In this document: positions 1-64,000 of the stretch, in pieces
Layout: every line of letters starts with the position of its first letter
How positions within the stretch are numbered: position 1 is the first letter of the stretch
Virus record (IMG/VR): IMGVR_UViG_3300037485_002668
Coordinates: 1-64,000 of that record
DNA: 64,000 bases
Direction: 5' to 3' (one strand)
Origin: a virus
Translations under genes and position numbers: made by a program
The notes under the pieces: generated by a model
The model's database searches: none
Told to the model about the DNA's origin: nothing
Seen by the model: only the letters and a program-made list of their open reading frames with translations

Positions 1-77
1 ACAGAGTGTCAATTTTTTCGATTAAAGCCCGGTGTGGGGCTTTAGACATGGGACTCCTTGGTTAAAAATTTGCGGCC

Positions 78-209
78 TGTCCCGGTGCAGGACTCGAACC
101 TACCCTATCAGGTAAATCGTTTACTTGTGGCTGGCCGTGTCACAGCCCTTTGGACTCAAGTAATTGATTATAAGCCCTGACGCTCTGAGCCAACTAAGCT
201 AACCAGGAC
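78..209 (-). ncRNA. tRNA-like RNA with a ~60-nt extension in the anticodon arm
   Basis: Reverse complement reads GTCCTGGT-TA-GCTT-AGTTGGCTCA-GAGC-G-TCAGG-[~63 nt]-CCTGA-TAGG-GTAGG-TTCGAGT-CCTGC-ACCGGGAC. Acceptor, D and T arms are canonical. The anticodon loop is replaced by a long hairpin (TTACTTG/CAAGTAA, GGCTG/CAGCC). Confidence 0.75.
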
Positions 210-385
210 CGCCGCAAGTTCATTCATTATCGATCGAATTTACTTTTTTGATTATTGGATATAACGGGATCAGGTTAAGCAGGGCATCCCGCCTGGAATC
301 GAATTCATCGCCAAACAAGGTGATAAACCACCAGATAAGCTGACCCAAATAACCACAAACTATAAAAAAAATCAAAATTCCCATT

Positions 386-751
386 TTAATCTCCTGTTTT
401 TATTTTCCACCAGCTATACGGCGACTTGCACTTGCAGCCATTAAAAAATTCCTTACCGCAGGTCTGGCAAGTAGTATTATCATAAATACACGAAAATATA
501 TATTTTGGCGGCCTGGGGTTGGGAACAAAGTCTGGCAACTTTTCACCGCAGCCAGGACAATATTTGATATAGCTGCTGGGATATTGTTTCATCAGATCAA
601 CTAACGTATAGTCGGGCGTGGTACCGACAATAATCCAATTGGGTTTATGCTTTTGGAAATAATCCAATGAATCGACGGCCATATAATTATAATCGGGTCG
701 AATAAAAAACAAAGCATACGAACAGCAATTGGGATGCGAATGCGACGTCAT
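386..751 (-). CDS. Cys-rich hypothetical protein (Zn-binding, CPGC/CQTC)
   Basis: ORF track; CxxC pairs; tightly packed in the operon. Confidence 0.6.
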   Translation of the reverse strand: MTSHSHPNCCSYALFFIRPDYNYMAVDSLDYFQKHKPNWIIVGTTPDYTLVDLMKQYPSSYIKYCPGCGEKLPDFVPNPRPPKYIFSCIYDNTTCQTCGKEFFNGCKCKSPYSWWKIKTGD

Positions 752-1012
752 TTATTTCGCCTTTTCATAGGATTTGAAAAAAATATGGAAAATCCACGCC
801 AGACAAACGGATTGACCCCAGGTTAATTTGGCGGCCAGGACGCCGCTGGCAATTAAGCCAGGGAACGCGGCGGGGATGGCGACGGGCCAAAGAAAATAAA
901 GAACGGTGCCGCCAATAACGGCGCCGATAAAAATCAAAAGCGCCAGCCCGATAACGGGCAGAGCCTTTAATAAGAAATTGGCCAAAGCTTTAAAAATTTT
1001 TTTGACAATCAT
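752..1012 (-). CDS. small membrane protein
   Basis: Long hydrophobic segments; coupled to neighbouring ORFs. Confidence 0.6.
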   Translation of the reverse strand: MIVKKIFKALANFLLKALPVIGLALLIFIGAVIGGTVLYFLWPVAIPAAFPGLIASGVLAAKLTWGQSVCLAWIFHIFFKSYEKAK

Positions 1013-1263
1013 TATTTTGATACCTCGCTTATTTTTGGTAGTTTGTAATAGTGATGTCCATCCCAGCCATTTAAAAAAGTATCAACCCGGATTAATCGTT
1101 TTTCCTCGCAAAGTTGATATATAGCAATGTAAGTAACATCAATGGCCAATCTGAAATGGAAAATAATATCTTGGGCGTTCAAACGATTTTTATCCTGATA
1201 ATCTTTGACGTAACTCAGGATTGCCTGTTTCAGCCATTCGTTATCTTCCATGGGTACCTCCAT
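1012..1263 (-). CDS. hypothetical protein, possible winged helix
   Basis: ORF directly downstream of the promoter at 1276-1304. Confidence 0.5.
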   Translation of the reverse strand: MEVPMEDNEWLKQAILSYVKDYQDKNRLNAQDIIFHFRLAIDVTYIAIYQLCEEKRLIRVDTFLNGWDGHHYYKLPKISEVSK

Positions 1264-1275
1264 TTTAGAATATCA

Positions 1276-1304
1276 AATATATAAAAATTTTTGCAATAAG
1301 TCAA
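1276..1304 (-). promoter_or_regulatory. sigma70-type promoter TTGACT-N17-TATATT
   Basis: Exact -35/17 nt/-10 match; the same consensus occurs 9 times in the window. Confidence 0.75.
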
Positions 1305-1322
1305 GTTAATTTTTGAAAATTT

Positions 1323-2600
1323 TTAAAATTCATAGCTTAGTGACAGCGTACCGGGCGGCGGCGGGTCGGGGTCGATAGCCTCGAAATAGTTATAGGCGCG
1401 GTGGTAATGGAAATCCAAATCGCCAATGGCGCCATTGCGCTGTTTGGTGCAAAGCAATTGCCAGAAGGTTTCGGCAACGTCCGGGACGCCCGACTGAAAC
1501 GGAGCGTAGGTGAAAAAAACCATGTCGGCATCCTGTTCAATGCTGCCCGAATCCCGAAGGTCGGACAGTTGCGGGCGTTTCAATTGACGGGTTTCGACCT
1601 GACGGCTTAGTTGCGACAATACAATCACGGGAATTTTACATAACAACGCTGTGGATTTCAGCGTTTTGGAAATGTTCCCAACCCGAACGTTTTGATTTTC
1701 GCCTTCGCCGTCCAGGAGCGTCAGATAATCGATAATGACCAGATCAATGCCGTACATTTTGACCAGGGAATTGATTTTTTGTTTCAGCAAAAAAAGATTA
1801 TGTTTGGGGCAGTCGTCAAACCAGATATCCAAATTATGCAATTTTTCGCAGCCGTGGTGGAACCCTTCGTATCCGTGCAGGCGGCCATCAAAGGCTTCAC
1901 TTTTTGCCAGGCGGTCCAGCAGGTACTGAGCACGCATTTCAAGGGAAATAAATAGAATTTTGTGCTGCAAGCGAGCGCATTCCTTGGCCAGCGCCAGTGA
2001 AAAAGCGGTCTTGCCCGTGCTGGGGCGGCCGGCTAAAATAATCAAGTCGCCACATTGCGCCTTGACCAATTGATTAAACTGACGCCAGGGGGTGCGCAGG
2101 ACACTGGAATTTATCTGCCGAAAAATTTCGGGATTATCGAAACGGGTGATTAGCTCATTCAGGCTGACCACGGGTTCGTCAAGTAAAAGACTTTCGACCG
2201 AATCCACGGTGGCGTAAACGCGTTTGATAATCTGGTCAAACGCAATTTTTTTGCCAATATTTTGCTGAATAAAAGTCGCCAGTTCAAACAGCTTGCGGCG
2301 GTCGGTCCATTCCTTCAGGCGCGTGATCACCAGATTAAACTTTTCGACCGTGAACTTGAATTCAATCATTTTTTTTTGCAGCGATTGGTACACGGCAGGC
2401 GGTACCATAAATTCAAACGCGCGCAAATCGATTAAACCAGCTTCAGAAAACTGTTTAAAGGCGGCCTTAAAAATCAGGCTGGTTTCGGGCAGAGAATAGG
2501 AATCGCTGTCAACGTTCGTAAAAAAATAAACCGATTGACCAGGGTATTGAAACAACATTGCCAATGACGCCCACTCTGCTTTGTCAGAAACGGGAAGCAT
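1323..2600 (-). CDS. dnaB: replicative DNA helicase, DnaB family
   Basis: Walker A GRPSTGKT, ISLEM, IIDYL, LSQLSR, LRDSGSIEQDAD, KQRNG. Confidence 0.95.
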   Translation of the reverse strand: MLPVSDKAEWASLAMLFQYPGQSVYFFTNVDSDSYSLPETSLIFKAAFKQFSEAGLIDLRAFEFMVPPAVYQSLQKKMIEFKFTVEKFNLVITRLKEWTDRRKLFELATFIQQNIGKKIAFDQIIKRVYATVDSVESLLLDEPVVSLNELITRFDNPEIFRQINSSVLRTPWRQFNQLVKAQCGDLIILAGRPSTGKTAFSLALAKECARLQHKILFISLEMRAQYLLDRLAKSEAFDGRLHGYEGFHHGCEKLHNLDIWFDDCPKHNLFLLKQKINSLVKMYGIDLVIIDYLTLLDGEGENQNVRVGNISKTLKSTALLCKIPVIVLSQLSRQVETRQLKRPQLSDLRDSGSIEQDADMVFFTYAPFQSGVPDVAETFWQLLCTKQRNGAIGDLDFHYHRAYNYFEAIDPDPPPPGTLSLSYEF

Positions 2601-3718
2601 TAATCATTATCATCAAATAAAGTGTCTTTAGCACGGCGATTATTTTTGTGATTTAAGTATTCTGAACGCAATTGGTAAAGCCAGGGAACTTCAGTGCCGC
2701 GTTTATTTTCCCGAAATTTGGCGGGTGACTGAATAACGTTTTGAATGTAAAAAGGTTTTGTTTTATGAATGAATTCAATGACTTCTTTGGTGGCCTGCGC
2801 AAACCTGGGAATGGCTTGATCCTGGTAACTGGTTTTAAAGGAATCGGGCATGTCCAGCCTTAAAATATCAATAAAGTGTCGGCGCCAGTCTTCGTGAAAA
2901 GCTTCATTTTGTTTTTTGATACGACTGAAAACGATATAATTTTGGTCAGCCATAGCGGATTCAAATTGTTTGGCTAATGAATCGCCGAATTGCCAGTAGG
3001 GGGAACTGGGTTGGTAGTGATTCGGCAACGCGTCACCTGATTTGGAATACAGGTACTGGCATTTTTGACAGATCAAATATTTGCCATTGAGGGGGGTCAG
3101 GGGGGTCTGGCAAATCGTGCAAATTTTGGTGGTTGATTTGGGTGATTTTGAATGGGAGGAAATATTATTATCTTTTAAATAAACTGAGGTATTATCTGAG
3201 GTATTATCTGTATATGTATTATCTGTTAAAGAATCGGTATTTTTGGCCGACTCGTTGGGGTTAAAATGGCCGAATGCTTCCGGATTTTTTGGCCGTAACG
3301 TTTCGTCATTTTTGGCCGAAACGGAAGCGTCATTTTGGCCGTTTGGATTTTCGGGATAGGTAGATTCAAGAAAAGCGGCAAATTGTTCAATGAATTTATC
3401 AAACAGGAATCGATAATGCACGGTCGGGTTGCCATTGGCTTTTTTGATTTTCGTTTCCAGGAAACCCATTTTTTTCATTTTAACCGTAATTCGGCGAATA
3501 GTACGTTCAGGCGCGTGGGTTTCTTTGAACCAGTCTTTATAGCTTTTGTAGAACCAGCCTGATTGATTTTTATCACTCCAGAAAATGATTTGATTTAGCA
3601 GCGCGCCGGCGGTGTGGGACCCGTCCATGAATTCGATATACGGAATCGGGGTGACAATGACGTTTTCGCGGCCAGCCATAGACAGGTAGGCGCGTTTGAT
3701 GTTTTCGTAATTACTCAT
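2600..3718 (-). CDS. phage replication initiator protein
   Basis: N-terminal wHTH-type region (LLNQIIFWS...WFYKSYKDW...PTVHYR); internal repeats; directly upstream of DnaB. Confidence 0.8.
   Translation of the reverse strand: MSNYENIKRAYLSMAGRENVIVTPIPYIEFMDGSHTAGALLNQIIFWSDKNQSGWFYKSYKDWFKETHAPERTIRRITVKMKKMGFLETKIKKANGNPTVHYRFLFDKFIEQFAAFLESTYPENPNGQNDASVSAKNDETLRPKNPEAFGHFNPNESAKNTDSLTDNTYTDNTSDNTSVYLKDNNISSHSKSPKSTTKICTICQTPLTPLNGKYLICQKCQYLYSKSGDALPNHYQPSSPYWQFGDSLAKQFESAMADQNYIVFSRIKKQNEAFHEDWRRHFIDILRLDMPDSFKTSYQDQAIPRFAQATKEVIEFIHKTKPFYIQNVIQSPAKFRENKRGTEVPWLYQLRSEYLNHKNNRRAKDTLFDDND
3190..3345. repeat. iteron-like repeats, putative replication origin inside the initiator gene
   Basis: Four to five copies of (t)tttggccg at about 3241, 3266, 3287, 3310 and 3333, plus three copies of tattatctg at 3190-3224. 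The arrangement resembles the lambda ori inside gene O. Confidence 0.65.
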
Positions 3719-3889
3719 TCAAGCTCCTGATTAAAAAATTTGGGGATCGATAGCATGGTGAAAGTATAACTTTTAGACCTAAAAATATTGGAACCAGATT
3801 ATATTGACAGGTAGATTCAAGGGGGAAGTATTTTTAGCATAGTGAACTCCTTTTCGTAAAAAGTAAATTCAAAACTGGGGTAAAAATAT

Positions 3890-3918
3890 AATATACGGGA
3901 TAAAAAAATGAAAGTCAA
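3890..3918 (-). promoter_or_regulatory. sigma70-type promoter TTGACT-N17-TATATT
   Basis: Exact consensus upstream of the replication genes. Confidence 0.75.
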
Positions 3919-3995
3919 GTGTGTATTTTTGCTACACTTTTAGCGCAATTATACACACTTGACAGTTTAAAATTACGAGTCTACGTAATTTAGGT

Positions 3996-4229
3996 TTAAG
4001 ACCAATCGCCAATGACGTTTGATGGGAGGTTTTTTATAACCACGCCCATTTTTTCGTGTTCGATAGCGGCGGTTACCAGATGTGACTTGGCTGCACAGCG
4101 TAAAATAAAATCATCGTTTACTTTTACGTAACGATTATGGTCATTGCAAAGCAATTTAGCGCCGAGGCCAAGCGACTGAACCAGGCAATCAAGCTTTTGC
4201 GGATGATTGGTTTTTACCAGAACGTCCAT
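3996..4229 (-). CDS. hypothetical protein
   Basis: ORF with GGAG RBS. Confidence 0.55.
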   Translation of the reverse strand: MDVLVKTNHPQKLDCLVQSLGLGAKLLCNDHNRYVKVNDDFILRCAAKSHLVTAAIEHEKMGVVIKNLPSNVIGDWS

Positions 4230-4240
4230 AGAAACTCCGT

Positions 4241-4858
4241 TTAGAAAAAATTGTTAAATTGATAAATTCTGAATTCCCCGTGGTCAAAGCGCGGGGTTTC
4301 CAATAACTGATTTAAGGTAATATCGTAAAAAGGAATTTGTTTTTCAAAATAGACGGATACCAAGCGCAGCAGGAATCCGTGCGTAACGCAAAGGTGGGTT
4401 TCAGATTCAAAATGTTGTAAATGAATCAGTAGGCGGCGGAATCTTTGGATTGAATAGCCAAGCGATTCGCCATTACTAAGGGGAAAGGGTGCATGATCAT
4501 AATTAACCCAACTGGCGATAAGAGATTGACGAATGGCATCGCCAAAACCGTTTTTTTCGGCATAAATTTTTTCGGAAATTACGGTGGGGTCAAACTTTAC
4601 TTCCGCCAGTTCCTTGCGGATAAAGCAAGGGCGCTGGAGGTTCGCGACCAGGTGGGCGGTTTCCAGTGCACGGCGCGCCGGGGAACACCATATTTTATCA
4701 ATTGGCAGGTGGATTAATTCGGCTGGGGATGGCCAGCCGGGCAAAATCGGGGGGTCGTTTTTTTTTGACAGCGTTTCCATGAAAGTTTGATAGGGAACGT
4801 TTTTAAAATTATTTCGACTGACTTTGGTCGGGGCATGGCGCATAAAGATAATTTTCAT
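4241..4858 (-). CDS. histidine phosphatase superfamily protein
   Basis: N-terminal RHA, SPARRALET, LAEVKF, GES, VTHG motifs. Confidence 0.85.
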   Translation of the reverse strand: MKIIFMRHAPTKVSRNNFKNVPYQTFMETLSKKNDPPILPGWPSPAELIHLPIDKIWCSPARRALETAHLVANLQRPCFIRKELAEVKFDPTVISEKIYAEKNGFGDAIRQSLIASWVNYDHAPFPLSNGESLGYSIQRFRRLLIHLQHFESETHLCVTHGFLLRLVSVYFEKQIPFYDITLNQLLETPRFDHGEFRIYQFNNFF

Positions 4859-4889
4859 GGTAGATCCTTTTCGAAAATAGAAAAAAATA

Positions 4890-4964
4890 TAGCGGGGGAG
4901 GGATTTGAACCCCCAAGTACGGGTTTATGAGACCCGCTGAGTTGCCAGTTACTCGCACCCCGCG
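4890..4964 (-). tRNA. tRNA-Met (CAT), initiator-like 1:72 mismatch
   Basis: CGCGGGG...CGGGT-CTCATAA-ACCCG...GGGGG-TTCAAAT-CCCTC-CCCCGCT-A cloverleaf. Confidence 0.85.
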
Positions 4965-5003
4965 ATTTTAGGAAATGAATTTTTTTTTGGGTTGTAAGTC
5001 CTT

Positions 5004-5318
5004 TTACAAGATTGATTCCTTCGTCACCAGGACGTCGTGGTTGGTGAAATCCAGGTGAATGATGCCGTCATCGGTTTGCAGGTTAATGACGGGCGACAGG
5101 TTGTTTTGGGTTTTAATTTTGCTCAATAAAATTTTTAACCTTTTAACCTGTTCTTGTTTAATTTTCCAGGTTTCAGAAAGTTCCGACATTTCGGCAACAA
5201 TCTGAAAATACGCCGCCAGGACTTTCAAAAGCATGGGCTTTTGGTGGTCGGGTTTGAAGGCGGCGGAGGCGCCGTTGGCAGCGAAGTCAAGGATTTTGGT
5301 TAAGTCGTCTGGGGTCAT
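5004..5318 (-). CDS. hypothetical protein
   Basis: ATGA overlap with the upstream gene. Confidence 0.55.
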   Translation of the reverse strand: MTPDDLTKILDFAANGASAAFKPDHQKPMLLKVLAAYFQIVAEMSELSETWKIKQEQVKRLKILLSKIKTQNNLSPVINLQTDDGIIHLDFTNHDVLVTKESIL

Positions 5319-6493
5319 GATACTTGCACAATCGATTTAGCTTCGGGTCCATAACTGAAATAGATTGAAAGATTTTCAAAATATTTTTGAAACAAAGCTT
5401 TAAATTGTTCTGGCGAAATACTTTTTAATCTATCATATTCAATTACATAAACCTGGTCATGATCAATTTGGTCCATGCAGGTCACAACCAGGTTCAGGTT
5501 CAATTTTATAGAGCATGGCTTGATTGAGACCAAATCCTGGTCGATTAAATTTAACATAAAATTCAGATTTAGTGGAGCAAATCTGAATTCGCACTGGAAC
5601 GGATTGTAAACGTTGGTAGTTTCAATGGCGTTCGGGTATAATTTAGTTTCAGGGTTGGGCATGGGCCCCGCTCCGTGCCGGGTTAAATAGCTTCGGGTGA
5701 CATAGTAAACGTTTAGTTCCCTAATAGATGGAACTGAACGGCACAAATTGATAATATTTTTTAATCCCGTATTGGATGGCGTAACATACGGGAATGTTCC
5801 GAACGCTTGGTCTAAGCCCAATCCTTGCGCACCTTCGAAAATTAAGTGATTATAATTCAGAAAATACAGCGGCTGGGTATTGACCATAAAATAAGTCAGG
5901 TCATTTAAATATTGAATAATAATCTGGTCATGATGCTGCCAGAAATCAGATTCATAAAATTGGGTTTTTAGCTTTAATTGATTTAGCCGTTGCGGAACAT
6001 ATTCGGTTTTTATTTTAGCTAATAACCGTTTGGCGATATCCACCTGCGCAATTGAAAATTTGAATGGTTCCAATTTGTTACGTTTAATTGTTTCCCATAG
6101 GCCAATACCACAACTGCCATGTTTTTTACGCCGTTTTTGTTCAATCAATTGGTTTATAACAACGTCATAAGGCGTGGTAACAATCGCGCGTTTATCATAA
6201 AACATGGGGGGTAAACAATTAAAATTTCCAATAAACGAAGAAAATTCGTTTTTAAAAGTCATTGGATTGCAAACGAAATATTTACTTAAATACGTGCTTG
6301 CTTCAGCCAGTGCGCCAGCCCCAATGTGCCCGAATACGTGACGTTTATTTCCGTCAACCACGGTATGCGAACACTGAGCGCCGCCATTATAGCGGATTAC
6401 CAAAGAATGTTCATATTTTCGGGCAAGCCAGTCGGTAACCAAGCCTTTTCCCTCGTCACCGAAACCAGCGCCAATCACGGTAGAAGCAAGCAT
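5315..6493 (-). CDS. purA: adenylosuccinate synthetase-like protein (PurA family)
   Basis: GFGDEGKG, RYNGGAQCSHTV, HGSCGIG, FEGAQGLGLD, FPYVTPSNT, YLTRHGAGP. Confidence 0.85.
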   Translation of the reverse strand: MLASTVIGAGFGDEGKGLVTDWLARKYEHSLVIRYNGGAQCSHTVVDGNKRHVFGHIGAGALAEASTYLSKYFVCNPMTFKNEFSSFIGNFNCLPPMFYDKRAIVTTPYDVVINQLIEQKRRKKHGSCGIGLWETIKRNKLEPFKFSIAQVDIAKRLLAKIKTEYVPQRLNQLKLKTQFYESDFWQHHDQIIIQYLNDLTYFMVNTQPLYFLNYNHLIFEGAQGLGLDQAFGTFPYVTPSNTGLKNIINLCRSVPSIRELNVYYVTRSYLTRHGAGPMPNPETKLYPNAIETTNVYNPFQCEFRFAPLNLNFMLNLIDQDLVSIKPCSIKLNLNLVVTCMDQIDHDQVYVIEYDRLKSISPEQFKALFQKYFENLSIYFSYGPEAKSIVQVS

Positions 6494-6507
6494 TTTGTTA
6501 AATTCCT

Positions 6508-7425
6508 TTATTTGAAAATAACAATCCCTGGGGTTGCCTGGGATTTATGGGTTAAGTCTTTAACGGCATTGCGAATGGTTACGGAAGTCGAACCATCCCA
6601 GCTATTTAAAACCGATTCTTTTTCACGGCCTTCATTAATTTCAATGGCCGAAATAATCAGTTCGCTTAATTTGGTATAATCTGAAAGCGATAACACCGAT
6701 TGACCTAAAACAGAAGACCACGATTTTTGAACATTTTTTAAATATCTCGAAGCGTAATTTCCCTGTTCAATAATAACGTGGTAAACATTGAAACGTTTTG
6801 AAACCATGGCAAACAGGTCATTGGCTGAAAGGTCGCTTTGCGGTTTGTCGCTGGTAAATTGTTTGATTTTTTCAGCGTATAACGTTGGATTCAACTCTTC
6901 ATCGCCAATGGTAAACAGATAGCCCTTTTTTTGGCGTTTTTCAAAACAATCCAACTGCGTGTGAAGCGCAGCAAAGTACCAGGCGAAAGTATAACTTTCA
7001 TGGTCATTACCGCCGCCATTCCCTTCCAGGAAAAAGTCGGTAAGCTGGGAAGCAATTTTTAAATCCGCCTCAAATTGACTTACCTGGAGCGGCACTTTAT
7101 CACATTCGGAATCCCCAATTGCCATGGTCAGGATATGGGGATCAGGGACGGATTTACGGGTAAAGACTTCACGCATAACATTACCGAGGCCTTCCCGAAC
7201 GAAAAAATCGGAAATTTGTCCCATGGAACCGGTAACGTCAAAGGCTAAAATGATTGCAGTTGAGTTTGGATTTGATACTGAATCACGGGATTCACGATAG
7301 TTAATGGCTTTTGGATCCAGATGTGCTTTTAAATCTACGCTTGAAAAAAGCTCATCTTTGGTTTTGGTTTTGGTGGTACTGGAATATGATTTCCAGTCGG
7401 TCGGCGACCAACGGGTATTTCCCAT
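6508..7425 (-). CDS. vWA-domain protein
   Basis: MIDAS-like DVTGSM, GGGNDHESY, IGDE. Confidence 0.8.
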   Translation of the reverse strand: MGNTRWSPTDWKSYSSTTKTKTKDELFSSVDLKAHLDPKAINYRESRDSVSNPNSTAIILAFDVTGSMGQISDFFVREGLGNVMREVFTRKSVPDPHILTMAIGDSECDKVPLQVSQFEADLKIASQLTDFFLEGNGGGNDHESYTFAWYFAALHTQLDCFEKRQKKGYLFTIGDEELNPTLYAEKIKQFTSDKPQSDLSANDLFAMVSKRFNVYHVIIEQGNYASRYLKNVQKSWSSVLGQSVLSLSDYTKLSELIISAIEINEGREKESVLNSWDGSTSVTIRNAVKDLTHKSQATPGIVIFK

Positions 7426-7437
7426 AATAATTTCCTT

Positions 7438-8400
7438 TCAATAAAATGGTTTAGGGATTGGGTCATTAAAAAATTCTTTTTTCCCCCATGTGTCAATGAT
7501 AACTTGGTCCCATTGCTGATATTCAGTAATCGCGTTTTGGGACGAAACGGAATTAAACCACAAGTGCAGTGGATTCGGTAACGTCTGATTGCCTGATAAT
7601 TCAAGTCCCAGGCGGCGAATTAGTTCCAGATCAATAAAATTTTGGGTTACTTTGGGATTAACGCGGGTTAACTCCAAAGTACGTTTTGGCAGCGCCAGAA
7701 TAGGTGCATCAAAATTACTGGCGAACCAAAAGCTGGTTAATACAACATAATGTTTTTCGGGACAGATAAAACAGTTTTCAAGCGAAATATCGTGATGTAC
7801 GATTTCATTATATTGTAAAAAACAGGCTAAATCATAAAGCGAACTGATAACCCAGGCGATAGTCCGAAAATTAACTTTATGATCCCAATGATTGAATGCG
7901 TCCGCCAGCAAAATAGTTTCGGGATCATAGGTGGTAACAACCAGGAGGCCATTTTCACAATTTTCGGCTTTAGTGATTTTGGACAGCCTGGAATCAAATT
8001 CCTGGCGCATAGCAGCATTTACGAATTTTAACGAATTCAATTTATCAATGGCGTTGGCAACCAATATTTTGAATTCAGTCTTGACAAAATAAATGACGTT
8101 GTTTTTGCAAATAAACATTTCCCCAAAATCCAGGACGTTTGTTTTTTGGGGATAAATGATCATTTTTTTACCCGAATCCAGTTTGAATGCCCTGGCGTTT
8201 TCAGGTAAATCCCAAAGTCCGCTGGCAATTAGTTGTTTGGCTTCATTATAAAGCGAATTGATGTGTAAAAATATACTATCATCAATACCGCCATTGGCAT
8301 CCGGGTGCCAAATTTTGCAAAGTTGCCGGTAGTTTTTTTCCAGGTCATTACCGAACAGGACTTTGGGATTTTGAATTTTTAGAATTTCGGCTGCGTTCAT
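7438..8400 (-). CDS. J-domain plus kinase-like fold protein
   Basis: YRQLCKIWHPD J-domain motif; VHHDISLENCFI resembles a kinase catalytic loop. Confidence 0.7.
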   Translation of the reverse strand: MNAAEILKIQNPKVLFGNDLEKNYRQLCKIWHPDANGGIDDSIFLHINSLYNEAKQLIASGLWDLPENARAFKLDSGKKMIIYPQKTNVLDFGEMFICKNNVIYFVKTEFKILVANAIDKLNSLKFVNAAMRQEFDSRLSKITKAENCENGLLVVTTYDPETILLADAFNHWDHKVNFRTIAWVISSLYDLACFLQYNEIVHHDISLENCFICPEKHYVVLTSFWFASNFDAPILALPKRTLELTRVNPKVTQNFIDLELIRRLGLELSGNQTLPNPLHLWFNSVSSQNAITEYQQWDQVIIDTWGKKEFFNDPIPKPFY

Positions 8401-9002
8401 AATGCGCGTTTTAGGATTAATTGTTTTTCAAGCCATTGAAGTGCAATGATGGTCTTGGCATCACAAATTTCGCCTTGTCGAGCCATATTAAGCGCTTCGG
8501 TTAATGAGAAGTTTTCAATTTTAATATCTTCGTTTTCAGTTACAACGCCGCCGCCATCGTTTTTTTTGTCTTTTAACGTAACGGGGGCTGCGTATAAATA
8601 AATATATTCTGAGCTGCCTCCGGGGGAAACGAAAAAGCTGGAAATATAATACAAGGCTCCGGTCAATTTAAATCCAGATTCTTCAAATACTTCTCGTTCA
8701 GCGCAATCAATAGGAAGTTCATTTTTTCCGACCATGCCGGCAATTGTTTCCAGTACCCATCCACGGTCATGATATGGGCGAGGATCAAATACATGCGCGG
8801 GATAGCGGAATTGTCGCGTTAGCCAGACCTGAGCGGGGTCAGATTGATAAAGCAATACGGCAACGCTGCTGCCACGTTCAAAACACAAGCGCTTGATTTC
8901 GGCGGACATTTGCCCGTTGAATTTTTCGTGTTTCAAAACGGCTTCGTCGATTTTGAAAAAGCCGTCGAACACGCGGGTATTTTTGATGATTTCGACTTTC
9001 AT
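8397..9002 (-). CDS. Nudix hydrolase, ADP-ribose pyrophosphatase (NudF/YffH-like)
   Basis: QFRYP; Nudix box AGMV...AEREVFEESG; SPGGSSE; ENEDI; DAKTIIALQW. Confidence 0.9.
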   Translation of the reverse strand: MKVEIIKNTRVFDGFFKIDEAVLKHEKFNGQMSAEIKRLCFERGSSVAVLLYQSDPAQVWLTRQFRYPAHVFDPRPYHDRGWVLETIAGMVGKNELPIDCAEREVFEESGFKLTGALYYISSFFVSPGGSSEYIYLYAAPVTLKDKKNDGGGVVTENEDIKIENFSLTEALNMARQGEICDAKTIIALQWLEKQLILKRAL

Positions 9003-9016
9003 GGTGATCTCCGTTT

Positions 9017-9229
9017 TTAAAAATATTGTCCAGGATGCGGACCGTAATGGTCAACTTCCGTCTGTAACAAATCGTTTAATTCTTTAGCTGAGGACAAGAC
9101 GCATTTGGTTAATTGGCCGTGGCTGTTTCTTATATACAAAAGGTCTTGAGATGCGAGTACCGTCGAAACTTGCGAAAGGTCAGTTTCGATTTCCTGGCCG
9201 TCGGTAGTGGTGATTTTAAAGTTAAGCAT
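9017..9229 (-). CDS. hypothetical protein
   Basis: ORF; start placed at MLNFKI after GGAG. Confidence 0.45.
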   Translation of the reverse strand: MLNFKITTTDGQEIETDLSQVSTVLASQDLLYIRNSHGQLTKCVLSSAKELNDLLQTEVDHYGPHPGQYF

Positions 9230-9359
9230 GGTTTGTGCTCCGAATAAAAGTTTTTTTGCCATTGCAGGGTGAAATGAAAAAAATCAGTCATTTCGTTTTG
9301 GTCGGCAAAGTCAATTGAATTTTGAACCACCAGCATAATCCCTCCGAAAACAAAGGTGG

Positions 9360-9710
9360 TTAATTGTATTTTAATTCTTTATAAATTGCGGCAATCAAGT
9401 GATAACGTTTTTGTTCATAATAATCTAATTCCACCCACGGTTTAATAAGGGGGCTGGTTTGTAATATAGGATTAAACACTTTGCTATAAGACCAGCCTTC
9501 ATTTTTAAAATGGTCAATCCAGACATCATAATGTGGTATCTGGTCGTACAAATGGAAAAAGGTCATTCCTAAAATATAAAATGATGATTCACCTGGATAT
9601 TTTGACCAGTCTATCTGTGAATAATCCTGGCAAAATGACCGATTGAAAGCGCGTACCGCCTCGTAACAGATACTGGCGATATAGATTAGTGATTGGGGAA
9701 TATCAGACAT
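9360..9710 (-). CDS. RyR-domain-like phage protein
   Basis: W..H...GWSY...SPLIKPWVELDYYEQK resembles the RyR repeat (HP.LVP...L...Q). Confidence 0.5.
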   Translation of the reverse strand: MSDIPQSLIYIASICYEAVRAFNRSFCQDYSQIDWSKYPGESSFYILGMTFFHLYDQIPHYDVWIDHFKNEGWSYSKVFNPILQTSPLIKPWVELDYYEQKRYHLIAAIYKELKYN

Positions 9711-9714
9711 TTGT

Positions 9715-9936
9715 TTATAACCAGTCGTAAGTTTTCTCAAAGATTGCACGGTCGCAAATATAAAGTTCGTTATCCACTCCTTGCATTAAATAATCGCCAG
9801 TTTTGCCTTGTTTATAATTGCCTTCCAGCGCTTTAACCCGGAATTCTTCGTGGACTTGCTTGGCGTGGATAATAATTGGTTTTTTTCGACAGGGGTGTAA
9901 GCCGTCGACGTTTTCGAAGGTTTCGTAAGTTTTCAT
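9715..9936 (-). CDS. PGDYG-like protein
   Basis: GKTGDYLMQGVDNELYICDRAIFEKTY; start at MKTYE after GAGG. Confidence 0.65.
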   Translation of the reverse strand: MKTYETFENVDGLHPCRKKPIIIHAKQVHEEFRVKALEGNYKQGKTGDYLMQGVDNELYICDRAIFEKTYDWL

Positions 9937-9967
9937 AAAATGTTCCTCGATATAAAGGGTTAATTGG

Positions 9968-10240
9968 TTAGACAATGCGCCAGACGCGTGTACCAATTTT
10001 ACCGGTAGTTTCGTCCAGGGCGTGAATGCCAAAGAATTTCTTTGGTTTCAGCCGTTTACTCATGGCGGAAATTGCAGTTGGCGATATTTTGTAATCGGGG
10101 TTACCATCCACCACGAAAAATGAATCGCCTACCTCCATTTGTTCAATGGGGTATTTTTTTAATCGATATGATTTCCAATCGGGAACCGGGATACCTTTGT
10201 CAATTGGTACCGGTTTGAATGGTTTTTTTTCTTTAGCCAT
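9968..10240 (-). CDS. small phage DNA-binding protein
   Basis: IDKGIPVP...KYPIEQMEVGDSFFV...RVWRI family pattern. Confidence 0.65.
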   Translation of the reverse strand: MAKEKKPFKPVPIDKGIPVPDWKSYRLKKYPIEQMEVGDSFFVVDGNPDYKISPTAISAMSKRLKPKKFFGIHALDETTGKIGTRVWRIV

Positions 10241-10253
10241 GACGGGGTTGCTC

Positions 10254-10646
10254 CTAAATTATTTTATTAATGAAATATCTATTTTCGGTTTTCCAATAAT
10301 TCGGAATACCGATTTCAGTGTTAACAACTTCCAGATAACCAGACTGGGTTGGTTCCAGGTTAAATTTTTCAATTAAGACCGATTTTACCAGGTGCCAGTT
10401 TTCCAGGCAGATATAAAAATTGGTTACGTCAACGCTGCCAAGTTCGGTATAAATGGCAGCGCCTAATTCCCACGCAAAAAGCATGGGGGGATCGCTAAAT
10501 CGGTCTAGTCTTACCGGGTTGTCTTCAAATTTACCCCAATAATAGATATTGCCGATTTTTTGATAGACCTCCCGGATTGCCAGAATGGTTTTTAGATATT
10601 TTTTATAAAAGGCGGCTTTATATTTTTGATATTCAGTATTTGTCAT
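10254..10646 (-). CDS. hypothetical protein
   Basis: First ORF after the leftward promoter. Confidence 0.55.
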   Translation of the reverse strand: MTNTEYQKYKAAFYKKYLKTILAIREVYQKIGNIYYWGKFEDNPVRLDRFSDPPMLFAWELGAAIYTELGSVDVTNFYICLENWHLVKSVLIEKFNLEPTQSGYLEVVNTEIGIPNYWKTENRYFINKII

Positions 10647-10746
10647 GTATCACCATAAATAAAATTCGTTGGGGCTGTTCACATTTCGGGTACCATACAG
10701 CCCCAACGGTGTATTTAAAAAGGAGAGGAGAATGAATACGGCGGTC

Positions 10747-10836
10747 AATATATAAAAATTTTTTGACTTTGTCAAGAGAAATTTTGCAAAAATTTTTAAA
10801 AAAAGGGTTGACTTGAAAAATATTTTTACGTATATT
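10747..10836. promoter_or_regulatory. divergent sigma70-type promoter pair
   Basis: Minus strand TTGACA-N17-TATATT (10775-10747); plus strand TTGACT-N17-TATATT (10808-10836). Confidence 0.8.
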
Positions 10837-10865
10837 CAAGGCTTCATTTAAATAGGAGGTAAGTC

Positions 10866-11150
10866 ATGAAATTTGATCCCACAAAATTTAATGCAATAGC
10901 TGAGGCAGCATTTCAGGATAGCTGGTGTGCCATTTGTGGTAAAAATGCCGTTGATGCCGGTTGGGATATTGATATGGTGAAAACGTTTCAAAATATAACC
11001 CGGCTTTTCTTTTCGCATGGGATGGCGTTTTTGGTTGATTATATGCACAAAGAGAAAGGGAACCCTTTTATTGCATTAAATGGTGAAGTATTGAGCAAGG
11101 AAAATTTAATTGATTTATTTACACAATATTTTGAGGTCACGAAAAATTAA
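10866..11150 (+). CDS. hypothetical protein, first gene of the Ubl/TROVE operon
   Basis: Strong RBS AGGAGG. Confidence 0.7.
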   Translation: MKFDPTKFNAIAEAAFQDSWCAICGKNAVDAGWDIDMVKTFQNITRLFFSHGMAFLVDYMHKEKGNPFIALNGEVLSKENLIDLFTQYFEVTKN

Positions 11151-11164
11151 ACAAAGGAAAGTAC

Positions 11165-11434
11165 ATGTTAAAATTGACAGTCGTAATTGACGGTGAAAAT
11201 CGGGTTTATGAAGAAACGGCTTTGCAATTGCAGGGCATAAACCTGGATTTGCCGGCGGAAGAAATTCTGGCTAAGCTGGAAAGTTGGCTGCAAGAAGAAA
11301 ATAAATCGCTGAAGGAAAACGGAGCGTTTCTGTATAAGGTAAGCAAGGACGCGGGTCAGGAAACGATTGTTGTTTATCCGAATTCGGAAGCGGCGGCGGA
11401 AGAGGGCTTTGAAAAGTTTGTTGCCGAAATATAA
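11165..11434 (+). CDS. putative ubiquitin-like (beta-grasp) modifier with C-terminal extension
   Basis: Predicted beta-beta-alpha-beta-beta pattern (LTVVIDGENRVY...AEEILAKLESWL...YKVSK...TIVVYP); in the same operon as E1 and JAB. Confidence 0.5.
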   Translation: MLKLTVVIDGENRVYEETALQLQGINLDLPAEEILAKLESWLQEENKSLKENGAFLYKVSKDAGQETIVVYPNSEAAAEEGFEKFVAEI

Positions 11435-11617
11435 ACTGCGAATCGGAAATTTATGAATGACCACGCCGAGGTGATAAATGCTTATTCAAAAGTATTCCCG
11501 CTGAATGAACTTCGGCCTTTGCTCGATTTATTTTTTACGGGTGGGGCGCGGTTTGGCTGGTCGTCGGCCTTGGATGAAGTTGAAAAAAGGTTAACTCAAA
11601 AAAAGGATAATTAAATT

Positions 11618-11842
11618 ATGTTATTTAAGGGATATAACGTAATTTGTTTTTTATTTGGGCATAAGGTTAAATATAACGATTCTGGGTTTGATGTTTGTAT
11701 TAGATGCAACGCGCATGAGTTTTATGATATGAACAAATACAAATTGGCTGGATATTTATTGCGGCCTTACTGGAAGTTGATATTAATCTATAAAAATATT
11801 AAAAGCTATTTTCGTACAAAATATGGCGGATATCCATTTTAG
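11618..11842 (+). CDS. small protein (C-x3-GH...CxRC, DUF1660-like)
   Basis: ICFLFGHK...CIRC. Confidence 0.5.
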   Translation: MLFKGYNVICFLFGHKVKYNDSGFDVCIRCNAHEFYDMNKYKLAGYLLRPYWKLILIYKNIKSYFRTKYGGYPF

Positions 11843-11854
11843 AAAGGCAGTGAC

Positions 11855-12109
11855 TTGAATAAAACGGATTTAATCAGCACAATAAACGATATAATTTTAG
11901 CTCAACTTTTTTTGGTGATATTTTTAAAATATAATGATTATCAACTATTAAATTGGTTAAATCGTTATTTTCATCATTTTTTGTGGCATCTAATATTGGT
12001 ACTAATAATTGTTTTGTTATTAGATATTTTTGGAATATCATACGAAATTAAGCTGATTTTAATGTATATTTGTTCAGCGTTGTTGATTGAATATAGAAAA
12101 AACGAATAA
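11855..12109 (+). CDS. small membrane protein
   Basis: Three hydrophobic segments; AT-rich. Confidence 0.45.
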   Translation: MNKTDLISTINDIILAQLFLVIFLKYNDYQLLNWLNRYFHHFLWHLILVLIIVLLLDIFGISYEIKLILMYICSALLIEYRKNE

Positions 12110-12142
12110 AAAACAGAAACATTAAATTTTAAAGAGGTAAAT

Positions 12143-13654
12143 ATGGAAACCTTACTTGCCGAGGGGCAGTTGCAGGTATTTAACCTGCTCAAAAATGGGT
12201 GCCAGCATTTGTGGCATCGGGGGAAACCAGATCAAGCGAAAATTGAGGGGGTCTTAAAAGAATTTTATCCGTTAACGTTTCAAGACCCAAATTTCCTGGC
12301 GCACTTGGCCTGTTGGTCGTTGCGGCAGGATATGAAAGATCTGAAAGTAATTTCGATTTACCTGAATTTTTTGTCTTCAGCCGACGGGACGGCGTTTGAC
12401 CGGGAGGCTAATTTGTTCCGGCCGAATTTGCGGATTGTAAGTTCGGCGGCGGTGCAAAAGTTGGACGTGCCTTTGACCCTGCGGGTGCTGCAATTGGGAA
12501 AAACCAAATATGAAATTCAGCCAGGGGTAAAAAGTACGCATTGTCCCGTGACGTTACGGACAGCAGTTGGGAAATACCTGGCGTATCGGCAGCATTTACC
12601 GGCAACGTTAGCGGGAATCAAGGCGCAGGGCTTGCGCAAAAAGTATCTGGCAATTTATCGGGCGTTGCATCGGCGGGTACCGGCTGAAGTTTTGGCGGCA
12701 TTCAAGGCGGATACCTTAATTGAAAAGTTCGGGGGGACGTCAGAAGAAATTGTAAGCCAGATTGAAAAAACGGCCAAATCGGTGCCGGTAATTTTATCAA
12801 TGCTGGAAAAATCGGCCATTAGCCCATTGGTGGCGGTGGCGCTGCTGGAACGGTGCACGCCAAAACAGGTCGTGGTTTATCAGGCTTTGTTTGAGGAACT
12901 GGGGCTGCTGGCGGTACCGGAAGTGGCGGAAATATTTGCGGCAAAAGCGGCCATGGCGGGGGCCAGCGTGGATCGCTTAAAAGTCAAGGGCGTACCGGCC
13001 ACGGAACAATTAAAACAGGAAATCCAGGCGCAGGCGCATAAGGCGGCGGTCGGGTCGGTTGGCAAAGTGTATCTGCATTTGGACGTTTCGGGTTCCATGC
13101 GAACGTCGATTGACTGGGCCAAGAAATACACGGCAAAAATTGCGGCGGCCATTCAAGACCCGGCGAATAATCTAAAGATTGGGACGTTTCAGACGATTGG
13201 ACAGGAATTGCCGGCACCGGGTGGTTATACCCAGGCGCATTTTGAAAAGTTATTTTTTGGCGTCAATAGTTTTGGCGGAACGATGTGCCACGCGTTATGG
13301 GAGAAATCCCGGACGTGGGGGGCGGACGTGGACGTATTTGTTACCGACCAAAAGCATAATGACGGAACAGCGGAAAGCAGTCCCGGCTACATTCAGGATT
13401 TGGCGGATCATTTTGCTAAATTTTCCAGACCCAAGGCGGTGGTGATTGTGAACGTCGGGGTGCATACCTCAATTTTAAGACAGGCGTTTGAACGGGTGGG
13501 GGTACCCGTGACGGAAATTTTGGGGTCGGATTTGGAAAAGTCACAAGGGATTGGGGAGGTGCTGAGGACGGCACTGAAGGGGTCGCTGGCGATAGTTGAG
13601 GAAATTATGGCGACGCCGTTGGTTGAATTGCCAAAATGGTGGTGGGCGGTATAA
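12143..13654 (+). CDS. TROVE/Ro60-like helical domain plus C-terminal vWA protein
   Basis: DPNFLAHLACWSLRQDMKD resembles the TROVE N-terminal DPxFxAxL motif; helical body; vWA MIDAS LDVSGSM...GGT...VTD. Confidence 0.7.
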   Translation: METLLAEGQLQVFNLLKNGCQHLWHRGKPDQAKIEGVLKEFYPLTFQDPNFLAHLACWSLRQDMKDLKVISIYLNFLSSADGTAFDREANLFRPNLRIVSSAAVQKLDVPLTLRVLQLGKTKYEIQPGVKSTHCPVTLRTAVGKYLAYRQHLPATLAGIKAQGLRKKYLAIYRALHRRVPAEVLAAFKADTLIEKFGGTSEEIVSQIEKTAKSVPVILSMLEKSAISPLVAVALLERCTPKQVVVYQALFEELGLLAVPEVAEIFAAKAAMAGASVDRLKVKGVPATEQLKQEIQAQAHKAAVGSVGKVYLHLDVSGSMRTSIDWAKKYTAKIAAAIQDPANNLKIGTFQTIGQELPAPGGYTQAHFEKLFFGVNSFGGTMCHALWEKSRTWGADVDVFVTDQKHNDGTAESSPGYIQDLADHFAKFSRPKAVVIVNVGVHTSILRQAFERVGVPVTEILGSDLEKSQGIGEVLRTALKGSLAIVEEIMATPLVELPKWWWAV

Positions 13655-13655
13655 G

Positions 13656-13883
13656 ATGAAATCACTTCCAAAAATAGATTATGATGAACAATTGGTTAAC
13701 AAGCTTGAAATTCAGCTTTTAAGAAGTAGGATTTCGGTTTTAGCGCATTTCATTAAATTGTTGCGGGATGATGCGCTGACCGTAGAAAACAAGCATACGA
13801 TTTTGAATGCGTTATGTGATTTTTTTGAAATTCCAAAGGAGGTGGGGGATAGGAAATATCCTACTTGCGAGGAAAAGGAATAA
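13656..13883 (+). CDS. hypothetical protein
   Basis: ORF coupled to the vWA gene; start MKSLPK. Confidence 0.5.
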   Translation: MKSLPKIDYDEQLVNKLEIQLLRSRISVLAHFIKLLRDDALTVENKHTILNALCDFFEIPKEVGDRKYPTCEEKE

Positions 13884-13887
13884 TTAA

Positions 13888-14109
13888 ATGGAAGTTATTG
13901 CCATAAATTTTTGTTTAGGGGCGTATTTTTTAATTTTTGCAATATATAATTTAGAATTGGCATTGAACCATGACAAAAGATATGAACTTTTTACGTATGG
14001 TGTAGCTATTTTATCGGTATTGTGCAGTCTTTTGTTTTTTTATTTGTCAATTAGCGGAATTGTTCAAAAACTTGATTTGATATTGTTAAAATTAAACGGG
14101 CTGAATTAA
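13888..14109 (+). CDS. small two-TM membrane protein
   Basis: Two hydrophobic helices. Confidence 0.55.
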   Translation: MEVIAINFCLGAYFLIFAIYNLELALNHDKRYELFTYGVAILSVLCSLLFFYLSISGIVQKLDLILLKLNGLN

Positions 14110-14937
14110 TTGAATGCTAAAATTCAAAATATTTTGGCGGCGCAAAAAGAGGCGATTGTGCCTGTCTGGAAAGGCGTTTTTTCCCATCGGCAGCGAAAAT
14201 TTAAAGTCGATTGGAATGACGGCTGGTACTGGGTGAAATACGCGGACGCGGGTATCCTGGAAGCCAGAAAACTGTCATTGTTGGAAATTCAGATGGTCAG
14301 CCAGAAATGGAAATGCTACCTGGGGTATCTGGTCAATAACGGCTTTTATTTTGCGCAGCCGGCACAGGAAAAAGAATTCAATCGGGCAAAAGCTGACGTT
14401 TCGGCGGTATTTCGGTCATATCCCGTGCGTTTCTGGCAGGGGCTGGATACCTGGCAGGAAGTGCGGGTTTGTGAACGGGATGGCGATCTATATTTCGTTC
14501 AGACTGAAATGCCGTCGGCTTTATTTTTGCAGGTATACGGACGTTACCAGAATCAAGAGCGGATTGACAGTATTCCAGGTTTGACGCCGGCGTTGCGGAA
14601 TTTGTTTTGGGTTACCTGTTTGCAGGATCAATTTTTACAGGAACAGGCGGAACAATCGGCGCGGGAACGATTTAGTCAGACGCTGGAAGGGCGAATTCGA
14701 AACGCGCTGGAATTGGGCGGCGCGGAGTATATTTCGCATCGGCAGGTGGGTCAGCGGTTGAATGTATTTTGGCGGGTCGGGGGTGTGCAATTTGATTCGG
14801 TGGTGGATTTGAATTTGCGGGGGGTGGAATTGGGCTTTTGTTTATCGGGGGAGGATCAAAAGCATACGTTGGTTAGTGCGCCGATTTTGGCGCGGGAATA
14901 TATTCAAAACGATGAATTGGTGATTTTACGGAGGTAA
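14110..14937 (+). CDS. conserved-Cys protein (GFCLSGED), candidate E2-like transfer enzyme
   Basis: C-terminal domain RIRNALELGGAE...GFCLSGEDQKHTLVS; between the vWA and JAB genes. Confidence 0.55.
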   Translation: MNAKIQNILAAQKEAIVPVWKGVFSHRQRKFKVDWNDGWYWVKYADAGILEARKLSLLEIQMVSQKWKCYLGYLVNNGFYFAQPAQEKEFNRAKADVSAVFRSYPVRFWQGLDTWQEVRVCERDGDLYFVQTEMPSALFLQVYGRYQNQERIDSIPGLTPALRNLFWVTCLQDQFLQEQAEQSARERFSQTLEGRIRNALELGGAEYISHRQVGQRLNVFWRVGGVQFDSVVDLNLRGVELGFCLSGEDQKHTLVSAPILAREYIQNDELVILRR

Positions 14938-15330
14938 ATGAACGCTTTAAAATTCATTCGGGAATCCGGGGCGGTGATAATTGACGGGTACGTTATTCAG
15001 GTCAAAGTAGGGACGGAACTGAACGTGGAATTTGACTTTATGGCGGCCTGGGAAATTATTAAATGTTTACCGAAACAGTTTAGAATGCTGCGATTAATTC
15101 ATGTGCACCCGGATGGTATACAGGAACCCTCCCGTCAGGATTGGCTAGTACTGAAAGCCTGGCAAAGGGCTTTGGGGTCAAAATTTATGGTTACCATGGA
15201 AATCTTGACCGTGGATGGGGTGCGGACGTTTGCACCTGAAGGTAAAGAGGTGAATTCGGCTTTTAGTAATGAAATTTTTGAACTTTTAATTGATTTGAGT
15301 TATTTGCGCAGGGATTGTTATTGGTTATAA
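14938..15330 (+). CDS. JAB/MPN+ metallo-isopeptidase
   Basis: HVHPDGIQEPSRQD matches the JAMM motif HxH-x7-S-x2-D. Confidence 0.8.
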   Translation: MNALKFIRESGAVIIDGYVIQVKVGTELNVEFDFMAAWEIIKCLPKQFRMLRLIHVHPDGIQEPSRQDWLVLKAWQRALGSKFMVTMEILTVDGVRTFAPEGKEVNSAFSNEIFELLIDLSYLRRDCYWL

Positions 15331-15339
15331 GGAGAAGAC

Positions 15340-15885
15340 ATGTCAGTAAGCAGGAAAACATTTTACGCAAATCGGGCGAACAACAAACTGGTCTATTTAG
15401 ATCAATTTGGGGTATCGCGGGTTATTTCGGGAATGATTGTAAGTTCGCACAGTGACGAATTATTGATTTATTTGCCAAACGAGGAGCCAGTCGGGGAACG
15501 AATAATTTTAACCCCTTCCAGGGAAGATTGGGAATCGCTTTTGAAAACATTGGATAATCCAAGCTATTTTGAAATGGACACAGACGGGAAAACGGTAAAA
15601 GCGATTCATCGGAAGTGCCAGCGGAAAGTCGGCGGCGATTTGCAATGGAAAATTTGGCGGCGGGATGGCTTTAAGTGTGTTTATTGCGGCGCTCAGGGGG
15701 GCATTAATAACATCACTTTGAGCATAGACCATTTTATTCCAGTCGAACGCGGGGGAACCGATACTGAAAACAATTTAATTTCGGCCTGTCGGAAATGTAA
15801 TCGCAAAAAGGCGGATTTAATGCCGCAACAATTTTTGACGCTAGGCGAATTCGAACGGATTGAAAAATTATTGGGGCGGTCATGA
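15340..15885 (+). CDS. HNH endonuclease with N-terminal extension
   Basis: RDGFKCVYCG...IDHFIP..RGG...NL...CRKCNRKK. Confidence 0.9.
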   Translation: MSVSRKTFYANRANNKLVYLDQFGVSRVISGMIVSSHSDELLIYLPNEEPVGERIILTPSREDWESLLKTLDNPSYFEMDTDGKTVKAIHRKCQRKVGGDLQWKIWRRDGFKCVYCGAQGGINNITLSIDHFIPVERGGTDTENNLISACRKCNRKKADLMPQQFLTLGEFERIEKLLGRS

Positions 15886-16451
15886 AAAGAATGGTTATTT
15901 TCGGGGTGGGGACGCTGGGCAGTCATTTTGCGCTGCTGGCGGCGGATACGTTCCGAAATGAATGTGAATATAAAATTATCGATTTTGACAAGGTCGAAAA
16001 GCGAAATTTCAGAACGCAGGCATACTGGCCGATTTACGAAAATAAGTTCAAAGTAGAGGCGCTGCAAAGTCTGATTTGGGGTAAGACGGGCGTTCTGGTT
16101 GATCCGTGGAAAACGTGCGTTAAGTCCAGGGAACATTTTACAGGTTATGATTTGGTCGTGGAGGTGGTCGATAATCCGGAATCGATAGCCCTGACCAAGG
16201 GGTTGAATTGTCCGGTATTGCATTTGAAATTTATCATTCAGGATGGAAAGCCGGTCGGGTCGATTTTGTGGGATGAAAAGTACAATTTTGGCGGCGCGGC
16301 AAAAAATGGTGTCGACCCGTGTGATGTGGAAGGGATGCTGGCTTTTGCGTGGGTGATGGCCGGGCATGCGGTTTGGGTCGTAAACCGATTTTTGACGCAG
16401 GGGGTAAAAGAAAATCGGGTAATTACTTTGAATAACGTGCAAATTTTTTAA
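15882..16451 (+). CDS. ThiF/E1-like adenylyltransferase
   Basis: GVGTLGS, IDFDKVEKRNFRTQ, KVEAL, VVDN; candidate catalytic Cys in VDPCD. Confidence 0.85.
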   Translation: MKRMVIFGVGTLGSHFALLAADTFRNECEYKIIDFDKVEKRNFRTQAYWPIYENKFKVEALQSLIWGKTGVLVDPWKTCVKSREHFTGYDLVVEVVDNPESIALTKGLNCPVLHLKFIIQDGKPVGSILWDEKYNFGGAAKNGVDPCDVEGMLAFAWVMAGHAVWVVNRFLTQGVKENRVITLNNVQIF

Positions 16452-16459
16452 AAAATCTA

Positions 16460-16488
16460 TTGACATTATAATTTTATTTACGTATATT
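16460..16488 (+). promoter_or_regulatory. sigma70-type promoter for the ncRNA cluster
   Basis: TTGACA-N17-TATATT, 22 nt upstream of the first RNA. Confidence 0.8.
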
Positions 16489-16510
16489 ATACCAGTTATT
16501 TGACATATAT

Positions 16511-16664
16511 GCGGGACTAGATCAAAGTCTGGCCGTAAGGCTGGATTTGTAATTAACCTGAATTACCCACAAGGTTACCTTGTTTTTAAGTCAGGTCACA
16601 TGCAAATTGGTAGATCAATAGATTTCTAATCTATACGTTCTCGGTTCGAGTCCGAGGTCCCGCT
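16511..16664 (+). ncRNA. tRNA-Arg(TCT) scaffold with an ~81-nt insertion in the D-loop
   Basis: GCGGGAC-TA-GATC-AA-[16526-16606]-TTGGTA-GATC-A-ATAGA-TTTCTAA-TCTAT-ACGTT-CTCGG-TTCGAGT-CCGAG-GTCCCGC-T. Confidence 0.8.
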
Positions 16665-16672
16665 CTGATTTT

Positions 16673-16806
16673 GGGGAGATGGCGAAATGGCAAACGCAAA
16701 CGTATTGGAACGTTCATTATTTGAGCAGGCTTTTACGCCCACGAGTTACGCTCGTTCATGTATAAGCTTACATGCAATTTTCCAGGTTCGAATCCTGGTC
16801 TCCCCA
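16673..16806 (+). ncRNA. tRNA-like RNA with a 6-nt anticodon loop and a ~67-nt variable region
   Basis: GGGGAGA-TG-GCG-AAATGGCAAA-CGC-A-AACGT-ATTGGA-ACGTT-[16715-16781]-CCAGG-TTCGAAT-CCTGG-TCTCCCC-A. Confidence 0.75.
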
Positions 16807-16809
16807 CAA

Positions 16810-16878
16810 TGGGGTTCCTGTTTTCGGGCTGAGTAACTTTTGGCGGGGTTTGCTCGCCTGGAAGTCAAGGGGCCTCAT
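16810..16878 (+). ncRNA. long imperfect hairpin RNA, third element of the ncRNA transcript
   Basis: GGGGTTCCT/AGGGGCCTC, TTTTCGGGC/GCCTGGAAG and GAGTAAC/GTTTGCTC pairings before the terminator. Confidence 0.45.
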
Positions 16879-16900
16879 TTTCATGGTATCTCCAAAATAG

Positions 16901-16931
16901 AAAAAGCCGTTCAGCGATGAGCGGCTTTTTT
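16901..16931 (+). terminator. intrinsic terminator (bidirectional)
   Basis: aaaaagccgttca-gcga-tgagcggcttttt. Confidence 0.8.
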
Positions 16932-17078
16932 ATTTTATCCGGCCGGTGACGAAACCAGCCTTTTTGATTGTAAATTTGGTGAAAGTTAACGGGCGGTTAT
17001 GAGTTTTAAAAATTTGGGTGATTTTGGTGAAATAAAAAGGCCGGAAACGGGTATCCGGCCGGTGGGGAAAGTAGACCT

Positions 17079-17411
17079 TTAGGAGTCGGTTCTTTTATAA
17101 AGTCCGACCATGCCCATTGAAATAAGCTTGTCTACGGAACATTTTTCAGTTGCCGCTGGCATATCGATTTCATGTTTGTATACCCACTGAAGGTAATACT
17201 TCCATTCGTTTAGCCGTTCAAAGGGGTCTGTACTTCTATACATGTGCCAAGTTCGGGCGTCCACTTTTTTAGGATCGTAAACATTAGCGACCCATCTTTT
17301 TTTGCAAATACCGTTGGTAAAATGATCTGCCAAAACGTTTAACTCTTTACAGGATTGGCAATCAAATTTTTCGGTTTGAGAACCGTCAATTGTTTTGAGA
17401 ATATCATTCAT
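17079..17411 (-). CDS. hypothetical protein
   Basis: ORF with GAGG RBS. Confidence 0.55.
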   Translation of the reverse strand: MNDILKTIDGSQTEKFDCQSCKELNVLADHFTNGICKKRWVANVYDPKKVDARTWHMYRSTDPFERLNEWKYYLQWVYKHEIDMPAATEKCSVDKLISMGMVGLYKRTDS

Positions 17412-17466
17412 TGGTTAGTTCCTCTTTTGGTTAATGGTTAAATTTAAAAGTTAAATTAAAAAATTA

Positions 17467-18381
17467 TTACAGTTCTAAGTTGACCGGTGTTCCAAAGAAA
17501 TCCACAACTTCCTGGTCGGGGGAGTCATGGAAATAAAACATGATCGTTGTTTTGATGTCGGCATGGCCGAGATATTTTTGAATATACTGGGCGGCGGAAA
17601 TCCCTTTGCCAGAAGACTCCAATATTTTTTTCAGGTGCATGGCGCAGGAATGCCTAGCCGTATGCGTGCCAATGACAAATCCGGTATGCGCCATGCCACG
17701 CCGTAAAATATTGAAGTAATTCGGCTGGCATAATCGGGTACCGCGTTTTGATTCAAATAGCCACACTTTAGAATTGCATACTTCCTTGATTTGGTTGAAC
17801 AGGTCTACTTTACAATAGACCGTGCGGCTTTTGTGACCCTTGCCATCCTGTACTACGACTTGGATGGCATTTTTATTTTGGGAAAGCTCACAATCCGTTA
17901 GCTTAACGTTTACGGCTTCGTTGATTCGCATTCCCGTTTGGAATTGGAACAGGAATAACAGCCGTTCTCTTGCTGGTAATGAATCGGCATGTTTATAAAT
18001 TTCCTCTTCCGTGAGGTATTCATTCCGTCTGATTGCCCGGTCTTGTTTAATGCAGGGAGCGATTCGGGCGATGTGCATTTTTAAGGCCGCGATGGATGTA
18101 ACTCTTCCGTCAAATTCAGGCTGGCCTTGAATGAAATATAATAGCGCGGCTTTGCCGATTTCACGGGCCGAGGCTCCCCAGTTGGAACGCGATTCAAAGA
18201 AACGCTTGATTGTTTCCAGGCTTATCGTTAGCCCGTACTTTGCCATGAATTCGTTGAATCCGATAGCAATTCTTTTATATTCGTAGATTGTTTTGTCAGC
18301 CAGGGGACGGATAGACGTGGGTTGTACGTCCAGGCGAAGTTGACTAATGGTAGTGGTTTGGGTGGTGGTTAGGGTTTCCAT
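17467..18381 (-). CDS. tyrosine recombinase/integrase
   Basis: TGMRINE, GKGHKSR, HTARH, LGHADIKTT..Y catalytic motifs. Confidence 0.9.
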   Translation of the reverse strand: METLTTTQTTTISQLRLDVQPTSIRPLADKTIYEYKRIAIGFNEFMAKYGLTISLETIKRFFESRSNWGASAREIGKAALLYFIQGQPEFDGRVTSIAALKMHIARIAPCIKQDRAIRRNEYLTEEEIYKHADSLPARERLLFLFQFQTGMRINEAVNVKLTDCELSQNKNAIQVVVQDGKGHKSRTVYCKVDLFNQIKEVCNSKVWLFESKRGTRLCQPNYFNILRRGMAHTGFVIGTHTARHSCAMHLKKILESSGKGISAAQYIQKYLGHADIKTTIMFYFHDSPDQEVVDFFGTPVNLEL

Positions 18382-18408
18382 TGCTTTTTCCTTTCGTTGT
18401 TTGTTTAA

Positions 18409-18461
18409 CCTGTGACCGGCCTATCAAGACCGGTTTCGCTTTTATAAGCTCATCAGACAGG
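18409..18461 (-). ncRNA. hammerhead ribozyme, type I
   Basis: CCTGT-CTGATGA-GCTT-ATAA-AAGC-GAA-ACCGGTCT-TGAT-AGGCCGGT-C-ACAGG: complete core with three stems; GUC cleavage predicted between 18414 and 18413. Confidence 0.9.
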
Positions 18462-18463
18462 GT

Positions 18464-18670
18464 TTATTTGTACTCCCTGGAATAACCTTCAAAGTCTTTA
18501 GCTTCCTGTAAACGTTTCGATTCGTTGTTTAAATAATTCCGGGTTTCTCGGAATTTTTTGTAGAACGCTCTAATCGTTGTATAACCGTTTCCGATTTCTT
18601 CAATCGCTTCATTATAAGCAAATTCAGATTCACTCCGAATGATACTCAGTAAGGTTTGATCTTTTTTCAT
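18464..18670 (-). CDS. hypothetical protein
   Basis: ORF with GAGG RBS. Confidence 0.55.
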   Translation of the reverse strand: MKKDQTLLSIIRSESEFAYNEAIEEIGNGYTTIRAFYKKFRETRNYLNNESKRLQEAKDFEGYSREYK

Positions 18671-18683
18671 GGTATTGTTCCTC

Positions 18684-18911
18684 TTAGTTAATTTTAAGGG
18701 TGGTATCTTGTTTTAATTGAATCCATTCAGCCAAAGTGATTTTATCGTCTAAAATTGCTTGCAGTACATAGCGTTTAATCTTTTCAAGCATTTCATTCTG
18801 GTGGTCACGCGCTGAAAAATTATTGCTATCAGCAAAGTAATTGCGCTTTGTCAAGGTGTTGACATATTCCTGCGCCAGGGCTTTCATATCTTTAATGTTT
18901 TGATTGTTCAT
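18684..18911 (-). CDS. hypothetical protein
   Basis: RBS/start AGGAGTAAGCCATGAAC, identical to that of the 19221 gene. Confidence 0.6.
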   Translation of the reverse strand: MNNQNIKDMKALAQEYVNTLTKRNYFADSNNFSARDHQNEMLEKIKRYVLQAILDDKITLAEWIQLKQDTTLKIN

Positions 18912-18966
18912 GGCTTACTCCTATTGTTAACGGGACGTTCTCTGAACCCCGTATCGCAATGGGTAA

Positions 18967-19221
18967 TTATTTGGTTGCTAAGGCTTGACTAACGGCAGTC
19001 ATTAATGGATACATAATGTGCTGAGCTTCTTTCATCCAACAACGATTAATATATGCCCATTCACAAACTTTATGGCATATAGATAGCCAGTCATTTTTAT
19101 AAGCAATCCCTAAACATAAAACATCTTTCCAGTCAACGATTAATTGAATTTCAATCGCTTTATTGATAAAAATTTCAACTTCCTTCGGAATGTCGAATCG
19201 GGTGATTTCTTGTTCGTTCAT
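18967..19221 (-). CDS. hypothetical protein, first gene of the putative sigma54 operon
   Basis: RBS/start AGGAGTAAGCCATGAAC. Confidence 0.6.
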   Translation of the reverse strand: MNEQEITRFDIPKEVEIFINKAIEIQLIVDWKDVLCLGIAYKNDWLSICHKVCEWAYINRCWMKEAQHIMYPLMTAVSQALATK

Positions 19222-19273
19222 GGCTTACTCCTTGGTTAAGTTCAGGTTCGTTCTGTTTTACATTAATATATAT

Positions 19274-19289
19274 ATCAAATACCGTGCCA
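19274..19289 (-). promoter_or_regulatory. sigma54 (-24/-12) type promoter
   Basis: TGGCACGGTATTTGAT: GG-N10-GA with a perfect TGGCACG -24 box. Confidence 0.65.
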
Positions 19290-19398
19290 GATATATAAAC
19301 TAAGTCAATTAGTATATACTTGTAACCCTTGCACCAGTTCAATCCTAAAATATATATTTCAACCCCTCAATCTATAACCCTAAATTTTAAATATTTTT

Positions 19399-19583
19399 AT
19401 TGCAATTTGCAATGAAGATTTTTAAACTTTTCAAAATCACCACAAACCTTAACGCACCGTTCAATATTCACAATCCACCCAAATCTTGCATTTTGCAATG
19501 CACAATTCACGTTTTCAATCCAATCCGTCAAAATTCAACGGACACTTATCTAATCCCGTTTTGCCCAATCTTGTAAAATGCAA
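19399..19583. promoter_or_regulatory. three TTGYA-N3-TGCAA palindromes, candidate enhancer (UAS) sites
   Basis: At 19400, 19486 and 19571 (spacing 86 and 85 bp), in a gene-free region upstream of the -24 box. Confidence 0.5.
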
Positions 19584-19992
19584 TCCGTTTAAATTAATAC
19601 CGTAAATTAGTTCTTTTTTAAAGACTTAAGACAGGAAAAGAGCAGCGTTTCAAGGAATAAACAAGCAAGGGGGAGATAGTGTGCGCGACTGTAATAGCTA
19701 TTTTTTGTTTTTTTCTAGTGTAACTATGTAAAATTTACATACCTACCGAGCGGTAGGGTGTACCGTACGGTACACTTAGTTTACATAATAGTGTACCGTG
19801 GGGTACACTATTTAAAATAGTTTCTTTTTTGTAACAATTGCCGAAATATTAAAAGCGCACTTAGTATATAATTGTATTTGGATAATTTTCAGATTTGTAA
19901 TGAGTACAAAAAAATAACGAATATTGCCTGGACTGGCGGGTAGCCCCTTTGCGTTCATTTTGCTTTTACGTATATTGATATCAATATTTTGC

Positions 19993-20021
19993 TTGATTTT
20001 TGTCTAAAATTTTTATATATT
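19993..20021 (+). promoter_or_regulatory. sigma70-type promoter TTGATT-N17-TATATT
   Basis: Upstream of the methyltransferase gene. Confidence 0.6.
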
Positions 20022-20072
20022 AGCTTGTTAATTTTAGATTTTGGCTGGTAGTTATTTTGGAGAGTTGACAAA

Positions 20073-21059
20073 ATGAAATCTGAATTGGCTACAAAATTAT
20101 ACGGTGTTGACTTGTTTAGCGAACCGATACGGGAAAAGGTATCTGGATTAGTTGCATCACGGTTTGGGTTTCCGCCATTTAGCGTATTGGATGCCAGGTC
20201 TGGTGATTGGCAGCGTCGTAAACGGGCATGGATATCGATTGGAATACGGGGTGAAATTGGACGTGGTTTTGTTCGGCCACACGGTAAAGATACAAGACCA
20301 GTTGGATATAATTGGAACACGGAATATACTGGCGGTGACTGTTGGCGTGGGTCAAATTCCAATGACAATGCAGCTAGCGTTTTTGACCCTGTTTTATGTG
20401 AATGTATGTATCGTTGGTTTGTTCCTTCGGGTGGGCAGGTAGTTGATCCATTTGCAGGGGGTTCAGTCAGGGGAATCGTTGCTGGCTGTTTAGGTTTGAA
20501 ATATTGGGGTTGCGATTTAAGACAGGAACAGGTTGACGCGAATTATGAACAGGGAAAAAAGATTGAACTTTCTATTTTACCTAATTGGGTTTGTGGTGAT
20601 AGCCTGGAAACGTTACCGAGTGCGCCTGAAACTGATTTTTTGTTTACATGTCCCCCTTATGGTGATTTAGAGCGGTATTCAGATAATCCAAGAGACTTAT
20701 CTACTATGGAACGAAATACGTTTGAGACTATTTATTCACAGATTATTTTTAAGGCTATTCAGCGATTGAAATCAAATCGGTTTGTTTGTTTTGTAGTTGG
20801 AGATTTTAGAGATAAGCGTGGGTATTATCGGGATTTTGTATCGACTACGATTGCAGCGTTTAGGAATGCTAAATGTGAATTATATAACGAAGCTATTTTA
20901 GTGACGTCTATTGGTTCAGGGTCAATGAGGGTTACTAAGCAATTTACTAAGCAATTTGAGGCTAGTCGAAAGTTTGTTAAGACGCACCAAAACGTTTTAA
21001 TCTTTTGCAAGGGCGATTGGCGACAGGCAATGGCAGCAATAAATGAATGGTTAAAATAG
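20073..21059 (+). CDS. amino-DNA methyltransferase-like protein
   Basis: SVFDPVLCE, DPFAGGSVRG (motif I), TCPPY (motif IV), KTHQNVLIF. Confidence 0.85.
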   Translation: MKSELATKLYGVDLFSEPIREKVSGLVASRFGFPPFSVLDARSGDWQRRKRAWISIGIRGEIGRGFVRPHGKDTRPVGYNWNTEYTGGDCWRGSNSNDNAASVFDPVLCECMYRWFVPSGGQVVDPFAGGSVRGIVAGCLGLKYWGCDLRQEQVDANYEQGKKIELSILPNWVCGDSLETLPSAPETDFLFTCPPYGDLERYSDNPRDLSTMERNTFETIYSQIIFKAIQRLKSNRFVCFVVGDFRDKRGYYRDFVSTTIAAFRNAKCELYNEAILVTSIGSGSMRVTKQFTKQFEASRKFVKTHQNVLIFCKGDWRQAMAAINEWLK

Positions 21060-21104
21060 AAAGCCAGTCATGTTTAAATTGATATCAAACGAAAGTGAAC
21101 GGTT

Positions 21105-21455
21105 ATGTCTTGGGTTGAACATATTGAGGGGAATTTGCCGGCGGATGATTTACGCCGGGCGTTTGTAATGGGTGCGAAATGGTGGGAATATTTTAAGACA
21201 GGCGCTACTATGTGGGGGTCGGATAGAAATTTGGCAGAGGAAAAAGCTGAAGAAACGTTTCCGGGTGGCAAAGTTCCAGAAGATGCCAACACTGTTATTA
21301 AACAACAAGATAAAACAATAACGCAATTATTTGCGATTAGGAATATTTTGATTTCTTATTCCAGCGTTGAATTCCCACCCGAATTAATTGATAAGATTAT
21401 GGCGGAAATAGAAAACGAGATTAAAGATAGTCCAATTTCTTGGGCGTTTAAATAA
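21105..21455 (+). CDS. hypothetical protein
   Basis: ORF track; AFVMGAKW motif. Confidence 0.5.
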   Translation: MSWVEHIEGNLPADDLRRAFVMGAKWWEYFKTGATMWGSDRNLAEEKAEETFPGGKVPEDANTVIKQQDKTITQLFAIRNILISYSSVEFPPELIDKIMAEIENEIKDSPISWAFK

Positions 21456-21479
21456 AAAAGGCTGTCGGGAAACAGCCTT
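21454..21479. terminator. hairpin terminator between convergent genes
   Basis: aaaaaggctgt-cgggaa-acagcctt. Confidence 0.6.
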
Positions 21480-21527
21480 ATCGTGGTTCAGAATAACAGA
21501 GGTGGAGGTGGAAATGAGATTTGCGGA

Positions 21528-21767
21528 TTAAACGAATAACCAGATTAAAAGGTTCCCCAAAACCACCACCAAAATAAGACATCCACCAGACCCAAAACCA
21601 GTCCCGTTCTTAAAATTCTTTTCAGCTTTTTCAAATCCAGCACAGCGCTTGCAGGGTTTCTTATCTCCTTTATAGGATTCGCCCGTCTCATAATGTGGCA
21701 CGGATACGAAACTTGTGTCGTTGCCACAGCCAGGGCAGGTAGTTTTAAATGTCCAACGATTACTCAT
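21528..21767 (-). CDS. Zn-ribbon plus C-terminal TM microprotein
   Basis: CPGC...CKRC...GGC followed by a hydrophobic tail. Confidence 0.65.
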   Translation of the reverse strand: MSNRWTFKTTCPGCGNDTSFVSVPHYETGESYKGDKKPCKRCAGFEKAEKNFKNGTGFGSGGCLILVVVLGNLLIWLFV

Positions 21768-22707
21768 AACTTTTACCTAAATTATTGGTTTTCTTTGCGT
21801 ACCAGCCTCTTAAATTTAGATATTGAATTTTATAACATAATGACCGTTCACTTATGCCCAAAAGTTTGGCCGCGCTTTTTTGGAGTCCTCTGGCAACGAT
21901 AAGCGCCTTTTGGATTTCATGAATTTCCAGATCCCGCAGGGGCGTAACAGACCTAGATTCACCCATCACAACGCTGGTTTCAAATACATCAAAAATGATA
22001 TCAAAATGCGTGATAGTTTCGCCGTTGGATAACAGGCTGGCGCGCTGAATGACGTATTTGAGTTCCCGAATGTTACCTGGCCAGCAGTAATTACAAAGCA
22101 ATTCATTAGCTTCTAAAGTTAATTCTTTTTTACAACGGAATTTATTTAAAAAAAAGTTTGCTAAGTTAACAATATCGTTTTGACGCTTGCGTAACGGGGG
22201 GATTGTAAATACAATTCCACAAAGTCGGTAACGTAAATCTTCACGCAGTTTGCCTGGGTTGCCGTTCGTGGCGCTAATGATACGGAAATCTGAATTTTGT
22301 TCAATGATACTGCCGACGCGCCGATACTTTTTTGTTTCCAGGACGGTCAAAATTTTAGCCTGCGAGGCTGTGCTTAAATCAACCACCTCGTCTAAAAATA
22401 AAGTACCGTCATTGGCGACAGAAAGTAAACCCCGTTTTTCGGTGGAACCGGTGAAGGCACCCTTGATGTTCCCGAAAAGTTCAGACTCGAAAAGGGTTTC
22501 CGGGATAGCGGCGCAATTAATAGACACTATTTTATTACTGGCGCGATGGCTATATTGGTGAATTGCGTTTGCCAGGACATCTTTACCGACACCGGTTTCG
22601 CCGATTATAAATACGGGAATATCGCTGACGGCGATTCGTTTTGCAAGTTCGTTAATTTTTCGTATTTCAAGATGGCAGGAATTTCCGAAATCAATTTCAG
22701 GCGTCAT
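21760..22707 (-). CDS. sigma54-dependent enhancer-binding protein (AAA+ and Fis-type HTH, no sensor domain)
   Basis: GETGVGKD, INCAAIPETLFESELFG..KGAFTGS, LFLDE, WPGNIREL, C-terminal AAKLLGISERSL. Confidence 0.92.
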   Translation of the reverse strand: MTPEIDFGNSCHLEIRKINELAKRIAVSDIPVFIIGETGVGKDVLANAIHQYSHRASNKIVSINCAAIPETLFESELFGNIKGAFTGSTEKRGLLSVANDGTLFLDEVVDLSTASQAKILTVLETKKYRRVGSIIEQNSDFRIISATNGNPGKLREDLRYRLCGIVFTIPPLRKRQNDIVNLANFFLNKFRCKKELTLEANELLCNYCWPGNIRELKYVIQRASLLSNGETITHFDIIFDVFETSVVMGESRSVTPLRDLEIHEIQKALIVARGLQKSAAKLLGISERSLCYKIQYLNLRGWYAKKTNNLGKSYE

Positions 22708-22955
22708 AAAATAGTTTTCAAAATACCAAAAGCAATTGGGATAAAAATAATTATGGAACAAAAACCAGCAGATCGTTTAACGGGCGTTCCCTGATCATCA
22801 ACGGGGTCATCTTCGCCTAAAAATGAATCAGATCCCTCAGTACAATCGTGACAGGGGGAATTGGTTTTTAACTCTTTATCGGCGCCGATACAAAAGCCAG
22901 ATTCGATTTCTTTGCCACACTTGGGATTGCAGCAAATAATTCTATACGTTCCCAC
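22704..22955 (-). CDS. Zn-ribbon plus C-terminal TM microprotein
   Basis: CNPKC...CHDC...GFC followed by a hydrophobic tail. Confidence 0.65.
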   Translation of the reverse strand: MGTYRIICCNPKCGKEIESGFCIGADKELKTNSPCHDCTEGSDSFLGEDDPVDDQGTPVKRSAGFCSIIIFIPIAFGILKTIL

Positions 22956-23268
22956 TGAGCACCTCCTGGTTAAACAGCGCTAAAAAGAATCCGGATTCGT
23001 GAGGGTATTCGTCTAAATATTTTTTGGCTAAATCGGGAACGGTGATCCGATGCCGAACATATTTACGGTCTTCGGGGAAATGTAACGCCCACTGAAACGC
23101 GAATTCAGGGGGAAAAGCCTCCCGTTGTTTATACGTATGGTTCCGCAATTTGCGATGGTATCTTAATTTTAGGAATAACGGTTCCCACTCGTTTTTTTCA
23201 ATGGCAGCTTGAATTAAAGGTGCAATTTTGGGATTACTTCCAAATAAATCTTGTAAATTTTGAAGCAT
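22942..23268 (-). CDS. hypothetical protein
   Basis: ORF with GAGGAGG RBS. Confidence 0.6.
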   Translation of the reverse strand: MLQNLQDLFGSNPKIAPLIQAAIEKNEWEPLFLKLRYHRKLRNHTYKQREAFPPEFAFQWALHFPEDRKYVRHRITVPDLAKKYLDEYPHESGFFLALFNQEVLSGNV

Positions 23269-23411
23269 CAGACCTCCTCGTCACTATCGATAACAATATC
23301 GCCGCCACATTTCGGACATTTATCCGGGGCGCGTTTGCCACTGCTTTTGTAAGTACATTTAGAACAGTACCAGGTAAGTATGGTGGCACATAATTTTTTG
23401 ATAAATTCCAT
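23268..23411 (-). CDS. 47-aa rubredoxin-like Zn-ribbon protein (below the ORF track cutoff)
   Basis: MEFIKKLCATILTWYCSKCTYKSSGKRAPDKCPKCGGDIVIDSDEEV; TGATG coupling to the next gene. Confidence 0.6.
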   Translation of the reverse strand: MEFIKKLCATILTWYCSKCTYKSSGKRAPDKCPKCGGDIVIDSDEEV

Positions 23412-23419
23412 GATAAAAC

Positions 23420-23608
23420 CTATTTCTGAAAAACTTTTTTAAGCGGAATTGAATAGACTTCCACTTCAACCAATTCAGCGCCAGCCGCTTTTGCCTGGTC
23501 GAAAAGCTTTTGGCCGGCCAGGATGTCGCCTTCGGGGTTGACGATAATGACATCACCTTTCAGTTCGGCGGTGGCGGTGGGGTGAATATGGTTAATATTG
23601 ATTTTCAT
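23420..23608 (-). CDS. hypothetical protein
   Basis: Start MKINI after GGGGAG. Confidence 0.5.
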   Translation of the reverse strand: MKININHIHPTATAELKGDVIIVNPEGDILAGQKLFDQAKAAGAELVEVEVYSIPLKKVFQK

Positions 23609-23628
23609 GGTATGCTCCCCGTTTGAAA

Positions 23629-23823
23629 TTAACGTAAAATAATCCCTAAAATAAGAATACCTACCAGGAGTGTACATCCGGGGCCGGTAACGTTTGAATC
23701 TTTTTTGCAGTCAGGACAGTAATCCCCGGAACCGACAAAGGTATGTCCGCAGCTTGAACATACGGAATGTTCCAACTTTGGAATTTTTAATTCGTCTGTA
23801 TTTTTTGATTTTTCTTCGGACAT
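23629..23823 (-). CDS. Zn-ribbon plus C-terminal TM microprotein
   Basis: CSSC...CPDC...PGC followed by a hydrophobic tail. Confidence 0.65.
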   Translation of the reverse strand: MSEEKSKNTDELKIPKLEHSVCSSCGHTFVGSGDYCPDCKKDSNVTGPGCTLLVGILILGIILR

Positions 23824-23928
23824 GGATAGAACCCTCCAAAAAATTTGCGGGGCGGCGGGTTTTTGTATTGCATCCGGAGTTATTGGTTTGGTTAGTTAGT
23901 TTGCCGCCCCGCAAGTTAAACTTTTACT

Positions 23929-24288
23929 TCACTTGACAATTAACTCGTAGCGACAGAAAACAAATGATCCCCCTTGCGCCTGGGCTTCCAGTTTACCATT
24001 GACATAAATTTTTAAGTATGCTATGGAAAACTTAGTACCCAATGGTACGACGGTTAATTCCAGTCGTTGACATTTACTGGTGGTAAATTCGATCTGCCAG
24101 GGGATCAGAACGGAACTACCAGGGACAGTGAATATGTCGTCAACGTTATAGCCAATGGTAGCTTCGTTTAAATTGTACCCGGTGATTTCATATTTTACCT
24201 GGGCGACGGGCGCAGGTTTCAACGGATCCTTGTCACAGCCGCCTATTAAGGTAAGGACGGCCGCGACGAAAATTAGTACTTTTTTCAT
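23929..24288 (-). CDS. lipoprotein, beta-sandwich (MmpS-like)
   Basis: MKK plus hydrophobic stretch and lipobox-like IGGC; VKYEITG...PW...IYVNGK. Confidence 0.65.
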   Translation of the reverse strand: MKKVLIFVAAVLTLIGGCDKDPLKPAPVAQVKYEITGYNLNEATIGYNVDDIFTVPGSSVLIPWQIEFTTSKCQRLELTVVPLGTKFSIAYLKIYVNGKLEAQAQGGSFVFCRYELIVK

Positions 24289-24302
24289 GTGGCCTCCATA
24301 GG

Positions 24303-24467
24303 TTAATGATTTTGTTCAATTGGTGTTGCGAGACTCGCAACTTTCGGAAACAGTTCCGAATGCGTGCGGAGTCAGAGTTCGCAAACCGGGATTTCAAAAA
24401 CGCCGAACCAGTCTAATTGGCTATGGGTGGCGGGCTGGTCCGGGTGATAGATACAATTTTGAGGCAT
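24303..24467 (-). CDS. 54-aa Zn-finger ORF with an in-frame TGA at a Cys-equivalent position (candidate selenoprotein or pseudogene)
   Basis: GGAGG RBS; MPQNCIYHPDQPATHSQLDWFGVFEIPVCEL-TGA-LRTHSELFPKVASLATPIEQNH-TAA. Confidence 0.5.
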
Positions 24468-24588
24468 GGTTCCTCCGTAAACAATTGGGGGTAAAATCAA
24501 TAATCTCATTTGACCCAGTTCATGGTTGGGTTTTGTGATTGTTGTTGTTATTTAACGGTGCGATTTTACCCCCGTTAATTTAAATAGT

Positions 24589-24834
24589 CTAAATTAAAAA
24601 TGAAACAATAATTGGAACGCTGAAAATAAAAAATAACGGAACGATACAGCCAATCCCAAAGCAGCCTTTATCGACATAGCTGCCTTCGTCTGAGCCGGTT
24701 GGTGATTGACCCGCGTTTTTGCAAGCTGTACAGGTTATGTATTTTGTTTCGATGGTATCAGATAAACTGGGGGTGCTTGTGCTCCCAAAAATCCGACCAC
24801 AATGCCTGCATTCAGTTTGCCTTGTCTTCGCCAT
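24589..24834 (-). CDS. Zn-ribbon plus C-terminal TM microprotein
   Basis: CRHC...CTAC...GIGC followed by a hydrophobic tail. Confidence 0.65.
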   Translation of the reverse strand: MAKTRQTECRHCGRIFGSTSTPSLSDTIETKYITCTACKNAGQSPTGSDEGSYVDKGCFGIGCIVPLFFIFSVPIIVSFLI

Positions 24835-25004
24835 GGCGGTGGTTTCCTTTTAAAAATGTTTCCGGTACCCAGCGGATACCGTTTTTTTGATGCTTTATTT
24901 TTTTCAGACTGATTCGATACAGGAACCAGTAACGTTCGGACGGTTCAATTTTTTTGACGGTACCATCCCGATGATCGCGTTCATCTTGAACCTGATCGCC
25001 GATA

Positions 25005-25307
25005 CTAAATTTGGGGTGCGTCACTTGCTTCAAATCCATAACATTCTTGCAACCAAACGGGATCAAAATTAAATGGCCACATAAACCAACCATTTCTTAC
25101 GCCGTGTGGGTCGGCCTTAATATTGGTTAATTTTGTTTTTACCGGTGCGCTATCACTTTTAGCTATCATGAAAAAGCTTAAAATAGATGCGACATTTGGA
25201 TTGGCGACTATGTCTGGATGCCCGCAACTTGAATGGCAATCGCCTGGGCATGGCCGTCGCCAGCGGCATTGGTAACAATTTTCTTGATCTGTCATATAAT
25301 TTGGCAA
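25005..25307 (-). CDS. Cys-rich phage protein
   Basis: CYQC...HSSC.HP...HGVRNGWFMWPFNFDPVWLQEC. Confidence 0.6.
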   Translation of the reverse strand: MPNYMTDQENCYQCRWRRPCPGDCHSSCGHPDIVANPNVASILSFFMIAKSDSAPVKTKLTNIKADPHGVRNGWFMWPFNFDPVWLQECYGFEASDAPQI

Positions 25308-25501
25308 AGATATAATTTAATAATAAATGAAATAATTATTAATGAACATCCACTTGCACTCTTTAATTTATTAGAACAATTTTTACACAAAGCATCCGCA
25401 TATTCAGTTCGGGTTTCATCGTCCTTTAATTCGTTGTCATGATAACTTCCTTTGTGCAGTCCACAACCTGGACAAAGTACTTCAACGTTATGATTTTTCA
25501 T
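25292..25501 (-). CDS. Zn-ribbon plus C-terminal TM microprotein
   Basis: CPGC...CKNC...SGC followed by a hydrophobic tail. Confidence 0.6.
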   Translation of the reverse strand: MKNHNVEVLCPGCGLHKGSYHDNELKDDETRTEYADALCKNCSNKLKSASGCSLIIISFIIKLYLCQII

Positions 25502-25516
25502 TTTATTTTCTCCTAA

Positions 25517-25726
25517 CTACCTAACCGGGTCAAAGCCGCCACGATTGAACGGGTTACAGCGCAGGATACGCCAGCAACCCAGGGCGATCCCTTTTAAGAC
25601 GCCGTACTTTTGAATGGCCTGCAAGGTATAGGTTGAGCAGGACGGGGTAAACCGGCAACATGGCGGTTTCAATGGTGATAAGTATTTCTGATACCATTTG
25701 ATTAAGGCGACAAATAAGTTTTTCAT
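25517..25726 (-). CDS. yidD: membrane protein insertion efficiency factor YidD
   Basis: YQKYLSP...[18 protein letters not shown]......[14 protein letters not shown]. Confidence 0.92.
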
Positions 25727-25750
25727 ATTTATACCTTGATTTGGTTAAAT

Positions 25751-25894
25751 TAATTTTGATAGCGAGAGCCAGGTGGCTGGCCTGGGAAACTCTCTGGCCA
25801 CTTTTTGCTCCTTACCTGTGCAACGGTATGGCGTTTGAAGGACTAATTTTTCAGACGGCGCCACCGTCTGATTATGCCCTCGCTATCAAAATTA
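25751..25894 (-). ncRNA. structured leader or ncRNA (multibranch)
   Basis: 16-bp perfect terminal stem TAATTTTGATAGCGAG/CTCGCTATCAAAATTA enclosing further hairpins; lies between a promoter and yidD. Confidence 0.55.
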
Positions 25895-25910
25895 TTTGTT
25901 TTACGTCCTA

Positions 25911-25939
25911 AATATACAAAACTATTTTGAAAAAGTCAA
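25911..25939 (-). promoter_or_regulatory. sigma70-type promoter TTGACT-N17-TATATT
   Basis: Exact consensus. Confidence 0.75.
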
Positions 25940-26022
25940 GAGAAAAGTTTAAAAATTTTTAGAATTTTTTGGGGGAATTGTTTCAGATAAGGGAGCGTTG
26001 CATTTGCGGCGATAGCCTGGTT

Positions 26023-26120
26023 AAAAAAAAATAGCGCCGGTCAAGAGGGAACCGGGCGCTATACTCAATTAATGTAACTAAACACTCTTCAGTAGTGCGC
26101 GTACCAGGAGGCTGAAGAGC
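26023..26120 (-). ncRNA. candidate ~98-nt small RNA
   Basis: Own promoter TTGCTT-N17-TATATT (26154-26126); 5' hairpin CTCTTCAG/CTGAAGAG enclosing CCTCCT; 3' GC hairpin followed by a T9 run. Confidence 0.65.
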
Positions 26121-26157
26121 AAAATAATATATTAATCTTTTTTATAAAAAGCAAGGG

Positions 26158-27042
26158 TTATTTTTTGAATTTCAGGTTGGACGGGGCGGACGGGGGACGG
26201 GGGTCGGATGGCTGGCAGGGGGTGGTGGGGTTTACCTGCAAATAGACCCAGGTCTCGGCGCACTTTACGCCGTGCTGGTCGATAACTACCTGGATAAAAT
26301 CGTAACGGTTATCGCTGGACGGACGCTCACGGGTGTCCCAGGTAAGTTCGCCGTGAATGTTGGCATCGTACAGGTAGGTGGCGGCGGGATCCATTTCGTC
26401 ATCACGGGCGCTGGAATATTTGGGGTGGGCAATTTTGTCACCCATGTAGATTGCCCAGTAACGAACGCCGTATTTCAGGTCGTCTGCGCCGTTTGGATCC
26501 GTGGCGGTGTCCAGGCGGAAATGAATGACGGGGCAGTTGATTTGGTAACGGTTACCCCAGGAGCCATCGCCGCCTGAAACGTTGATAAATTGCGTTCGGG
26601 AAATAGGGGGTAAGTTGCCGGCGGGCGGGGCGTAGGGTTCCACGAACGGACGGTTAACCGGGGGGATTTCCAGGTAAAAATAGGTTTCGGTCGAGACGGA
26701 ACTGGCGCCCTGCTGGATGGTCAATTTCAAATAGTACTGGCCGCAGATATTGGTATGGGAAAAGACTTTGTTAACTACGGATGGCCAGGATTCAAACACG
26801 GGAAACAAAACGTTGCTGCACGAACGGTGCAGGTTCATGTGGATTTCGCTGGCCAGTTGCGCGGCGCTGGTGCAGGTACTTTGGTCCACGCGCCAACGGA
26901 TGGTCGTGCTGCGGATTATATATGGTTCGAAATAGGAACCGCTACCTGCAACGGGGATCGAGACCAGGGTGATGCGCGGGGTTTGGGCGGGGCAAATCCA
27001 GGCGATTGCGAAATACAAGATAATAAGGAAAAGTTTTTTCAT
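26158..27042 (-). CDS. secreted beta-rich protein with C-terminal PPSAPSNL strand
   Basis: Signal peptide (CPA|Q); duplicated GxGS...Y.I motif; C-terminus PPSAPSNLKFKK. Confidence 0.7.
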   Translation of the reverse strand: MKKLFLIILYFAIAWICPAQTPRITLVSIPVAGSGSYFEPYIIRSTTIRWRVDQSTCTSAAQLASEIHMNLHRSCSNVLFPVFESWPSVVNKVFSHTNICGQYYLKLTIQQGASSVSTETYFYLEIPPVNRPFVEPYAPPAGNLPPISRTQFINVSGGDGSWGNRYQINCPVIHFRLDTATDPNGADDLKYGVRYWAIYMGDKIAHPKYSSARDDEMDPAATYLYDANIHGELTWDTRERPSSDNRYDFIQVVIDQHGVKCAETWVYLQVNPTTPCQPSDPRPPSAPSNLKFKK

Positions 27043-27089
27043 TTGGCCCTCAATCGGCGTTCTACCCAGGCGGGCTGGGCGGCGACGGG

Positions 27090-27542
27090 TTAAAAGAGTT
27101 TTTTCAGAAATGATTTGGTACTGGTGGTCATGGGTTCGTATTCGTAAATGTTAATATCGATTACGATCCGGTTTACGTTTGGCGGCGGAGGGGAATCGAT
27201 GGCGAAGGTTTTATCGTTAACCAGCTTTTCGATTTCGGTCGCGTTGAATTTCATTTCTACCGTATCCAGGTAAAGGCGGGTAGAACCGGCTTTCAGGGCT
27301 TTGAAATTGACCGTCAAAAATTTAATCAGTTGATTCTGGATGGTGGTATTTTCAAAGCCGCAGGCGATAATGTTATTCGTACCCGCGGGCATATTGGCGA
27401 TTTCCAGCGGGAAAATACCAGACGTTTTTTTGGCCTGATATTCAAGATAAAGCGGATCAAAATGAAAAATAAACGCGGCGTTACTCAGGGAACCCTCCAG
27501 GGCGCCCTCGACTTTGGCAGTGAATAAATCATTGACGTACAT
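27090..27542 (-). CDS. cohesin-like domain protein
   Basis: VNDLFTAKV...AAFIFHFDPLYLEY...LTVNFKALKAGSTRL cohesin pattern. Confidence 0.6.
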   Translation of the reverse strand: MYVNDLFTAKVEGALEGSLSNAAFIFHFDPLYLEYQAKKTSGIFPLEIANMPAGTNNIIACGFENTTIQNQLIKFLTVNFKALKAGSTRLYLDTVEMKFNATEIEKLVNDKTFAIDSPPPPNVNRIVIDINIYEYEPMTTSTKSFLKKLF

Positions 27543-28315
27543 TATTTAGTTCCTTTCAATTGTTCAAACGTGGTAGACAGAGCGCCAAGACGGACGGCGG
27601 AATTTTTTTGCAGGCCGTACCGTTCGGCAAAAATTTTAAAATCGTAACTGTAAATGATGCCGTCACGGTTGGTATCGAAGGCGCGTTTATAACAGGAATT
27701 ACCTGACAGGCAATAAAAGCTATTCGCAAACGCGGTGAAGTCGCTGAGGTAAACCTTGCCATCATTATCGAAATCGCAGGAATTGGGGACGGCAATGGTA
27801 CTGGCGGCGGTGGCGATAATTTCATTTTGCAGGTTCAGCGCCTGCACCGTAATCGCGGCGGTGGTCCAGATGGGCTGATCGGGCAGGATAATCGTGGCGC
27901 CATTTTCGAAGGTGGTCAGCGTTTCGGAGTGGGCGCCGATTACGCACGTGAGCGCGTACGCGGGAGCGCTAGGCGTCCAGGCGCAGGCGATACTGGCATC
28001 GGCATAAGTCAGGTAAGTAATAGCCAGTGAGACCAGGATGGTATCTACCTGGTTGGAATAGGCGGATTCATTACCGATACTATCGTAAGCCGTGGCGACA
28101 AAATAGTAATGGGCGGGGGTGGTAAAGGGGATGGACTTTTCGAGTACCTTACCCACGTTCAGGATGGTAGAATAGGTGTCGCTGGCAGTACCGTAATAAA
28201 TTCGGTAACCGGATAGGTCGGGTGTGGTTACGGGATCCCAGGCGAGTTTAACCGTAAACTGGCTAAAGGCAACCGTGACCATTAATAACAAGGAAAGGAT
28301 TATTTTTTTAGGCAT
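27542..28315 (-). CDS. secreted FN3 plus dockerin-like protein
   Basis: Signal peptide (AFS|Q); VKLAWDP...GYRIYYG...YYFVATAYD..GNES; twin Ca-binding loops DFDNDGKVYLSDF and DTNRDGIIYSYDF. Confidence 0.8.
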   Translation of the reverse strand: MPKKIILSLLLMVTVAFSQFTVKLAWDPVTTPDLSGYRIYYGTASDTYSTILNVGKVLEKSIPFTTPAHYYFVATAYDSIGNESAYSNQVDTILVSLAITYLTYADASIACAWTPSAPAYALTCVIGAHSETLTTFENGATIILPDQPIWTTAAITVQALNLQNEIIATAASTIAVPNSCDFDNDGKVYLSDFTAFANSFYCLSGNSCYKRAFDTNRDGIIYSYDFKIFAERYGLQKNSAVRLGALSTTFEQLKGTK

Positions 28316-28586
28316 TTTGAGCGCCTCCATTTTTAATTTGCAGATATTTCTCGAACCCTGTTTTTCCCAGGAACAGGCCGAAACAGATAATAAATAAATT
28401 AACCGTCAGCGAATAGACGGGCGTTAGCGCGGCAATTTTGACAGGGTCAGCGTTGGCGATTTTCAGGAAAATGAAAATCAACGCAAACGCCGAAACCGAA
28501 AAGCCCTGGAACCCGCGGGAGGTTAGGTTATACAGGACCTTATCGAAATGCCGACGCCAGAAAATTTTATTCTCAGCCATTGCCAT
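28308..28586 (-). CDS. two-TM membrane protein, holin-like
   Basis: Two TM helices and a charged C-terminus. Confidence 0.45.
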   Translation of the reverse strand: MAMAENKIFWRRHFDKVLYNLTSRGFQGFSVSAFALIFIFLKIANADPVKIAALTPVYSLTVNLFIICFGLFLGKTGFEKYLQIKNGGAQNA

Positions 28587-28863
28587 TCCTTTTAGAATGA
28601 TACGTTTCAATGTGGTGGTCGTGCCAAAGTAAATTTTTTTCGAGGGAACCACTCTGTTTATTTAAATAGTCCTGGATGGTTTGCAATTGAATGCCCGTGA
28701 CATTGCTTGTTTCCGAAAGCAAATTTTCCAGTTTCATGATGTCGGTCTTTGAGGCCATCGTATTGCGAACCTTCCAGTCTACACGGATCACATACGCGAC
28801 CACCGCAAATAGCGTTAACAGGATATGCCAGTATGCCGAGAGAGAATTAAGTATGCCTTCCAT
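28573..28863 (-). CDS. single-TM protein with coiled coil
   Basis: N-terminal TM helix then a helical region; lysis-module position. Confidence 0.5.
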   Translation of the reverse strand: MEGILNSLSAYWHILLTLFAVVAYVIRVDWKVRNTMASKTDIMKLENLLSETSNVTGIQLQTIQDYLNKQSGSLEKNLLWHDHHIETYHSKRNGNG

Positions 28864-28869
28864 AGAACC

Positions 28870-31095
28870 TTAATTAGTTTGAATAAAAACCATTTCGATG
28901 TCCGTACCGGACTCATAACCGGCGGTGAAATTAAATTTAAACTGGTCGCGGTCAAGTTGGACGTTGATATTCGTGGCGGGGGTGACATAATATTCATAAT
29001 AGCAGGCCATGACGACGGGGTGATAATACGCATCCAGCGCATTCCACAGAGTTTCCGCACGGGTGCGCACGGTATAATCGTCATAAGAATCCAACGTGAC
29101 CTTGAGAACTTTTTGGGATTTGCCGATTTTGTATTGGTGATAATAATTCGTTTGTTTCCAGAATTGATCTAATTTCTGGACATTGGCGATTTCGATTTGT
29201 TTCACTTCGTCATAATTAAAGGCAACGGAGGAACCGCTATACACAAAGACCAGGCACGCATCCGCGCCGAACGAGGCGGAAGAGGAACTGGAACTGGACA
29301 CCGAGGCCGAAGATGAAGACGAAGATGAAAATGACGAACTGGAGCTAGAAAATGACGAGCTTGAACTAGAAAAGGATGACGAACTGCTGGAAAGGGAACT
29401 AGACGATGACGAACTTGAAAAAGAACTGGACGATGAAGACGAAGAAAAGGATGACGATGACGAGCTACTCGAAAAAGAAGACGACGACGATGAAAAAGAA
29501 GATGAAGACGAGGAGCTGGATTGGGAACTGGACGATGATGACGAACTAAACGAACTGGAACTAGACGAGCTCGAAAAAGACGATGAAGATGATGAAAAAG
29601 AAGACGATGATGACGAAAAGGATGATGAAGATGACGAAGAAAAAGACGATGACGATGATGAAAATGATGAACTGGAAGATGAAGATGATGATGACGAACT
29701 GGAGGCAGCCACTAATTCACTGGCGCCGATATACCAGGTAGAACGGGTATTGCCAATAACGTCATCGGTAAAGACGCCGCTTAAATCTTCGCCGTCATCT
29801 AAAGTTGTAATTTCATCGCCGCCGGCGGTTAGTTTGTAATTGTCAGCGTCATAATCCACAAAGCAGGAAGTGCCATCATGACAATTTAAGCTCCGATAAG
29901 CGACGTCGGGACTGGTAGCGTCTTCGGAAACGTTGTAACCGTTAGTGGTAAAGGAACCAGTAAAGCAGCCCGATACACAAGATTGAACCAGATTGTTTTT
30001 AATGGTAACGGTATTTAATAATTGCGCAATCCCATAACCGCTACCTTTGGCTACGGTATTATTAAAAACGTTATTATTGACGCCAGCCAAACGAACATAA
30101 CCGCCGCAACCATAAATAATATTGTTCCGGATATTGGCAACGGTGCAGGCGCCATCGGTACGAATAGGAGTAGTTGAACTATCGCCTTTAATTAAACAGC
30201 GATTAATTAAAATCGTACCGCAATCGGCCGCGTAAATTCCAATATTCCCAGACCCTGAAGCGTCCAGCGCCAATTTAGAAACTTCGATATTCGCCAGATG
30301 GCCTTCAGTAGTTTCGTCAAAATAGATGCTGTCACTGGTACCAAAGTTGATGCGTGCGCCATTACCATACGCGGAACCATCATGTTCAGCACCCGCCTGC
30401 GCGGTAATTTTCAGAAGATTGCCGTTGGTGTTGGTATCAAAAATAACATAACCCGCAATTGCGGTTTCTTCTGAAAGATGTTCACCCGTCAAATTTCCAG
30501 TCAAGGTCGCTTCGATATCAGCTTCGAAAGAGGTTAACGTGGCATAATCACCACCGGCGCCTGCGCCAATTTGGTAGGTACCGGTCGAAATTGTGCCGCG
30601 TGAATAATCCTTTTCGGTATTTAGTCGGGTGTGCGAATGTTCACTTTTCAGGATCGAAGTGAAATCGTGAACGTCGCTTAAAATTATCTGATTATGTTTC
30701 CGGCTTTTGTCATAAATGGATTCATAATCCGATAAGGTAATATAGCCTTCGTTCAACAACCATTGAAAATCGACAAACCATTCGCGCTTTAAACGCTGAG
30801 GGTCAAACAGTTCAGGATCGGATTCCCAAATAAATTTACCAGATTCATTGGTAACTGAAAGGAACTTCTTTAAATTACGAACGGATTTTTTAGTAGACTT
30901 CCAATCCCGGCTACCCCGAATTTTCCAGAAATCGACATTGGGCAATTCAATCACGCAATGGTGTTTACGTTCCATTTCGCCATTGAATGAATGGTCATCG
31001 CGAATGTCAATAATTTGACCATCGCGCCAGCCCTGGCGGTGACGGTCATCGAAACGTTCGTGGTATTTGCTACCGATTTTGATTAATAATTGCAA
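28870..31095 (-). CDS. tail appendage: N-domain, right-handed beta-helix, poly-Ser linker and distal-tail-like C-domain
   Basis: IRNNIIY/VFNNTV/IKNNLV beta-helix repeats; ~140-residue Ser tract; C-terminus resembles 39522..39944. Confidence 0.7.
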   Translation of the reverse strand: MQLLIKIGSKYHERFDDRHRQGWRDGQIIDIRDDHSFNGEMERKHHCVIELPNVDFWKIRGSRDWKSTKKSVRNLKKFLSVTNESGKFIWESDPELFDPQRLKREWFVDFQWLLNEGYITLSDYESIYDKSRKHNQIILSDVHDFTSILKSEHSHTRLNTEKDYSRGTISTGTYQIGAGAGGDYATLTSFEADIEATLTGNLTGEHLSEETAIAGYVIFDTNTNGNLLKITAQAGAEHDGSAYGNGARINFGTSDSIYFDETTEGHLANIEVSKLALDASGSGNIGIYAADCGTILINRCLIKGDSSTTPIRTDGACTVANIRNNIIYGCGGYVRLAGVNNNVFNNTVAKGSGYGIAQLLNTVTIKNNLVQSCVSGCFTGSFTTNGYNVSEDATSPDVAYRSLNCHDGTSCFVDYDADNYKLTAGGDEITTLDDGEDLSGVFTDDVIGNTRSTWYIGASELVAASSSSSSSSSSSSSFSSSSSSFSSSSSSSFSSSSSSFSSSSSSFSSSSSSSSFSSSSSSSSQSSSSSSSSFSSSSSSFSSSSSSSSFSSSSSSSSFSSSSSSSSLSSSSSSFSSSSSSFSSSSSSFSSSSSSSASVSSSSSSSASFGADACLVFVYSGSSVAFNYDEVKQIEIANVQKLDQFWKQTNYYHQYKIGKSQKVLKVTLDSYDDYTVRTRAETLWNALDAYYHPVVMACYYEYYVTPATNINVQLDRDQFKFNFTAGYESGTDIEMVFIQTN
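29275..29705 (-). repeat. poly-serine low-complexity tract with periodic Phe
   Basis: Ser runs separated by Phe, encoded by mixed TCN/AGY codons. Confidence 0.9.
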
Positions 31096-31119
31096 CTATT
31101 TAACCCTCAATGATTTTGT

Positions 31120-31440
31120 TTAATCCACGCCTGCAAAATCGTTGATCATAGAATTGATGGTAAATTCCAAATCACTATCGCTGGGCAAGGTGCCGGCGTC
31201 CAGGCTGGTGGCTATAGTCGAATTCGTAACTACAGCATAAGAGAACTGCTCAACACTGGCGGAACCTGCCAAAATTGTTTTAGCATAAATTACCCGCGCC
31301 GCATGTTCCGCTTCGGTCGGTTCGTCTACACCGCCAAATGCTTCGCCTAAAATTGCGAGCGCGGCTTTTTGCATAAAGAATTTAACCTTGTCCTGGAAAA
31401 AATCCCAACCTGCAAAAGCCATTCTTACATCAGAAGCCAT
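31120..31440 (-). CDS. hypothetical virion-associated protein
   Basis: ORF with GGAGG RBS; SDSDLEFTINSM motif. Confidence 0.6.
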   Translation of the reverse strand: MASDVRMAFAGWDFFQDKVKFFMQKAALAILGEAFGGVDEPTEAEHAARVIYAKTILAGSASVEQFSYAVVTNSTIATSLDAGTLPSDSDLEFTINSMINDFAGVD

Positions 31441-31502
31441 TTTTAAATCCCTCCATTAAATAATTAAAAGTGAAATGATAATTAGAAAAACGATTTATCG
31501 GT

Positions 31503-32447
31503 TCATTTAATTATTTGTAAATTAGTAACTTTATCTGGCGGGGTAGTATCACCACCTGGGTTATTCCAGCCAGCTAACTTTGCCAGCAATACCCAAAAGG
31601 CTTTGGCCTTATTTTCACAATTTTCAAAAGACGTGTGGCCATCCTGATTTAAATTATAATGGCTGTGTTCCCGTTTAAAGGCGCGGCCGTTATAAGCGCC
31701 TGAATAGTTTACTATGTCATCGCCACATTCCCAGGCTTGGGTATTGGGATTAAACCAATAATAGTCAATGTCGCCAAAATCAAATAAAACTTTATTATTA
31801 TTGCGGCAAAAGGTGCGAATCTGTTCATTGTTCACATAGGCAAAATAACCACAGACGTCATAACTGGCATCGGTCGGGCTGTAGGTATGGTGGCCGTAAT
31901 AGGTGCCGGAATGGCCGGTCATGTAAATAAAAATTACGTTTGGACTTTGCGATTCAAGGATGGGCATCGCATTCAGGTAACGGGGAATATAACTGACGGG
32001 ATCAATACTGACGCGTTGCTGATAACACCACGTCCAGGTTGACAGGTTTAATAAGGGATTGGCTTGTAACGTATTTCGAACGTTCAATTTGCCGGCGTCC
32101 GAATCCCAATATTCCTGGTGTTCAATGTAATTATCGCAACTGCCGCTGGCGCCCAGACCTTTAGAAATCGAAAAAATAGCCGGGTTTTCAATCACAGAAC
32201 AATCCCGAACCTGGAAATCCAGATTGCTATTTTGCGCCTTGAGGCGGGTCATACCGATTATGATTTGTTCACCGTGGGAACTATTGCAGAAATTTAAATT
32301 GAACATCGCTTTCGCACGGGTGATATACGCGCCGGGGATCTGGTCGAATTCCGCTACCGCTAAATGGTCGATAATTAAGCCCTGGGCGGAGAGATTGGTA
32401 AGGTAAAAAATGGCGGTACAAAACAGCAGGTACAGCGTGCGCAACAT
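31503..32447 (-). CDS. secreted SGNH-like hydrolase with C-terminal DTTPPDKVTNL strand
   Basis: Signal peptide (LSA|Q); SSHG, IYMTGH, NEQIR.FC..NNKVLFDFGDID, KAFWVLLAKLAGW. Confidence 0.65.
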   Translation of the reverse strand: MLRTLYLLFCTAIFYLTNLSAQGLIIDHLAVAEFDQIPGAYITRAKAMFNLNFCNSSHGEQIIIGMTRLKAQNSNLDFQVRDCSVIENPAIFSISKGLGASGSCDNYIEHQEYWDSDAGKLNVRNTLQANPLLNLSTWTWCYQQRVSIDPVSYIPRYLNAMPILESQSPNVIFIYMTGHSGTYYGHHTYSPTDASYDVCGYFAYVNNEQIRTFCRNNNKVLFDFGDIDYYWFNPNTQAWECGDDIVNYSGAYNGRAFKREHSHYNLNQDGHTSFENCENKAKAFWVLLAKLAGWNNPGGDTTPPDKVTNLQIIK

Positions 32448-32453
32448 AGCACC

Positions 32454-32846
32454 TCATTTGAGTTTAAAGTTCAGCGGCGGGAAAATTTTGGCGGGAACCA
32501 ACGTATCAAACACGGCGGGACAGAGCGGGGTCGGGCTGGCAGTATCATAAGGCGCGACACAAAAAAACCAACGCATATTGGCGGGAACGAAAATTGAGGC
32601 GGAAGTGGCGGTTTGGACGTCCAGCATTTCGGTAAAGTACGCCGCGCCCGGTCCCCAGTACAGACGATATCCATACGGGGTGGGAACTTCAGGCCAGGCC
32701 ACGTCCACCCGATGCAAGTTCAATTTATAATTCTGATAATCGGTATAGACGGTCAAAAGTAAATTGCAATGCGGTTCCCATTTAGCCTGCGCGGGGGTCA
32801 GGATAATCAGCAATACCAGGAATAATTTTTGGAATAAATTACACAT
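32454..32846 (-). CDS. secreted FN3-like protein
   Basis: Signal peptide; VDVAW...GYRLYWG...WFFCVAPYD; C-terminus PAKIFPPLNFKLK. Confidence 0.65.
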   Translation of the reverse strand: MCNLFQKLFLVLLIILTPAQAKWEPHCNLLLTVYTDYQNYKLNLHRVDVAWPEVPTPYGYRLYWGPGAAYFTEMLDVQTATSASIFVPANMRWFFCVAPYDTASPTPLCPAVFDTLVPAKIFPPLNFKLK

Positions 32847-33702
32847 GATTTGCCTCGGCGAATAATTGAAAACGGCGGTAACACAAATCAAAGGCGTTCA
32901 GATAACGGCGGCGGGAATAATCGCCCATTTGCCAATCCTTCAAATAATTTTCCATGGTGGTAATTTGGTCGGAACGCCAGCCGGCATCCCACCATTTACC
33001 GTGAACAGAATAAATGCGCTCCTCAGTGCCGGAATAAAGTTCGCCTTCCTTTTCCAAAATAGCGGTTTCGGGTTTTAGAATCCAATGGTGAATGCCGGTG
33101 AAAGTATAGGGCGGCAAACAGAGCATCCGTTTATGCTTTTCCAACTTCAAACCCAAAATATTCAGGAACAGAAAGTCATCAAAATAAGCGGCGGTTTCAA
33201 ATTCAAGAAAATGGCGGAACCAATCGATGTTTTTCACATCGAGAAAAATCGGCGAGGTGGTATGGACTTCGGGATAAACCGCGGCGGGGCGGCGTAAATC
33301 CACCTGATATTTTTGTTGATAGGCGGTATCAAAATTAATTAACATGCCGTTGCTGCCAGTGACAATCCAATGCTGGGCGGCAAGTTCAAAGAATTTCGTA
33401 CAATTGGCGGTAAAAAAAGTGTCGATGTCCAAAAGACAGATCGATTTATAGCGGGGCGCGGCGTCCAGGGCGAGGTGAAAGCGGCGGATGGCGGTTTGAC
33501 GCACCGGGTCGCCGTCAGATACATTCAATATTTTAACGCAGGCCGGGGTTTTTAGTTCAGGCAATTGATAACCTGCGATAAGGATATCGATATTATTAGC
33601 GGGGTGGTACTCCATGAAGGAGTTGATAAAGGCGTACAGGGCGGGGAGGTAATTGGGACTGGCGCCGGTGATGAAGGCGTATCTTGCTGGCATGTCAGTC
33701 AT
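32839..33702 (-). CDS. glycosyltransferase, GT-A fold (GT8-like)
   Basis: FITGASPNYLPAL..FINS; LLDID DxD motif; HGKWW. Confidence 0.7.
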   Translation of the reverse strand: MTDMPARYAFITGASPNYLPALYAFINSFMEYHPANNIDILIAGYQLPELKTPACVKILNVSDGDPVRQTAIRRFHLALDAAPRYKSICLLDIDTFFTANCTKFFELAAQHWIVTGSNGMLINFDTAYQQKYQVDLRRPAAVYPEVHTTSPIFLDVKNIDWFRHFLEFETAAYFDDFLFLNILGLKLEKHKRMLCLPPYTFTGIHHWILKPETAILEKEGELYSGTEERIYSVHGKWWDAGWRSDQITTMENYLKDWQMGDYSRRRYLNAFDLCYRRFQLFAEANHV

Positions 33703-33737
33703 AACTCCCACCCAGGCAAGCTGGGAGGTGGTTTGGG

Positions 33738-34592
33738 TTATTCGTAAATTTCGAGGCCGTCCAGCCACTTTACACGGAGCTCGCGGTTTTGGAGATTCCA
33801 CATATAGTTGAACACGCGGGCGTTATGTTCCGTGTACGGACCGGAGAAGCCAGTGATATAATTTTTCAGATAATTAACGTTCCAATAGCGGCGGTGGAAA
33901 CTGTGCAGGCGGGCGCCCGCGAAATAAAGGCCGTAATCCCAGCGCTGGACTTTACCCTGATTCGGGACATTGAAAATCCAGTATGCGCCAGGGACGGCGT
34001 GAAAGCCAGATTGCAAATCACGAATGGCATAGACGATACAATCCATGCGTTCCAGGACGTTGCCGGGGCGGGACTGATAATCGCAACAGCGTTCGATCAG
34101 GTCACGGCGTGCAGCGGGGATAAACATGGGGACGTCGGCCAGCGGGAGATCGTTGGTGTGTCGGTACGGCCAATGCGGTGAAAGCGTATGCCAGCGATGC
34201 GTGAGGCCGCCCTGGTGTTCGTTAGTACCCAGGATCGGGAGATTCATTTGCACGGCCAACTTGAAATAGAATTCAAAATTATCCACGATACAAACGTCGG
34301 CGCCCCAAAAAAGAATGGCTTCGTATTTATCGAAAAGGTTTTCCAGGGCGTAGTAAAAATCGGCGAAAGTCAAATGCCAGAACAGGGAACGGCCGGGGTA
34401 ATCCGGAATCGAAATGAAATGGACGTTCGGCCACTGGCGATAGTAAGCATCCGGGAGCGCGGCGTGGGGTTCTAATAGGACGTAGCAATCCGTCTGGGAA
34501 AATTCGTAGAACTCCAGGGCGTTCAGGATGGCGTTCGTACCGGGCATGTACGAAAGCGAGGTATTGAAAATTAGGGCGTAGGGATTTGGCAA
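33738..34592 (-). CDS. glycosyltransferase-like protein, paralogue of the adjacent gene
   Basis: SYMPGTNAILNAL; WGADVCIVDN; FHRRYW. Confidence 0.6.
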   Translation of the reverse strand: MPNPYALIFNTSLSYMPGTNAILNALEFYEFSQTDCYVLLEPHAALPDAYYRQWPNVHFISIPDYPGRSLFWHLTFADFYYALENLFDKYEAILFWGADVCIVDNFEFYFKLAVQMNLPILGTNEHQGGLTHRWHTLSPHWPYRHTNDLPLADVPMFIPAARRDLIERCCDYQSRPGNVLERMDCIVYAIRDLQSGFHAVPGAYWIFNVPNQGKVQRWDYGLYFAGARLHSFHRRYWNVNYLKNYITGFSGPYTEHNARVFNYMWNLQNRELRVKWLDGLEIYE

Positions 34593-34945
34593 TCAATCAT
34601 CCTTTCCACCCAGATAAACTGGGTGGTGGGGTTTTATGGTTCGTGAAAGTCTAAAAATTTTTATAATTATGGTCGTTTACAGGGCTTTTAAAAGGGTCAA
34701 AAGTCGGGTAAATCTGGCCAAATTTTTACAATACGTAACAGGTTGTTTTTTATAAATATTTTTAGCGTTTTTAAATAGCTTATTTTCCGTTTTTAAAGAT
34801 ACCTTTGAAAAGCCCTGTGTCCGTTGATTTATACGAACGCATTAGAGGCTTTATAAGGCACTTTAATTTATTAGGCAGGGTTTTAGTATACCTGGCGGGC
34901 ATGGCAGACAATCATGATCCCACCCAGACGGGCTGGGTGGTGGGG

Positions 34946-35536
34946 TTAAATTGTTCTTACCAGGCGGACAAAATAGTCTTTGGTTCGCAGGTCGTGCATT
35001 ACAAATCCTTGAAAATACGAAACGACCCAGGCTTCGTTATCATCGACATAATCGGACGTCCAGATATAACGTTCAGCGCGGCTGAAAGCGAAATTAATAT
35101 GCAAGTCGTCAATCGGGTGACGTTCAATCAGACTGGCAGCCTCGGCTACGGTGGGCAGACGCCAATTGTCAAAACCGCCCAGCCGGCGCGTGTGGTTCAT
35201 TTGTTCCATATAAGCCATCGCCAGATCGTGAGACGCAGGCTGTTCACGGCCTTCACATTGCCACATGAGACCCGTAGACCAATCCAAAATTACTTTAAAA
35301 TTGTTTGGCAATATTTCAACTTTATAAAAATGCTGGCGGTCAGGGGCGTGGGGATAGTCGTAATAATCGAATATTTTCAACTGGTCGATTTCAATCCGTA
35401 CCTGGTGGTTTGATAGTTTATCCGCGACATGGCGAACTTTCATGGGTGGCTGATAGTCGATAAAATTCAGGATGCCGCGGGTCATGAGATCACGGCTGAT
35501 TAAAAAATCCAGGGAAGCGGTGTCATAACGAATCAT
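34946..35536 (-). CDS. DUF1566/Lcl C-type-lectin-fold protein
   Basis: D.STGLMWQ, GGFDNWRLPTVAEAASL, IWTSD, AWVVSY, VRLVR. Confidence 0.85.
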   Translation of the reverse strand: MIRYDTASLDFLISRDLMTRGILNFIDYQPPMKVRHVADKLSNHQVRIEIDQLKIFDYYDYPHAPDRQHFYKVEILPNNFKVILDWSTGLMWQCEGREQPASHDLAMAYMEQMNHTRRLGGFDNWRLPTVAEAASLIERHPIDDLHINFAFSRAERYIWTSDYVDDNEAWVVSYFQGFVMHDLRTKDYFVRLVRTI

Positions 35537-35539
35537 TTT

Positions 35540-35971
35540 TTATTGCCTTTCAATTACAAGTCCATACACAAAAGCTGGCGGGGGTGCGGGATTGGTATTT
35601 CTTTTAATAAAGTCTTCAATTTCGGCGGGTTGGTCGGAATAGACGGTCACGCGGCCATAGTGTATACCCCGTTCGGTAACGGGTTTATTTTCGAGCGTCC
35701 AGTAAACCATATAATTATCATAAGCGGTATATTCTGATTTACGATTGGGGTCATAAGCCCCTACCGCAGCCGCCGATAAAACAGGCGGTTTACCGTATAT
35801 GACAGGGGGTCTTAAATCGAAATTGTGCGTGGCAATATCTTCGTAAACATGCCAGGTGCAATTGGATTCTAATTTTAATTCCCAGGTATCAGAGTCCGGG
35901 GCAGACTTTTGGTAAAGATAAAAATGAACGCCGCCGGTACAGTCGATACATTTTAGAAGTTTTTGAGTCAT
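35540..35971 (-). CDS. hypothetical protein with C-terminal PAPPPAFVYGLVI strand
   Basis: ORF; start MTQKLL. Confidence 0.55.
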   Translation of the reverse strand: MTQKLLKCIDCTGGVHFYLYQKSAPDSDTWELKLESNCTWHVYEDIATHNFDLRPPVIYGKPPVLSAAAVGAYDPNRKSEYTAYDNYMVYWTLENKPVTERGIHYGRVTVYSDQPAEIEDFIKRNTNPAPPPAFVYGLVIERQ

Positions 35972-36025
35972 GACCTTGGCCTCACAGTCATCCCTCCCCA
36001 CGGGCAAGCCGTGTGGTGATGGGGG

Positions 36026-37216
36026 TTACCAGACGTTTTCTTCGTCCCATTGCCAGCCACCGGTGAGGGCGGAAACTTTTACACGATTGGTGTCGCCGAA
36101 CTGACGTTCAATTCTCCAGATTAGGGCTTTCGTAAAAGGTATCTGAGGATTGCCAGTTTCGATGGTACAGGTATCACCGATGTCGGACATGAGATCAACT
36201 AATTCACATTCAAATTCCAGCAGGACCAGACCGTTTTTGTAAATCGAATAGGCACGCTTGGCGGTCTTGAGCGCCTGGCTGGAAGAAACGGATTGCGTAA
36301 ATTCATCGCCGCCCATACACCAAAAGCTGCGGGCATCGCCGTCAATATCATCAAAAAATGCCAGGTATGGGTCGGCAGTCAGGTCAGCGCCCGCGGCATA
36401 AATATCGGAACTGGTATCCAGGCAATGCAAATCTTCACTGCCGCCAACGATACTGACCAGATTGTTGTTGACACTTTTGCTATGCAACGAATGCAAGCCA
36501 GGGGCGGTCGCATCCGATGAACAATTACAATCAGACTCAGAACTGAAAGTTCCGTCAAAATCATTATTATCCGAATCAAAGACAGCGTTATTTTTGGCAA
36601 TCACCGTGCCGGTATTCGCGCCATTTACACGGATACCGTAACTGTTCAGGTAGACGGTATTGTTGTAAATATAGGCGGTGTGACAATCTTCGATATTCAC
36701 ACCAGCTCCGTTATGATTATAAATAAAATTATTGTAAAGGCGAACATTGGCATCCGCATGGTCAATCCAAATGCCGTGACAGGTATCCACCCGGTCGCCA
36801 TAAAATAAATTATACGCGATTAGAACTTCGGAAGCGGCGCCTGAATTTTCCCACCAGATACTATAGTGACTGGCGTCCACATCGGTCGAATCAAATGCAA
36901 TGCCTTCAATGCGGCAATAGTTGGTGAAATTTTTAATCGTATAACCGTTGATGCCGGTGTAATTAATCGTGAACCCTGTGCCCGCGGTACCCGTGTGGCG
37001 CTCAGCCGTGGGGGTATAGACGCGGGGGTAACGGGTAGCATCCACGACCCATCCGTTCATCATAAACGATTCATTCAGCACCGAATCGTTATAACAAGCG
37101 GCCTGCTCAATCGTATCGGCGGCAACCAGGTCGCCGTTTTTAGCCGCTTCCCAGAGAGTCAGCGTGGCGTAATTGCGGCCGGCGGAACCAACCGTGCTGG
37201 TATTGACCGTGGGCAT
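36026..37216 (-). CDS. beta-helix tail protein with a hub-like C-terminal segment
   Basis: IAYNLFY/LYNNFIY/IYNNTVY/AKNNAV repeats; paralogous to the middle of 28870..31095. Confidence 0.7.
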   Translation of the reverse strand: MPTVNTSTVGSAGRNYATLTLWEAAKNGDLVAADTIEQAACYNDSVLNESFMMNGWVVDATRYPRVYTPTAERHTGTAGTGFTINYTGINGYTIKNFTNYCRIEGIAFDSTDVDASHYSIWWENSGAASEVLIAYNLFYGDRVDTCHGIWIDHADANVRLYNNFIYNHNGAGVNIEDCHTAYIYNNTVYLNSYGIRVNGANTGTVIAKNNAVFDSDNNDFDGTFSSESDCNCSSDATAPGLHSLHSKSVNNNLVSIVGGSEDLHCLDTSSDIYAAGADLTADPYLAFFDDIDGDARSFWCMGGDEFTQSVSSSQALKTAKRAYSIYKNGLVLLEFECELVDLMSDIGDTCTIETGNPQIPFTKALIWRIERQFGDTNRVKVSALTGGWQWDEENVW

Positions 37217-37953
37217 TAGGGCTTCTCCGTGACAATATTTTTCCGCAAGGGGACGTCAAAGCGGGGCGGCATCGAAACCCGTTGATCCTCAATGACTTCC
37301 TGGAAACGGGTGGTATTGGAAAATTTATAATCGGCCTGAATGCGGGTAATCAGGCTTTTGAAAGCTTGCGAATCCGTGGCGGAAGTGGCCAGGTTTTGCA
37401 AGGTACGATTCGTGTTCAAATGCTGGCGGTAATTTATTTTAAACTTGCGGTGTTTGGCGGCGTGGGGTTGACGCAAGGCTTTAATTTCTTTTTCATCAGC
37501 GAATTCAGCATCGGGAATATACAAGACCAAAAATTCCCGCAAGTCATTTTTACCATGGGATTTGGATTTTAAAAAATGGCGGGTCGGGTCCAGGTCGCTA
37601 AAGATTCGCAGCGCGCCGAAATGTGTTAATAAGTCGGGTTTCACTTTTTCCAAATCCAGGGGGGCGCGCCAGCGGTCAATGGGGCGGTAATGCGGGAGCG
37701 CGGGCATGTGGCGAAAGGGGACGGCGGGGCGCGGCACCAGGTGGTAGGTTTTGTCGATTTCGTAAAAGTAAAAGCGCTGGCAATATTTATCGAACAGGGC
37801 GGGGACGAAGGGGATTTCCAGCGCGGGCGGGGTGGTGCCGCGGATTAGCATGTGCGCCCAATCGCGAAGGATATCTGTGTCGGAATAGACTTCGAGAATA
37901 TCGCCGTCATCGTAGACGGGGGAGTCGGAAATTTTCAGGACTAGTTCGGCCAT
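37216..37953 (-). CDS. hypothetical tail-associated protein
   Basis: N-terminus ELVLKI...YDDGDILEV resembles the N-terminus of 28870..31095 (QLLIKI...WRDGQIIDI). Confidence 0.6.
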   Translation of the reverse strand: MAELVLKISDSPVYDDGDILEVYSDTDILRDWAHMLIRGTTPPALEIPFVPALFDKYCQRFYFYEIDKTYHLVPRPAVPFRHMPALPHYRPIDRWRAPLDLEKVKPDLLTHFGALRIFSDLDPTRHFLKSKSHGKNDLREFLVLYIPDAEFADEKEIKALRQPHAAKHRKFKINYRQHLNTNRTLQNLATSATDSQAFKSLITRIQADYKFSNTTRFQEVIEDQRVSMPPRFDVPLRKNIVTEKP

Positions 37954-38040
37954 GGCTGTCAATCATCCTTCCACCCAGACAAGCTGGGTGGTGGGTTTTG
38001 CTGTCAATCATAATTCCCCACGGGCAAGCCGTGGGGTGGG

Positions 38041-39522
38041 TTAGTTGTTGATGCCGGGGCAAAAAAGGGTTTGGGATTTCTTTTTGCCGTACAGCTTGTA
38101 ACTGGCGTTGGTTATGTCCGTTAGCGGCCAGGTCTTGACGGCGGCGTGTTCACGGGTGACATAATCGAACGCATATTCTACAATAAATTCGTTAATAAAC
38201 TGGTCGTGGCCTACCAGCGGGTTGGTGATCACCGTGGGCGTCAGGGCGGCCAGACCAAAGTCCGGGTGAAACAATAACAGGCGCAACTTACCGCTTAACA
38301 TTTGACCCATCTGCGCCAGGGAGTGAGGCAACACGACCAGCAACGCTTGCATAATCGTATGCGGCTCATCAAAAGACAACGTAATCGTATTCGTTTTATC
38401 GGTATGGTACGCTTCATTGAATGAATAGTCCAGGGTGGTTTCATCGGTGACGCCGGTGCCGCCGACATCGATATAATCATCGGCCAGGCCGGCGTAATCG
38501 CTGAGCAGTTCGTAAATAATTTCGGCGACGGTCTTGGCTTCGAAATTAGCCGAAACCCGAAACGTCAGCACATCCCCTTCGGTGGGGGAATTCCAATCGG
38601 CGGCGGCGATTTTAATTTGCGAATCCGTGGCATCGGTCACATCATAAAAATCGGCCAGAGTGGAACCGTTATTGGAATAATCGTTGGGGCCTGTAATTTG
38701 GAACGTAGAACCGCCTGCGCCCAGGGTGATCGTCCATTCGCCTACGTACGCGCCCGTATAGACCGTGACTGCGTCCAGCGAAGACAGCGCGCCATCGTTC
38801 CACGTGAAACTGGTGACCAGGTGACCAGAGTTACTGGCGCGTAGCGTGGGCGTGGGACTGCTGGCGTAAATGCGCACGGGCTTATCGAAAAATTGCGATA
38901 GCAGATTATCCACCCGCAGCACCGCTTCCTGGCCTGTCCAGACAAACGGTTCGCGTACCAGACCTTTAAACACCGTGAGGGAATTGGCGTTACCGTCCAG
39001 GCGGAGATTCACCTGCACTAAATTGTTGGTAATGGGAAGCGTGGCCACCATGGAACCCGTGGCATACGTGGCACCCAGCGCGCCCACCCAGCCGATTTGA
39101 TTGGCGCTGGCGGACGTTAACGTAAACGATTCCAGATTGTCGCCGTCCGTAATGGTGACTACATCGCCAATGGCAAACGTACCCAGGCCGGCGTTTAAGT
39201 CCATGGGGTTATTGGTACTGGCCTCGGCGGTAATGCGTTGAATGCGTTTGAACTTCGCGCCTGAGCGACCGGTGAAACTGGCGTAATATTCATTCGGGTC
39301 GGAAAAGACAATTTCAATATCCTGGAGAATAACTTCACCGCTGAAGGCGGGGTCAATTTCAATTTCGCCCGAAATTTGCGAAATGGTACGCACGCCTTTG
39401 ACGCCGTTCAAAGTGATATTTTCACCATCGGGATCTAAAATCACTTCCAGGTAAGGCTTGGCCCCGGCGGGGTTTTCCAACAACGTTTGCCAGCCGACGG
39501 GCAGGGAAGTTTTTGCGGGCAT
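38041..39522 (-). CDS. baseplate hub / tail-tip protein
   Basis: Second gene after the tape measure gene; beta-rich; VFKGLV, AEIIYELL, INEFIVEY, S..LYG motifs. Confidence 0.65.
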   Translation of the reverse strand: MPAKTSLPVGWQTLLENPAGAKPYLEVILDPDGENITLNGVKGVRTISQISGEIEIDPAFSGEVILQDIEIVFSDPNEYYASFTGRSGAKFKRIQRITAEASTNNPMDLNAGLGTFAIGDVVTITDGDNLESFTLTSASANQIGWVGALGATYATGSMVATLPITNNLVQVNLRLDGNANSLTVFKGLVREPFVWTGQEAVLRVDNLLSQFFDKPVRIYASSPTPTLRASNSGHLVTSFTWNDGALSSLDAVTVYTGAYVGEWTITLGAGGSTFQITGPNDYSNNGSTLADFYDVTDATDSQIKIAAADWNSPTEGDVLTFRVSANFEAKTVAEIIYELLSDYAGLADDYIDVGGTGVTDETTLDYSFNEAYHTDKTNTITLSFDEPHTIMQALLVVLPHSLAQMGQMLSGKLRLLLFHPDFGLAALTPTVITNPLVGHDQFINEFIVEYAFDYVTREHAAVKTWPLTDITNASYKLYGKKKSQTLFCPGINN

Positions 39523-39944
39523 TACGCAACCCTCCCGAAAAAATGCAACTGCGTTTCGTACCGGGCGGCGCGGCGGCCATAGGTGATAATTTCCATATAG
39601 TTCGGGTCGAGAATCATATCCATGTACGTGCCGGCGACCTCCAGGTAACGGTAATAGACGCGGACTTTATAATTGTTCGCAATGACGGCGCGGACTTTTG
39701 TTAAAGTGGACAGATATTCGTGAAAAATATCCAAGTCCAAGCGCCAATGTTCACGGTTACTGGCGGCGGCGGAAACCTTAGTGGGGTCATAAAGCGTGGG
39801 GTAAGCGTCATTCGTTTCAAGCGTGAACAGATTATTGACCGTATAAATCTGGGCGGCGTTAATTTCCATTTCGTCAAAATCGTAGGCGGTACCCCAGGCG
39901 GCGCCGTTATAAAGTTGAATGCGGGTAACGTTGACGGCAGGCAT
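39522..39944 (-). CDS. distal tail (Dit-like) protein
   Basis: Directly after the tape measure gene; 140 aa; beta-rich. Confidence 0.55.
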   Translation of the reverse strand: MPAVNVTRIQLYNGAAWGTAYDFDEMEINAAQIYTVNNLFTLETNDAYPTLYDPTKVSAAASNREHWRLDLDIFHEYLSTLTKVRAVIANNYKVRVYYRYLEVAGTYMDMILDPNYMEIITYGRRAARYETQLHFFGRVA

Positions 39945-42900
39945 TATGACCTCCCGAAACTGGTGACAGTGGTAATATTTTTCGAGCGGTCACGATACCA
40001 GCGTTCGGATTTCTTTTTGAACTCCACCCAGGCACTCGGGTCGCCGCTGTGAACGATCACATCGAAATTCAGGTCCACGTTGGACGTGGCGGGTTTGGCG
40101 TTCGGGAAAACGTTGGGGTCGCCCGTGGAAATGAACTGACGCCAGTTGGGTTCGGGGTATTTGGAAACCACGCCTTCAGGGATTACGACTTCGTTGCGTT
40201 TTAGTTTGGCGATAACTTCATCGGCGGCGATAAGGCCGGTGTGGGCGGTGACATCGTAGCCGAAACCGCCGGTATGGAGTGGGGGCGGGGTTGGCGGTGG
40301 CGTACCGTTATTGGCGGCGGCCAACCACTCCATTAATGCCTGAAGTTGAGCGTAAGCCTTAGTTAAATCCAGGTCAATTTCAATTTTCTTTTGATTATAT
40401 GTATCAATTAAAGTATTTAAATCATCTTCAAGCTTTTTTAATTGATTCTCAAATTCAGTAATTTCTAAATCGATTTCAAGTTGTTTGTTGTTATAAGTGG
40501 TATATAGTTCGTCTAACTTTTTCTTGAGTGCTTCGATTTGGTCTATCGCTTCTTGTTTAACAGCATCTTTGGCCGCGTTTTCATCCAGGACACCGCCAGC
40601 ATCGGTAAATTTTTTCTTTAATTCCTCAAGTTGCGCCGCCATGTCTTTATACGCCTGGCTGTTTGGATCGAGCGTAGCCAGAAAGTCTTGCATTCTGAAA
40701 ATCATGGCGTTAATTTGTTCGTCTGCGCCAGTGGTATTGAAATCGATTTTAAAATAAGTCAGTTTATCAAGCGCCTTAGTGGCAGTATCAAAATCGGTAG
40801 AAAATTGGTCGTAATCGGCAAAAAGCGTATCCAGCATTTCACCCCAGTTAATTACCAATGCGTGCGTTTGGCCTGAGATACCTTCGAGCAACTTTTGAAT
40901 TTCATATAGATTAGGCGGTGTATTACTTCCCATCCGTGCTAAAATTTCATTTAATGATTTTACATTAGAAGTTATTTTTGCACGGTCAATTTCAAACGCA
41001 TGTGTCAGTAAACTTTTTTCTTTTAATTTATCAGTAATGCTTTTTTGAATATCCATAATTTGAAATTCAATTTTTTCACGATTGGCATTGAATTCTACCT
41101 CAAGACTAATTTTCTCTTTTTCTAAATCCGCTATGGTTTTATTCAAATCAGTAATGGCAGCCTCTACTTTATTTTTTAAATCAGCGGCCATTGAATTTAA
41201 TTGTAGATTGTTTGCGATTAGCCACTCGTTTAGCGTTCCCTGATAACCGTTCATGACGGCTAAAGCGTACTGAGCTTTGTAAATGTTATCGGTCAGGTCT
41301 TTGTACGCTTGCGACTGGGGATCGAGGGTTGCCAAAAGTGCTTGATTGTCAGCAATTGCCGCTTGCAAATCCGCAGTCATTTGTGGAAATTGAATATTTC
41401 CATAATAATTTTTCAATTCCAAAGCTTTTTCCGCTAACGACCCGAGTCCCGTAATTTGCGATGTAACAGCATCCGCCAACTCCGTAGTTAAACCACCGGT
41501 CGCGGCAGTTGCAGCAAGTAATTGTTCTACCAGAGTTTGTAAAGGTTCGGCTGCATTATTTAGTGCTAAATTGTTTTCCAACAACCATTCGTTCAAAGTC
41601 CCCTGGTAACCGTTTAAAACCGCCACAGCGTATTGCGCCTGCATAATCGCATCCGCCATGTCTCTATATGCTTGTGACTGTGGATCCAATGTAGCCAGTA
41701 AGGCTTGATTTTGCTGGATGGTGTTCAACAAATCGGTTTCGATAGTCATGTTCGGCATTTCGCCAAAATATTTTTTCAGACGAATTGCCTCTTCCGCCAT
41801 ACTGGTTAAGCCAGTCAGCGAGGAATCAAAAGCCGCGCCTAATTCAGCGGTAATCCCGGTGGTCGATTCAACAGCGGCTTTAAATTGATCCGCTAACGTT
41901 TCTATCTGGGCAGCCTGATTATTCAGGTGTAAATTATTATTTAAAAGCCACTGATTGAAATCACCCTGGAATCCGTTCATAACTGCCAGGGCGTATTGTG
42001 CCTTATAAATATTGTCAGCTAAATCGCGATAAGCTTGTGACTGTGGGTCCAGCGTAGCAAGTAACGCCTGGTTGTTTGCGATTGCGGCTTCCAAATCTGC
42101 TGTCATTTGTGGAAACTTAATATTCCCGTAGTAATTTTTAAGCTCTAAAGCTTTGTCGGCTAATGATCCAAGCCCGGTGATTTGAGAAGTAACCGCATCT
42201 GCCAGTTCAGCGGTCAATCCACCAGTGGCTGCAGTAGCCGCCAGTAGCTGGTCAATCAAAGTTTGAAGTGGTTCTGCTGCATTGTTAAGCGCCAGGTTGT
42301 TTGCTATTAACCATTCGTTCAGCGTGCCTTGAAATCCATTCATGACGGCTAAAGCATATTGCGCTTTATAAATATTATCAGATAGGTCTTTATATGCCTG
42401 AGAAGTTGGATCTAACGTAGCTAAAAGTGCTTGGTTGTTGGCAATAGCCGCCTCCAGGTCTGCGGTCATTTGTGGAAATTCGATGTCGCCAAAATATTTT
42501 TTCATTTCCAGTGCACGATCAGCCAGGTCACCAAGACCTTTCACTGTGTCTTTAAACTGATTCCCTAACTCTTCAGTCAAACCAATCCCGAGCTGGAAAG
42601 CATCCACAAATTGTTCCTGGAAAGTTTGGACAGCGGCAGTCGTGTTGTTTAATGTAATATTGTGGAGTCGCAAGTATTCGTCTATACTGGCAACTTCACC
42701 ACGTGCCACAGCCAGTGCGGCCTGGGCTTTCCAGATTTCATCTTGTAAATCACGGTACGCCTGAGACGTGGGATTCAAAGTTCCCAGTAAAGCTTGGTTG
42801 TCCGCGATAGCTTGCGCTAAAGCTTGTTCCATTTCGCCAGTCGGCATGTTAAAATATTCTTTTACCCTTAACAATTCGTCTGCCAAAGAACCTAATCCCT

Positions 42901-45900
42901 GACGACTGGAATCGAAAGCGCTGGAAAGTTCGGAAGTCAAACCAGTTATGTCAATCGATTCCAAAAAATTGGCGGCTAGTTCATGTAACGCTGCGAAGGT
43001 AGCTTCCGCCCCGTTAGCCATGGCATCTAAAACTGTTTTGGTAGTGCTTAGTGTGATATTATATTTTGTGAAATATTCGTCTATGGAACCTACTTCACCA
43101 CGCAATACAGCTAATGCCGCTTCCGATTTCCAAATGCTATCTTGAAGTTCACGATATGCCACTGAAGTTGGATCAAGCGTAGCCAGCAATCCTTTGTTGT
43201 CAATGATCGCTGCTTGCAAGTCACGTTCCATGCTGGGAAATTTTATATCACCAAATTTCGCTCGCAACTGAACGGCGTTATCGGCTAAATCTGTCATCCC
43301 CTTTTGTGACTTTTCGAAGGCACTCAGCCAATCACCTGAAAGTAATTTGCGCCCGGCTTTTTCAAATTCTTCCCCCATCTTCTCAGCATCCTGTGCAATC
43401 TTTTGTTTCTGCATCCCCTCATTTAATTCCGCTAATTTGGCGGTTACCCAAACCAGTGCATCGCCAGAAAGCACCCCACTGTCACGTAATGCTTCTAATC
43501 CGGAGATTTGTTCCCGTAATGGCGCGCTTGAATCTAAAAGTTTCCCGTACAGACCATCCAGTTTATCCATTACTTGCTGGTATTCATAAGATCCGGCTTG
43601 CAATTTAGGTAATAGTTCGGAATAGGCGTTGATTTGTTCCATTACGCCATCGGTTGTTTCAATGCCCAACTCAGAAAGTTTTTTCAAAAGTTCCTGGTGT
43701 TCGGTAAGTTGAACATTCGATTGACTTAGCTTTTCACGTAATTGGTCAATCGCCATCATGACATTTTCATATTCAATCGAATCTTTACTAAGATTCGCGG
43801 CCACGCCTTCCAGCATCTTGATTTGATCCGCTAAAGGCGTATCCGATGCCGTCAACTTCTGAATAAGACTATTAATATTTTCGGTTGCAACCTGATATTC
43901 AGCGGAACCGATTTGCATGGTAGTCGCTAAGGCGTACCACTGTTTTATCTGTTCGTCAATTGGTGCATTTGAATCGACCAACTTACTAAGCGCCTGGCCA
44001 ATTTTATCATAAAGTTGACGGTATTCGTAAGAATTTACATCCAATTGAGCGGCCAGTAACGTCCAACTTTGAACTTGTTTTAATACCGATGCCTGGGTTT
44101 CAACGCCTGCCGCATCCATTGCTTCGTTAAATTTTTCCTGAGCGGATTTTGCTTTTTCTATTACCTCGCCGGTATTATTTAGCTGTAAATTATTCGCCAA
44201 TAGCCAGGAATTGAATTCACCCTGATAGCCATTCATGACCGCCAGGGCATATTGAGCTTTGAAGATATTATCAGCTAAATCTTTATACGCTTGAGATGCC
44301 GGATCTAAAGTAGCCAAAACAGCTTGATTGCCCGCAATCGCAGCTTCTAAGTCAGCCGTCATTTGTGGAAATTTTATATCACCATAATAGTTTTTCATTT
44401 CGATGGCTTTGTCCGCCAGAGAACCCAGGTCGGTTATTTGAGATTTGACGGCATCGGCTAAGGCGGTGGTAAGGCCACCTAATTTTTCAATTGATTCCTG
44501 AATACTATCGGCAAAAGTCTTTTGACCTTCAGTGGCACGTTCGGATGCATAGTTAGCCGCTAACATTTCATCACCCGTACCTTCGACCCGAATCGCTAAA
44601 TTTTCAAACCATTGTTCCGTACTGGAAACTTCACCCCGTAAGACTGCCATCGTTGCCTGCGCTTCCCAAACCTGGATAGTCATTTTTTTGTAAGCATCGG
44701 AAGTTGGGTCCATGGTTGCAAGCAAGCGTAAATTCCCCTGCACGTTTTCATTTATTAAATCAGCCAGTCCCTTTTGACCCCAATCGGCCTTGCCGAATTG
44801 TTCCTGATTCTTTGCCGCAACGTCAATTAAATATTGCAAGTCTTCAGTGGCTTTGGTAAAACTATTATCAAAAGTAAAGGCGCGGGTTAACCGTTCCAAT
44901 TCAGCCGTGTTGTTCTTTAGTTTATCGGTAAATTCTTTTTGGATTTTTTCGCCTAAATCTTTAAAGCCTTCACCCATGTTTTTCATGTTTGCGCCAATGG
45001 TAACCATTACTAAAAAGGCTTGATTGGTATTGTTCAGACTGGTCAATAGTTTTGATTCAAAATCATTGGCAAGGTTATTTACTAATTCGTCAAGGGTTGT
45101 AATTTGCGTACCTAAATCACCCAGGCTGTCTTTCATATCATTGACAGTAATTCCGGTTTTTTCGGCGGAACCGCCTAACACATCCATCAATAATGACGCG
45201 GCTTGCAATCCCAAAGAAACAGGATCAAGGCCGCCTTTTAAAAAGCCAGTTACTGTACTTGTTAATAAATCGACCGCCTTAGAACCCGTATCACCTAAGC
45301 CTAAAAACTTTTTCGCAACGTCACCGATTTGACCGGCGTATTCAGTCCAGTCTTTTGCGCCTTTCTCCGATTTTTGTGAAAGTCCCTCTACCTGTTCCTG
45401 GCTAATCCCCGCCTGAGCGACAAAAGCCTCCCAGCCTTTGGTATCGCCAATTTTTTCGTAAAGCGATTTGATATTACCTAAAAGTTGTTTTTCACCATAG
45501 GCATCGCCCAACTCTTTGGCAACGGGTATCAACGCCGCCTGATTTGCAATCTGTTCGCGAACGGAAGAGGTTAATTCGATACCGGCATCGGTTAACATTT
45601 GAAGCCCAGTCTTTTGAGCATCGATAGCACTATTTGACCGATCCATCTCTTCCATTAAGGAAACGATTCGATCCTCGACCATCTGATAACCAGTGGAGCC
45701 CTCCACCAATTTAGAACGAACGTCTTGTAATTGGGAAATTTGTTTTTCAATAGGTGCATTGGTATCAACAACCTTATCAATAGTTTCTTTTATTTTTTTG
45801 GTTAACTGGTCGTAATAGCCTGAACCCTTTTCAACCTGATCTGATAAGGCTGAAAATTTATCGATTTGTTTCGTATTGTTTTCTAATAGGTCAACACCTG

Positions 45901-48148
45901 CGTCACTAAGTCCTTTGATAAGCAATTCCTGTTTCGATAGGTGTGGATTGACCATGCCTAATTTTTCATAAAGTTCATTCAGCTTATCGTTAATCTGTTT
46001 CTTAGCCGCAATATCATTCCCGTAAGCTGTGTATAACCGTTCATAAGTTTGGACTTCCTTTTGAACTTCTGAAGATAATTTTATATTTGATTCTTTTAAT
46101 AAATCCTGGGTGGAAGTCATCTTTTTTATCGGTTCAACGGTATCGCCGACTTTAGTTTTCAAATCATTTATTTGCGCCGTCAATTGGTTGTAATCATACG
46201 TACCTTTTTGAACCTTGTCACGCGCGACTTCTAAAGTAGTTATTTTATCCCGTAAAGATTTTTCAGATTGAATACCAGCGTCGGCTAATGCTTTTTCAGC
46301 GCCCGTAAGCTGGTCAATTTCCTTTCGCATCGCTTCGGCTTTATCGGTAGCTTTTTTCAGGTCGGTAGCAAAAGCGCCTGCATTACCCATGGCCACGCCA
46401 AAACCGACTTTCATCGCCCGCAGCCAGGAGTTGCTCGGTTCAATTTCCTTTTGAATCTGGTCTTCAATCTCTTTGAGTTGCGTTTTTAGACGTTCCGTTT
46501 CGATTTCACGAAACGCCCGTGCAATGCCTGCCAGACTCATTCCATACTGGTCAACGTTGATACCAGACTCTTCTAATTTCTTGCGTAAAGCTTCCGTAGT
46601 TTCGGTATATGCCGCCGTCCCCTCTTTGGTAGATTCAAGTTTTTTACCGAGCGCCTCAACCGAATCTACGTTGTCGGAAGTAGCATCGATTTCAGCAAGC
46701 ATCGCCTGGTATTGACGTTCAAGGGCAGCGCTAAAAATAGCATAGACCGCGACCACAGCTCCGACTCCAATTGCCAAAGAACCGAGACTTGCACCGGATT
46801 TCCCAAGTGCCTCATTTACTGGTGATAGTTTATCTTTTAAGCCATCAAAAGCTTCTTTCAACACGTCGACTGTTGCTTTGCCGGTTTCCCATGCTTTTTT
46901 AAAAAACTGAATTCCACCGGTTAATGCCACTATACTTCCAACTGATATTGCAACTGCTTTTAAGGCTGCGGGATGTTCATTAATAATAGTAAGGGTTTTG
47001 TTAATTGCAGGTAAAAATTGACTGCCGAGAGTTATGGCCAGGTCATTGACAATTACTTTTAACCGATTGAATTGAGCTGTGGTAGTTGCGCTTCGTACCG
47101 CGAATTCAGCGGCTAAAGAGGAATTTTCAGAATAAGAGGTAGCACTATCATCTAAAGCTTTTTTGAATAAGTCAACCGATCCGGCACCCTTAAGAAGTGT
47201 TTGGCTAAGGCCGGCACCAGTATATCCAAGCTTATCTAAGGCGACCATGCTGTCTTTACCCGATGCCTTTAAACCCTCAAGAAAAGTTATAATAGTACCA
47301 GCAGCGTCTTTTTCAAATGCTCTTTTAAATTCAGCACCCGTCATTGTACCAGCAGCGGATGCCTTGCCGGCAACATTCGCAAGTTCCTCCAACTTGGCGC
47401 CGCCTTTGGCTACGGCAAGGGACATATCCATAACCAATTTTGAAAAAGCGGTGCCGCCTAATTCAGCATTCATCCCCGTACTGGCAAGTGACGCTGAAAT
47501 TGCCAAAATTTGTTGTTGTGTAATCCCTGCCTGAGCGCCAGCGCCAGCAAGACGGCCGGCAAAGTTCATGATTTCGCCTTCGCCGGCGGCCGATGCCGCT
47601 CCCAACGTATTAACCGCCGATCCGATTCGACTTATTTGTTCCGCCGCTGACATGCCCGCCGGTGCGACCCCACGGGTAACGTTAACAAACCGCGCCATAG
47701 ATTCGGAAGCCTCCTCTACGGACATATCGGTAGTTACGCCCAGCATGGAAACGGTTTTGGTAAAGCCTAATAAATCCGAATTGGCGATACCTAGCTGACC
47801 GCCGATTTCAGCGATCCGGTTTAATTCGTTGACAGAAGTTCCCGATTCAATTGCCAGTGAACGCAAACCATCCTGGAGTTTTTGACCGGCATCAGTTAAT
47901 TTACCGGTGGAATCCCGTACCCCGTCAACTGTTTTAGCGACCCCAGCGAAAGATTCCTCAAATTTAGCGGCGGCTAAAATACTGCCGGTAATAGCTCCAG
48001 CCGTAGCAAGCATAGCCACGTTTAACACGGTATTTAAAGTTTGGGCGGTTTTGGAAGTATTGTCCTGAACCTTTTTTAATCCAGAAGAAAAAGTATCGGT
48101 TCCTTCCAGGCTTATGCGTGCAACGATATCGGTAACGCCACCAAACAT
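39944..48148 (-). CDS. tail tape measure protein (2734 aa)
   Basis: TP901-type core (FEESFAGVAKTVD...AEIGGQLGI...AELGGTAFSK); long helical repeats; C-terminal HTG...A.L...EVVIP. Confidence 0.95.
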   Translation of the reverse strand: MFGGVTDIVARISLEGTDTFSSGLKKVQDNTSKTAQTLNTVLNVAMLATAGAITGSILAAAKFEESFAGVAKTVDGVRDSTGKLTDAGQKLQDGLRSLAIESGTSVNELNRIAEIGGQLGIANSDLLGFTKTVSMLGVTTDMSVEEASESMARFVNVTRGVAPAGMSAAEQISRIGSAVNTLGAASAAGEGEIMNFAGRLAGAGAQAGITQQQILAISASLASTGMNAELGGTAFSKLVMDMSLAVAKGGAKLEELANVAGKASAAGTMTGAEFKRAFEKDAAGTIITFLEGLKASGKDSMVALDKLGYTGAGLSQTLLKGAGSVDLFKKALDDSATSYSENSSLAAEFAVRSATTTAQFNRLKVIVNDLAITLGSQFLPAINKTLTIINEHPAALKAVAISVGSIVALTGGIQFFKKAWETGKATVDVLKEAFDGLKDKLSPVNEALGKSGASLGSLAIGVGAVVAVYAIFSAALERQYQAMLAEIDATSDNVDSVEALGKKLESTKEGTAAYTETTEALRKKLEESGINVDQYGMSLAGIARAFREIETERLKTQLKEIEDQIQKEIEPSNSWLRAMKVGFGVAMGNAGAFATDLKKATDKAEAMRKEIDQLTGAEKALADAGIQSEKSLRDKITTLEVARDKVQKGTYDYNQLTAQINDLKTKVGDTVEPIKKMTSTQDLLKESNIKLSSEVQKEVQTYERLYTAYGNDIAAKKQINDKLNELYEKLGMVNPHLSKQELLIKGLSDAGVDLLENNTKQIDKFSALSDQVEKGSGYYDQLTKKIKETIDKVVDTNAPIEKQISQLQDVRSKLVEGSTGYQMVEDRIVSLMEEMDRSNSAIDAQKTGLQMLTDAGIELTSSVREQIANQAALIPVAKELGDAYGEKQLLGNIKSLYEKIGDTKGWEAFVAQAGISQEQVEGLSQKSEKGAKDWTEYAGQIGDVAKKFLGLGDTGSKAVDLLTSTVTGFLKGGLDPVSLGLQAASLLMDVLGGSAEKTGITVNDMKDSLGDLGTQITTLDELVNNLANDFESKLLTSLNNTNQAFLVMVTIGANMKNMGEGFKDLGEKIQKEFTDKLKNNTAELERLTRAFTFDNSFTKATEDLQYLIDVAAKNQEQFGKADWGQKGLADLINENVQGNLRLLATMDPTSDAYKKMTIQVWEAQATMAVLRGEVSSTEQWFENLAIRVEGTGDEMLAANYASERATEGQKTFADSIQESIEKLGGLTTALADAVKSQITDLGSLADKAIEMKNYYGDIKFPQMTADLEAAIAGNQAVLATLDPASQAYKDLADNIFKAQYALAVMNGYQGEFNSWLLANNLQLNNTGEVIEKAKSAQEKFNEAMDAAGVETQASVLKQVQSWTLLAAQLDVNSYEYRQLYDKIGQALSKLVDSNAPIDEQIKQWYALATTMQIGSAEYQVATENINSLIQKLTASDTPLADQIKMLEGVAANLSKDSIEYENVMMAIDQLREKLSQSNVQLTEHQELLKKLSELGIETTDGVMEQINAYSELLPKLQAGSYEYQQVMDKLDGLYGKLLDSSAPLREQISGLEALRDSGVLSGDALVWVTAKLAELNEGMQKQKIAQDAEKMGEEFEKAGRKLLSGDWLSAFEKSQKGMTDLADNAVQLRAKFGDIKFPSMERDLQAAIIDNKGLLATLDPTSVAYRELQDSIWKSEAALAVLRGEVGSIDEYFTKYNITLSTTKTVLDAMANGAEATFAALHELAANFLESIDITGLTSELSSAFDSSRQGLGSLADELLRVKEYFNMPTGEMEQALAQAIADNQALLGTLNPTSQAYRDLQDEIWKAQAALAVARGEVASIDEYLRLHNITLNNTTAAVQTFQEQFVDAFQLGIGLTEELGNQFKDTVKGLGDLADRALEMKKYFGDIEFPQMTADLEAAIANNQALLATLDPTSQAYKDLSDNIYKAQYALAVMNGFQGTLNEWLIANNLALNNAAEPLQTLIDQLLAATAATGGLTAELADAVTSQITGLGSLADKALELKNYYGNIKFPQMTADLEAAIANNQALLATLDPQSQAYRDLADNIYKAQYALAVMNGFQGDFNQWLLNNNLHLNNQAAQIETLADQFKAAVESTTGITAELGAAFDSSLTGLTSMAEEAIRLKKYFGEMPNMTIETDLLNTIQQNQALLATLDPQSQAYRDMADAIMQAQYAVAVLNGYQGTLNEWLLENNLALNNAAEPLQTLVEQLLAATAATGGLTTELADAVTSQITGLGSLAEKALELKNYYGNIQFPQMTADLQAAIADNQALLATLDPQSQAYKDLTDNIYKAQYALAVMNGYQGTLNEWLIANNLQLNSMAADLKNKVEAAITDLNKTIADLEKEKISLEVEFNANREKIEFQIMDIQKSITDKLKEKSLLTHAFEIDRAKITSNVKSLNEILARMGSNTPPNLYEIQKLLEGISGQTHALVINWGEMLDTLFADYDQFSTDFDTATKALDKLTYFKIDFNTTGADEQINAMIFRMQDFLATLDPNSQAYKDMAAQLEELKKKFTDAGGVLDENAAKDAVKQEAIDQIEALKKKLDELYTTYNNKQLEIDLEITEFENQLKKLEDDLNTLIDTYNQKKIEIDLDLTKAYAQLQALMEWLAAANNGTPPPTPPPLHTGGFGYDVTAHTGLIAADEVIAKLKRNEVVIPEGVVSKYPEPNWRQFISTGDPNVFPNAKPATSNVDLNFDVIVHSGDPSAWVEFKKKSERWYRDRSKNITTVTSFGRS

Positions 48149-48175
48149 GCGGATCCTTGTGTCAATAATAAGATA

Positions 48176-48688
48176 TTACGGTAAGCTGAATGGCGGTAAC
48201 GATGGCGGGGAATCGTTGGCAGCTTGTTTTCTTAAAAGAGCATTCCACTTTTCAAGTCCCGAATATAACGAACTATGCAAGCGTTTGTGCTGAAGACTTT
48301 TCATAATTACCAAATTTTCGGGGTCGTTATTGTTCCTGTCGCCATCAATATGATGAACATGTTCGTCGGGTAATAATTTTTTTTGGAAATAATCTTCCGC
48401 GACACGGCGATAACCAACCGGGTCGTCACTTTTAATAAAAGTTTCATCTGAAGACAGAATAAGCCGATAAAAATAATTCTTATCGATTTCATGGTTATTA
48501 TTGACGGCAGCGCCTATTTTGTTGACAATTTCGATAAACGTTTCCGGGTCGTCCCGAAAGTCGATATAAAAACGGCAATCATCGGCAGCAATAATCTTTG
48601 AAGCTTCGTCGGCAATGTCTGGTAAATTGAAAGCCGGATTAGTTTCAAAGATGTTAAAATCGATATTCGGTAATTCCAAATCAGTCAT
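48176..48688 (-). CDS. HNH endonuclease (homing-type)
   Basis: EHVHHIDGDRNNNDPENLVIM....HKRLH. Confidence 0.85.
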   Translation of the reverse strand: MTDLELPNIDFNIFETNPAFNLPDIADEASKIIAADDCRFYIDFRDDPETFIEIVNKIGAAVNNNHEIDKNYFYRLILSSDETFIKSDDPVGYRRVAEDYFQKKLLPDEHVHHIDGDRNNNDPENLVIMKSLQHKRLHSSLYSGLEKWNALLRKQAANDSPPSLPPFSLP

Positions 48689-48734
48689 TTTTTGTCTGTC
48701 AATCAGTTAACCCCGCGGGCGAGCCGCGGGGGGA

Positions 48735-49115
48735 TCAGGTTACTTTGAAATTCGGGGGGACTTCGTGCCAGACCGTGTTATCCTGGGGAAGTCCTGTGGA
48801 ACGATTTTCGTCCTGAAATTGGATTAAGGGGGGAGGATTGCGCACGCCCTGGAGGTGCGCCATGCGAGCACCGAGCGCGTTCACGTAGTTCGCAAACAGT
48901 TTCGGATAATGTTTCAGCAACGTATCCAGCAACGATTCAAACATCAATTCCGAAGGGTTGCGATTGGGTAACGCATTGATCATAAATTCACGGCGCAGCG
49001 GGTCGGCTAAATCACGGTCCAGGTCGGGATCAAACATCCCCTTATAATGCCAACGCTGAGCGGCCAAATCGCGCAGAATTATTTCGTCGCGTTCGGTTCC
49101 GCTGAAGAGTTTTTT
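48735..49115 (-). CDS. tail assembly chaperone extension (gpGT-like, -1 frame)
   Basis: ORF overlaps the 3' end of 49079..49636 in the -1 frame and is entered at A-AAA-AAC. Confidence 0.75.
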   Translation of the reverse strand, partial: KKLFSGTERDEIILRDLAAQRWHYKGMFDPDLDRDLADPLRREFMINALPNRNPSELMFESLLDTLLKHYPKLFANYVNALGARMAHLQGVRNPPPLIQFQDENRSTGLPQDNTVWHEVPPNFKVT

Positions 49116-49636
49116 ATTGCGTCCTTTTTCGCCTGGTATAAATCCCAAAGCTTGGTATATTGCGACAGCAATAAATTACTCAATTCCATATCGGTTTTAA
49201 CCCAGGCTTCCACCTCGGCCAAATCCTGGCGGCTGGGGAATAACGGCTGGTCTTCCATGGTTTTCAAAAAACGGGGAATAATTTTCTGCATGGAAACCAA
49301 CATCGACATATTTTCCGCGATTTGTTCCGCCCGATTTACGGGCTTGGACTTTTCCATATTCTCACGGGATTTTGCATCCGTGATGCGTTCGAGCCGTTGC
49401 CGCCATTCCTTTTCATTCACCGGCACGTCTTCGAAACCCTCGGCGCAGGCCAGGGCGTATTCACGTTCCCGAACATAGGTTTGTTCGCGTAAAATGTCGG
49501 TCATATCCAGACCTGAAATTTTGACCGGCACGGATTTATCGTTACCCGATTCATCTTTACCGAGCGGCCAGTCGAAAATAACTTCAATTTTTTTTTGTTG
49601 CTGCGCGTCGCGAATTAATTGCAGGGTGGTACTCAT
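49079..49636 (-). CDS. tail assembly chaperone (gpG-like)
   Basis: Between the major tail and tape measure genes; slippery site near the 3' end. Confidence 0.75.
   Translation of the reverse strand: MSTTLQLIRDAQQQKKIEVIFDWPLGKDESGNDKSVPVKISGLDMTDILREQTYVREREYALACAEGFEDVPVNEKEWRQRLERITDAKSRENMEKSKPVNRAEQIAENMSMLVSMQKIIPRFLKTMEDQPLFPSRQDLAEVEAWVKTDMELSNLLLSQYTKLWDLYQAKKDAIKNSSAEPNATK
49109..49115 (-). other. programmed -1 frameshift heptamer A AAA AAC
   Basis: ATA-AAA-AAC-TCT in frame 0 shifts to AAA-CTC-TTC-AGC-GGA (KLFSG) of the downstream ORF. Confidence 0.8.
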
Positions 49637-49992
49637 GATACAGTTTCCTTTGGTTTGGGGGTGTCTTGTTTTTCAGTTGTTTCTGGTTCATGTTTTGGCG
49701 TTTGGCCAGTGGGTTTAATTTCATTTCTGGCGATACTGAGCATTTTGTTACGATAGTACTGATAATTCAGCTCAAAAATAGCGAAGGCGGCTTCTTTGAT
49801 AGGAGTGCCATCCTTAGCAGTCAAAATAATATGCAATTGAGACTCGGTAGGCAAAGAAGCGCCTTCGTATAATGCAATCGCCGTCCCTTTATGGTCGCGC
49901 GTAAACGAAGTAGGCTCAATTCCCAGCAGCGTTTTCACCGCGGCGATATAATGGAAATCGGTTTCGGGAATACTATTTTTTCCGTAATTCAT
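49633..49992 (-). CDS. hypothetical protein
   Basis: ORF in the tail operon; ATGA coupling. Confidence 0.55.
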   Translation of the reverse strand: MNYGKNSIPETDFHYIAAVKTLLGIEPTSFTRDHKGTAIALYEGASLPTESQLHIILTAKDGTPIKEAAFAIFELNYQYYRNKMLSIARNEIKPTGQTPKHEPETTEKQDTPKPKETVS

Positions 49993-50033
49993 TTTTTTTG
50001 CTTTCTGTTTGTTTTTAAAAAGTCAGTTAGTTT

Positions 50034-50822
50034 TTAGGTATGCAGTTTCGGATAAAATACCTGCACTTCAGACGCGGCTTCGGGGGCGGTGGTAATGGTT
50101 AAAGTCGTGCCTGTTACCGAAGCGCCTGATTTAATAAAGGTACCGGTATCTTCCGTGCTTAATTTTTTCTTCAGACTGGCCAGCTTGGTATAATCGAACT
50201 GGGTATTATACAGCGCGGCGCTAACGCAAGCCACCGGGGTGGAACTTAAGGTAAACGTGGTGGTGCTGCCAGAACCCGTGTATTTATCGTAAACCATTTC
50301 ATAACCGGTCTTTAAAATCCAGGGTTTGGATTCGGTATAGAATGGAATTACGAAATCGGCGGTATCCAGCGGATGATCCACGGCCGGGGATTGAATGACC
50401 AGGTCTTCAAAAACCACCGTGTATAAATGGGTCAGGTTGTCGAAATCCCGAACGATACATTCCAGGTGGATTTGCGGTAATTCATTATCGACCAGGAGGT
50501 TCAGACCGTAAGTGGTGGAAGTGCTAATGCCGAATAACTGCGCCAGCACGTCCAGCGACTTGCCTTGGTAACAGGTAAACGAACCCGTCCACAAGGGACC
50601 GCGTTTGTAACGTCGGGAACGGTCGCCGCCGCCCTGGTGGAACAATTGGGCTTCGGACTGAAATGACGGGGCGCCGATATTGATATTCAGGATATAGCTC
50701 AAATTCGTCCAGACGACCGGGGCCAGCACGGACGCCTCCACGCGGACAAAGCGGTTTAACGTAAATTTATGACTTGGCTGTGCCGATTGTGGGACAATCG
50801 ATAATTGATCAGTAGTTGCCAT
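50034..50822 (-). CDS. major tail (tube) protein with C-terminal beta domain
   Basis: Position; beta-rich; GGAG RBS. Confidence 0.7.
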   Translation of the reverse strand: MATTDQLSIVPQSAQPSHKFTLNRFVRVEASVLAPVVWTNLSYILNINIGAPSFQSEAQLFHQGGGDRSRRYKRGPLWTGSFTCYQGKSLDVLAQLFGISTSTTYGLNLLVDNELPQIHLECIVRDFDNLTHLYTVVFEDLVIQSPAVDHPLDTADFVIPFYTESKPWILKTGYEMVYDKYTGSGSTTTFTLSSTPVACVSAALYNTQFDYTKLASLKKKLSTEDTGTFIKSGASVTGTTLTITTAPEAASEVQVFYPKLHT

Positions 50823-50834
50823 TTAAAAATTCTC

Positions 50835-51323
50835 CTAAGTTAAGAGATTGAGATCAAATTCAAGGCGGAACTGTTTGGTAGTTGAATCTTTGGTAATCCA
50901 GCGCGGGCCGGTCAAATTTTGCATCCGAATCCCTTGCGCAATCAAAGACGTATTGGTATAAGCAGTTCCGTAGTAATTTATATTGTATTTTATGCCATAT
51001 AATGTTTGTGGATTGGTAAATGTCGTAATAATTGAATTTGAAATCATGGCAATTTCGTTAATACCGCCACATTTATTTTCGTCCCAGCAACCCAGCGTGA
51101 CCGACCACCAATGACCGGCCAGGCCCGCCTGATTTTCACGGGCCGCGCCCATGCGATAGGGCGGTTCGATATAAATTAACGGTTTCGCAATGGAAAAATA
51201 TTGCGTTTCCGGGTAACCTTCAATCGGTTGCCAGCGTGACCAGGGGGCAGACGCGGTTAACTTTTCAAACAGCCGCAGCAGGTTCAACTGGGTATCGAGA
51301 ATTTCATAACCGGAACGAATCAT
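50835..51323 (-). CDS. tail terminator / completion protein
   Basis: Position directly before the tail tube gene; size. Confidence 0.55.
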   Translation of the reverse strand: MIRSGYEILDTQLNLLRLFEKLTASAPWSRWQPIEGYPETQYFSIAKPLIYIEPPYRMGAARENQAGLAGHWWSVTLGCWDENKCGGINEIAMISNSIITTFTNPQTLYGIKYNINYYGTAYTNTSLIAQGIRMQNLTGPRWITKDSTTKQFRLEFDLNLLT

Positions 51324-51772
51324 GGATTAGCCCCTGGGTTAACGGGCTGACCCTGGAAAATTTTGTTCAGCGTATTGGTCCAGGTCGTCAGCACGTGATC
51401 CTTTACATCCCGGACTGAGTCGACAATAAAACGACGCGGCTGAATGCCTTTCAAGCCTTCGTGAACATCGACATTATGCGGCGCAATGCTCCCCTTACTG
51501 GACACTGTCCATTCCGAGGCACTGATACGCTCCTTTTTAATCGAATTCACCAACATGAAACGGCGGCGGGGGATTGGAATTTGGCCAATCCGGGGATCAT
51601 CCCGGCCCGACACTTTCGGATCAATTGCGGGGCCGGTGACGAATTGCAGGACTTTATCCTTGACCACCTGAGCGCCCCAATTGACCAAAGACGCCTGGAC
51701 GACGGGCAAATTTTTCCGTAACAAGTCCAGACGTTCCTGCCATGAGCGGGTATCAAAAGACGGGTCAGGCAT
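51320..51772 (-). CDS. neck protein, HK97 gp10-like
   Basis: P.RR..L.NSI...APH...VHEG...PRRFI. Confidence 0.65.
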   Translation of the reverse strand: MPDPSFDTRSWQERLDLLRKNLPVVQASLVNWGAQVVKDKVLQFVTGPAIDPKVSGRDDPRIGQIPIPRRRFMLVNSIKKERISASEWTVSSKGSIAPHNVDVHEGLKGIQPRRFIVDSVRDVKDHVLTTWTNTLNKIFQGQPVNPGANP

Positions 51773-52274
51773 ATTTAATCATTCCTACAATTTGGGCGGC
51801 TAACGAATTGGCGAGACGCAAGTCCAACACTCTTTTGATACGATAATTGGAACTATTGTACGCCACGTAAACCGTCCGTTCGTCATCCACATAACCAGAC
51901 AGATCTACAAACACGCCGCTGGTATTACATGTGCCATTTAAAATCAATTCATATTTTAGAAATTCACCAATCGATTCCTGCTTGTACAAAAAATTACTGA
52001 TCATCGATTTTTCGTAAACAGAAATTGCGGGGTCATGAAAAAATGCTTTAATGGCGGTGGTGGTAGTCGTGGCGGCAATTTTCCCCGTGCCCAGGCAATC
52101 TTCAGCCAACGGAAACAGGCGATGATATTCCGGGTCGTAACGGGGAAAACTGGTGTTCTGACTGCGGTACGTCATGCAAGGGCAGGTCGTACCGGTTTTT
52201 ACCACCAGATTTGCGCTGGCGCCGTAGTTCAATAAAAATTCGATCCATCGGGTTTGCATGGTGATTACGCCCAC
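51765..52274 (-). CDS. head closure / head-tail joining protein
   Basis: Position; CPC...C.GTG motif. Confidence 0.55.
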   Translation of the reverse strand: MGVITMQTRWIEFLLNYGASANLVVKTGTTCPCMTYRSQNTSFPRYDPEYHRLFPLAEDCLGTGKIAATTTTTAIKAFFHDPAISVYEKSMISNFLYKQESIGEFLKYELILNGTCNTSGVFVDLSGYVDDERTVYVAYNSSNYRIKRVLDLRLANSLAAQIVGMIKYA

Positions 52275-52732
52275 AACGAATAATTGGTGGTGGAATAATC
52301 GATTTGAGTCGAATCATAACCATCGGGTTCGTAATCACTGCCGCCCGAAAACGAAATATAACAACGGGAAAGCTTTACCCCGGCGGCGGATAAATCGTCT
52401 AAAATTTCCTTTTCAATCTCTTCGATTAAAGCTACGCGATCCTTCACGGAGACGGTAATCGGATTGAACGGACCAATTAAAAACAGACTTTCTTCGGGCG
52501 CATACGCCAACACACGCGCGGCGCAGATACCAATTTCCGCGGCGTCAATTAAAACCTGCTGATACGCGGCGAGACTGGCGTAAGTTACCGAACCACGCGC
52601 GAGCCAGGAATCCGTCTTGGCCTCAGCGTAGGGGATATATGCCTTTGAATTCAGCGTGGTATCATCGAGCTGCGTGGTGTTCAGCTTGCGTAATCGCTGC
52701 CGAACTTCCGTCGGGGTAATGCGATAAGCCAT
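52265..52732 (-). CDS. head-tail adaptor
   Basis: Position; helical; ITPTEVR N-terminus. Confidence 0.6.
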   Translation of the reverse strand: MAYRITPTEVRQRLRKLNTTQLDDTTLNSKAYIPYAEAKTDSWLARGSVTYASLAAYQQVLIDAAEIGICAARVLAYAPEESLFLIGPFNPITVSVKDRVALIEEIEKEILDDLSAAGVKLSRCYISFSGGSDYEPDGYDSTQIDYSTTNYSLWA

Positions 52733-53034
52733 TACACTTCATTCTCTAAATTTTCAGTTTGTTTCCGACCGCGGCCAGGCTTGACGGGGGGACTCGTGGT
52801 ATTAGGCATCCCGGCCAGCGATTCCGTGATGGATTGAAGCTCATCATTTTCCGCATAGCGCAGGATTTTGGCCACGATTAACCCATTCCAGAACTGAGTG
52901 GCCGGGACTTCATAAACCCGTTTCGGATTTTCCTTAAATTGTTTTTCGGAAATATCCAGCACAAATTCATTTTCAACATCGTAGCGGAACGTCCATTCCA
53001 ACGCCACAACGCGCATTTTCGTAGGTGTTTTCAT
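52732..53034 (-). CDS. hypothetical protein after the capsid gene
   Basis: ORF coupled to the adaptor gene. Confidence 0.55.
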   Translation of the reverse strand: MKTPTKMRVVALEWTFRYDVENEFVLDISEKQFKENPKRVYEVPATQFWNGLIVAKILRYAENDELQSITESLAGMPNTTSPPVKPGRGRKQTENLENEV

Positions 53035-53101
53035 AAAAAACCTTTTTTTTTAGTGTTAAAATAAAGTTAAAATAAATGCGGGCCGGAGCCCGCGGATTCG
53101 A

Positions 53102-54199
53102 TTAACTATGGGTATCCAGACAGCTTAGGCCGTTTTTATCGATCACGTGCATGGCAACGCGTTTCGAAATCACATAGCGTTCCTTTTGCTTTTCGATAAT
53201 CCGATCAGTTTCGGTTAACAGCATGTTGTCGTTGGTGACATACCCTAACGCTTCGTCATCGGTGCCGAAAATACGGTCGGACGTCACGGTCGAGGTATCC
53301 CATTCGTAAAACGTGGGTAACTGAATACTGGTAAAGCCCCACTGTACGGGTGGATTGTTCATTTTAACAAAAGCCGTCCACCAGAGTACGCCCATGGCTT
53401 TCACGCCCAGACAGTTGCTGACGATATACGGTTTCGGCGGCTTCGTGGCAAATTCCACAATATCGCCTTCCACGATAATATCATTAGTGGCTACCGTAGC
53501 CGTGTTCCCAGCAGGGAGGCCGTTGCTATTGGCAGTATTGTCACCATTGATAATCATGTAAACCATATTATCGGTTTCGGTAATCGCGATTTGCTGACCC
53601 ACGCGCTGCAATACAGTGGCAACTAATGGTAACGGAACGTCTTTAATTTCTTCATAATTGAACAGAAATTGTTTACCGTATTTTTGCAAATTGACGGTCT
53701 GTTCGCTGACGGCCATGGTCACTGAGGGGAATTCCCCACCCGCGCCAACCACCGCGAACGTCCGCTGCGCTTCGGTGTCATCCAGGTAAACCTTTTTGTA
53801 AGACATACCTTTGATGACAGTATAATTTTTAATAAAAACCTGGGTCAAGCCCATTTTCATCGCGCCGGCGTAAACCTGCAACGACACATATTCCGCGAAC
53901 AGGGTCGTGGTGGCGGAGGTGGAGAAAAACTTTTCCACCGGGTCGGCATAATTTCCAAACGCGTTGACGCCGTAATATTTAATAATTTCTTCAATCGCCG
54001 TATCAGGTACGGGCTGATTCGATTTACGCAACTGATGTTTCAATTGATAAATTTCAAAGTTTGACTTTTGAGAATACAAAGATGGGCCGATGGCCTTTTC
54101 ACGTTGATTCTCCAGCCAAACACGCAGGGGGTAGCCTTCCATTGCGGCTTGGGTATAGACCCCTTTATCGAGGTTGAGAGATTTAATCCAATCTGACAT
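53102..54199 (-). CDS. major capsid protein (HK97 fold)
   Basis: V..GGEFP.........V.LQKYG....F.YE; IINGD; ETDRII; follows the protease and decoration genes. Confidence 0.85.
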   Translation of the reverse strand: MSDWIKSLNLDKGVYTQAAMEGYPLRVWLENQREKAIGPSLYSQKSNFEIYQLKHQLRKSNQPVPDTAIEEIIKYYGVNAFGNYADPVEKFFSTSATTTLFAEYVSLQVYAGAMKMGLTQVFIKNYTVIKGMSYKKVYLDDTEAQRTFAVVGAGGEFPSVTMAVSEQTVNLQKYGKQFLFNYEEIKDVPLPLVATVLQRVGQQIAITETDNMVYMIINGDNTANSNGLPAGNTATVATNDIIVEGDIVEFATKPPKPYIVSNCLGVKAMGVLWWTAFVKMNNPPVQWGFTSIQLPTFYEWDTSTVTSDRIFGTDDEALGYVTNDNMLLTETDRIIEKQKERYVISKRVAMHVIDKNGLSCLDTHS

Positions 54200-54223
54200 G
54201 GTAATTTATTCCTTTCAAAAAGA

Positions 54224-54682
54224 TTAGATAATAATGTGAACGTAATTAGTGGGCTCATCTTTGGCGATAACCGCGCCGGGGTTGCCGGACGTACCGCATT
54301 CCACATACATATAAGTGGAGCCATTTACCTGGAACGGGTCTTTCAGAACAATCGTACCGCCGGTATAGGGCAGGCACAGAATGCGGGTACAGGGACGCCA
54401 GTTGCTGGCTTTATCGGTATACCCCCAGAGATCGACCGTGAAACGATAAGTATGATAATTGTCCTCTTCCACGTTAGTGATAATACCGTCCGGGACTGTA
54501 TCATTCGGACAGTCGCTGATTTCCCAGTTGGTCGCATAGGTTAATTTAATTAATTTTGAATGCTTGACCAGCGTTTTGGCAGCAATCAGCGCGGCGACTT
54601 TCGTATTCAAATCCGAGTCGCCATAAGCGGTAATTTCGAGCGATTGACCAAACCAGCCATTCGCGCCGATATTTTCGGGCAT
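54224..54682 (-). CDS. head decoration / capsid stabilising protein
   Basis: Between protease and capsid genes; beta-rich; 152 aa. Confidence 0.55.
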   Translation of the reverse strand: MPENIGANGWFGQSLEITAYGDSDLNTKVAALIAAKTLVKHSKLIKLTYATNWEISDCPNDTVPDGIITNVEEDNYHTYRFTVDLWGYTDKASNWRPCTRILCLPYTGGTIVLKDPFQVNGSTYMYVECGTSGNPGAVIAKDEPTNYVHIII

Positions 54683-54691
54683 GTTGCCTCC

Positions 54692-56617
54692 TTAAATAAT
54701 AGATTTGCTCAAATTGGTTTGTACGGCGGGCGCCGAGGACTTTTCAAGGTTCGGCGTAATTTTTGATTGCGGCGGATGTTCTTTTTCATAGGCGGAACTG
54801 AATGACGCGTGCAGGTCTAAAAGTTCAGTCAGCGCCATTTTCCCAAAAACCGTTTTGCGGGTGGCAACCAGTTCGGGATTGGTGTGGTCGAACATATTTA
54901 ACAGACCGGCGAACGTCACCGTAGAATTTACCATTTCTTTGCGAAAAACGTCCAGCGCCGCGACCTGTTTCTTAATTTCCGGGAGGGGCTGGTCGGCAAA
55001 AATCTGATTCATTTCGGATTGAAAAGACTTGAGGGCAGTCAATTCCTGTTGAACTTGCTCGGGTGAAATGCCAGGGAAGGCTTTTTCAAAGTTGGCTTTG
55101 AACTCTTTGGCAGCGTCCCGCTCGGTAATGAGCATGGCAGCAGACTTCGTAATTTCGTCCAACGCGGCCGTAAAATTCGGTTCCGTCAACTCGAATTCAC
55201 GTTCCTGGATATTCAGAGCGGGAAGTGATAATTTCATCACGACTCCTGTATTAGTTAATGATTTTTCTTCTTTGGCTTTATGCGCCAAAAGATGATTTTC
55301 AGCTTTTTTTCTTAAATCTTCGGTAGAAACATTGGAACTTACAGCTTTAACCTGACCCATGCGCGCCAGCGCGTTATTGAAATGCGAGGCGTCCAGCGTG
55401 CCGCCGGTACCAGCGGCGCCATTGCCTTTGGCGTGATGGGGTAAATGGCGGGCATTGCGGGGGGCGGTCAAACCATCGGCGTCTTTATCCAGGCCGGGTT
55501 CGACGGCGGCAAAACAATTGTCTTCCAGGGTATTAATATAGGCGGCTGACCACTGGGCTTTTTCGGCATCGGGGGTGACGCCGGCGGCGGCCAGGTCGAA
55601 CATTTCGTAATAGTAGGCCAGGGGATCAAAATCGGGCGGGGGGGGTTTAACGGCGGGCGGAGGCATTTCTTTAGCGACACTGGACAGGGATTCCAGGGTG
55701 CGGGCGACCACGGTTTGAATTAACGTTTCAGGGAAATCAACGCCAGGGAAATAACTTTTGGTAACCTGCGCCGCGATTTGAGCGCCGAGGCCGACACTGG
55801 AAGTTTCCAGACATTCGACTTCAGCGGCGTCGGAATTTTGAAATTCACAAAACATTAATTTAGGGTTGTCGCTGTTTTTCTCATAAATTGGTTTGTAGAC
55901 AGGGACCGTAAAGCCGACGCTCAAATATTTATTGATTCCCATATCAATTAAGCGACATTCCGTTTTTTCATCTTCCGTCACGTTGGATTTATAAAATTTA
56001 GCCGTGGCGAAATAAATCGCGCCGTCCAAAGATTGAATAAACTGAAGACGTTCTTTAAAACCTTTTTTAGTACGGCCGGGGATCATAGCCAGGGCTTCGT
56101 CAACCGTATACGCTTTTAATTCCGAATGATAAAAAAGCCCATCGCCAGGATTAATCCGGTCATGACCCGTCAATTTTCCTTTGCCTACCAGGGTATCTGA
56201 CAAAGATTGCAGCGCGTCTTTACGGAAACGATCGGCGGCGCGGTCGGGAAAATTATTGGCGACCTGAGTTTCCCAGGTACGAACCATTTCGGGGGTAATT
56301 TTATCCGGACGCGGCATAAAACTTTTAATAATTTCCCAATCCGTTTCAGTAACGTCCGTACCTTTAATCTGAAGGTCAAACGTTTTATCAATTCGTGAAT
56401 TGGGAATGAAATCTTTTTTCGCATCTAGCATAGCGACATACTCCAGGCAATCGTTGGCGGAGGTGAAATAGTTACGAAATTCGGCGGCGTCAGGCGAGGT
56501 TCCTTTGGCGAATTGAATATGGCGACCGGGTTTGGTGATAATACCTTCAAAGTTTAGCGGGGGGCCATAATAATCGTCAAAATAGAAATACCGTTCAGTC
56601 GATTCGATTAAACGCAT
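54692..56617 (-). CDS. prohead protease plus scaffold
   Basis: DRAADRF, GHD, LSVGF, E.S.V..GAQ protease motifs; helical C-terminal scaffold. Confidence 0.75.
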   Translation of the reverse strand: MRLIESTERYFYFDDYYGPPLNFEGIITKPGRHIQFAKGTSPDAAEFRNYFTSANDCLEYVAMLDAKKDFIPNSRIDKTFDLQIKGTDVTETDWEIIKSFMPRPDKITPEMVRTWETQVANNFPDRAADRFRKDALQSLSDTLVGKGKLTGHDRINPGDGLFYHSELKAYTVDEALAMIPGRTKKGFKERLQFIQSLDGAIYFATAKFYKSNVTEDEKTECRLIDMGINKYLSVGFTVPVYKPIYEKNSDNPKLMFCEFQNSDAAEVECLETSSVGLGAQIAAQVTKSYFPGVDFPETLIQTVVARTLESLSSVAKEMPPPAVKPPPPDFDPLAYYYEMFDLAAAGVTPDAEKAQWSAAYINTLEDNCFAAVEPGLDKDADGLTAPRNARHLPHHAKGNGAAGTGGTLDASHFNNALARMGQVKAVSSNVSTEDLRKKAENHLLAHKAKEEKSLTNTGVVMKLSLPALNIQEREFELTEPNFTAALDEITKSAAMLITERDAAKEFKANFEKAFPGISPEQVQQELTALKSFQSEMNQIFADQPLPEIKKQVAALDVFRKEMVNSTVTFAGLLNMFDHTNPELVATRKTVFGKMALTELLDLHASFSSAYEKEHPPQSKITPNLEKSSAPAVQTNLSKSII

Positions 56618-56623
56618 TTAGCA

Positions 56624-56953
56624 TTAGCGCTCCAGCGAAGGGATATCGGCGGTATCGGTAGTTTTTATGGCGGTTGGATTGGCATGAGTGACAATGGGTT
56701 TAAATTTTATTTTTTTTGGCGGGAAGGGCGGTGCTATTTTTTCAGGTTCGGGTTCAGAGACGGGTATTACTTTTGGCGGGAGGATCAATTCGGGCGGGGG
56801 TGGTTGGACAGGAAACAGGTCTTTGCGTTCCTTTTTCAATTTGGCGATGGCGGCTTCGGTTTCGAGTTCGAGTTGGCAGGGGGCGCAGTGAGTCCAGGGT
56901 GATTTGCCGGCGTGGTCGAACTCTTTTTTACAGCGTTTACAGAAGTCGAGCAT
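56624..56953 (-). CDS. Zn-ribbon, Pro-rich hypothetical protein
   Basis: CKRC...CAPC; AAGGA RBS. Confidence 0.55.
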   Translation of the reverse strand: MLDFCKRCKKEFDHAGKSPWTHCAPCQLELETEAAIAKLKKERKDLFPVQPPPPELILPPKVIPVSEPEPEKIAPPFPPKKIKFKPIVTHANPTAIKTTDTADIPSLER

Positions 56954-57212
56954 GTGAATTCCTTTCGGAAAAAAGTAAGATTCAAAGGCTTTAATTTAAA
57001 TAATACGTAAAAGTTCCAAATTTTTACACTTTCTGTAATTTGGCCGTCAATCATAAGTCCACCCAGGCGGGCTGGGAGGGGGAAAGTTTTTTTCGTGGAT
57101 TTTAAAAATATTTTTATGGTGAAAAGTGAACGGGGCGTTAGTGTTTGGGGCTATTGGGGGTAAAAAAATGGTAGAAAAACGGGGGTCTTTGGAAAATAAT
57201 CTAAGAAAAGAC

Positions 57213-57241
57213 TTGACTTTTTAGATTTTTATGCGTATATT
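57213..57241 (+). promoter_or_regulatory. sigma70-type promoter TTGACT-N17-TATATT
   Basis: Exact consensus at the start of the plus-strand island. Confidence 0.8.
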
Positions 57242-57294
57242 GTTAATGTAATAAGGAACGAAAGTTCACTGAAACCAAAAAGAGGAGCAAAACC

Positions 57295-58191
57295 ATGAAA
57301 ATCGAACGAACAATCAAAAATGAAAAAGTAGAAATAGCAGTTTTCTACTTTCACACCATTCGCAATACAAACCAAATCATTGTACATCTGAATTCTGCCT
57401 GGTTTGAAAAAGAAATCATCGGCGAATACTTTTCCGAATATCAGGGCAAAAAAGGCGTTATTCGCATTGATTCTTTTGAAAACAAAAATACGATACGCTT
57501 GCGAACACTGACTGGGACTCCTGAGAAACAAACGATGGCTTTTTTGGTTTCCCCTGAGATGTCAAGTGAATTACAAGCGGCTTCATATAATTTTTTAAAA
57601 GCCAAAGAAGATAAAGAAAATCGAGAGAAGGCGTTCCTTGCTACATTAACAATCGAAAATTCAAATTTAATAGCTTATCATCAGGGTGCTGGGGATTATT
57701 CAAGCGACTCGGTTTATCTTTGTACGAAATATGAATTTGAAGGCGAAACAGGTCGCAAATCTTTTGACCTGACGAAAAGCCAAACCGAACATCTGTATGC
57801 GTTTACAGTCAAGTTTGCGCCAAACAATTTATATTATGATACTTACGAAGTAGAGCTTAACGAAACGCAAAAAGCCGAATTACTTGCCCTTTTGAATGAA
57901 GGCAAAAAAGAAGATGACGCTATTCAAGATGAAAAGAATCGTTACAATTTAATGAGTGAAAGTGGGAAACGGTTTTATCAGGCGCATAAGCAAGCAAAAA
58001 AGATGATGGCCGAATATGAAGGGTTAACTTATCGTTATTGTTTCGCTAATTGCCTGAGTGAGATAATTAAGATTCAAAAATTTAACAAGTTTCGCGATGC
58101 TCAGGCAAAAAAAGGTTTGGGTCAATGTTGGGAATGTGGTTGCTGGGTTCCTTTTAAACAACTGGACGAAACGGGTTATTGTGGATGCTAA
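57295..58191 (+). CDS. hypothetical early protein with C-terminal CWECG..YCGC Zn motif
   Basis: AGAGGAG RBS. Confidence 0.7.
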   Translation: MKIERTIKNEKVEIAVFYFHTIRNTNQIIVHLNSAWFEKEIIGEYFSEYQGKKGVIRIDSFENKNTIRLRTLTGTPEKQTMAFLVSPEMSSELQAASYNFLKAKEDKENREKAFLATLTIENSNLIAYHQGAGDYSSDSVYLCTKYEFEGETGRKSFDLTKSQTEHLYAFTVKFAPNNLYYDTYEVELNETQKAELLALLNEGKKEDDAIQDEKNRYNLMSESGKRFYQAHKQAKKMMAEYEGLTYRYCFANCLSEIIKIQKFNKFRDAQAKKGLGQCWECGCWVPFKQLDETGYCGC

Positions 58192-58237
58192 TTCTCTAAT
58201 TAATCATATTTTTAACAATCAAAAAAGAGGTGTTCAG

Positions 58238-58549
58238 ATGAAACAAGTGATCAATAAGAAACTGTACAATACGGAAACGGCTGAAAAGCTGCATTCGTAT
58301 ACTTTTTCAAATACAGGTGATTTTCATTATATTTCGGAAAGCCTGTACAAAACGAAATACGGGAACTACTTTTTGGCAGGCACGGGTGGAGCGGCATCGA
58401 AATATGGGAAAGCCTGTGGAAATAATTCGATGAGCGGCGGCACTGCTATTACGCCGATGACGGTCACGGAAGCGATTCAGTGGTTGGAAGATCATGACGG
58501 TTCCGAAGTAATCGAAAATCATTTTGCGAGTGAAATTCAGGAAGCATAA
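58238..58549 (+). CDS. conserved phage protein (KLYNTETA...LYKTK.G.YFL family)
   Basis: Recognisable small phage family pattern; GAGG RBS. Confidence 0.7.
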   Translation: MKQVINKKLYNTETAEKLHSYTFSNTGDFHYISESLYKTKYGNYFLAGTGGAASKYGKACGNNSMSGGTAITPMTVTEAIQWLEDHDGSEVIENHFASEIQEA

Positions 58550-58611
58550 AGAATGGGCGGCTAACCACCGCCCGGAATAATGAACTGAAAATTTAAAAAA
58601 AGAGGTGTGAA

Positions 58612-58890
58612 ATGAAATATACAAAAAAACATTGGACTCAAGACGGAAAACAAGAGACCATAACTACTTATGATAGTGATATGGTTAAAGAGGCAATTGA
58701 TATATTTTATAGTAAAGGGAAGGTTTCTTTCGTGCACCGAAACGGGACAGTCACAACTCTTCATCGGTTCAAAAATGTTGTTGAATATTTCCATCCGGTA
58801 GACAATAGTGTAGACGGAGAAACAAAATTAGAAAAAATAGATGAGGGAACTATTGCAAGTTATTGTTCCGAACAATATCGAATTGGATAG
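58612..58890 (+). CDS. hypothetical protein
   Basis: GAGGTG RBS. Confidence 0.6.
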   Translation: MKYTKKHWTQDGKQETITTYDSDMVKEAIDIFYSKGKVSFVHRNGTVTTLHRFKNVVEYFHPVDNSVDGETKLEKIDEGTIASYCSEQYRIG

Positions 58891-58892
58891 AG

Positions 58893-59360
58893 TCTAATCC
58901 CCGGTCGTTTCGGGCGTGACCGACGGCCGGGGAGCTACTTAATTAACTTAATTTTAACTTTAAACAAGAGGGGCAAGCCATGAAATTAGAGGTAATGACT
59001 CGCAAACAAATAATTAAAGAAGCCGGAGAAACTGAAAACGTTCGGTATTGTATCACAGTGGGGTGGGCAAACGGAGAATGGAGATGTACCTGGTTCGAAG
59101 AAAACGAACCGTGGGAAAATTATCAATTTTTTGATCGGGGACGTGCGGGTTATTCATCTGCAAATAGGCATGTTTTCTTGATCGATAAAAAAAATAAAAA
59201 AATTTATTGTATCGAATGTCCAAATAAAGATGGGATTGAAGAGGTTGAAAGCTTTGCAACCGGATATAGAAAAAGTTTTACATTCAAAAATTAATCTAAT
59301 CCCCGGTCGCTTCGGGCGTGGCCGATGGCCGGGGGCTACTAATTAACTTAATTTTAACTT
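58893..59360 (+). repeat. two ~67-bp direct repeats containing a hairpin, flanking one gene
   Basis: tctaatccccggtcg.ttcgggcgtg.ccga.ggccgggg...aattaactttaattttaactt at about 58893-58960 and 59296-59360. Confidence 0.8.
58980..59294 (+). CDS. hypothetical protein
   Basis: ORF between the direct repeats. Confidence 0.6.
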   Translation: MKLEVMTRKQIIKEAGETENVRYCITVGWANGEWRCTWFEENEPWENYQFFDRGRAGYSSANRHVFLIDKKNKKIYCIECPNKDGIEEVESFATGYRKSFTFKN

Positions 59361-59370
59361 AAGGAGATAT

Positions 59371-59610
59371 ATGGGGAAAAAATGGCTTGTTTTGGAATCG
59401 GGTCTAATGCAATTAGATGACCCGTATAACTGGATTTTAAGAAATAGTAAAGAAAAAAATCCCCATTCAATAATCAGATGGTTGCCACTACCTCAACCAT
59501 TGAGTTCCATCGGGGGATTACCAAAGGATCTATTCGAAAAAAGTAATGCCGTAAAGCTTTTTTCGGATGAAGACCTCTGGTTGGAGACATTCGGGATAAA
59601 AGTCAGATAA
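59371..59610 (+). CDS. hypothetical protein
   Basis: AAGGAG RBS; W.PLP motif. Confidence 0.55.
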   Translation: MGKKWLVLESGLMQLDDPYNWILRNSKEKNPHSIIRWLPLPQPLSSIGGLPKDLFEKSNAVKLFSDEDLWLETFGIKVR

Positions 59611-59779
59611 CTAAACAAATCATTGCAGGAACTCCCTGGCGTCTGTACCCGCGAACTGAATAGTGACGTCCTGCGTGATCTTGCCACGACTGACGTAATT
59701 TATGAATTGTTGAAAAAAATCAGCGGCAAGCCTTATTATGATTGGTTTGAAAAAATGAACACCCACAGATGGAGGTTTA

Positions 59780-60109
59780 ATGAATAAAAAAACAATCAGT
59801 ACCAGGGGGTCGATAGCCCTGGCTGAATGGGTTCAAAAAACATTCGGTAATCGGAACCGAGGCATGGAAGCAATGATTTGGTTTATCAAGGCTATTTTGG
59901 ACAAAACGGAGTTGTCTTTCAGTGACGAAGTATTAAAAGAAATCGCCCAACGGGTCGGGAATTTACCGGCCGAATTTTGGGCGGATATTGAAGTCATTGC
60001 GATTATGGTTGGCGGAACTAACGGAATACTAATCAAGACATTGGATGTCAATGAATGCTTTGCCATGATGGTACGCATTCAAAAGTTAAAAGTAAACAGT
60101 GAAAAGTAA
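59780..60109 (+). CDS. hypothetical protein
   Basis: GGAGG RBS. Confidence 0.6.
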   Translation: MNKKTISTRGSIALAEWVQKTFGNRNRGMEAMIWFIKAILDKTELSFSDEVLKEIAQRVGNLPAEFWADIEVIAIMVGGTNGILIKTLDVNECFAMMVRIQKLKVNSEK

Positions 60110-60161
60110 AGAGTTAAAAGTTAAAAGCAAACAGTAAAAATTTAAAATCAAGAGGTAAGTT

Positions 60162-60623
60162 ATGGCAAATTTAAGTGAAATGATTGATTCGGCTGTGTTT
60201 GGAACGCGGCCAAATAATGAACAGATTGAACCCGTTCCGGTTGATCCGCAAACATGCCCAGCGTGTAACCAAAGAGCCGATGTTTATTTTGAAAAGAATA
60301 TGTATTTTAAACATAATTGTGGTGCAAGGCTGGTTACGATTACCGATGGAAATGGCAATTATGGCGTTGCTTATGATCATCGTTATCGACATCACCGTGT
60401 ATGTGGAAAAGTTTACGCATACGAGTTGGTGTTGAAATTAGATGATAACCGTGGTTTAGGTTATGTTTACGGAACGCCGCCAATTGAAAGTTGTTATGGC
60501 GTTGGTGAAGACTCCTATTTATATTTGATAGGGGATACCCCTTTTGAACCTGCAAATAAGCCATTCTCGTATGTAAAGCGAATTGGCGAATTTGGCGATG
60601 GCCATTTCTTAATTCCAGAATAA
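60162..60623 (+). CDS. hypothetical Zn-binding protein
   Basis: CPAC...HNC; GAGG RBS. Confidence 0.6.
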   Translation: MANLSEMIDSAVFGTRPNNEQIEPVPVDPQTCPACNQRADVYFEKNMYFKHNCGARLVTITDGNGNYGVAYDHRYRHHRVCGKVYAYELVLKLDDNRGLGYVYGTPPIESCYGVGEDSYLYLIGDTPFEPANKPFSYVKRIGEFGDGHFLIPE

Positions 60624-60644
60624 TCCTGCAATAACTTATCGAGT

Positions 60645-60679
60645 AAAAAAAAGCCTCGCGGTTTGCGAGGCTTTTTTTT
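60645..60679. terminator. bidirectional intrinsic terminator
   Basis: aaaaaaagcctcgc-ggttt-gcgaggctttttttt between convergent units. Confidence 0.85.
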
Positions 60680-60680
60680 G

Positions 60681-61610
60681 CTATTTAGTGGGGGATTTGA
60701 GGGCGGAAAAAAGTTTTGTCAGGAATTTGGAAAAGGGTTCCTGTTTGCAGGCGACGGTCAGGTTGTCGGGGTTAGCCTTGGGGAACCAGTCGGGGGACTC
60801 GAAATTCCAGGCGGCGATTTTGACGTCGGTGCAGGCGGCCAGTTGGGTGATACCAGAATCCTTACCGAGGTATAGTTTGGCGTTAGCAATTAACCAAAGA
60901 ATTTCGGGCAGGCTGGCGCGGTTGCGTAAATCGATGAACGGCGGCCAGATTTCGAGCAGGTCGTTATCGGTGAATACGGGGTGGTCGTTACCAACTAAGA
61001 CGATGCTTTTGAATTCGTTTTGACAGCGGCGCAAGACCTGCAAGATACGGAAAAGTTCCTCGAAGGTGACGTTCTTTTCGGGCATGTCGTAAGCCCGCAG
61101 GTGGAATACAATGTAGGGTTGCGGGGGGATTTCGGCGGGCGGCTGAGGTTGGAAACCGGGATTCAATTTCAGTCCGCAATGTTCGACCAGGTCCGTAAGT
61201 TCCGCGGCGACATTAAACAAAAATACGTTTTTTGCCAGGCGGTCGGGGTGGGTCGGGTCACGGGGAATGAAATTATGATTTAGCATATTCGGCCAAAAGA
61301 GTTTGTCGTAATGCAAGCGGCCTTCCAGGAGGTGACTAAGCTGCTCGGTGGTGGTCAGGATTACAGTTTCGGTTGGATTTTGCTGGCGGTAATATTCAAA
61401 AATCGTATTGATCCAAATCCGATCCCCCAGGCGGTTAAATTCCGTACTCATGGCAAAATACGTTTGGGCGTTGGGCAGGGTCGGATATTTTCTTTTGGCA
61501 ATGACTAAATAGCATTGCATACACTGCCAGCAACGGTCGGCGTAAAAATATTCGTCACGGGCGGGGTAATCGACTTCTTTGCCGCATTCACTGCAATGGA
61601 ACAGGGGCAT
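60681..61610 (-). CDS. glycosyltransferase, GT-B fold (GT9-like), with N-terminal Zn ribbon
   Basis: RLGD; IDLRNRASL.E....IANAKLYLGKDSGITQLAA. Confidence 0.75.
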   Translation of the reverse strand: MPLFHCSECGKEVDYPARDEYFYADRCWQCMQCYLVIAKRKYPTLPNAQTYFAMSTEFNRLGDRIWINTIFEYYRQQNPTETVILTTTEQLSHLLEGRLHYDKLFWPNMLNHNFIPRDPTHPDRLAKNVFLFNVAAELTDLVEHCGLKLNPGFQPQPPAEIPPQPYIVFHLRAYDMPEKNVTFEELFRILQVLRRCQNEFKSIVLVGNDHPVFTDNDLLEIWPPFIDLRNRASLPEILWLIANAKLYLGKDSGITQLAACTDVKIAAWNFESPDWFPKANPDNLTVACKQEPFSKFLTKLFSALKSPTK

Positions 61611-61875
61611 TCGCAGGCTCCTCGGGTTTGGGGGTTACGGGTTCAGGATTAACGATAGTGGGTTTGGGATTCAATGGTTCATTTAGTTTATTAATAGCCG
61701 CGTTTAAATTTTCAAATTCCGTGATGATAATTTGAATGCACGTTTCCACCAGGCGATCCCGAATCAGGATTGAATCGGTGGGGAGTTTCAGCGCCAGATA
61801 ATCGCCGGTATTTGGGATATAACGGTCATTCGATAAAATAATCAGGGCAGTTTTTAATTTTTGCGTATTTTTCAT
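61588..61875 (-). CDS. hypothetical protein
   Basis: Start MKNTQK; overlaps the next gene. Confidence 0.45.
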   Translation of the reverse strand: MKNTQKLKTALIILSNDRYIPNTGDYLALKLPTDSILIRDRLVETCIQIIITEFENLNAAINKLNEPLNPKPTIVNPEPVTPKPEEPANAPVPLQ

Positions 61876-62084
61876 AAATTTCCCTTGACAATATAAAAAA
61901 TTATGCTTACATTTAAATGACAAGTATTTTGTCAAATCCGGTCAATTTGCAAAATGCTTGCATGGATAGAGTCCGGTGTATAAAGCCCTGTTTGTAAGAG
62001 TGCAAGCGGGGCTTTTTGCGATCAGTTGGCGTCCCACCCAGACAAGCCGGGTGGAAACGGGGGCGGACTCTTGGTCAGGTTTGT

Positions 62085-63089
62085 TCAGGGACGCAGGGCG
62101 GAAATTTCGCCGGGGGTCCAGGGAACCTGATATGGCGACGGGCGATTCCAGGGGGAATTGACCGGGATGCCGGTGACGGACCAGACGGGTTCCCGTTCGC
62201 AGCGACAATTCGGATGGGTATCGCTGACGGGATACGGGCCTTCACCATGACGCCAGACCTGGCCATCCAGCGCAGCGCAAATTTGACAACAGCCGGCAAA
62301 AGCCCGCCATTGATCGTAAGGCACACCAGCGGCATCAGCCATGCGGTCGTAAGATGCGTTTAACTGAAGCTGCATTTCACTACGTACCGTGCGCATCCAC
62401 CACCAGGATTGACCTTCCCCCACATTCAAATGTAACCAACGGGCGATTTCCATCGCATCCGCTTCCCGCTGCGCCATTTCAGGGAGTACCGATTTCAATA
62501 ATTTAAAATAGTCTTTGCCAATTTTTTCACGCAGGCGACCCGCGGCGGCAAGACTGGCGGCGGTGAAATAGTCATCGGCGGAGGTAGGAACCACGGGCAG
62601 GAATGAATTGGGATCTTTCCATTCGGGTAAACTTTTTTGAATCAAATCATAAAACTTTTTCAGGCCATAGCTGAACATGGAAAACAGCCAGAACGCCAGG
62701 ATTGCTTTCTCGGAACTGGACATATTATCTGAATTTTTCGCGCCGAGTAAGTCGGTTTGCCAATTATCCAGAATCCGTTTCAGGGCGGGTTCCGACATTT
62801 CGTCATATTCCCAGGGGTCGGCGGCTTTCTGAAAAGACGCGCGGACGCGGTCGATGGCTGGCAGGCGGTACAATTTTAGTAAGTCAGTTTCGTATTCGGT
62901 GGTTTTATCCAGCAGGTCGGTTAGCAATTTGTTACTCATTTGGGATACTTTTTTATCCGGATGCGGCGCGAGTAACAATTGCATTTCGGACGCGCTGGGT
63001 GTGGGTGCGTTGACTTTGGAATGAATACAAATGGCGGCGGGTTCGGGGATAATGAGTCCCTGAATGATGGAAAGGATACGGTCGTCCAT
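62085..63089 (-). CDS. minor head protein, MuF/SPP1 gp7-like
   Basis: RTVRSE, CQICAALDG, HPNCRC. Confidence 0.8.
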   Translation of the reverse strand: MDDRILSIIQGLIIPEPAAICIHSKVNAPTPSASEMQLLLAPHPDKKVSQMSNKLLTDLLDKTTEYETDLLKLYRLPAIDRVRASFQKAADPWEYDEMSEPALKRILDNWQTDLLGAKNSDNMSSSEKAILAFWLFSMFSYGLKKFYDLIQKSLPEWKDPNSFLPVVPTSADDYFTAASLAAAGRLREKIGKDYFKLLKSVLPEMAQREADAMEIARWLHLNVGEGQSWWWMRTVRSEMQLQLNASYDRMADAAGVPYDQWRAFAGCCQICAALDGQVWRHGEGPYPVSDTHPNCRCEREPVWSVTGIPVNSPWNRPSPYQVPWTPGEISALRP

Positions 63090-63118
63090 GCGAAAATCCT
63101 TAAATTAATTTAATAAAT

Positions 63119-63946
63119 TCAGAATAAATTTCCTTGTTTTAAAATCGGGTCTAAACGTTTTTTTATAATCTCGCAATATTCAGGGCTGATTTCGGAACCA
63201 ATCCAGTTCCGTTTTAACTTAATTGCCATTTTCGCCGTGGTACCGCTGCCCATAAACGGATCGTAGATTAAATTTCCTTCGTTGCTCCAGCTTATAATGT
63301 GGTCGGCAGCAAGTTGTTCAGGGAATATGGCTGGATGCTCAAAAGCAATTTTGTCTTTACTAGTATTATTAAACGAAACAATATAACTCCAAATGTTTGA
63401 TATACATTTATCATTTTGTTTTACTTGGTAAATGTGCCTATCCTTGCATCTACCGTTTTCATCTCTAATGGCGTGATAATTTTTCAATCTTTTGTCTGAT
63501 TTAGGTTCTAAAATCAAATTCGTAACTAACGGAATCCCCTTCGAAAGTATGAACATAAACTCAAATAAATTTTTATACCTATTTGTAGACGGAACATTAT
63601 TTGCAAGTTTATTATAAATCATCGTATCGTGGATATTAAACCCAACCTGCCTGAAATAAATCTTCTGGTAAGAACTGGCTAAACTTTCCGACCCGTTTAT
63701 GGTCATATCGCCAACCACCCATACCACCACGCCGCCCTCTTTGGTCACTCGGTAAAGTTCCTTCGCAATCGCTTTAAAATCCCAGGTATAACCTTTATAG
63801 GTACGGAAACCATTTTTCGGTATAGGGTTAAAATCGGCATCCATATCATCGTAAGGTGGACTGGTCACCGTTAAATCGATAAAATTATCCGGCATCCGTG
63901 CCATGGTGTCCAGACAATTTTCACAGTATACTTTATTGATTTCCAT
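63119..63946 (-). CDS. DNA methyltransferase (N4-C/N6-A, beta class)
   Basis: VTSPPY, HPAIFP, DPFMGSGTT. Confidence 0.93.
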   Translation of the reverse strand: MEINKVYCENCLDTMARMPDNFIDLTVTSPPYDDMDADFNPIPKNGFRTYKGYTWDFKAIAKELYRVTKEGGVVVWVVGDMTINGSESLASSYQKIYFRQVGFNIHDTMIYNKLANNVPSTNRYKNLFEFMFILSKGIPLVTNLILEPKSDKRLKNYHAIRDENGRCKDRHIYQVKQNDKCISNIWSYIVSFNNTSKDKIAFEHPAIFPEQLAADHIISWSNEGNLIYDPFMGSGTTAKMAIKLKRNWIGSEISPEYCEIIKKRLDPILKQGNLF

Positions 63947-64000
63947 ATTAAATCACTTTAAATTTCCTGTGGTTCCTGTTTTAGTTGCGCAACGATTTGG

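What the first reader, a model, noticed from the sequence alone, without database searches (positions are those of the whole stretch)
16511..16806. The same 40-nt module is grafted into two tRNA scaffolds at two different positions
Seen: RNA A is a canonical tRNA-Arg(UCU) once 16526-16606 is removed from its D-loop. RNA B has a 67-nt variable region and a 6-nt anticodon loop. Both inserts contain CCCAC-stem-GTTAC-stem-GTT (16566-16584; 16738-16756), then exactly 13 nt, then ACATGCAA (16598-16605; 16770-16777). The stems vary while pairing is kept (ACAAGG/CCTTGT versus ACGAG/CTCGT). Inference: this is a protein-binding module, most likely for the adjacent TROVE/vWA protein, that uses tRNA bodies for processing and stability. 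Alternatively it is a small excisable intron, or a variable 13-nt guide next to a constant handle.
Basis: partly seen in the sequence, partly recalled or inferred. Interest (0 to 1): 0.85.

Follow-up and report, generated by a model that had tools for sequence, protein, structure and literature searches.

The report
Handle-tagged tRNA mimics beside phage Ro60-like gene
Two tRNA-shaped RNAs of an uncultured 99-kb phage each carry the same small folded "handle"; this handle recurs in tRNA look-alikes next to a Ro60-shaped ring protein in many unrelated phages, so the RNAs are probably that protein's partners, in a form I found in neither Rfam nor the papers searched.

Summary
RNA A (16511-16664) becomes a canonical tRNA-Arg(UCU) once the D-loop insert is removed. 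RNA B (16673-16806) passes Rfam's tRNA threshold, with a 6-nt anticodon loop and a giant variable region. Both carry the shared 40-nt stretch.

The module is about 52 nt: outer helix P1, internal loop, inner hairpin P2, then a single-stranded tail (ACAUGCAA). The "13-nt variable" stretch is the 3' strand of P1, not a guide.

The neighbouring 503-aa protein has no Pfam hit but folds like Ro60. Sixteen other phage loci with its homologues keep the same gene set: Ro60-like, p275, JAB-like, HNH and ThiF-like. Most also carry tRNA look-alikes with this handle (tail UACAAGCA) in the D-loop, 26/27 junction, anticodon loop, variable loop or 5' leader.

A covariance model built only from other phages shows covariation at 16 of 16 pairs. 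It ranks the two window modules first and second in the whole window and finds nothing in 884 kb of unrelated viral DNA.

Best reading (about 0.6): a Y-RNA-like handle for the Ro60-like ring, with the tRNA body as effector or decoy. An excisable intron is not excluded.

This scan reported similar handle/Ro60-like systems earlier on other genomes.

The parts
16460..16488 (+). sigma-70-like promoter TTGACA-17-TATATT, about 22 nt before RNA A
   Evidence: 11 of 12 matches. It is a consensus match only; such sites are not enriched in this region.
16511..16664 (+). RNA A: a complete tRNA-Arg(UCU) cloverleaf with an 81-nt insert in the D-loop
   Evidence: ARAGORN calls tRNA-Arg(tct) once 16526-16606 is removed. 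Rfam gives a partial tRNA match at 16602-16656. The fold has z = -4.9.
16527..16546 (+). extra GNRA-capped hairpin (loop GUAA) at the 5' end of RNA A's insert; RNA B has none
   Evidence: MFE fold and direct reading of the sequence.
16555..16606 (+). handle module of RNA A: P1 16556-16565 with 16587-16596, P2 16569-16574 with 16578-16583 (loop UUA), tail CACAUGCAAA 16597-16606
   Evidence: With model R1, built from other phages only, it is the second-best hit in the window (14.3 bits, E 0.44, full model length). With R2 it scores 21.9 bits, E 0.013.
16673..16806 (+). RNA B: a tRNA-shaped RNA with a 6-nt anticodon loop AUUGGA and an insert of about 65 nt in the variable region
   Evidence: Rfam tRNA 41 bits, E 3e-5. 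ARAGORN after deletion gives tRNA-? with a 6-nt loop.
16727..16779 (+). handle module of RNA B: P1 16727-16736 with 16760-16769, P2 16741-16746 with 16750-16755 (loop UAC), tail ACAUGCAAUU 16770-16779
   Evidence: Best hit of R1 in the whole window (18.3 bits, E 0.061).
16802..16814 (+). small hairpin CCCCA-CAA-UGGGG plus a U-rich run, overlapping RNA B's 3' acceptor strand
   Evidence: Its function is not tested.
16900..16931 (+). strong intrinsic-terminator-like hairpin that closes the RNA unit
   Evidence: 14 pairs followed by a T run.
12143..13654 (+). 503-aa Ro60-like protein: helical TROVE-like ring plus a vWA domain with DxSxS
   Evidence: AF2 model with pLDDT 77. Foldseek: 9kop E 2.4e-9, 9l5y, 2i91, 1yvp, 2nvo. 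No Pfam TROVE or DUF2828 match. A profile search finds 485 cluster representatives.
14110..14937 (+). p275, a conserved partner of unknown fold with an invariant Cys244
   Evidence: tblastn finds it in all 16 IMG/VR loci. Alignment A2. AF2 pLDDT 87. No clear PDB match.
14938..15330 (+). p130, a weak JAB-like protein and conserved partner
   Evidence: Pfam RadC/Prok-JAB E 0.03-0.09. tblastn finds it in 11 loci.
15340..15885 (+). HNH endonuclease, a conserved partner
   Evidence: Pfam HNH E 3e-13. tblastn finds it in 8 loci.
15882..16451 (+). short ThiF/E1-like protein immediately upstream of the RNAs
   Evidence: Pfam ThiF E 2.9e-5, below the curated cut-off. tblastn finds it in all 16 IMG/VR loci and in KX853510.

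Best explanation
RNA A and RNA B are non-coding tRNA mimics that carry a portable 'handle'.

The handle is a two-helix arm of about 52 nt (P1, internal loop, P2). It is followed by a conserved single-stranded tail, ACAUGCAA here and UACAAGCA in relatives.

The handle is most likely the docking site for the phage's own Ro60-like ring protein (12143-13654). This would parallel Y RNAs docking on Ro60.

The handle projects from places where a tRNA tolerates expansions: the D-loop in A and the variable loop in B. The L-shaped tRNA body therefore stays free to engage tRNA-binding factors, either host enzymes or host anti-tRNA defences.

What is shown:
- the handle structure and its covariation;
- its recurrence on tRNA-like bodies;
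- its genetic linkage to the Ro60-like gene cluster.

What is inferred:
- that the Ro60-like protein is the binder;
- that the inserts stay in the mature RNA;
- what the tRNA body recruits.
For: 1. The protein is Ro60-like by fold.
2. Rfam finds oversized tRNA hits of 99-150 nt near its homologues in six other loci (L127, L128, L129, L134, L136, L137). Each ends its insert with YACAAGCA or a close variant of it.
3. A seed of nine modules from five other phages fits the P1/P2 model:
   - 87.5% of cells are paired, against 62% in shuffles and 32-44% when the partner is slid;
   - 16 of 16 pairs show changes on both sides.
   The 21-sequence alignment gives the same picture, with frequent G-U pairs. 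That points to RNA rather than duplex DNA.
4. Model R1 holds no window sequence, yet it ranks the two window modules first and second among both strands of the 64 kb.
5. R2 gives 24 hits with E < 0.01 in the 20 sources searched (the window, the rest of its genome and the loci that carry the gene). All are on the strand of the Ro60-like gene in the 14 sources that gave a match, that is the window and 13 of the 17 other loci.
6. In five phage genomes of 93-253 kb, 10 of 12 hits lie within 5 kb of the gene. The other two sit inside tRNA look-alikes in a tRNA array.
7. Controls: no hit in 884 kb of unrelated viral DNA and none in a further 260 kb.
8. RNA B keeps a 6-nt anticodon loop even without its insert. 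It is a mimic, not an interrupted working tRNA.
9. Precedent: YrlA-type tRNA-mimicking Y RNAs are encoded next to Ro60 in bacteria and phages (PMC4201824). Thermus phage phiLo Ro60 binds two adjacent Y-like RNAs (PMC12135203).
Against: - No binding or expression data exist.
- The whole five-gene cluster is conserved together, so linkage cannot tell which protein binds the handle. p275 has OB-like barrels and is an equally placed candidate.
- The known Ro60-contact motifs (GGUCCGA; GNCGAAN0-1G) are absent from the handle, and the Rfam YrlA model does not match.
- The window's two modules are the most divergent members. Their R1 scores are individually marginal (E 0.06 and 0.44).
- RNA A is a perfect tRNA-Arg once the insert is removed. 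That is also what an intron would look like.
- My RNA-first reverse test failed for technical reasons.
Confidence: 0.6

Rival explanations
1. The handle is a small intron-like or mobile insertion. It is cut out, and the tRNA re-ligated, by phage or host enzymes, giving working tRNAs. Its varying position reflects transposition among tRNA genes, as with archaeal tRNA introns.
For: - RNA A minus the insert is a canonical tRNA-Arg(UCU).
- In relatives the insert is a clean addition that leaves every tRNA element intact. In L128 a full 7-nt UUUGGAA anticodon loop follows the handle.
- Insertion sites differ between copies.
- The conserved tail always marks the 3' edge of the insert.
- The phage encodes an RNA_ligase-family protein at genome position 74316-74864.
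Against: - RNA B has a 6-nt anticodon loop after removal. By my reading, several relatives have non-canonical loops (no U33, or a pyrimidine at position 37).
- The handle also sits directly 5' of complete tRNAs and in acceptor-stem-only mini RNAs, where no splicing is possible.
- No 5'-edge motif is conserved.
- No group I intron or ribozyme family matches.
- The phage has no RtcB, and the ligase gene lies 58 kb away.
- Selection on P1/P2 pairing and the tight linkage to one protein cluster suggest a functional RNA domain.
Confidence: 0.13
2. The handle binds a different protein of the conserved cluster. Candidates are p275 with its OB-like barrels, or the ThiF/E1-like, JAB-like or HNH proteins. 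The Ro60-like ring would then act on something else.
For: - All five proteins co-occur with the handle.
- In the window and in L126 the RNAs lie just downstream of the ThiF-like gene.
- p275 residues 67-140 weakly resemble the cold-shock/S1 barrels of RNase II and RNase R.
Against: - Only Ro60 has an established habit of pairing with adjacent tRNA-like RNAs (PMC4201824, PMC12135203).
- In L123, L124, L133 and L137 handles lie directly upstream of the Ro60-like gene.
- The structural matches for p275 are weak (Z below 6).
Confidence: 0.17
3. The module is a processing or transcription signal: a phage-specific promoter, an RNase site or a self-cleaving ribozyme. It would release tRNA 3' portions that start at the conserved tail.
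For: - The distance between P2 and the tail is fixed at about 14-16 nt.
- In some relatives the tail's GCA forms the first bases of a complete tRNA.
- Copies occur in tandem before successive tRNA-like units.
Against: - Covarying RNA helices with G-U pairs do not fit a duplex-DNA promoter.
- The perfectly complementary 5' and 3' acceptor strands flanking the inserts show selection on the uncut full-length RNA.
- No Rfam ribozyme family matches.
Confidence: 0.06
4. The 13 nt between the hairpin and ACAUGCAA are a variable guide next to a constant handle, for example for the phage's array-less type IV-B Cas module.
For: The stretch differs between A and B while its flanks are constant.
Against: In A, in B and across the family, the stretch is the 3' strand of P1 plus an internal loop, and it covaries with the upstream strand.
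Confidence: 0.02

Closest known systems
YrlA-type bacterial and phage Y RNAs with Ro60/Rsr (Chen et al. 2014, PMC4201824; Thermus phage phiLo Ro60 with Yrl1 and Yrl2, PMC12135203)
   Same: Small RNAs are encoded next to a Ro60-shaped TROVE plus vWA protein. Each combines a tRNA-like domain with a separate protein-docking helix. There are several copies per locus, and the system occurs in phages.
   Different: - Here the RNA is a whole cloverleaf in native tRNA order, and the acceptor stem forms the RNA ends. In YrlA the ends form the Ro60-binding stem.
- The docking element is a closed two-helix arm plus a UACAAGCA-type tail, inserted at varying tRNA positions.
- The CGAA/GGUCCGA contact motif is absent.
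- Rfam's YrlA model does not match.
- The protein is invisible to Pfam TROVE.
- It travels with the ThiF-like, JAB-like, HNH and p275 genes, not with rtcBA.
Non-canonical tRNA introns of Thermoproteales archaea, where related introns sit at different tRNA positions (from my own knowledge, not checked here)
   Same: Related inserts sit at different positions (D-loop, anticodon loop, variable loop) of different tRNA genes, and removing them restores a cloverleaf.
   Different: The host setting here is bacterial (sigma-70-like promoter, intrinsic terminators). I did not assess a bulge-helix-bulge motif. The handle also occurs outside tRNAs, and some of the tRNA bodies are defective decoders.
Class I RNAs of dictyostelid amoebae (PMC7919456)
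   Same: A short helix is directly followed by a conserved, unstructured motif of about 11 nt. From memory that motif reads CCUUACAGCAA; the paper confirms U3, C6, C9, A10 and A11. The phage tail reads CUUACAAGCAA.
   Different: There is one extra base in the phage tail. The helix is a closed hairpin rather than the paired 5' and 3' ends. No Rfam family other than tRNA came near its threshold in the E-value scan; I did not check that Rfam holds a Class I model. The known Class I binder is an RRM protein. This is a resemblance only, and it may be chance.
Handle-tagged RNAs beside Ro60-like/DUF2828 proteins, reported earlier by this scan on other genomes (e1-5661083, e1-5713386, e1-5467699, e1-5378700, e1-5924251, e1-5759219)
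   Same: A helix plus an ACAGCA/CAGCAA/ACAAU-type tail on tRNAs and tRNA mimics next to a Ro60-shaped phage protein.
   Different: In this lineage the tail carries an extra A or U (ACAAGCA, ACAUGCA). The protein matches neither DUF2828 nor TROVE by sequence. The cluster includes the ThiF-like, JAB-like, HNH and p275 genes. Those notes are unchecked AI reports.

Membership tests
Ro60/Y-RNA ribonucleoprotein (YrlA type) | The RNA gene lies next to a Ro60 (TROVE plus vWA) gene | tested here: met
   The RNAs lie 2.9 kb downstream of a protein whose model matches Ro60 structures over its full length. The same linkage holds in 13 of the 17 other loci that carry the gene and in whole genomes.
Ro60/Y-RNA ribonucleoprotein (YrlA type) | The protein matches the TROVE family by sequence | tested here: not met
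   No Pfam TROVE or vWA_Ro60 hit for the protein or its 12 homologues. Only distant relatives show vWA hits.
Ro60/Y-RNA ribonucleoprotein (YrlA type) | The 5' and 3' ends of the RNA pair into a long stem that carries the Ro60 site (GGUCCGA / GNCGAAN0-1G) | tested here: not met
   The ends form a 7-bp tRNA acceptor stem. The conserved element is an internal hairpin plus tail, and no such motif lies in the handle (motif taken from PMC4201824).
Ro60/Y-RNA ribonucleoprotein (YrlA type) | A tRNA-like domain | tested here: met
   Full cloverleaves.
Ro60/Y-RNA ribonucleoprotein (YrlA type) | A match to an Rfam Y RNA or YrlA covariance model | tested here: not met
   Only tRNA appears at gathering thresholds. 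No Y RNA family appears at E up to 10 in 16000-17300.
Ro60/Y-RNA ribonucleoprotein (YrlA type) | Physical binding of the RNA to Ro60 | not testable with these tools
   Needs EMSA, pull-down or RIP.
tRNA (RF00005) | Cloverleaf scoring above the Rfam gathering threshold | tested here: met
   RNA B scores 41 bits against 29. RNA A scores only 24.6 bits and partially, but ARAGORN calls tRNA-Arg after the insert is removed.
tRNA (RF00005) | A 7-nt anticodon loop able to decode | tested here: inconclusive
   Met for RNA A (UUUCUAA). Not met for RNA B (the 6-nt AUUGGA). Aminoacylation is not testable here.
Phage P1-P2-UACAAGCA handle (family defined here, models R1 and R2) | Two nested helices with an internal loop, then a YACAAGCA tail, on the strand of the Ro60-like gene, in or beside a tRNA-like RNA | tested here: met
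   Full-length alignment to R1, with ranks 1 and 2 in the window. Both helices are present in A and B. The tail differs at one base (ACAUGCA). The 5' internal loop is CCC(A) rather than ACUU.
Bacterial group I tRNA introns or small self-cleaving ribozymes | A match to an Rfam intron or ribozyme model | tested here: not met
   No such hit at gathering or at E up to 10. The inserts of 81 and about 65 nt are far shorter than group I introns.
Archaeal-type tRNA introns | A bulge-helix-bulge motif at both exon-intron junctions | not tested
   I ran no systematic BHB search. The setting is bacterial.
Dictyostelid Class I RNAs | A terminal stem formed by the RNA ends plus an 11-nt motif; a match to an Rfam model | tested here: inconclusive
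   The handle helix is a closed hairpin rather than the paired RNA ends, so that part of the feature is not met. Only the tail resembles the motif, with a 1-nt indel. No family other than tRNA came near its threshold, but I did not check that Rfam holds a Class I model.

The most novel reading that the evidence does not exclude
The handle is a portable RNA address tag. It loads tRNA-shaped RNAs onto a machine built from the Ro60-like ring together with the E1-like (ThiF), JAB-like, HNH and Cys-bearing p275 proteins. That would couple a ubiquitin-like or adenylation chemistry to tRNA mimics, for example to trap, mark or disarm host factors that attack or sense tRNAs during infection.
Probability: 0.12. 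Interest if true: 0.9.

Novelty: new variant of a known kind. Interest (0 to 1): 0.7.

Why it matters
Ro60 and its Y RNAs are conserved from bacteria to humans, yet what the tRNA-like half of bacterial Y RNAs does remains unclear.

This lineage shows the same logic built differently. A docking handle is grafted into otherwise complete tRNAs, at whatever position the tRNA fold tolerates. It is tied to a Ro60-shaped protein that sequence methods miss and to an E1/JAB-type gene set.

It offers three things:
- a natural set of "tRNA scaffold plus aptamer-like arm" designs;
- a covariance model for annotating RNAs that tRNA finders currently skip (ARAGORN missed all of them);
- a testable system for asking how phages use tRNA mimicry in conflicts over the host's tRNA pool.

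Tried and rejected
- Exact-pattern scans of IMG/VR for the window's own motif (TTTG..CCCAC..ACATGCAA; CCCAC-N11-GTT-N13-ACATGCAA) gave only chance matches. The window's variant of the handle is so far unique to this phage.
- Single-protein searches for close relatives of the 503-aa, ThiF-like and capsid proteins in IMG/VR found none. Relatives appeared only with an alignment query.
- blastn against GenBank phages found only a tRNA T-arm match.
- RNA-first reverse test: the tandem pattern CTTACAAGCA-N95-125-CTTACAAGCA returned 33 stretches.
  - Apart from the contigs of L126 and L134, those I read were almost all protein-coding repeats; one (L161) had the motif in a tRNA anticodon loop by chance.
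  - None matched R1.
  - None of the 24 records that could be searched held the 503-aa family (run without a positive control).
  - Four held a DUF2828 gene.
  - The test says nothing about linkage and served only as an extra negative control.
- p275 has no convincing fold match (Foldseek best E 0.047; VIA best Z 5.7 on short stretches).
- ARAGORN's intron mode gave arbitrary readings (Leu and Pro with introns, and a 'SeC' inside a long open frame at 49227-49406), which I discarded.
- The weak R2 hit at 10755-10794 is an AT-rich promoter region, not a handle.
- The weak Rfam DUF2693 RNA and BTnc231 hits lie far below their thresholds.

Full report
**Setting.** The window is the first 64 kb of a 99,244-bp IMG/VR phage genome with direct terminal repeats. 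It has no close relative in IMG/VR or GenBank phages.

**The observation.**
- The motif CCCAC-N27-ACATGCAA occurs twice in the window, at 16566-16605 and 16738-16777. Shuffles give 0.02 expected.
- ARAGORN in default mode sees neither RNA.
- Rfam's tRNA model scores RNA B (16673-16806) at 41 bits, with a long insertion in the variable region. It matches only the 3' two-thirds of RNA A (24.6 bits).
- Removing 16526-16606 turns RNA A into an ARAGORN tRNA-Arg(tct) of 74 nt.
- Removing RNA B's insert leaves a cloverleaf with a 6-nt anticodon loop.
- A sigma-70-like promoter (16460-16488) precedes the pair and a strong terminator-like hairpin (16900-16931) follows it.

**Anatomy of the module.** Folding and direct reading show that the shared element is longer than 40 nt.
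- In both RNAs, sequence upstream of CCCAC pairs with the "13-nt variable" stretch.
- In A the pairs are ACCUGA/UCAGGU and UUA/UAA. In B they are AGGCUU/AAGCUU and UAC/GUA.
- This outer helix P1 encloses an internal loop and the 6-bp hairpin P2. A single-stranded tail, ACAUGCAA, follows.
- Most P1 pairs differ between A and B by compensatory changes.

**The neighbouring protein.**
- The 503-aa ORF (12143-13654) has no Pfam, PHROG or PDB sequence match.
- It has 12 homologues at about 35% identity. The alignment shows a DxSxS motif.
- An AlphaFold model (pLDDT 77) matches Ro60 structures over its full length: the TROVE domain entry 9kop (E 2.4e-9), Thermus phage phiLo Ro60 9l5y, Xenopus and human Ro60, and Deinococcus Rsr. 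Isolated vWA domains follow in the list.
- Pfam TROVE and DUF2828 do not detect it even in a one-genome search.
- A profile of the family finds 485 cluster representatives in 1.84 billion proteins. Ten of them were scanned against Pfam: the nine more distant ones show only vWA-type hits, and the one close relative among them shows none.

**Relatives.**
- An alignment query found 16 IMG/VR loci with this protein. A distant homologue lies in Virus Rctr197k, beside a 30-tRNA array.
- tblastn shows that p275, the JAB-like p130, the HNH nuclease and the ThiF-like protein travel with it.
- Most loci lie in or next to tRNA arrays.
- Rfam found oversized tRNA hits of 99-150 nt close to the gene in L127, L128, L129, L134, L136 and L137. 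ARAGORN had missed them.
- In each, the insert ends with YACAAGCA or a close variant of it, preceded by a two-helix arm.
- By my reading, the arm sits in several places:
  - the D-loop (L129, L126 twice, L137);
  - the junction between the D arm and the anticodon arm (L127);
  - the anticodon loop (L128, where an intact UUUGGAA loop follows it);
  - the variable loop (L127, L130 twice, L131, L136 twice, L126, L139);
  - directly 5' of complete tRNAs (L126, L128, L131, L137);
  - a mini RNA made of an acceptor stem only (L126).

**Statistics.**
- A seed of nine modules from five other phages (A5) fits the structure I proposed. In it 87.5% of cells are paired, against 62% in shuffles and 32-44% with slid partners. 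All 16 pairs change on both sides.
- Model R1, built from this seed alone, was run over the whole window with filters off. Its two best hits, both full length, are RNA B's module (18.3 bits, E 0.061) and RNA A's module (14.3 bits, E 0.44).
- Each E-value is marginal alone. Both land on the predicted 52-nt spots out of 128 kb searched.
- R2, rebuilt from 21 hits including B but not A, scores A at E 0.013.
- R2 gives 24 hits with E < 0.01 in the 20 sources searched (the window, the rest of its genome and the loci that carry the gene). Matches fell in the window and 13 of the 17 other loci, all on the strand of the Ro60-like gene.
- Covariation holds on the 21-sequence alignment, with many G-U pairs.
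- In five phage genomes of 93-253 kb, 10 of 12 hits lie within 5 kb of the gene. The other two are inside tRNA look-alikes in a distant tRNA array.
- Controls gave no hit in 884 kb or in a further 260 kb of unrelated viral DNA.
- The family consensus reads: P1, ACUU, P2 (RGA...UCY), a short 3' loop, P1', UACAAGCAA. The window's copies are its most divergent members, with CCC(A) for ACUU and ACAUGCA for ACAAGCA.

**Interpretation.**
- The closest known system is Ro60 with YrlA-type Y RNAs. These are tRNA-mimicking RNAs encoded beside Ro60 in more than 250 bacteria and phages (PMC4201824). Thermus phage phiLo Ro60 binds two adjacent Y-like RNAs (PMC12135203).
- By analogy, the handle is the docking site for the Ro60-like ring and the tRNA body is the effector or decoy half.
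- Differences are substantial. The RNA keeps native tRNA order, with the acceptor stem at its ends. The docking element is an inserted closed arm plus tail. The CGAA-type motif is absent. Rfam's Y RNA models do not match. The protein is a sequence-invisible lineage with different gene partners.
- The guide idea is rejected by the covariation.
- The intron idea remains possible for RNA A. It fits poorly with RNA B's defective anticodon loop, with handles in 5' leaders, and with the lack of a conserved 5' edge.
- The phage has no RtcB. It does have an RNA_ligase-family gene 58 kb away.
- Linkage cannot say which of the five conserved proteins binds the handle.

**Literature and earlier notes.**
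- Searches for phage tRNA inserts and for TROVE/ThiF/JAB combinations found no description of this RNA.
- Earlier AI notes of this scan report similar "helix plus ACAGCA-type tail" handles beside Ro60-like or DUF2828 proteins in other phages. They also note a resemblance to dictyostelid Class I RNAs.
- I checked the latter only so far as the paper's stated conserved positions. They fit the phage tail with a 1-nt indel. I treat this as a lead.

**Limits.**
- There are no expression or binding data.
- The RNA-first reverse test was swamped by coding repeats.

Noticed in passing
window 78-209 (-): A third oversized tRNA-like gene: Rfam tRNA 35.9 bits with about 63 nt inserted in the anticodon loop. 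ARAGORN's intron mode reads Ile(UAU) with a 54-nt insert. The insert forms a hairpin closed by ACUUG/CAAGU and contains CCACAAGUAA, which looks like the handle tail. Neither R1 nor R2 matches it.
   Followed up: partly
window 5315-6493 (-): An ORF matches phrog_1211 (PurZ-like adenylosuccinate synthetase, E 5e-52). This hints that the phage may replace adenine with 2-aminoadenine in its DNA.
   Followed up: no
window 14110-14937 (+): p275 is conserved next to the Ro60-like gene in all 16 IMG/VR loci. Its model is confident (pLDDT 87), but no clear PDB fold matches. The N-terminal barrels weakly resemble cold-shock/S1 domains. The C-terminal part, with the invariant Cys244 (EAGFCxSGxD), weakly resembles E2/RWD-like domains (FANCL centre Z 4.7-4.9, Cap2 Z 4.3).
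   Followed up: partly
genome G000:C1:74316-74864 (-), outside the window: A 420-aa ORF matches Pfam RNA_ligase (PF09414, E 3e-23). The phage has no RtcB.
   Followed up: no
L122 (KX853510.1, Virus Rctr197k) 7638-9587: A distant homologue (27% identity) of the Ro60-like protein is annotated only as a misc_feature. It sits at the end of a 30-tRNA array, with a ThiF-like gene 7 kb downstream. R2 found no handle there.
   Followed up: partly
L136 14292-14422 and about 14520-14650: In this relative both handle-bearing tRNA look-alikes encode a 3' CCA after the discriminator base. The window's RNA A and RNA B do not.
   Followed up: no
window 16802-16814 (+): The hairpin CCCCA-CAA-UGGGG, followed by a U-rich run, uses RNA B's 3' acceptor strand. 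It could compete with the acceptor stem or act as a weak terminator.
   Followed up: no
window 17467-18381 (-): A tyrosine integrase gene (Pfam Phage_integrase, E 1e-22) lies 660 nt downstream of the tRNA-like pair, in a phage whose genome has direct terminal repeats.
   Followed up: no
L137 6074-6391, L129 2451-2752, L127 2655-3032: Three phages that carry the Ro60-like gene also encode a tmRNA inside their tRNA arrays.
   Followed up: no

Follow-up and report, generated by a model that had tools for sequence, protein, structure and literature searches.

Does a self-cleaving RNA define the 5′ end of a phage recombinase mRNA, and is such a cut a means of controlling recombination or a general way of processing a polycistronic message? 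The question is raised by a hammerhead motif on the minus strand of IMGVR_UViG_3300037485_002668, an IMG/VR virus record of 99,244 bp with direct terminal repeats that is rated complete. The first 64 kb of this record were analyzed and are called the window below. Two sequencing runs that share a large portion of the window's words are both sediment metagenomes.

Anatomy and significance of the motif

The motif sits in the 82-nt spacer that separates a 68-aa ORF (18670-18464) from a 304-aa recombinase ORF (18381-17467), all on the minus strand. Its parts and the sequence that leads to the recombinase start codon are listed below, with nucleotides written as RNA.

18409..18461, minus strand: type I hammerhead ribozyme motif (sequence, minimum-free-energy fold, descriptor null, covariance models R1 and R2; Rfam HH9 below its gathering score)
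18461-18457 with 18413-18409, minus strand: stem I, C18461-U18457 pairing with A18413-G18409, 5 bp
18456-18450, minus strand: core CUGAUGA (C3 U4 G5 A6 N7 G8 A9), present in the sequence
18449-18446 with 18441-18438, minus strand: stem II, GCUU with AAGC, 4 bp, loop AUAA
18437-18435, minus strand: GAA (G12 A13 A14), present in the sequence
18434-18427 with 18422-18415, minus strand: stem III, A18434-U18415 through U18427-A18422, 8 bp including one G-U, loop UGAU
18414, minus strand: C17 (position H17, in the GUC triplet), next to A15.1-U16.1, which is A18434-U18415
18413..18414, minus strand: predicted self-cleavage site GUC^A, between C18414 and A18413, placed from the hammerhead consensus
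18382..18413, minus strand: leader of the recombinase mRNA after the predicted cut, 32 nt, A-rich, predicted to be almost unstructured
18393-18389, minus strand: RBS AAGGA (Shine-Dalgarno), read from the sequence

The elements follow one another as the 5′ strand of stem I, the core, hairpin II, GAA, hairpin III, the cut site and the 3′ strand of stem I. Because stems II and III are capped by loops and stem I is the open stem, the motif is assigned to type I. All of the approximately 13 conserved core positions of a hammerhead are canonical in the window copy. The standard pairs adjacent to the core, which served as a rejection criterion in the survey of Perreault et al. (PMC3088659), are also present: A18413-U18457 (1.1-2.1), G18449-C18438 (10.1-11.1) and A18434-U18415 (15.1-16.1). 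The stop codon of the 68-aa ORF (18466-18464) ends 2 nt before stem I, and the predicted cut lies 32 nt ahead of the recombinase ATG (18381-18379). The original prediction had placed a complete type I hammerhead (CUGAUGA, GAAA, GUC and three stems) at 18409-18461 on the coding strand, between the stop at 18464 and the recombinase RBS, with a cut about 32 nt before the start codon; its coordinates are exact, every core position is there, and the placement agrees with the sequence.

When a 62-nt RNA carrying the motif was folded in isolation, the minimum-free-energy structure was the same three-way junction (-19.7 kcal/mol, z -3.0). A model-free type I descriptor (CUGANGA, a hairpin, GAAA, an A-U-closed hairpin, H, and a stem I of at least 4 bp) found one site in the 64-kb window, which is 18461-18409. 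In 300 first-order Markov simulations of the window the same descriptor found 0.01 sites per 64 kb, none of them with equally long stems. Covariance model R1, trained on 40 other phage hammerheads with the window excluded, scored the site at 48.1 bits (E 3e-10) as its sole match in the 99-kb genome, a score inflated by the fact that the training set has the window's stem II sequence in common. For this reason the independent model R2 was built from 17 hammerheads fitting neither search pattern, with only the two core-proximal pairs of stem III modelled. The window site reached 22.5 bits in R2 (E 0.006) and was again the sole match in the window.

The original prediction had proposed an Rfam hammerhead covariance search as a check. 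At gathering thresholds Rfam detected no hammerhead in the window, and Hammerhead_1 (RF00163) gave no match even in the sensitive scan, in which the best hit was Hammerhead_HH9 (RF02275) at 23.5 bits with a gathering score of 52. Both families share the catalytic core and the three-helix junction with the window motif; HH9 has in addition a longer stem I that is missing in the window copy. We scored 25 R1-positive hammerheads from ten phage loci in the same way, and none of the 25 reached any Rfam hammerhead gathering threshold. Failure in Rfam is thus uninformative for this compact phage class, and compact phage hammerheads are under-annotated in viral metagenomes because the curated thresholds miss them.

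In an alternative reading the site is no ribozyme at all, and an ordinary intergenic hairpin (a terminator, an attenuator or a protein-binding site) matches the core by chance. The missing Rfam hit speaks for it, but the sampled class members are missed equally. Against it stand the descriptor expectation, with 0 of 300 random sequences as good, and the return of the site as the only match by each of R1 and R2. The stem III hairpin, moreover, is followed by no U-run, and the terminator scan shows no minus-strand site there. We regard a chance match as very improbable; judged from its sequence and predicted fold, the motif is very probably a working hammerhead ribozyme.

Stem I of the window copy disappears from the thermodynamic fold once the context exceeds 100 nt. 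This behavior is typical of the class, in which the median stem I probability in long-context folds is 0.04 and 53% of the members fall below 0.05. Since about half of the class behaves alike, we rejected the loss of stem I as evidence against activity. The hairpin that competes with stem I in the long fold pairs CCCUG with a CAGGG that falls within the final codons of the 68-aa ORF. A translation-coupled switch through this hairpin was considered and rejected: the window ranks at 0.15 against shuffled flanks, and the median occupancy in the class is 0.48 vs 0.48, with no enrichment.

A compact class of phage hammerheads

IMG/VR was scanned with the core plus the window's stem II sequence, which returned 71 contigs. 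The majority of them carry complete type I hammerheads, whose stems I and III differ in sequence yet stay complementary. In an alignment of 40 class sequences, 97.5% of the cells are paired, a value that is partly circular because all 40 had passed a pairing descriptor; double-sided changes occur in 13 of the 16 pairs. Slid controls of this alignment are only 25-41% paired. A non-circular scan, in which nothing but the core and the stem III ends was prescribed, gave 32 loci (about 22 distinct sequences), and in all 32 stem I is paired and stem II covaries.

These hammerheads sit between genes. On the upstream side, 51 of the 71 class members follow a reading frame of 40 codons or more whose end lies no farther than 20 nt from stem I, with a mode of -1 to +2 nt. 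On the downstream side, an ORF starts at a median of 25 nt after the cut (IQR 20-31, range 0-82) in 58 of the 71. The window fits this layout, with a stop 2 nt before stem I and a start 32 nt after the cut. A metagenome scan with the window's stems II and III found two related contigs with the same order of stop, ribozyme, RBS and ATG, an 88-aa downstream ORF and unrelated flanks.

The window copy has the type I topology, the 4-bp stem II, the A/U-rich loop and the long stem III of the class, which is found in marine and freshwater phage contigs, Flavobacteriales and CPR; the abutting upstream stop is likewise shared, and the class start lies mostly 20-31 nt after the cut. It also keeps the conserved A 5′ of stem I and an A-rich loop II. 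It differs in three respects. Stem I is 6 bp with a conserved distal G-C pair in the class, whereas the window has 5 bp and a C/U mismatch at that place. Loop II has 5 nt in the class and 4 nt in the window. Finally, class members form tandem arrays before small orphan ORFs, while the window has a single copy before a recombinase gene.

Natural hammerheads need a tertiary contact between stem I and loop II to cleave fast at cellular Mg2+. With the distal mismatch in stem I and the shorter loop II, this contact cannot be assured for the window copy; examination of the stem I/loop II contact identified no covarying pseudoknot. These features, together with the single copy in the genome, would suit an intact motif of little or no biological role, recently acquired or hitch-hiking, whose cleavage at cellular Mg2+ is slow or absent. 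The searches for orthologues bear on the same point. The recombinase was used for a related-locus search and, like the 68-aa ORF, for word-based searches at the protein level; these returned the window itself only, as did blastn against GenBank phages. A second sediment study contains 18390-18700 in identical form, and the recombinase fragments there differ by about 14%; the contigs with similarity also included recombinase fragments that have diverged and a single relative of the 68-aa ORF, likewise diverged, which departs at 18509. Without an orthologue and with the second copy identical, the window's own hammerhead offers no covariation and no record of conservation. The reading of little or no role nevertheless has to face a core of about 13 positions that are all canonical, the strength of stems II and III, and a location, after the stop and ahead of the RBS, that reproduces the class geometry. 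Minimal hammerheads with canonical cores, as a matter of general knowledge, cleave in vitro. We consider that reading unlikely and keep to a working ribozyme.

The relative that departs at 18509 comes from freshwater sediment. It has about 85% identity to the 68-aa ORF over 18509-18645 and diverges completely on the hammerhead side, where 30 loose letters are visible; to judge from these, the ribozyme may be absent there or the junction may be different.

Many class contigs carry three or four tandem ribozymes between small genes, and the genes directly downstream of class hammerheads are small orphans. Arrays of three or four type I hammerheads between small orphan genes were seen in L006, L010, L011, L012, L025, L133 and L149, which are marine or freshwater phage contigs and MAG contigs. 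Cellular occurrences of the sub-class are mainly in Flavobacteriales and other Bacteroidota and in MAGs of Saccharibacteria and other CPR. On Flavobacteriales MAG contigs, a compact type I hammerhead lies directly 3′ of a TonB-dependent receptor gene at 17 of 28 cellular loci whose hammerhead is complete (among them L109, L110, L117, L118, L121, L123, L124, L126, L134, L138, L142, L146, L153, L154 and L156). In L110, for example, the receptor gene spans 398-2635 and the hammerhead follows at about 2648. The next ORF after these hammerheads encodes about 95-120 aa, is Cys/His-rich and matches no Pfam family. On the evidence of these contigs, linkage to a TonB-dependent receptor gene is a conserved non-phage context of the hammerhead; among the papers searched, none joins 'hammerhead ribozyme' with 'TonB-dependent'.

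The apparent transcription unit, the recombinase and the predicted effect of a cut

The genes and signals around the motif are listed in the order in which the minus strand is read.

21760-22761, minus strand: sensor-less sigma-54 activator (enhancer-binding protein; PF00158 E 3.5e-51, and HTH_8)
about 19400-19500: TTGCA-N3-TGCAA palindromes, 110-220 nt upstream of the promoter candidate, read from the sequence
19276..19289, minus strand: sigma-54-type -24/-12 promoter candidate TGGCACGGTATTTG, an exact TGGCAC-N5-TTG 55 nt before the first ORF
18967..19221, minus strand: 84-aa orphan ORF, first gene of the unit (ORF list)
18684..18911, minus strand: 75-aa orphan ORF, second gene of the unit (ORF list)
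18464..18670, minus strand: 68-aa orphan ORF, no homologue and no family (ORF list)
17467..18381, minus strand: Xer-like tyrosine recombinase, 304 aa (PF00589 E 1e-22; PHROG integrase families)
17079..17411, minus strand: 110-aa orphan ORF 3′ of the recombinase, on the same predicted 3′ cleavage product, no family or atlas lead
17039..17060, minus strand: intrinsic-terminator-like hairpin and T-run at the end of the unit (terminator scan)

The spacer between the 68-aa ORF and the recombinase contains neither a terminator-like nor a sigma-70-like promoter site on the minus strand, so transcripts that reach the recombinase RBS must traverse the ribozyme. The simplest reading of the locus is one apparent transcription unit, in the order promoter, ORF84, ORF75, ORF68, hammerhead, recombinase, ORF110 and terminator. 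The exact TGGCAC-N5-TTG occurs once in 64 kb on both strands taken together, and with about 0.5 matches expected by chance the weight of the promoter candidate comes from its position. As a separate observation, the activator, the lone -24/-12-type box and the palindromes look like a self-contained sigma-54 circuit within a phage. The regions that carry the RBS and start of the 75-aa and 84-aa ORFs (18895-18922 and 19205-19232) share 86% identity over 28 nt (GGAGTAAGCCATGAAC...), pointing to a duplication of translation-initiation modules.

Hammerhead cleavage leaves a 2′,3′-cyclic phosphate on the upstream end and a 5′-OH on the downstream end. In the nascent RNA of this unit, the 53-nt motif would fold and cut itself after C18414. 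The upstream piece would carry the three small genes and, at its 3′ end, a structured RNA consisting of nearly the whole ribozyme (stems II and III) with the cyclic phosphate; it is the type I topology that leaves most of the ribozyme on this fragment. The downstream piece would carry the recombinase and the 110-aa ORF, beginning with a 5′-OH and the five nucleotides of stem I, and its short unstructured A-rich leader of 32 nt would expose the RBS. Such a cut would uncouple the fate of the recombinase message, both stability and translation, from the upstream genes and would give it one 5′ end, whichever promoter made the transcript. The effect of a 5′-OH on RNA stability depends on the RNases of the host: the 5′-monophosphate-dependent RNase E spares an RNA with such an end, and in Bacillus the 5′-OH marks the glmS product for RNase J1.

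It had been proposed that self-cleavage frees the recombinase mRNA from the polycistron and gives it a 5′-OH end. The structural half of this proposal holds, in that the hammerhead lies inside one apparent unit with the same geometry as in the class; the freed end itself stands as a prediction, at A18413. We think it probable that the motif is a working type I hammerhead within a polycistronic mRNA of the phage, where it would serve as a generic processing or insulating device between genes, as in many phages. The proposal that the recombinase mRNA would be cut from the polycistron is well founded, yet the idea was already published in 2011 (PMC3088659).

In that study (Perreault et al. 2011, PLoS Comput Biol), polycistronic transcripts of about 2 kb were cleaved in vitro by hammerheads that occur in tandem in phages and prophages (PMC3088659). 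The window motif resembles these hammerheads in its canonical core, its position between cistrons, its proximity to an integrase-type gene and the proposed cutting into gene-length mRNAs. It is unlike them in that two or three ribozymes often flank a gene there and the window has one copy per genome, in that the window operon is apparently driven by a sigma-54-type promoter, and in that the window motif is known from sequence. The HHphage of haloviruses HF1 and HF2 lies 13 nt before the start codon of a helicase gene, and a mapped 5′ end falls within 3 nt of the cut (PMC3088659). As in the window, the ribozyme occupies the 5′ leader just before a start codon and cleavage defines the 5′ end of an mRNA; the HF1/HF2 RNA, however, is a core variant from an archaeal virus and heads its transcript, whereas the window has a canonical core that is internal to the operon, after three ORFs. 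The insulator RiboJ is reportedly an engineered type III satellite-RNA hammerhead with a hairpin that stays on the downstream mRNA. There too self-cleavage standardises the downstream 5′ end and uncouples it from the upstream context, but in the window, with its type I topology, the upstream fragment would keep nearly all of the ribozyme.

A narrower reading would make the ribozyme a control specific to the recombinase. It would set the recombinase level, and hence the outcome of lysis versus lysogeny or of integration versus excision, through a 5′-OH end and a half-life distinct from that of the co-transcribed small genes. In its favor, this is the sole hammerhead of the 99-kb genome, it stands directly before the recombinase, and its cut would part the recombinase and the 110-aa ORF from the three small ORFs. 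Many bacterial hammerheads, in addition, lie near prophage integrases (Perreault et al., PMC3088659).

We looked for such a link from both sides. On the ribozyme side, 98 ORFs directly downstream of class hammerheads were inspected (58 + 10 viral, 30 cellular), and none is a recombinase. Conversely, starting from the enzyme, we took 60 viral loci with a gene for one of its relatives (the closest with 29-38% identity) and searched them with R1 and the descriptor, adding a sensitive Rfam scan for the 14 best; 0 of the 60 had a hammerhead within 2.5 kb. The original prediction that cleavage could tune the recombinase level and the lysis/lysogeny outcome is not borne out by these counts, and with the small ORFs nameless as well, what speaks for it is adjacency.

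The enzyme itself looks active. Its best solved relative is the XerC-like PDB 4a8e, and an exhaustive HMMER search recovered a clade at 33-42% identity in whose alignment R152, K181/K184, H240, R243, H273 and Y283 are invariant. The protein is Xer-like and falls below every curated NCBIfam subfamily cut-off, so that a role in lysogeny is itself unproven; its function may be integration, resolution or inversion. Pfam, PHROGs, NCBIfam and a protein atlas gave no excisionase or regulator identity for the small ORFs of the unit, and none can be identified as a directionality factor. Control specific to the recombinase is in our judgment quite unlikely.

Its most elaborate form can be drawn by analogy with sib of phage lambda. 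The sib site lies downstream of int, where the host RNase III cuts it, and it affects read-through transcripts only. The hammerhead would be the ribozyme counterpart of sib, dedicated to controlling a recombination operon under sigma-54 after its transcription. By splitting the message it would fix how much recombinase and 110-aa product is made relative to the three small proteins, with a directionality factor perhaps among these three, and so bias integration versus excision. The likeness to sib retroregulation serves this idea only and consists in post-transcriptional control of a recombinase message by RNA cleavage; sib is 3′ of int and depends on host RNase III, whereas the window has a predicted self-cleaving motif 5′ of the recombinase. 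We regard this scheme as speculative and doubtful, and the generic processing or insulating device is preferred.

A review of 2019 held the biological purpose of such hammerheads to be still open (PMC6765202). Here a very probable self-cleaving ribozyme would define the 5′ end of a phage recombinase mRNA, and one further copy leaves the question of purpose unmoved. The phage does provide a clean single-ribozyme operon with its promoter type and terminator defined, which makes it suited to asking how a cut between cistrons affects each half of a message.

Other RNAs of the window

Elsewhere in the 99-kb genome, no other ribozyme of any class was detected at Rfam level. On the plus strand, a string at 16900-16965 that resembles a hammerhead was examined and rejected; it is a terminator-like hairpin, not a ribozyme, and no model matches it.

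Two tandem tRNA-like genes with large insertions lie at 16511-16806 on the plus strand. The first (16511-16668) has a tRNA-Arg(UCU)-like scaffold with an insertion of approximately 85-90 nt in the D-loop, read by eye and missed by Rfam and ARAGORN; the second (16673-16806) is found by the Rfam tRNA model at 41 bits and has about 65 nt after the anticodon arm. Group I introns were considered as the insertions and rejected, these being too short. A near-consensus sigma-70 promoter (16460-16488) lies upstream of the pair and terminator-like hairpins lie downstream. A third tRNA-like gene, with no ARAGORN call, is located at 79-208 on the minus strand (Rfam tRNA 35.9 bits), and within its anticodon stem UCAGG/CCUGA there are 63 nt where a loop of 7 nt would be expected.
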